From positions 1 through 27,354 of the forward strand of contig NW_021833332.1 of the NCBI RefSeq assembly GCF_006345805.1: 27,354 nucleotides of DNA. The letters run 5' to 3'. Made by a program: the position numbers and the translations under genes. The stretch's first letter is position 1. Every line of letters begins with the position of its first letter. The notes under the pieces are model-generated. The model was not told where the DNA came from. It made no database searches and was given only the letters and a program-made list of their open reading frames with translations. Of this stretch, positions 1-27,354 are shown piece by piece. Origin of the DNA: Octopus sinensis. Lineage: Eukaryota.

Positions 1-169
1 TTTTCCTTATGTTTATGCCTCTATGAAAGAAACAGTTTACATACATACACCCAGAGTTGTTGCGTCTTTTTATTCTGTGTCCTCGCCCATGCATGCAATA
101 CACAGGTAGATAAACACATCCTTCAATATCCTATCAAGAACCCAGCGTCAATGATTATTTTTATCATAA

Positions 170-232
170 TTCTTATTATCATCATCATCATTATCATCAT
201 ATCATCATCATGATCACTATCATTATCGTATC
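170..232. repeat. (ATC)n microsatellite
   Basis: Imperfect ATC repeats. Confidence 0.9.
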
Positions 233-363
233 ATCACTAACTAGAGAAATTTATCACTAGTTGAATGAAACCGTGCATATTTTATGTACATGCATTACAC
301 GCACACATGTGTATGCAAGTGTGTGTATTTTACGAAGATGACGGATTCTCACACAGAGAGATA

Positions 364-761
364 TCTTTATATATAAAAGTGAAGTTGTGTGTCTGTCTCC
401 TACGATTTAGATTCTTAACTACTCCCACATTTTGCGGTGCAGTTTAACCAAAACCGGGTATCTTATAGTCGTGATTCATATCGAGCCCTTCTTGGTATTA
501 GCGCGCGTCTACGATGAGTCTACGATTTTAAAAATAATTTACCATCATTTTTTTCCATTTTAAGGCATTTTTCGCTATTATATAAGGGAAGTAACTCTCT
601 AAAAATGTCTACGATGAGTCAACGATTTTTAAAAAAATTTACCATCATTTTTTTTCCATTTTTAATGCATCTTTTTGCTATTTTTTTGGCTATAACTCTC
701 TAAAAATGCTTATATAGTTATATCCCTTACAAACCCGAGCAACGCCGGGCGATACTGCTAG
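364..761 (+). mobile_element. Non-autonomous Helitron (complete, 398 bp) with an internal ~100-bp tandem duplication
   Basis: 5' end A|TCTTTATATATAAAAG...GTGTGTCTGTC (a363|t364). 3' end has hairpin CCCG-AGCAACGC-CGGG (734-749), then CTAG (758-761), then T. This is insertion at A|T with no TSD, the canonical Helitron termini. Internal repeat unit GTCTACGATGAGTC... starts at 507 and 607. Confidence 0.8.
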
Positions 762-853
762 TATAAATATATATTCGATCGTTTACTCAATGACGTTTCG
801 TTGCGATTATATCCGGATACAGAATCCCATGCCGATGTTCCTCTGGATTAGCC

Positions 854-923
854 AGTGATGGTGAAACATGCTCACCGATAAAATGCTTCGTCAATATGTC
901 GGTGAACATGTTTCACCATCACT
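854..923. repeat. Near-perfect inverted repeat (25-bp arms, 20-nt loop); pre-miRNA-like or MITE-derived hairpin
   Basis: AGTGATGGTGAAACATGCTCACCGA (854-878) versus TCGGTGAACATGTTTCACCATCACT (899-923): 24/25 complementary. The one mismatch (871/906) is a G-U pair on the minus-strand RNA. Confidence 0.9.
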
Positions 924-1026
924 ACGATCGCAAGCCGAATATGTTAACCACTAAGCCACGCACGTTCACGCACACACATGCATATATATTTATGTATACA
1001 TATATATATATATATACACATACATA

Positions 1027-1190
1027 GGCGCAGGAGTGGCTGTGTGGTAAGTAGCTTGTTTACCAACCACATGGTTCCGGGTTCAGTCCCACTGCGTGGC
1101 ACCTTGGGCAAGTGTCTTCTACTATAGCCTCGGGCCGACCAATTGCCTTGTGAGTGGATTTGGTAGACGGAAACTGAAAGAAGCCTGTCG

Positions 1191-1237
<47 letters not shown>

Positions 1238-1462
1238 ATGTTTGTGTGTCTGTGCATGTCCCCCACCCAACATCGCTTGACAACCGATGCTGGTGTGTTT
1301 GCCTCCCCGTAACTTAGCGGTTCGTAACTTACCGACCGATAGAATAAGTACTGGGCTTACAAAGAATAAGTCCTGGGGTCGAGTTGCTCGACTAAAGGCG
1401 GTGCTCCAGCATGGCCACAGTCAAATGACTGAAACAAGTAAAAGAGTAAAAGAGAAAAAGAG
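1027..1462 (+). mobile_element. tRNA-derived SINE, family 1 (CORE-like segment, internal TA/TG microsatellite), copy 1
   Basis: Box A TGGCTGTGTGG (1037-1047), box B GGTTCAGTCCC (1080-1090), CORE-like CCTTGGGCAAGTG, tail GACTGAAACAAGTAAAAGAG. Near-identical copies occur elsewhere in the window. Confidence 0.9.
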
Positions 1463-1814
1463 ATACATACATACACGCACATACATATATATATAAATGT
1501 GTGTGTGTTCAATCATTGTTCTACGCAGAGCACAAATATTTAAAACATCACATTAATACATCCTAACGTGTGTGTTCACAACATATACACGTACACATAC
1601 ACATACACACACATCGACGTACTTGTGCATATTGCAATCTATACTCATATACAATTAGTCATAAAATTATACTTCATTAAACAAACATCACACATAATGC
1701 AACCCGGACACCGCTTGTATGAATCTCATAAAGACTGGTTATGTAACTCGTCATGTGCACATCATTTCACACTCAAATATTATAGGCTTATATGTGAATA
1801 TTACTTTATGTACG

Positions 1815-1846
<32 letters not shown>

Positions 1847-1976
1847 TATATATTCAACAATATAAGGAATGGCCCTAATAGGCCAATCGACTCACTAGAA
1901 AGAGCAGCCAAACTCAAACCGCTAAATAGTTGTAATTCTGAAACTGAAAGAGAAATAAAAACATTTACTCTTTTCA

Positions 1977-2071
1977 TCTCTGGACTATGCATAGTTTCGA
2001 CAAACTTTGGTAAACAAATTAATTAAATTAAATTAAATTTATTTACAACTGGCGTGTCTCGTCAGCAGAGA
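1977..2071 (-). ncRNA. Type I hammerhead ribozyme (complete catalytic core, GUC cleavage triplet)
   Basis: Minus strand: helix I UCUCUG (2071-2066); core CUGACGA (2065-2059); helix II GACA...UGUC (2058-2055/2002-1999); GAAA (1998-1995); palindromic helix III ACUAUGCAUAGU (1995-1984); C17 (1983); helix I CAGAGA (1982-1977). All conserved core nucleotides are present. Confidence 0.85.
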
Positions 2072-2651
2072 AGCCGAGGACGAGCAAATGTCCACGAGGC
2101 GACAGCAAAGAAGCCTCCAGTCCATATGCCCTAAATTTTCAAAATATATTAATATATTATATATATATAATACATATATACACGAATGTATATATGCCTG
2201 TATATATGTGAGTATATATGAACGTATTTCTCTTTAAATGTATTTGTCTCTCTCTTTCTCACTCTCTCTTTCCCTTTCTCTCTTTCTGTGTTTGTGCATG
2301 CGTGTATATATGTATGTATATACATATGAGCAGGACCACACCAGTCAACCTGAAACTGACACATATGTAATATATTGATCTACACATGTGTAATAAATAT
2401 ATAGGAGCTTTGATTTGTATATATATATATAAATATATATTTATGTAAATATGTGTATGTATATATTGTTAGTTTCCTTGTATATATACGTTAACACACA
2501 TAATACACACATGTTTACATGCACATGTGTACATATATGTACGTACATATATTGATAAATATATATACACATATATATATATATATGCATGTATATATAT
2601 ATATATATACATATATCAATATATGTATGTATATATATATATATATATATA

Positions 2652-2912
2652 CTCTCTCTTTACTCTTTTACTTGTTTCAGTCAAATGACTGCGGCCATGC
2701 TGGAGCACCGCCTTTAAATCGAGTAACTCGACCCCGGGACTTATTCTTTTGTAAACCCAGTACTTATTCTATCGGTCTCTTTTGCCGAACCGCTAAGTAA
2801 CGGGGACATAAGCACACCAGCATCGGTTGTCAAGCAAAACTAGGGGGACAAACACAGACACACAAACACACACATGCATATATATATATGTAATATATAT
2901 ATATAGATAATA

Positions 2913-2951
<39 letters not shown>

Positions 2952-3118
2952 TATATACGAATGACTTCTTTCAGTTTCCGTCTATCAAATCCACTCACAA
3001 GGTTTTGGTCGGCCCGAGGCTCTAGTAGAAGACACTTGCCCAAGGTGACACGCAGTGGGACTGAACCCGGAACCATGTGGTTGGTAAACAAGCTACTTAC
3101 CACACAGCCATTCCTGCG
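2652..3118 (-). mobile_element. tRNA-derived SINE, family 1, copy 2
   Basis: Reverse complement of the 1027-1462 element over its full length. Confidence 0.9.
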
Positions 3119-3139
3119 TATATACATACATACATATAG

Positions 3140-3350
3140 TCAAATCAAAGAACAAAGTGTTAAACAAAAAACAGAAAAAGAAGTAAAAACGACCGTGACG
3201 ACGTACACAAGTAATATATTTATTTATCGCTCGGTGAAAGGATAAAGTTATTAACGTTTCGAGCGTAGCTTTTCATCAGAAAGAGAAAGGTCAAAGAGAA
3301 AGAAGGAAACATAAAGAAGAATCGCCGACAATCCATGTGCGGTTACATAT
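3140..3350 (-). mobile_element. Penelope-like pseudo-LTR remnant containing a decayed minimal hammerhead motif (3252-3281)
   Basis: Minus strand TTTCTGATGAAAAGCTACGCTCGAAACGTTAA in a pyrimidine-rich context. The CUGAUGA-A-stem-GAAACGU architecture is typical of Penelope-like element pLTRs. Confidence 0.55.
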
Positions 3351-3445
3351 ATGTATATAGAGGTAGTTTGGTATGTGTATATATTGCTAAATGTATATGT
3401 AATTCTTTTTTTAAAGGATATTTTTCTTTTTTTTTCTTCTTTTTT

Positions 3446-3805
3446 TCTTTTTACTTGTTTCAGTCATTTTGACTGCGGCCATGCTGGAGCACCGCCTTTA
3501 ATCGAGCAACTTGTCCCTGGGACTTATTCTTTGTAAGCCCAGTACTTATTCTATCGGTATCTTTTGCCGAATCACTAAGTGACAGGGACATAAACACAGA
3601 CACACAAACATACACGCACAGACATATATATACACATATATACGACGGGATTCTTTCAGTTTCCGTCTACCAAATCCACTCACAAGGCTTTGGTCGGCCC
3701 GATGCTATAGTAGAAGACACTTTCCCAAGATGCCACGCAGTGGGACTGAACCCGGAACCATGTGGTTGGTAAACAAGCTACTTACCACACAGCCACTCCT
3801 GCGCC
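3446..3805 (-). mobile_element. tRNA-derived SINE, family 1, copy 3 (about 35 bp deleted internally)
   Basis: Matches copies 1 and 2 but lacks the CCAGCATCGGTTGTCAAGC segment between two GGACA(T)AAACAC-like motifs. Confidence 0.9.
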
Positions 3806-4056
3806 TATGTATCTTTTAATTTATTTCAATTAAATATTACTTTTTTACCACTAATTACTTACTCTGGGTAGTCAGGTCGTTTTGCTTCTACATAAGCTAT
3901 TTGTGATTTAAGGTTTTCTTCGAGTTTTAATATGATTTTAAACCGCAATTGTAATTTCATACAACCGGTATATTGAAAAGTCCGTTAGTTGAAAGGACCA
4001 ATGAAACAAAACCATTTTCAAATGTGTATCTATGAAACTAATTGTATATTTATGTA

Positions 4057-4437
4057 GTGGAGGCGCAATGGCCCAGTGGTTAGGGCAGCGGATTCGCGGT
4101 CATAGGATCGCGGTTTCGATTCCCAGACCGGGCGTTGTGCGTGTTTATTGAGCGAAAACACCTGAAGCTCCACGAGGCTCCGGCAGGGGATGATGGTGAT
4201 CCCTGCTGTACTCTTTCTCTCACTCTTACTTCCTGTTTCTGTTGTACCTGTATTTCAAAGGGCCAGCCTTGTCACTCTCTGTGTCACGCTGAATATCCCC
4301 GAGAACTACGTTAAGGGTACACGTGTCTGTGGAGTGCTCAGCCACTTACACGTTAATTTCACGAGCAGGCTGTTCCGTTGATTCGGATCAACCGGAACCC
4401 TCGTCGTCGTAACCGACAGAGTGCTTCCATCCATTCC
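4057..4437 (+). mobile_element. tRNA-derived SINE, family 2, full length with 11-bp TSD
   Basis: Box A TGGCCCAGTGG (4069-4079), box B-like GGTTTCGATTCCC (4112-4124), short (TTCCA/CCAT) tail. Perfect TSD ATATTTATGTA at 4046-4056 and 4438-4448. Confidence 0.85.
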
Positions 4438-4599
4438 ATATTTATGTAACCTTATTTTGTTCCATTCTAAACAAAACTGTCCGACGAACGGTAAAGTGAA
4501 ACTCTGAGTAACAGTTTTTGGTGCTTTTTAATAATATATGTATATATGGATGATAAATGAGTGATAAGAATCCTACTTCCCAGCCACATGATGCCTTGC

Positions 4600-4859
4600 T
4601 CAATCCTAGACTGCGCAGCATGTTGGGAAAGTTAATTCTCGTGTAGCCTCGGGCCGACCAAAGCCTTGTGAGTGTATGTGTATTCGGTAGACGGAAACTG
4701 AAAGGTTTACTTTTATATCTTCGTAATTTAGCGATTCGACCAGAGGGGGTAATAGAATAACTATCAAACTTTCAAAACGCAAGCACTGGGGTCGATTCCA
4801 AGGCGGACTGTCCCAGAAGGGCCGCGGTTTAATGACTAAAACAAGTAGAAGAATAAAAT
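4600..4859 (+). mobile_element. Degraded family-1-related SINE
   Basis: TAGCCTCGGGCCGACCAAAGCCTTGTGAGTG...GGTAGACGGAAACTGAAAG and tail ATGACTAAAACAAGTAGAAG, both shared with family 1. Confidence 0.7.
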
Positions 4860-5097
4860 AATGTGTGTTTGTGTGTGCATGTACGTGCGTGTGTTCACTT
4901 ATGTATATAAATGAATAACATTTGTATATCAATATATAAATTTGTATATCAATATATTATACACTGCACAAGCATCAATGTTCTGCAAGCGATAGTATTT
5001 ACACACAAGCAGTTTCATGCCTGCATTTCACACTTGCATGAAGCATTAATTTGTCATATGCAGAAACTATTAATTGATAGGAAATAAAATATGCACA

Positions 5098-5513
5098 GGC
5101 GCAGGAGTGGCTGTGTGGTAAGTAGCTTGCTAACCAACCACATAGTTCCGGGTTCAGTACCACTGCGTGGCATCTTGGACAAGTGTCTTCTGCTATAGCC
5201 CCTAGCCGACCAATGCCTTGTGAGTGGATCTGGTAGACGGAAACTGAAAGAAGCCTGTCGTATATATGTATATATGTATATATATGTGTGTGTGTGTGTT
5301 TGTGTGTCTGTGTTTGTTCCCCTAGCATTGCTTGACAACCGATGCGGGAGTGTTTACGTCCCCGTCACATAGCGGTTCGGCAAAAGATACCGATAGAATA
5401 AGTACTGCGCTTACAAAGAATAAGTCCCGGGGTCGAGTTGCACGACTAAAGGCGGTGCTCCAGCATGGCCGCAGTCAAATGACTGAAACAAGTAAAAGAG
5501 TAAAGAGTAAGAG
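5098..5513 (+). mobile_element. tRNA-derived SINE, family 1, copy 4
   Basis: Full-length match to 1027-1462, including the A and B boxes and the tail. Confidence 0.9.
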
Positions 5514-6084
5514 GTCATATATATGGACACAACACACACTCACTTTCACACTTATGAACACACACACCAATACACACACATGCATATGTATATATAGTGA
5601 GAGATTATATAATTATATATATATATATATATATATATTTGTATTTATGTCTGTGTATGTGTGTGTTTATGTATATATAATTGAAGAAGTTGGGAGTCAA
5701 CAAGAAGGGGTATAGTTGGACATTTATTTTTTGAACCACTACAATTGTTTCTGCACAACGTAGTTCTCCAGGTGTGCAAGTACTTGATTATGCAAATGTT
5801 TTCCAGCATTATGATATCTAGTTCTGTATCCTCATGTGATATGTAAATATTGTCTCCGTAAGTTTTAAATCCTCGGCTTCAAGAGCATCCTATCTGTCTG
5901 TCTTGGCCTGAATTTAAGCCACCATATTCAAGACAGATAGATAGACAGAGAGACATATAGAGAGCGAGAGGGGAAGACAGAGAGGTAATATATGTATGTG
6001 TGTGTCTATATATTCTATACGTACGTATACTTACATAACTACATACATACGACATTCATATATATGTCTTTGAATAACGCATCA

Positions 6085-7127
6085 TATTTCTTCGGCAACG
6101 TATTATAACCACTAAGTGTCGAAGTGCATCCTTTGGCCAAGTTTGCATGTATGAGACTGATAAAATTATAACAATTGGAAGGCAGCTCTTTGAACAACAC
6201 TCTTGGTCTGATAACCTAGAATACATGCCCAAAGAAGTCGCACGACTCTACCGCAACGTATCATCAGATGGACGGATGAGACTATATGAGCACAAAACTA
6301 TGCATGGACATATTAGTAGAAAGCTCCGAGATGATAGTAACCTCGATCATCAAAGCAGTTTATCATGGACCAATAGCCGGATTACTACCTCCTAGATTGA
6401 AGGGTATGCGTTTGCAATCCAGGAACAGGAAATATCAACTAAGTACCTGATGCACAAAAAGGATAGAAATGCAAGAAATGCCGTAAAATGTGACAACCGA
6501 TGCAGACTTTGTGGTATTCATACTGAATATATCACCCACATCATAAGTTGTCCGAAATTGTCATCATGGTATTATCTACCCATAAGGCGTGATGTTGTAG
6601 CTAGGACACTCTATAATGTAATCTGTCAGAGGACAAAGAAATAAGAACCCACAATATGGTTGATACCATAGCTACTTATAATAAAAAGGAATACTGGTGG
6701 GATGTACCAGTAAATACCTCAATAAAATGTAAGCACAAAAGACCTCATATAATGATTTGGGACAGAGAAGAGAAACTGTGCACAGTTACGGAAATTATCT
6801 GCCCAGCGGATGTTAACATAAAACCAGTGACAAACAGAATACCTATGCTGAACTAGTGCGAAATCTGCTTTTTCTCTAACCAGTTCAGGTTTATATCTGT
6901 AATTATGTGGGTCCTGGGATATATAACACATTGCCCAAATATCAATCTTGAGAAATTAAGCTTCTCAAACCCAGAAAGGGGAGAGCTAATTCGAAGATTA
7001 CAGATGCAGTATATCACTGGAACTGTAAAAATCTGTAAAACTTTCCAGAAGTTTATCATTTTAAATAGTATATCACTGGAACTGTAAAAATCTGTAAAAC
7101 TTTCCAGAAGTTTATCATTTTAAATAG
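6085..7127 (+). pseudogene. 3' fragment of an R4/Dong-clade non-LTR retrotransposon ORF (zinc knuckle plus restriction-like endonuclease)
   Basis: Fragmented frames read EGYAFAIQEQEISTKY, CRLCGIHTEYITHIISCPKL..YYLPIRRDVVA, WWDVPVNT..KHKRPHIMIWDREEKLC..EIICPADVNI and QYITGTVKICKTF. These are the CCHC and PD..D RLE motifs of R4/Dong; stops and frameshifts are present. Confidence 0.8.
7008..7127 (+). repeat. Perfect 59-bp tandem duplication at the end of the R4/Dong ORF
   Basis: AGTATATCACTGGAACTG...CATTTTAAAT starts at 7008 and again at 7067. Confidence 0.95.
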
Positions 7128-7224
7128 ATATGAGCATGTCTAGATATGCAACTATATGCATAAGAATACATACACAAAACATACAAATCTGCACATACAT
7201 ACATCCATGCATGAGGAGGAGGAG

Positions 7225-7557
7225 ACCCCCTTCAGTCATGAATAACCATGAGATTGCACCTACAAAGCGACCCTCCGAGGCATAAGTCCGGGCAAGGTTG
7301 TTTGTGGAAGGCCAGCAGTCGCCCACGCATACCGGCCTCCGCTCTCAACACAACTGATGTTATCCAAGGGAAAGGCAAAGGCCGATACAGCTTGGCACCA
7401 GTGATGTCTCAACTCATTTCTACAGCTGAGTTAACTGGAGCAACGTGTAATAAAATGTCTTGCTCAAGAACACAACAAGCAGCTCGGTCCGGGAATCGAC
7501 CTCACAACCTCACGATCGTAAGCTCGACGCTCTAACCACTGAGCCGTGCGCCTTCAC
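7225..7557 (-). mobile_element. tRNA-derived SINE, family 3
   Basis: Minus strand GTGAAGGCGCACGGCTCAGTGGTTAGAGCG...GGTCGATTCCCGG (A and B boxes), then CTTGAGCAAGACA...CTCAGCTGTAGAAATGAG conserved-domain-like segment. Confidence 0.8.
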
Positions 7558-7859
7558 ATGCATACATACATACATACATACATACATACATACATACATA
7601 CATACATGATGGCTGCCCCCTCGTTATCGAGTATGGCCATTGCACGAAGCTTAACTGTTATTGGTGCTGTGATTGAATGTGACTTTTATTTGCTTTTTAA
7701 GGCTACAGCCAGCTATTCAGTTGAGACTCACAGCACTATCAACAATCATGAACAATGTTGCTATCGTACAATGCCTGTGCAAGAAGATTTTTTGTAAAGC
7801 GAGGAAAGGCTCACTAAGCAACAGCAGCCATAATCCGAAAAGAAGACCAAGTCAACATC

Positions 7860-8230
7860 ATCGGTAACCACTGGGCCGCAGGTTTTATGTCGGAGTTACC
7901 CCAGTTACCTGAGTTACCTTCTCCCAGAAGGATGCCCTAACAAAGGCTAGGAGTCCTTCACTCCCAATGGTTTAACCGCGCGATCAGGTATTCAGTCCTA
8001 TTATTTCTATGTCCTCGCGCATGATACAGCCTTAAGCCTTAAAAATAATACACATTTATTGGATGGCCGTTAACTCTCAAGAGTTCCTCCGCCCTTTGAC
8101 GGGTTTTGTTTTTCATCTCGCAGGGTATCCAATAAACACCCTCCACACCAAGCAAGCTTGGTGGGATTGCCGGATTAGTCGCCGACGGCCCAACCATGCA
8201 ACAGGTTGTACTGGGTTACATGTTACCAGT
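7860..8230 (+). mobile_element. Probable interspersed repeat resembling an RTE-type 5' UTR or non-autonomous retroelement
   Basis: GC-richer block with CCTTCTCCCAGAAGGATGCCCTAACAAAGGCTAGGAGTCC and GGATTGCCGGATTAGTCGCCGACGGCCC, recalled as RTE-leader-like; not verified. Confidence 0.3.
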
Positions 8231-8360
8231 AGCAATCGAAAGTGACCTGACATACATACATACATACATACATACATACATACATACATACATACATACA
8301 TAAATACATACATACATACATACATGCAGACAGACAGGTTGATAGACAGACAGACAGATA
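8231..8360. repeat. (CATA)n/(GACA)n compound microsatellite
   Basis: Seen directly. Similar tracts at 7558-7607, 8640-8692 and 24400-24483. Confidence 0.95.
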
Positions 8361-8657
8361 GGTCCGACAAACAGGAACGGGAAACTCTGGGTAACTGTTT
8401 TTGTGATGTCTTTGCAGCTTTATTAATAAAGCATATTACTTTACCTCCAGTATTCGAGTAGTATGTTTTCCACTTTGTTTCACATTTATATGCTTACTCT
8501 GGTATATATATACATATATATATAGAGAGAGAGAGAGAGGGAGAGAGAGAGTAATATATGTATGTGTGTATCTATATACTTTATATGCACACATGCATAC
8601 ATATAAACATACATGTGGACACACAGGCAGATAGACAGACAGACATATAGATCGATC

Positions 8658-8692
<35 letters not shown>

Positions 8693-9239
8693 GCCTAATA
8701 CATATGTATACACTCACACGCACACATACGCTCACTCACACGCATACGCATTTATGTTATATTATATATATATTATTTGATATAAATTCGCATATGCTTG
8801 AGTGATTCTGTATATGAGAACATAAGTTTATCAAATGCCCTATTTACTTACGCGTGGGTTTATGTGCGTTTGAATGAGTCTGTGTGGCCGTGCGTATGTG
8901 TGTGTGTGTGAATGTGTGTGTTATGTGCGTTTGTGCGTACGTTCGTGTGCTCGTATTATTCCGTGTGTGTGTGTGTGTGTGTAGAAAGAAACGGAAAATG
9001 AAAGAGTTTGAGAGAAAAATGAGCTAGATACACTCGTATATACAGATTTTACATATATGTCCCTGTATATACGCTTATTTACTTGTGTTTATACAAATGT
9101 ATATATCCGTATACGTTGCTAAAATAAAAAAAAAATCAAATGTCTGCCTGGACGAAAGTTCATTAAAAGCTTAGAAGCATCATCTCGGTCGTGCTGATCC
9201 GGAAAATCGTTAGCATCTAATACACACACACACACACAC

Positions 9240-9293
<54 letters not shown>

Positions 9294-9746
9294 AACACAC
9301 ACACATACACACACACTCACACACACACACACACACACCACACACACACATATATATATATATATATAGTCGAGTATAAGATTCTATCTAGTAAACCAAA
9401 ACTACGCCTATAGCCATACAGTGTTCTCTCAAGAAGGAAAACAATTCATATAACACGTATTTATTACTTCTAAGTCTGCATAACTTTCCAATCAATAGCC
9501 ATACTTCAGGCAGTTATATCTTCTTTGAAAGAAAACACTAAAGTAAAGAATAATGAAAATGTAAGAATAGCAGGTTTAACTGACGATTATTCGAAGTCAT
9601 TTTTGGCAAAACGTTTGTATTCTGCCTACTGCTATTGTGTTATATATCATTTCCGTCTGGCAGAGTCTGTTTGACCACATGAAATGAAGAATTGTTTTTC
9701 CATATATACACATACGTACATACATACATACATGTGTGTTTGTGCA

Positions 9747-9799
<53 letters not shown>

Positions 9800-9873
9800 G
9801 TGTAGAAATAGTTATGTATATAAATATATATACAATTAAGGTTATATATGTATATATATATAGAGAGAGAGTT

Positions 9874-9908
<35 letters not shown>

Positions 9909-9946
9909 AATGTACATACATACAATTAAAGGTTTATATATATTAT

Positions 9947-10504
9947 TGTAGCTGCAAAAGCATCACAGATAAAACTGACTCAGAGTTTCACGTTCCCGCT
10001 CGTCGGACGGTTGTGACCATGAACGTCTTGATCACAACAATTAGCTCTCTTTTTGGGTATTTGTCATTGAGAGGTCTTTCTTGCTATTTATCAGTAAGAT
10101 TGTCTAAGGCAGCAGTTTTAGCACGGGTTTTCATACGCTTAGCTTTTTAGTGTTGTTTCTGGTACGTCTAATTCTGGAATTTGTTGTATTTGGATTCACT
10201 TTTGTTACTGAATATGATGCTTTCTGGTTTGCCTGCTTTGAGGTTTTAACATCGAGTCATCAGAGTTTTTCAGGTAGGCGTCTAGGCCAATTGTGGCAAT
10301 CTTCATTGTTAATTCCAGTTGTAAAATTCCACGGCGACGCTCTTTTCTTGCTATAGTCGTAATTGCTATTTTATATATTTCCAAGCATTTCTTAATCCAG
10401 CTTTGTGGTAGGCTATCAAAAGTTTTTTTATAGTCTATCCAGACTATCGACAAGTTTTTGTGTCGTTTCTGAAATCTTCCAAGATCATCTTATTGATGAG
10501 TAAT
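9947..10504 (-). pseudogene. Internally deleted R4/Dong-clade RT fragment
   Basis: LLINKMILEDF..HKNLSIVWIDYKKTFDSLPQSWIKKCLEIYKI is fused directly to the post-RT segment ARKERRRGILQLELTMKIATIGLDAYL...ERPLNDKYPKR. The RT core, including YxDD, is missing (junction near 10355). Confidence 0.75.
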
Positions 10505-10735
10505 TATTTATTATTGTGAAGTATTTTTGCCACTTAAATGTGGCTAACCCCTAAGGGTAGATGCTACTGTAGCTTGTATCCCCAGGAGGACACCTCCTTC
10601 AGCTGGCTATTGACACACTTTCTGTGCCCTATCAGTATTTGCAAAGGGAAGCCATCCTTCCCATCTTCAACTTATGATACACACGGACTCGAGTTTTTGG
10701 GTATTGATCCGTCATCAGCGTGTGGCAATCACTAG

Positions 10736-12524
10736 TTTATCTCTTTATTCAGAGAGGACATACACAAACATGCGGGAAGAAAAAAACATATGAAAGAATG
10801 AATTACAATGAATTAAATTATAATGAATATGAGACGGTTTTCTTGGTCCCGCTCCGAGACGAAACCGCGATTACTTTTTCACAATTAAACGTTCTTACAG
10901 TTTTTTTATTCTTTTTTAATTTGTTCTTTTTCTTAGTCTTTTGTTTTTTTGTATCGTTTTTTTTTCTTTATACATTTTAACAGTATATTTTCCACTTTAT
11001 GAAGTATAAATTTTACTTACATATTTTTAAAAGTTCATAAAGGGTTTCAAATCTAATTCCACGACCGGTGGGAGCTCGTCAAACTCGACTTCAACCCCCA
11101 GCGGGTCTATGAAAAGTTCATGCATCTCTCTTAATTTCAAATATCTCTCTTTATCTATGACTATTCCTTTAGTGTGTTTCCGGTATTTTTCTGGCGGCAG
11201 CTTTACTCTTATTACCGATTTAAATTTTACAATCGTTTTCTCTACTTCTTTACTTTTGTAATAAGTGACCAAATGCCACTCGTATCTCTTCCTTTTCACT
11301 TCTGCTTGCTTCGGCTCCCGTCCTGATCTGTCCGAGCGAGCAGAAACATCACAACCAATTTTATGAATGCTTCCTTTTTCTCCCTGTTGTAATGCTGTTT
11401 TTCCTGTGTGCCTTCTTTCACCACTGCTTCTGTTGGTGCTTCACACCTATTTCTCTTTTCTTCCATCACAATCTCCTTTAACCATTTTTGACTGTCTGGG
11501 GGAGAATTCACCCGTTCCTTTCTCTTCCTCGTGTTTACTACTGTGAAGGGTTCCTCCACTCTGTCTGTCTCTTTCATTGATACTTCCTCTTCGGTATTTT
11601 TTCTTCACTTTTCTTCTCCTGCTCGTTTTCCTTCTCGGGACATCTTGCTTTTATGTGCCCCATTTACCGCATAGGAAGCATGTAGGTGGTCTTCCTTCTA
11701 CTGTTATTCGAAGTCTGCTGTCTTCCAGTAGTATTATATCCTCCGTCATACTATGCAAGTCTTCCAAAGATACCTGCATGGTCACTTCGAGCTATATCCC
11801 CACCAATTGAACTTTGAGGTCCTCTTCATCTTGAGGATCTCTACTCCGTCCTTCATATCGTGCATAATGTTTGCTACCAACCATTCTTCCTCGATTTCGT
11901 GGGAAGGGGTACTCTTCCAACTCTCACTCTGGCTGCGCGTTTGCCACAGTACGTCGGAAGTAGTATCCATTTCGTTGTCCGTAACGGCTCCGTGGCGTGG
12001 TTTATGGCATCTTCTTTGTTGCCAAACCTTACTTCCACTGAGCCATACTTCTTTCCACCTGTATAGAACGTGGTCAATTTTTTAACATTTTCTAGGCATT
12101 CCTCTATTTCTTCTGTTAAGGCTACCTCTATTTTTTGTTCGAGGACGTAGATAACGTTCTGTATACTACCGTCCTCTTTTCTATGCTTTATATCAGTTCT
12201 TCTGGGGGAGTCAGCTTTAGACTAGTTCCCTCCTTTTTTTACAAATTTTCTTCCTTCCTTTTTCTTGTGCCCATTTCTATTTCTTGCAATACCAGGGTGT
12301 TGGTATTTATTCCTTGTGTCGTTGCTGCCGCGTAACTTTGTCTATTCTCCATCTTTCTTCACTCCTCCCGTTGACGGGGATTATACAGGTGCAAACGAAC
12401 CAGTGAGTGAAATTCAATAATTTACACAATCCAACGCGCGGGGAAACCTACAACAACCATACAATATCAGTGTGTAACGATTTGAACTCACATCGAAGCA
12501 ATCACAATCAACACCCATTAGAAA
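10736..12524 (-). mobile_element. ORF1-only (HAL1-like) non-autonomous Tx1/L1-clade element, ~1.8 kb
   Basis: ~170-bp 5' UTR, ATG at 12352 (MENRQSYAAA...), decayed ORF1 homologous to the full element's ORF1 (GGKKYGSVEVRF vs RGKKFGTVEVRF; CFLCGKxGHIKARC knuckle), stop at 11027, ~290-bp 3' UTR and AATAAA (10744-10749). Flanking repeats CAATCACTAG (10726-10735) and CAATCGCCAG (12525-12534). No ORF2 sequence. Confidence 0.75.
11027..12352 (-). pseudogene. Decayed ORF1 (gag-like, CCHC) of the ORF1-only element
   Basis: ORF-track pieces 11874-12077, 11782-11970, 11296-11577 and 11027-11299, plus the N-terminus from 12352, align collinearly with ORF1 at 21136-22395. Stops and frameshifts are present. 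Confidence 0.75.
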
Positions 12525-12534
12525 CAATCGCCAG

Positions 12535-12690
12535 TTTTCTCTTTATTATAGGCATGTAGCCTGAATATAGAATGGACAATACAATTACATACAAACAATA
12601 CAAAATTTGGGGTACATATAACAAATAATGAATATGAGATGAGTTATGTGTATTGACTCGTCATCCTCGTTTATACCTCGTTCAGAGATT
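12535..12690 (-). mobile_element. 5'-truncated 3' end of another Tx1-type element
   Basis: Starts TTTTCTCTTTATT (AATAAA on minus). Shares ATAGA(T)ATGGACA(G/A)TACAA and AAACAATACAAA with the 3' UTR of the full element, and TAATGAATATGAGA with the ORF1-only element. Confidence 0.55.
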
Positions 12691-12694
12691 TATT

Positions 12695-13145
12695 ATTGTT
12701 TATTTATTATTATTATTATTATCTTTGCACAGTTTCTAACGCTGGAGATGTACTACGGTGTCAGTTGTTCACTACCAGTAAACTAAGGTAACACCTCTTA
12801 TTTTTCGAGCACCTTCCGGAGTATTCGCATGGTTTGAAGCAATGCTGTTTTCAGCAAGTACTCCACCAATATTGCAGCCCCTATTTGTTCCATGTACTTC
12901 TCAAGAATTTTATTCACTATTCCCATGGCTCCGACAATTATTGGCATTACTACCACCTTTTTCATCGACCACAACTGCTTAACCTCCCAAGCTAACCCGT
13001 TATATCTCTCAACTTTTCTTTCTTCCTTATCGCATAACTTGATGTCAGCTGGGCATGCTATATCTATGATCCAGCATAGTTTGCTTTCTCTCTCAATTAA
13101 AAATATGTCTGGCTTCCTATTCTCTATCTCATGGCTGCACTGAAT
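12695..13145 (-). pseudogene. 3' end of an R4/Dong-clade element: RLE endonuclease, 3' UTR and (TAA)n tail
   Basis: QCSHEIENRKPDIFLIERESKLCWIIDIACPAD...KVERY..LAWEVKQLW..KVVVMPIIVGAMG (PD..D, K..KY RLE motifs), stop at 12798, then a short UTR and TAA repeats near 12695-12722. Confidence 0.85.
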
Positions 13146-13224
13146 CTTAGGACAAGATTGGAAATAAGATCTTAAAGCAGCCAAATTAAATACAGGCTGC
13201 ACGGAGAAAATGCCACTGTGAAAT

Positions 13225-14685
13225 ATTGAATGGAATAACAGAGATTGATGAATCTATATTAGACGTTGAGTAATTGTCATTAAAGAAATATTTCGATGAA
13301 GCTCCTAATCAGGAAGAAGTCAACAAGGCCATAGAATAGATGGAATATCTGAAGAGGTACTGAAATGTTGGGGAGATACGCTGAAAAGTAAGCTGTACTT
13401 CTTCTGTAACTCCTCAAGACTGAAGAGAGGCAATATTGGTATTTCTGTTTCAGAAGAGTAAGAAATCTGAGTGCGAATATTTTCATGGAATCTCGCTGCT
13501 CTCTGAACAGACTTATTTCCACGGTGACAAATAGCATCCTAGAAGAAATGCAGTGTGATTTTAGAGCACACAGAGGAACCAGCGACATGCTATTTTTTGC
13601 CTGACAAATTCGGGAAAAGTGTACTGAGCAAAATATTGTCATACATCAATGCTTTCTTGATTTTCCCAAAGGATTTGACAGACCAATGCTACGGCATTTT
13701 TTAAAGAATTTTTGTTGTCTTTACAAGTTTACGGACCTGATATAAACTTTGTATGACAACATGGAGGCTAAACTGTACTTTAATGGTAATTTACCTCAAC
13801 CTTTTTGTGTTGAATGTTGGGTAAAACAAGGAGGCATTCTTGCCTCAACGTCATTTGCTTTTTATTTTACTGCAGTATTCATAGTAGCATTCAAAAGTAA
13901 CACTAAGAGAATCTACATCAGATATAGAACCGCTGAGAGATTGTTCTACTGTTCAACGTTAAGATATTTGAAGCAGATACTAAGGAGCTTGTGATCTTGA
14001 TAGGAAATTATTGCATGTTAATTATAGTGATTTAATATCTCACACAGAACAGGAAGTGCGTGATCTGATTACAGTTTTTAATTCATCATGCAAAGCTATT
14101 GGATTGAAAATGAATTTTAAGAAAACAGAAAATATGTTGCAGTTAGTATCTGGAAAATGTTAGGCCAAAAATATTAGTAGGAGATAAAGAATTAAAAGTG
14201 GTGAAATCTTCTTTATCTGTAAAGTGTGCTGTCAGATGATGCAAGTTTGGAGAAGGAAGTTTCATACATAATTGGCAAATTTTGTAAACCTGAAAAACAG
14301 GCTTTAGTCACAACACGAAATCAGATAAAGGAGAAACATATTCATCTACAAAACATATTTACTCTCAGCTTTATTGTATTTTTGTGAAACTTGAATGATT
14401 TCCAAACACCAAATTAAGATGTTCAAACGGTTTTACCAACGCTGTTTGAGACATGTAGTCTATGTGAAGGGGACCTATTATACTCCCGAATACCAAAAAT
14501 TCTACAGAAATCTCAAATGACTGCAGTGAAGCCATGTCGTTTGGAGTTTTAAAGAAAGAGTGGAGATGTTGTTCGTATAATACCAGAATTCCTAAGCAAC
14601 TGTTCATGGGGAATTGAAACAAGGAAAGAGGAAAACTTCAAAACCTAAACTGCAGTACAAAGATCTTTCTAAGAGAACTTGAAGA
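13225..14685 (+). pseudogene. Decayed RTE-clade LINE reverse transcriptase fragment
   Basis: Broken frames read HGISLLS, MQCDFRAHRGTSDMLFF..QIREKCTEQ, FLDFPKGFD, LYDNMEAK..NG..VKQGGILA, and C-terminal RIPKQLF.GELKQGKRK..KPKLQYKD. These are typical RTE/BovB-like motifs. Confidence 0.8.
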
Positions 14686-15219
14686 AATATGCTGTGTGTA
14701 CCTGTGTGCGTGTGTGCATGTGTGTGTGTGTGTATGTGTGTTTACATATAGATAAATATTGTTGCATAACCTTAGACTTTCAGAATAGACACTTGCCCAA
14801 ATAACCGCGAGTAGACCAAACATAAGCCCAGACGATTGCAGAAGACTGGGCGTATTTGAACTGAGAACTCAATGACATACATCTAAATATGATTTTTGTG
14901 TGGCGTCTACTCATATTTCCACCATACGTTCCCATTTAGTTGATAACGACAAAGGAAGGGAATGGGCTTTACTCTGCAATTTTCTACCTCATATAAATCC
15001 AGCCGTGTTCCCGGGTAACAAAAATTCAATCATATCGAATTGTTTCCACCGAACTACAAATACTTGATCGTTGAGTATTAACTATCAACTGCTGCTACTC
15101 AGTATAGTAAGATACAAAGACAGCGCTGAAATGAATAAGGGATATTCAATAAATTGAATATTATGACGGCTTTTAGAAACAGTAATGTTTTATATATTCT
15201 CCAGAATTTTCTCCAAAGC

Positions 15220-15408
15220 AAGCAACTGTGAGGGAGGGTGGAAGTCAATTAAAAGAACTCGGGTGCTCAAGTGGTACTTATTTTATCAACCCCAAAAGTA
15301 CGTAAGACAAAGTCGACCACTGGGGGCATTTCAACTCAGTACGTAAAGACAAACGATATATCGCTAAGCACTATGCTCGATGTGCTAACAATTCTGCCAG
15401 CTCACCGC
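15220..15408 (-). mobile_element. tRNA-derived SINE, family 4 (degraded)
   Basis: GTACTTATTTTATCAACCCC...AACTCAGTACGTAAAGAC...CGCTAAGCAC...GTGCTAAC..TTCTGCCAGCTCACCGC; homologous to 22921-22976 and 23016-23202. Confidence 0.8.
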
Positions 15409-16189
15409 TTTTGTTGTCTTAATAGCATTGACCAGATACAAAATTCACTCTGTTTAATCTTCTGTTAAATTGTTATTCTATCGTAAAAAGTTATAGACTT
15501 TTCCAAGCTAATTCAAGATGCGGATAAAAACTTGTGAAAATTTCATAAACTTATCTATTTAGATATTCATATATATATATATATATATATATAACATTAA
15601 TTTTTTTGCCAGTATAAAACCATTATGTAATTAAGTGGTAATAGTTCATCTTTTTCTTGTTTTTACTTATATTCTCAGCAATATTCTAACAACCTTTACG
15701 CAAGCATCAGTACAGATATGTGTGTGTGCATATATCTGTGTGTGTGTGGTGATATACATTCATATATATATATATAATATATATATATAATATATATATA
15801 TATATCTAATATGATGGAATTGAAAAGAAGTAAAAATGATTCAGTGAATTTAATTAACAATATACATTCTAAATCGATTTTTTGTCTCTTGTGAAGCATT
15901 TAATAAATAGAAAAATGCATTTTTTTTATATTAACACAAATATGAGTACATTTTTCACTATATTTCGTATACAATCTATTTCTCAGAGAAACAAAATACA
16001 TGCATAAGTACATATATAAACAGTGTATACACAGTGGAAGGGACAAAAAAAAATTAAATCATGTGCAAAAACGATTTTTGCTAATGGAAAAGTCATCTTT
16101 GTGATGGCATAAAGTTTAGAAACCGTTAATTATACATTTCTAGATAGTAACATAAAAATTTATATAAATTAAACTGTTGACAAAAAAAT

Positions 16190-16288
16190 GCATGATATAA
16201 TGAAAATATGTGTATATATAGTATGAATAGATATAAATAATATATCGTGATGTAATATATATATATAAATAGACATACATATACACAT

Positions 16289-16335
<47 letters not shown>

Positions 16336-16404
16336 TACATATATATACATACATAGATATACATATATACTTATATATATATGTGAGTATATATGTACAT
16401 CTAT

Positions 16405-16438
<34 letters not shown>

Positions 16439-16476
16439 ATATACATACATAGATGTACATATATACTTATATTATG

Positions 16477-16518
<42 letters not shown>

Positions 16519-16520
16519 TT
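16190..16520. repeat. Compound (TA)n/(CA)n low-complexity tract
   Basis: Seen directly. Similar tracts at 2150-2650, 9221-9368, 9700-9910, 16880-17280 and 24040-24140. Confidence 0.95.
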
Positions 16521-16898
16521 AAATACATAAATAAATGTGTGAATGTGTGTGATGTGCGTATGTGAGTGTCTACGTACACCACACCCACACACATATCCTA
16601 TACCATTTTTGCTATTCGTGTTATTTAGTGTCTATGTACTTTATTTCTCAACATATCGGGTAATTCTTTTTTAAAAAAAAAACAAAAGTTCACCTACCGC
16701 CTTCCTCTACACAATGTGATTGAAACATAAGTATACAGAATTTCAACAGAAGTAATGAAAGAATAATTATACGTGTATTTCTATTAGTAACGTGTGTGGC
16801 TCATCAAATGAAAGTATACGTAAGTGTTTGCGTTCTCTTCGTTCACCATGCTAATATGGCGCTTTCCTATAAAGATATATCTATGCATATATACACAC

Positions 16899-16944
<46 letters not shown>

Positions 16945-17224
16945 CTTATATAGATAAACATATATATGTATATACATACACACACACCCCACACGTATAT
17001 ATATATGTGCATAAATATTTATACGTTCATATATATATATTCGTACATATGTATATGTATGTTTAATGTAATTCTGCGCATGTTTATAAGACATGTGAAT
17101 ACAATGTATGCATTTCGTACATTATACTTCATTATGTCAGTATATCTATAATATAATGTCTTACGGGAAACTACACACATCATATAATTACATCATATTT
17201 TTTGCATATATATATATATGCATA

Positions 17225-17265
<41 letters not shown>

Positions 17266-17454
17266 ATATATACGCGTGTGTATCTTTATAAACTTGCTCA
17301 CTGATGTGACTCGAACCTGGTATCTTTTCTTCGTCTTAATTTGTATTTATTCTACATTTTTTTGACGAACTCTATTTATGCGACCATAGCATTTTAGATT
17401 ATCTGCTTTTTAATAGTTTGGGATTTAAATTTTAACACAAGACCAGTAATTTTG

Positions 17455-17584
17455 ATGGAGGGGATAAATCAATCACATCGCTCCCAGCGTTCAAATGTTA
17501 ATTAATTCATCAACCTCTAAGTGTGAAATTCAAAGTGGATCATGGCAGAATTCGAACTCAGATTGTAAGGACGACCAAAATACC
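17455..17584 (-). mobile_element. 3' half (box B side) of the family-4 SINE interrupted by the Tx1 element
   Basis: GGGGATAAATCAATCACATCG...TGGCAGAATTCGAACTCAGATTGTAAGGACGACCAAAATACC; continues at 22921. Confidence 0.75.
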
Positions 17585-17831
17585 AATTTCTTTATTGCCC
17601 ACCGGGGGCCAAACATAGATATGGACAGTACAACTGATGGGATCAGTGAATCGATATGATTTTACATAAATGTGACATCAAAAATAAAATACAATACATA
17701 AAAATCGAATGGAATACACAGTACAAAAACAATACAAATGAAGCGATGATCAAGTTACGCTCCGATCCCACAAGCCCCGATCTACCGCTGATACCTTTTT
17801 ATTTTTCTTTTTTTTTTTTTTCCTCGTCTAT

Positions 17832-20800
17832 TCACACGGTTCCTTGCACGCACAACACTCGTGCAACATACTTCCATCTCTTTTGGAACGTACACTCTGA
17901 CAGACACCTCTTCTCCAGCCACAGTTTCCTTTTCAAATGAAAAGAAAAAAAGGATCGTAAATGTCACCAGAGATAAAGTTGCCTGTCTTAATTCCTTTTA
18001 TCCTAGTATTCCATACAGCCTCTTTTGCTATTGCTACAACCGTGAGAAAACAATTCTTACCTTCGTTCGTTAGAACTCCCGTGGGTCAATTTTTATAATT
18101 GACTCAGTCGACAGCCGTACTCTTCCTTCGCCGGACAACAGATGTTCAGCATAAGCCCACATTTCAGTTATCTCCGGACACTGAACAATAGCGTGAGGGA
18201 CGGTTTCCCTGTCCCCACCGCATCTTGGACAGGTCGGCGACTGACGTTTACCATGTCTTGCGAGCTTATCCCAAACGGGCAAGGCACCTCTGTAGCATTG
18301 CCAGGTTAAGGACTTTTGGAAGTTGTCCAACGTTCTCAACCCGAATGTACGATGAAACAAGCTGTCCAGTTGAATAAATCCGAGACCTAGAGTCGACCCC
18401 AGGCCATCGTCGCATTCAGACTCTACCAACCCACTATATAAAATCCGTGTGGAACCCCCCCGCTGGCGTTGCCCGAGCGCCGGAACAGCAAGAGGGCCTT
18501 ACGGCACTCTTTATGCCACTCACTCGACCTCGGTCTACGAGAACACCAGGCTTCCTGTTCGCAAAAACTCTTGAACTCAGGGAACATTTGTCTGGCCAGC
18601 GGAGACCACACCCGTTCACTATCCAGGAGAATCCAGAGGTGCCTCAACCTCAACGCATGTCTGCGCATCATTAACCAAGGCATCCCTAAACCTCCATTTA
18701 AAGGCTTTTGACAGCAGACAGAGCGTTTCACAAGTGGCGACCTGCCCTTCCACAAAAAGCGAAAGAGCTGTCTCTCCTCAACCTGATCAACCACGAATCC
18801 GGACAGGGCACGACAGTCAGGCGGTAGGTAATGACCGATGCGATAAACATTGGCCACTTCCGCCCTCCCTTTCAGGGATAGCCACCGCCAAGACCAAGTC
18901 TTGACTACTGCAGCCACCCTGCTCAATACCTCCGTCCAGTTCTTCTCTATCTGGAGGCCTGGTCCAAACCAGACTCCCAGCAACTTAACCGGTCCCTCCG
19001 TCCAGCGCCTAACAACACTGTCTGAAGGCATCGACTTGCCAACCCAGGTGCCGAGCTGCAAGCCGACCGACTTTTCCCGGTTAATCTTTGCTCCTGCTAC
19101 CTCCTCGTAAGCCTCAATAGTCTTACCTACTTCACGTAGGCGTACCACTGTGGTTACACTGATAGTGATATCATCCGCGAAAGCCGTAACAAACTCCTCT
19201 AGTCCTGGTTCTCTCGGGATGCCACTCAACCTTTGCAGTAATGGCTCGAGAGCCATCACATACAAAAGTGGTGAAAGCGGACATCCTTGACGAACCGAGC
19301 GTCTGATGCAGAACGGCTTCGAAAGGAAACCGTTCACCCGAACTATCGAGTCAATGTTGTGGTACAAAGCGATAAACCACCTGAGGAAGCCAAGGCCCAG
19401 GCCAAACCGCGCAAGTACAGTCGCTAGGTATCGATGGTCAACCCTATCAAAAGCTTTAGACTGGTCCAAATGCACCAATGCCCCCCCTTTGCCAGATTTA
19501 TTACCAAACCTCTCTATGGTATAGCGAATAAGATGGAGGGTATCCTGAATGGTTCTGCCTGGGATGGCACATGTCTGTGCCTCCCCGACTATACCATTCG
19601 CGACACGCGCCAACCTTTTTGCTAGAACCTTGGCCAAAATCTTCACTTCTGCGTTTAACAGAGTGATGGGCCTGAAATTCTCTAGAACGTCCCCCTTGTC
19701 CGGGTCCTTTCTGACCAACGTCACTACTCCCCGGCGCACAGATCTGGGGATAAACCCATTCTGTTTCCAGTTCGCGTACACGTCGGTCAGTAGTTGCCCG
19801 AACAAGTCTGGCATACATTTATACAGCTCGTACGGAAGACCATCAAGTCCCGTTGACTTACCCGCTTTACAATCGGCCAAAGCCTCCATCACCTCCTCAA
19901 GTGTGATTGGCCCTTCGCAAGACTCCGCATCCGACCCCGAGAGGCACGGCAGCCCGGTAAGAAAGTCCTCGAGGGCTCCCCACCACCAGGACCGCCGTCA
20001 CCCCCGAACAGCTGGGCGAAGTACTCCCGAAAGACCTCACACATTTTCTCGGGTTCGTTTATCAAGACACCCTTTGATTCGTCAAAGACCGAATAGAGGA
20101 ACTATTTCCTTGCCGAGCTTCCACCACTCGGGCCCATCCAGCGGCTTTGATTCCTTCACTTCCCATTGCACGTAACTTAGCTCTGGTAATACTTCCCATG
20201 TGGTGGGCTTCAAGATGCTGGTTTAACTCCTCGCTTGGTCTGTATTACCAGTCCTCCAGGCTTCTTCTAGTTCCTTAACTAGACCATCTCCTATTTTACG
20301 TCCCTTCTTAGCTAAACTTATGCTAAACCTAATAGACTCATATTTGATGGCTCTTTTTAGGGCGTACCACCATTTGTTATTAATGATGGTACCTGTTAAT
20401 GCCCTCTGTATTAACATCTTGATCCGCTTTCTGTACTCCTCAATCGCCAAAAGGGACGTATTGAGTTTCCAGTAGCCAGATCCCTGTCTATGCAACTTAT
20501 CTACCGTCAGTTTACAGGTAACCATCTTGTGGTCACTGTAGCTGACTAGAAAAAACTGTGGACACTCAACTATGGACTTATCTTTTTCTCTAATTAAAAT
20601 CCTATCTAGATATGTTCTGGTAGACCCGTCACTATTTGACCACGTCCACTGTGGAGTGTTCGGGTGCTCCAACCTATATGGATCTGCTAGCTGAAATTGA
20701 CTTAGCAGATCCCGAAAGCCTGTGTTACATTTTCTGTTCATGTTCGAGTTTGAGCCAACACAATCTGTGTGTGCTGCACATATTGTATTAGAGTCTCCTA

Positions 20801-21209
20801 ACACTACTAGTGAATGCGACGTGGCTAGGAACTTTCCTAGGCCACGAAAATATTCAGTTTGCGGGCCAATAATGTTTGGTGCATAAATAGCGACCAGCCT
20901 GATTGTCTTGCCACAACTGAATGTCAAGTCGAGAACGACCAGCCTGCCTTCTGGGTCAGAAAAAACCAACTTTTTCTCGGCTACCCGGTTTCTTTTTAGT
21001 AGGACCAACACCCCACCTCCCGCCCGACTCGGAGAAACGTATTTCTCGTAGCCGTTCAGGAGGGGGAGCAGATCTCTTGGCCCCTTCACCCGGGTTTCCG
21101 TTGCAACAATTACATCCAAATTTCTCGACCTGATGTCATTCAGAAAGCGTCCTTGCTTCCAGCTTGACAACAGGCCATGAACATTTAAACAACCAATGTG
21201 AATAGCCAT
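17832..21209 (-). CDS. ORF2: APE endonuclease, reverse transcriptase and C-terminal zinc knuckle (frameshifted)
   Basis: APE motifs LNVHG, ETR, IYAP, LGDSN, RTYLDR, SDH (20223-21209). RT motifs GLDGLPYELY, FRPITLLN, LDQSKAFDRV, RQGCPLSPLLY, FADD, KLLGV (18423-19892). CPRC..ETVPHAIVQC (18070-18429). Tail ...AIAKEAVWNTR...HLKRKLWLEKRCL..FQKRW to TGA at 17832. About 8 single-base frameshifts. Confidence 0.9.
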
Positions 21210-21220
21210 CACTTACCTGT

Positions 21221-22750
21221 TTAATTAGGATTGTCCGGTGGAGGGGGACCCTCCACCTTTTTTTATCCAGGGTCGGAGGTGGACGGTCTTGGGAAATAGA
21301 TTTGTCAAAATCCCGTCTCACCACCGACACAGAATTATCAGGTGGAGGGGGAATCTCCACCTTTTCCTTTTCTCGCGGGATCGGAGCTGGTAATCCATGA
21401 AATATCGACTTGTTAAAATCTAATCTCAATGAAGATACAGTCTTTCTGTACTTATTTTGTAGAATTCTATAAGTCTTATTTGAGACTTCATATATGTCGT
21501 AATTGATAAATTCCTCTGAAAGGTTATCAATTTTTTTTACAGTCTTTATGAGTTGAATGTCTCTCATGAGCTCAGTATCTTTAGTGTATACGGCTATTAT
21601 GCCTTTTTCTTCTTTTTCTCTTCTGGCAGTCTTTTTTGGTCGTTGTTCTGTAGTAGTCGCCGCTCTCGGCTGGGTTGCTGGTTGTATTTTTCTTTTGTTT
21701 GTTGTTTTTTTCTCATCTGTTTCTTCTTTATCTTCTTCCTCTTTGTCTTTTTTCTCCTCTTCCTCCTCTTCTTCATTTTCCTTGCAGTTCCTTCGAATGT
21801 GGCCTAATTGACCACATAAAAAACATCGAGGTTTTCGGCCCTCAACAAACACCACGAGGTTCTCCTCCCCTACCTCAATTGTCTCAGGAATTGTTTGAAT
21901 TATTTTAGGGTCCGCTTGAATGAGAAGATTAATTGTTTTACCATCCCAGCGTGGGTTTTCCGTAGCGGTAGCCTGGAGGAGAGTAATTTTTTCTACCTCT
22001 TTGATTAGGACTGCCGCCAACAACCACATAGGTTCGACCTCTGGCGGGACCCTTGTAATTTTTATTCGCGACGTCCTCATCCCCATATAATAGGGTATTA
22101 ACTCCACGTCGTTCGTTTTCAACGTTTCCACTGAGTTCTTGTGTGCTATTTCTTTATTGGTGAACCTTACTTCCACCGTTCCGAATTTTTTTCCTCTTCT
22201 CAGAAATACTACGTCGCCCAATATTGGCTTTAAGCACTTTTCTATTTTCTCTTCTGACATTCTTTCAATTTTTCTATTTTGTAGACAATATGTTTTGAAA
22301 ATTATTGTTTTTTGCTTTTCTTCCTGTAATAACTTTTGCGGAGGTTCAATTTTCACACTGTTGTCATTTATTTCCATCATTTTGCTGTATTTCATAATTT
22401 CGCTTTATTATCGTCGACAGTATCTGGGTTCCACCCCCAGCAGCCAACGCAAAACTTTTTTTTCCATTTTTTGGTTCTATCTGGATGCTAGGCACATCAA
22501 TTATTCTCTTCGACACAATGCCTTTGTTCTCTGGCAAAGTCGGAAACTCTTCTGGTGAAAGTTCTGACGAGCTCTCAGACACATCTCCAAAAATATCAAA
22601 TATATTATCCTCTCTGCTATTCCTTCTTGTAGCGGGGGAAACCCCTATTTCCTTGTCTGTAGTTGGCTCCTCGCCGGACATGTATTTCCTCCTCTCAACA
22701 GGAGAAACAAGTATTTCTGCTCCAACGGTAGGCTCCATGCTAGACGACAT
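21221..22750 (-). CDS. ORF1: gag-like nucleic-acid-binding protein (RRM-like region, single CCHC; two frameshifts)
   Basis: ATG at 22750 (MSSSMEP...KKSFALAA) joins by frameshift to the 419-aa ORF containing CFLCGQLGHIRRNC. The restored C-terminus KKVEGPPPPDNPN* ends at TAA 21221, just before the ORF2 ATG at 21209. Confidence 0.85.
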
Positions 22751-22920
22751 TCTTCCCCCCAAAGGGGGAATGAACAACGCGTGCTACCACAAGCACTAAG
22801 TGTTTTCAATTGAAAACTCCAACAGTTAAGTTATTCAACAGTTTAACAAGAAACAACAGTTGTTAACAATATTAACACCACGAAACAGCAATTCTTACTT
22901 CACGAACACATGTGCGGCAG

Positions 22921-22976
22921 CCGAAATACCGCTAAGCATTTCGCCCGACGTGCTAACGCATGTGCCAGCTCGCCGC
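22921..22976 (-). mobile_element. 5' half (box A side) of the family-4 SINE interrupted by the Tx1 element
   Basis: CCGAAATACCGCTAAGCATTTCGCCCGACGTGCTAACGCATGTGCCAGCTCGCCGC; collinear with the intact copies at 23016-23202 and 15220-15408. Confidence 0.85.
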
Positions 22977-23015
22977 TTTCTGCTATTTAATAATAAAAAT
23001 TTCAAATTTTTGCAC

Positions 23016-23202
23016 AAGGCCAGCAAATTCGTGGGATGGGTAAGTCGATTAAATCGACCCAGTTCTCAGCTGGTACTTATTTTATCGACCTTGACATGAT
23101 GAAAGGTAAGTCAATGTTGGCAGAATTTGAACTCAGAACGTAAGGACGGGCGGAACCCTACTAAGCATTTCACAGGGTGTACTAACGGTTGTCATCTCAC
23201 CG
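23016..23202 (-). mobile_element. tRNA-derived SINE, family 4
   Basis: GGTACTTATTTTATCGACC...GGCAGAATTTGAACTCAGAACGTAAGGACGG...CTAAGCATTTC. Confidence 0.8.
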
Positions 23203-23234
23203 AATTTTTGTATTAATATCACTACTGGCGTAAA

Positions 23235-23445
23235 GGTTACAGGCGAGCAGATTCGTTAGCACGCTTGGCAAATACTTTGCGGCATTTCGTCTGATTTTTA
23301 CGTTCTGAGTTCAACTTCCGCTGAGATTTACATTGGCTTTCATTCTCTTGGATTCGATAAAATAGACAGCACTTGAGTACTGGGGGCCGATGTAATCGAC
23401 TTAACCTCTCCCTCGAAATTTCTGGCCCGGTACCAAAATTTAAAA
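23235..23445 (+). mobile_element. tRNA-derived SINE, family 4 (head-to-head with the previous copy)
   Basis: GATTCGTTAGCACGC...GGCATTTCGTC...TACGTTCTGAGTTCAAC...GATGTAATCGACTTAAC. Confidence 0.8.
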
Positions 23446-24050
23446 TCAATATTACTGCTGAAGTTGGATTCAAAACCCATCGAGTTCGACTTTGCCTTTC
23501 ATCTTTTCAGGGCTCAATAAGTACCTATCTAGGAGTGAGGTCAACTTACTCCTTCCTCCGAAACTGTTCATCTTATGCAAAAATTTGAAACCAATGTAGG
23601 TGGTGGTGTTCTGACATTGTTCTGTGCTATTTATATTATTTCTATCATTAATCGTTTATTTGGAGGGGAATTCTGTAAAGGATGAATGTATTATTTACTA
23701 AGTTTTCAAATCTAGTTTTGTTTTATGTGGTGTAGTTCCAACTGCAGTGTGAACAAACAGAACTGCGCCTTATTTCTACAGCCAAAGTGAATGTTAGGGT
23801 TCTTTAGTTAACAACTGTTCCAGATGATGTGACTGTAAGGGTCTATAAACGTCCTTGAGTTTGGCAACTTTGCTGTTTTAGACTATCTGTGGGGAATGCA
23901 AAGGAAAATTTGTAACAATACTATTAAGATATAAATTAAGATATAAAACTAGAACGCAGGTGTTTTTAATGCATGTTAAAAGAAAACTTTATCATCATAC
24001 ATACAGAAAATATGTATAACTGTATATATCCTTATGTATTCTCTCTCTCT

Positions 24051-24091
<41 letters not shown>

Positions 24092-24102
24092 CACACATAC
24101 AC

Positions 24103-24144
<42 letters not shown>

Positions 24145-24438
24145 CGATTTACTTCTAGACGTGAGACGTTTTAAAGAAAGTGAAAAGAGAGAGGAAATTT
24201 AAGTGCGAGCAGCAAGTTCTCGGGCAAATATTTCCTTTTAGAGATATCCAGACATACCCCACAGCTTCATTACCTACATGCTTCCTTGTCTGGTTGATTC
24301 ATTGAATGATTGATAGATTGAATGATCGGTTGATTGGTTGATTAACAAATCAATAGTTAAAGAGACAGAATTATCGAGCGGTTTTGTAGAAATAGATAGA
24401 CAGAGAGACAGACAGACAGACAGACAGATAGATAAATT

Positions 24439-24482
<44 letters not shown>

Positions 24483-25219
24483 TGCCGGTGTAAGTTTAGA
24501 ATAACAGAATGTGTGGAAGAATGCATACGTGAGATGGACAGATATGTATTAAACGAGAATCAAATGAAAGAGAAAGCGAGAGATTACTGTAAATAAGCTT
24601 CTCTGGGATTTAGCATGAATCGCACTAGATAATAAATATGAACTGTGAAGTAAGTCTTGTCTTCTCCGTTGACTGAAATAACCAAAGAACAAGTCAGTAA
24701 GACTGCACTTACGGATTTTGCCTGTTTCAAATCACAGTGCTGCCTGAAGACAAACTGGAATTTGAGTAATGCTTCCAACGCAATAAACATTGCTTGCGAG
24801 AAAGAATTCAGATATCAAATTTCGCTCTTTTCTATTTTGTCCTTTTCACCCCAATGACTGTAGTAAGTCAGTTAAGCTGCAAGTTCTATGTGAAAAGTAA
24901 AAGCTTCCGGCTAACAAGTTGAGTCTGCGAATCGGTTTCAATTTCGTCCTTCAAGTATTTCTCTTCACTTCTATCAGTAATGTCTTTTAAAAACAAGCAC
25001 ATGAACTTTAGACAATCCCGGAATTTTATCCCCCTCTTTTATCAATTAGTAGTCTGTTAACTAAGAAATGTATAATAATATTTCGCATATTAAAAATTAT
25101 TGATGCTCTTCCCGTCATTGATCTTCCCGTGATAAGTTTGTCCTCTACGAAAAACAAGTGGTTGATTAATTCCAAGTTCACTCCGAGAATATTATGCTCA
25201 ATACTTTTAGCGGGCCTTA

Positions 25220-25370
25220 TCTTTTCTCTTTCACTTGTTTCAGTCATTGGCTTGCGGTCATGCTGGGCACTACCTTTAAAACATTTAGTCGAACAAGTTG
25301 ACTCGAACATTTATGTTTGTTAAAGAACTGCTAGGTTATGAGGACGTAAACAAACTAACAGGACCCGAAA
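25220..25370 (-). mobile_element. Degraded 3' fragment of a family-1 SINE
   Basis: CTTGTTTCAGTCATTGGCTTGCGGTCATGCTGGGCAC...CTGCTAGGTTATGAGGACGTAAACAAAC. Confidence 0.7.
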
Positions 25371-26284
25371 CAAGGTGCTTTCAAAACGAGATTCATACCC
25401 GCACACACATCTGTGCCTACTGGAGAAGTATGAAGGCCAGGTTTCCCCCACTTTTACCTAGTCTTTTATTTTTAATGAGTTGCGTAAAACATTCACACAA
25501 AAAAAGTGTTTAAAATAACTCATCCATCATTCTTCTCCCGATACGAAAGCCACCATATTAAAACGTATGGAAACACAATTTACATTTACATGAGAAATGA
25601 TATTTCACTTAAGGATTCATGCCTGGTTGAATTTGAAATATATTTCTTGAATGAAACACAGTTTGACAGTGATCAGTAGTCGAGACTTTTCCTGCTCCAT
25701 TTTGGAACCTAATAATGTTAAAGAGTCAATTCAAAAGGGAATGAGATGACCGAGTCGATAGGATATGGGTGTAAATACTTTATTGCAATTGGAACGACAA
25801 CTTGTTGTTTTATATGTAAATGTTGCCAGTTACAATGTTTATTTTTAATGTTTCGTAGCATGACTAATTCAGTTATTACTTTGGTAGAAATATTGCATTT
25901 AAACTTGTACTAAATACTTTGTTTACTTTTATGCTTGAATTAAGAGGTCTGCGAAAATTTGCATCAGATTCTGTTCGTGGGTAGACATAAAACACGAAAA
26001 TACTAAGCCATTAAAACAAGCAAATTCAAAATAGTATTGCTCAGTAAGGTATATTTAAAAGCTAATGAGAGGAGGTTAAAATACATGTCAATGTGCTGTA
26101 TCCTTCGCTTAAAAAGGTTATTGTCCATGAATTAAATTATATCAAAATTGGATGCATTTTGACATGTATTTTCCAAATAATTCAAGCATTTTCTTCGTTT
26201 AACTTTTCAGCTGAGTGCTATCCTGTCTTTTCACTATCTTATATCCCTATGTTCCTTATCTTACGAAGTTTCTGTTGTCACAAC

Positions 26285-26524
26285 CCAATAGTTCCACAGA
26301 GAGTTATCTTCCACTCCTTCCAATTTGGTACTGATACCACTCGTTAAAATGTTCTTGGAAACCATATATTCAAGTAAAGCCTTGCAAGCTCCCCAAGTAG
26401 TAAGATTAGAAAGGCCAAGTATTTTATGGTCACTTCTTGTAATGTTTTACTCTTTATCAGATGACGTCCATAACATTCAGTATCTCCTGTTCCGAACATC
26501 TTCGAGGATCTGAAGAACATTAAT
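26285..26524 (-). pseudogene. Possible relic of a pogo/Tigger-like DDE transposase C-terminus
   Basis: One frame with stops reads ...NITRSDHKILGLSNLTTW...EYMVSKNILTSGISTKLEGVEDNSLW, resembling the pogo-family tail K.F..CGIS..LDG.ED..LW. No TIRs found. Confidence 0.4.
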
Positions 26525-27354
26525 CAAAATACAACAGATTACAGGCAGATAAATATTCGTATCTTTCCAATGTTACAGGCGGATGAATTTTCGTACCTTT
26601 ACAGTGTTTCACTGGTTCAATAAGGTGAGCTCTACACTAGTCCTAAGCCGGCATTTCAAGTTTATTTTAAAATACTTCAAGCCGAATATTTCGTATTTCT
26701 TTCAGTCGTAATTATATTCTATGCCAAATCATTGATCAGTCTTTAATGTAGAAGTAAACGATTATTCTTAAAACTTTTTTAACTTTTGGGAATTTACTTC
26801 CTTTCAAAACCATAGGATATAGTTTGATTCTATCAGCCAAACAACACAGAATGTTTTGTTTTCGCATGTCCTGTTTTCTGACGTAGAGAATTTTATTTCT
26901 TGTCTTATCTAATATCGGGGAAAAAAAAACAATGGCTCCCATTTATGTGTTGAATTTGATTGAATATCCTCAGAGAAAAACGTTTAAAATGTTTTCTCAC
27001 GTAGAGCGCACTAGAACGCATTGTAGCAAATTGGGGTTTTTTTTTAAAAACACTGCAAATTTGAAAGGTTGATTAACTCCATATTTTTGCAATATGACAC
27101 TCTTTTTCGAGTCTTCCACTCATTAAGCCAAGTTTTGTTTTCCTTTTCTAGGTAATGTAACTACTCTCCGATTAGAAATTAGAAATATTTACAATTTTGT
27201 TTTTTATCCTTATGTCGAGAAGAACGACAGTACCCATGAACATTTGAAGAGACTTCCATGCTGAAATGAAGAGAGAGTATATAGCAACAGTATCATTACA
27301 TGGTATGACAGACTGCAAAAACCATATAACGTTCAAATTTTATATACACACCTC

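What the first reader, a model, noticed from the sequence alone, without database searches (positions are those of the whole stretch)
1977..2071. Complete solo type I hammerhead ribozyme with palindromic helix III and a microsatellite-expanded helix II
Seen in the sequence (minus strand): UCUCUG-CUGACGA-GACA[51 nt]UGUC-GAAA-CUAUGCAUAG-UC|CAGAGA. Every invariant core base, the G10.1-C11.1 pair, a GUC triplet and a 6-bp helix I are present, predicting cleavage between 1983 and 1982. Helix III is a perfect 12-nt palindrome that can fold as a 4-bp stem with a UGCA loop or as a dimer. The helix II insert forms a further ~11-bp AU stem (GUAAAUAAAUU/AAUUUGUUUAC) capped by (UAAUU)n repeats. Established: type I hammerheads with palindromic helix III mark Penelope-like elements and metazoan retrozyme circRNAs, usually as tandem copies or minimal variants. 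This one is a single copy with a non-minimal, intact core and is not explained by any other feature. Inference: it is a potentially active ribozyme of an unclassified cephalopod retrozyme or pLTR family.
Basis: partly seen in the sequence, partly recalled or inferred. Interest (0 to 1): 0.85.

Follow-up and report, generated by a model that had tools for sequence, protein, structure and literature searches.

The report
Lone hammerhead ribozyme motif, cephalopod DNA
A single, complete copy of the classical animal (type I) hammerhead self-cutting RNA motif sits on the minus strand of this cephalopod DNA, most likely a stray copy of a small ribozyme-carrying mobile element; this kind of element is already well known in animals, so the find is real but ordinary.

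Summary
Minus strand 2071→1977 carries every invariant hammerhead base, a 6-bp helix I, a 4-bp helix II with G10.1-C11.1, a 12-nt palindromic helix III and a GUC site. Predicted cleavage is between 1983 and 1982. The helix II insert is 52 nt, not 51. It is not chance: about 1e-4 expected per window, and about 0.02 per genome once the canonical extras are counted. Rfam Hammerhead_1 aligns over its full length but scores only 15 bits (threshold 34), because loops 2 and 3 are oversized. The architecture matches the classical type I hammerheads of invertebrate retrozymes (coral, mussel), not the minimal Penelope-element variants. A 12-bp stem (2093-2082 / 1970-1959) closes helix I. The motif lies in a unique, structured unit of about 268 bp and 40% GC, bounded by (TA)n. 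There is no second copy, no tandem array and no Penelope ORF in the window. The host is a cephalopod, and cephalopod genomes already carry hundreds of Rfam hammerhead hits. Copy number, covariation and activity could not be tested: the genome tools were shut and every other homologue search came back empty. Verdict: a new member of a known kind, of low to moderate interest.

The parts
2066..2071 (-). Helix I, 5' strand (UCUCUG)
   Evidence: Pairs with 1977-1982 in 6 Watson-Crick bp
2059..2065 (-). Core box CUGACGA (C3-A9)
   Evidence: Read directly; matches the Rfam RF00163 consensus CUGAcGA
2055..2058 (-). Helix II, 5' strand (GACA), including G10.1
   Evidence: Pairs with 1999-2002
2003..2054 (-). 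52-nt extension of helix II.
   Evidence: Fold of 1999-2058(-): -11.7 kcal/mol, z = -3.67, 0 of 200 shuffles as good. TRF finds a period-5 repeat at 2016-2039.
1999..2002 (-). Helix II, 3' strand (UGUC), including C11.1
1996..1998 (-). Core G12 A13 A14
1984..1995 (-). Helix III: the 12-nt palindrome ACUAUGCAUAGU (A15.1...U16.1), forming 4 bp plus a UGCA loop, or a 12-bp duplex between two molecules
1982..1983 (-). C17 (1983) and the predicted scissile bond between 1983 and 1982
   Evidence: Position within the motif; cleavage itself is inferred, not shown
1977..1982 (-). Helix I, 3' strand (CAGAGA)
2072..2093 (-). 5' side of the distal helix I: GCU bulge, 3 bp (2077-2075), an internal loop and a 12-nt closing-stem strand (2093-2082)
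   Evidence: MFE fold of 2095->1957. A 12-bp helix has P = 0.003 in flank shuffles and 0.029 in a genomic control.
1959..1976 (-). 3' side of the distal helix I: 3 bp (1976-1974), AAA, and a 12-nt closing-stem strand (1970-1959)
1866..2133 (-). Unique unit of about 268 bp that carries the hammerhead, 39.6% GC (boundaries approximate)
   Evidence: No other copy in the window. Linear fold -77.3 kcal/mol, z = -3.06. Circularly permuted fold -73.1 kcal/mol, 62% paired, z = -3.3. GC.
1815..1853 (.). (TA)n microsatellite at the 3' border of the unit
   Evidence: TRF
2144..2180 (.). Imperfect (AT)n microsatellite at the 5' border of the unit
   Evidence: TRF
2100..2115 (-). Degenerate 16-nt duplicate (GGCUUCUUUGCUGUCG) of helix I 5' strand plus the start of the core box, 40 nt upstream; the core box is not intact
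   Evidence: 14 of 16 identical to 2060-2075

Best explanation
This is a genuine classical type I hammerhead ribozyme motif of the kind carried by metazoan non-LTR retrozymes. It is present here as one dispersed, unit-length copy of about 268 bp on the minus strand of a cephalopod genome, sitting between two TA-rich microsatellites. If the minus strand is transcribed, helices I (6 bp, extended through a bulge and internal loop to a 12-bp closing stem), II and III would assemble the intact core. The RNA would then cut itself between C1983 and C1982, leaving a 2',3'-cyclic phosphate and a 5'-OH. Two features depart from the textbook form. The normal 4-6-nt loop 2 is replaced by a 52-nt AU-rich hairpin tipped with a pentanucleotide microsatellite. 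Helix III is a longer palindrome (4 bp plus tetraloop). With only one ribozyme, this locus can cut a transcript once but cannot release a unit-length RNA for circularisation. It is therefore most likely a dead-end or decaying offspring copy rather than a source element. What is shown: the sequence, the architecture, the non-random nature of the motif, its uniqueness in the window and the cephalopod host. What is inferred: descent from a retrozyme-type element, insertion into a (TA)n tract, and cleavage.
For: The motif is complete and all helix pairs are Watson-Crick. The chance expectation is about 1e-4 per window and about 0.02 per genome with the canonical extras (plus my calculation). Rfam Hammerhead_1 aligns end to end, losing score only at loops 2 and 3. 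The 6-bp/4-bp/palindromic-helix-III architecture is that described for canonical metazoan hammerheads (PMC4209133), and I read the same layout in the experimentally cleaving coral Amil224 and mussel Mg353 retrozyme constructs. The unit's size (268 bp), GC (39.6%) and strong predicted structure (z about -3) fall in the published retrozyme range of about 150-400 bp and below 50% GC (PMC7229834, PMC7761336). A 12-bp closing stem extends helix I (P = 0.003 to 0.03). Dispersed monomer copies of retrozymes and solo hammerheads are documented (bioRxiv 10.64898/2026.07.22.740005; PMC4209133). Cephalopod genomes carry Hammerhead_1 loci and Penelope elements (PMC6962438). The host is a cephalopod.
Against: No homologous copy could be retrieved, so there is no evidence of a family, of conservation or of covariation. 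The Rfam score is far below threshold. In the full unit the minimum-energy fold uses local hairpins that sequester CAGAGA and part of the core; the hammerhead fold is 5.7 kcal/mol worse. Replacing loop 2 may abolish the loop 1-loop 2 contact needed at physiological Mg2+. (TA)n tracts are so frequent in this window that flanking by them is weak evidence for targeted insertion. There is no tandem arrangement, which is the defining genomic signature of retrozymes.
Confidence: 0.6

Rival explanations
1. It is a living member of a so far undescribed cephalopod retrozyme family in which the long AU-rich helix II is a family trait rather than private decay. This copy would be an efficient ribozyme, and tandem or source copies would exist elsewhere in the genome.
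For: The core is intact and the helices are perfect. The helix II extension is itself a well-formed hairpin (z = -3.67). A significant closing stem is present. The unit is structured. The internal loop after 4 bp of helix II could stand in for loop 2 (inference).
Against: Only one copy is visible and no relatives were recovered. The tip of the extension is a pentanucleotide microsatellite, typical of neutral expansion. Competing folds are predicted.
Confidence: 0.2
2. It is the terminal (pLTR) fragment of a 5'-truncated Penelope-like element that inserted into a (TA)n microsatellite.
For: PLEs carry type I hammerheads in their pLTRs, and most such motifs occur as single elements from truncated copies (PMC4209133). 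PLEs show an insertion bias for microsatellites, including (TA)n (PMC8557442). The unit is bounded by TA repeats. Penelope elements occur in cephalopods (PMC6962438).
Against: Metazoan PLE hammerheads are minimal variants: no or 1-bp helix III, helix II of 6-8 bp, helix I of 4-5 bp, and an extra base before 10.1. This motif has none of those traits. No RT or GIY-YIG remnant was found among the ORFs tested around it. (TA)n is very common in this window.
Confidence: 0.1
3. It is a chance match in AT-rich, repeat-rich DNA with no ribozyme ancestry.
For: With loop 2 allowed up to 70 nt and G-U pairs allowed, about 9 matches of this helix quality occur per 4.1 Gb of random sequence, so a few per cephalopod genome. 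The Rfam score is below threshold. No homologues were found.
Against: All 14 helix pairs are Watson-Crick (0 such hits in 4.1 Gb). The motif also has G10.1-C11.1, C15.2-G16.2, C17, the canonical 6-bp/4-bp helix lengths, a palindromic helix III and a 12-bp closing stem. The joint expectation is about 0.02 per genome or less.
Confidence: 0.05
4. It is a host-domesticated solo hammerhead that processes a host transcript (intron, UTR or lncRNA), as proposed for the conserved intronic hammerheads of amniotes.
For: It is a solo copy with an intact core embedded in a closed, structured 139-nt domain.
Against: No exon or gene was recognised near it. The surroundings are SINE-like repeats and microsatellites. 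There are no conservation data.
Confidence: 0.05

Closest known systems
Classical type I hammerheads of metazoan non-LTR retrozymes (coral Amil224, mussel Mg353; Cervera and de la Pena 2020, PMC7229834)
   Same: Type I topology; a CUGANGA / GAAA / GUC core; helix I of 6 bp; helix II of 4 bp with G10.1-C11.1; a fully palindromic helix III; a carrier unit of a few hundred bp with GC below 50% and strong predicted structure.
   Different: Here there is one copy rather than a head-to-tail array. Loop 2 is 52 nt instead of 4-5 nt. The helix III palindrome is longer (12 nt against 8-10 nt). There is no sequence similarity outside the motif. circRNA production is unknown.
[quoted passage not shown]
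   Same: Type I; a palindromic 15.2-16.2 / loop 3; G10.1-C11.1; mostly found as dispersed single motifs; the host elements favour microsatellite targets.
   Different: PLE motifs lack helix III or have a 1-bp helix III, have a 6-8-bp helix II, a 4-5-bp helix I and an extra base between positions 9 and 10.1, and they work only as dimers. This motif is canonical, and no PLE ORF lies nearby.
Rfam RF00163 Hammerhead_1 (235 loci annotated in the giant squid genome, PMC6962438)
   Same: Aligns over all 45 model positions with the core and the stem-closing pairs matching the consensus.
   Different: It scores 15.0 bits against a gathering score of 34, because of a 54-nt insertion against 8 nt at loop 2 and 6 nt against 2 nt at loop 3. 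A standard Rfam annotation would therefore miss it.
Satellite and SINE hammerheads of newts, axolotl and Schistosoma (Sm-alpha)
   Same: Type I hammerhead in a repeat unit of about 330 bp; a palindromic helix III that allows an active dimer (general knowledge).
   Different: The amphibian helix III is 1-2 bp and needs dimers, whereas here a 4-bp helix III could act alone. No pol III boxes or tRNA-like part were found (inspection). The copy number here is unknown.

Membership tests
Hammerhead ribozyme, type I | Invariant core: C3 U4 G5 A6 N7 G8 A9, G12 A13 A14, A15.1-U16.1, H17 | tested here: met
   2065-2059 CUGACGA; 1998-1996 GAA; A1995-U1984; C1983
Hammerhead ribozyme, type I | Three helices around the core, with helix I carrying the 5' and 3' ends | tested here: met
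   Helix I 6 bp, helix II 4 bp, helix III 4 bp, all Watson-Crick. The MFE fold of the 139-nt domain keeps helices I and II.
Hammerhead ribozyme, type I | Reaches the curated Rfam RF00163 gathering score (an operational criterion, not a biological one) | tested here: not met
   15.0 bits against 34, E = 0.39, seen only with lax filters; no hit. The loss comes from the oversized loops 2 and 3.
Hammerhead ribozyme, type I | Loop 1-loop 2 tertiary contact | tested here: inconclusive
   A GCU bulge follows 6 bp of helix I, as in canonical motifs. Loop 2 is replaced by an internal loop plus a 52-nt hairpin, and the contact nucleotides cannot be assigned.
Hammerhead ribozyme, type I | Site-specific self-cleavage 3' of H17 | not testable with these tools
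   Needs an in vitro transcription and cleavage assay
Metazoan non-LTR retrozyme | Classical type I hammerhead (6-bp helix I, 4-bp helix II, palindromic helix III) | tested here: met
   compared with PMC4209133 and the constructs
Metazoan non-LTR retrozyme | Head-to-tail tandem repeats of about 150-400 bp, each with a hammerhead | tested here: not met
   One motif and one unit in 27 kb. Only a 16-nt partial duplicate lies upstream. Solo monomer derivatives are nevertheless described.
Metazoan non-LTR retrozyme | Unit size of about 150-400 bp, GC below 50%, highly self-paired RNA | tested here: met
   268 bp, 39.6% GC; z = -3.06 linear and -3.3 circular, 62% paired
Metazoan non-LTR retrozyme | Multi-copy family in the genome with conserved, covarying ribozyme | not tested
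   The genome search and the fetch from genomes were shut. The substitute searches were empty.
Metazoan non-LTR retrozyme | Expression as linear and circular RNA | not testable with these tools
   No transcriptome data are available
Penelope-like element pLTR hammerhead | Lies in a direct terminal repeat flanking an RT + GIY-YIG ORF | tested here: not met
   No such ORF among the ORFs tested in the first 8 kb or elsewhere. The only RT is a LINE (APE + RVT_1 + zf-RVT) 16 kb away.
Penelope-like element pLTR hammerhead | Minimal architecture: absent or 1-bp helix III, long helix II, short helix I, extra base before 10.1 | tested here: not met
   Helix III 4 bp, helix II 4 bp, helix I 6 bp, no extra base
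Penelope-like element pLTR hammerhead | Insertion into microsatellites such as (TA)n | tested here: inconclusive
   (TA)n lies on both sides, but (TA)n tracts are frequent throughout this window

The most novel reading that the evidence does not exclude
The 52-nt AU-rich helix II is not decay but a conserved trait of an active cephalopod retrozyme, or of a host-adopted solo ribozyme. In that case a classical type I hammerhead would work with loop 2 replaced by an internal loop plus a long stem, and with a 12-bp closing stem and competing hairpins acting as a conformational switch.
Probability: 0.12. Interest if true: 0.5.

Novelty: new member of a known kind. Interest (0 to 1): 0.27.

Why it matters
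If confirmed, this adds a cephalopod example to the widespread family of animal hammerhead-bearing retroelements. It also shows that copies with expanded loops escape standard Rfam annotation, so published hammerhead counts in cephalopod genomes would be underestimates. It does not open a new question. The biology of type I hammerheads in retrozymes and Penelope-like elements is established, and a solo copy is the expected by-product. Only if the long helix II turned out to be conserved and compatible with fast cleavage would it bear on how far the loop-loop contact of natural hammerheads can be remodelled.

Tried and rejected
2. An exact 18-mer scan of GTDB genome contigs gave 5 unrelated bacterial hits.
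3. An exact 16-mer (GAAACTATGCATAGTC) scan of metagenome contigs gave 107 loci and of viral contigs 15 loci. None is a hammerhead.
4. A phmmer search of the 59-aa stop-to-stop ORF across the motif against 1.84 billion representatives gave one spurious hit, a low-complexity tandem-repeat translation.
5. I sampled DNA around relatives of the window's LINE RT. No hammerhead and no match to the unit was found in about 1 Mb of fetched loci. I dropped this route because the expected density is about one motif per 10 Mb.
6. I looked for a PLE protein seed in paper supplements; none was held. The PLE-flank route was therefore abandoned.
7. BLAST of the unit against the mussel and coral retrozymes showed no similarity beyond the motif.
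8. The loose hammerhead-like string at 3236-3279(-) fails helices I, II and III and was rejected.
9. No tRNA-like or pol III SINE head was found.
10. I considered the 16-nt upstream duplicate as the relic of a second hammerhead, but its core box is broken (CUGUCGC) and no GAAA box follows it.
11. The two remaining large protein searches were not spent on the other short ORFs, because the chance of success was very low.

Full report
**What is there**

Read on the minus strand, 2071→1977 is UCUCUG CUGACGA GACA [52 nt] UGUC GAA ACUAUGCAUAGU C|CAGAGA. A hammerhead descriptor I wrote finds exactly this site in the 27-kb window and nothing else, even with helix minima relaxed to 3/2/2 bp. The descriptor requires a CUGANGA box, a GAAA box, A15.1-U16.1, H17, three helices, loop 2 up to 70 nt and loop 3 up to 12 nt.

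- All invariant bases are present.
- G10.1-C11.1 (2058-1999) and C15.2-G16.2 are present.
- The only factual slip is the insert length: it is 52 nt (2054-2003), not 51.
- ACUAUGCAUAGU is a perfect palindrome. As a hairpin it gives -1.2 kcal/mol; two copies cofold at -19.1 kcal/mol.
It scores -11.7 kcal/mol, z = -3.67.
- Its tip is a period-5 microsatellite (TRF, 2016-2039).

**Is it more than chance?**

I scanned 4.14 Gb of random sequence with the window's base composition. Nine sites had helices at least 6/4/4 bp when G-U pairs were allowed, and none had Watson-Crick pairs only.

- That is about 1.2e-4 expected per window, and roughly ten per cephalopod-sized genome under the permissive rule.
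- The real site is all Watson-Crick and also has G10.1-C11.1, C15.2-G16.2 and C17. From base frequencies these together carry a chance factor of about 2e-3 (my calculation).
- The joint expectation is therefore about 0.02 per genome.

The motif also has the exact helix lengths described for canonical metazoan type I hammerheads: helix I of 6 bp, helix II of 4 bp and a palindromic helix III (PMC4209133). I conclude it is not a chance match.

**Rfam**

At gathering thresholds the window has no hit. A permissive scan of 1850-2200 also missed it. When only 1965-2085 was given, so that the filters were laxer, RF00163 Hammerhead_1 aligned over all 45 model positions at 1978-2070(-). The core and stem-closing pairs matched the consensus, but the score was only 15.0 bits (gathering 34), E = 0.39. 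The RAGATH-1 hammerhead model gave 15.5 bits. The printed alignment shows insertions of 54 nt against 8 nt in loop 2 and 6 nt against 2 nt in loop 3, and I attribute the loss of score to these two loops. Routine Rfam annotation would therefore not report this locus.

- **Distal helix I.** Helix I continues. After the 6 bp there is a GCU bulge on the 5' strand, then 3 bp (2077-2075 / 1976-1974), an internal loop, and a 12-bp stem (2093-2082 / 1970-1959).
  - A helix that long between the two 40-nt flanks occurs in 0.3% of flank shuffles, and in 2.9% of equally spaced genomic segment pairs from this microsatellite-rich window.
  - The 139-nt domain 2095→1957 has an MFE of -34.9 kcal/mol, z = -3.16, with hammerhead topology. 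The exception is that three core bases pair instead of helix III, a 2.1 kcal/mol difference.
- **Partial duplicate.** A 16-nt stretch (2100-2115, 14/16 identical) repeats the helix I 5' strand and the start of the core box 40 nt upstream. Its core box is broken.
- **Carrier unit.** The hammerhead lies in a stretch of about 268 bp (1866-2133, 39.6% GC) with no other copy in the window.
  - It is bounded by (TA)n at 1815-1853 and imperfect (AT)n at 2144-2180.
  - As RNA it is unusually structured: z = -3.06 linear and z = -3.3 as a circle permuted at the cleavage site, 62% paired.
- **Competing folds.** In the whole unit the MFE structure uses local hairpins. CUCGUC pairs with the core GACGAG, and a downstream hairpin takes CAGAGA. 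The best hammerhead-compatible fold is 5.7 kcal/mol worse. Activity in the native context is therefore uncertain.

**Context and host**

- The window is eukaryotic, repeat-rich DNA.
- Five copies of a SINE-like repeat lie within 1-5.7 kb.
- Microsatellites are dense.
- A broken LINE lies at 18.07-22.8 kb on the minus strand, with ORF1 carrying zf-CCHC, then APE, RVT_1 and zf-RVT.
- No RT or GIY-YIG (Penelope-type) ORF lies near the hammerhead.

**Comparison with known systems**

The experimentally cleaving retrozyme constructs in the supplement of PMC7229834 read as follows.

| Construct | Sequence around the ribozyme |
|---|---|
| Coral Amil224 | ACUGCA CUGAUGA GGCC-AGAAA-GGCC GAA ACAGUACUGU C\|UGCAGU |
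| Mussel Mg353 | GCGUCA CUGAUGA GUCU-UUUGU-AGAC GAA ACGCGCGU C\|UGGCGU |

Both have a 6-bp helix I, a 4-bp helix II and a fully palindromic helix III. That is the layout found here; only loop 2 (5 nt against 52 nt) and the palindrome length differ. Invertebrate retrozyme hammerheads self-cleave efficiently as single motifs (PMC7229834, PMC7761336).

Metazoan Penelope-element hammerheads are different. They are minimal variants with no or 1-bp helix III, a long helix II, a short helix I and an extra base before 10.1, and they act as dimers.

The motif therefore works like, and looks like, a retrozyme-type hammerhead. The defining genomic feature of retrozymes, a head-to-tail array, is absent in this window. 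Dispersed monomer derivatives are described, and solo hammerheads are common.

A unit-length copy with the ribozyme intact in its interior is what reverse transcription of one turn of a circular template would give. This is inference. The TA-repeat borders fit the microsatellite bias reported for PLE endonucleases, but (TA)n is too common here to weigh much.

**What could not be done**

The decisive tests are copy number, tandem organisation and covariation among homologues in the source genome. The substitutes all failed:

- exact-word scans of genome, metagenome and viral contigs;
- a protein-space search with the ORF spanning the motif;
- sampling of DNA around related LINE genes.

There is no sequence similarity to the mussel or coral retrozymes outside the motif.

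**Verdict**

Type I hammerheads are already known in cephalopod genomes (235 Rfam loci in the giant squid) and across invertebrates. This is therefore a new member of a known kind, notable mainly for its microsatellite-expanded helix II, which hides it from Rfam.

- Interest: about 0.27.
- Probability that it descends from a hammerhead-bearing mobile element: about 0.9.
- Probability that it is specifically a dead-end retrozyme-type monomer as described: about 0.6.

Noticed in passing
window 1007-1500(+), 2481-3138(-), 3434-3833(-), 4534-4704 (partial), 5070-5679(+): Five copies (71-91% identical) of a SINE-like repeat of about 450-650 bp, with internal (TA)n and (TG)n tracts, crowd the first 5.7 kb. 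The hammerhead unit sits between two of them but is not part of the family. ARAGORN finds no tRNA-like head.
   Followed up: partly
window 18070-22777, minus strand: A degenerate LINE of about 4.7 kb. ORF1 carries a CCHC knuckle (21136-22395), followed by an APE endonuclease (20223-21212), RVT_1 (18423-19892) and zf-RVT (18070-18429), split into separate ORFs. Local GC is 52%. The best relative is 59% identical, an Argonauta hians protein.
   Followed up: partly
window 6396-6853(+) and 12798-13202(-): Two ORF fragments share a C-terminal motif (…EIICPADVNI… / …IDIACPADIKL…). One has a weak zf-RVT hit (E = 0.012). They are probably 3' ends of another non-LTR retrotransposon family.
   Followed up: no
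window 507-708: A 100-bp unit repeated twice in tandem (85% match) in AT-rich DNA.
   Followed up: no
window 2100-2115 vs 2060-2075, minus strand: A 16-nt direct repeat (14/16 identical) duplicates the helix I 5' strand and CUGACG of the hammerhead 40 nt upstream, as UCUUUG CUGUCG. It could form a decoy helix I with CAGAGA. Its origin is unexplained.
   Followed up: partly
window 3236-3279, minus strand: The string CUGAUGA…GAAAC matches a loose hammerhead pattern, but helices I, II and III do not form. It is a chance match; the loose pattern is expected about 4 times per window.
   Followed up: yes
L006 (JGI metagenome 3300045642, contig Ga0486131_03187): An environmental metagenome contig encodes a LINE RT 58% identical to the window's, as close as the Argonauta protein. 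Cephalopod-like DNA is therefore present in that sample.
   Followed up: no
P0121 (protein library): The only 'homologue' of the ORF across the hammerhead is a 1167-aa translation of a tandem repeat of about 93 aa. It is a gene-calling artefact and a spurious low-complexity match.
   Followed up: yes
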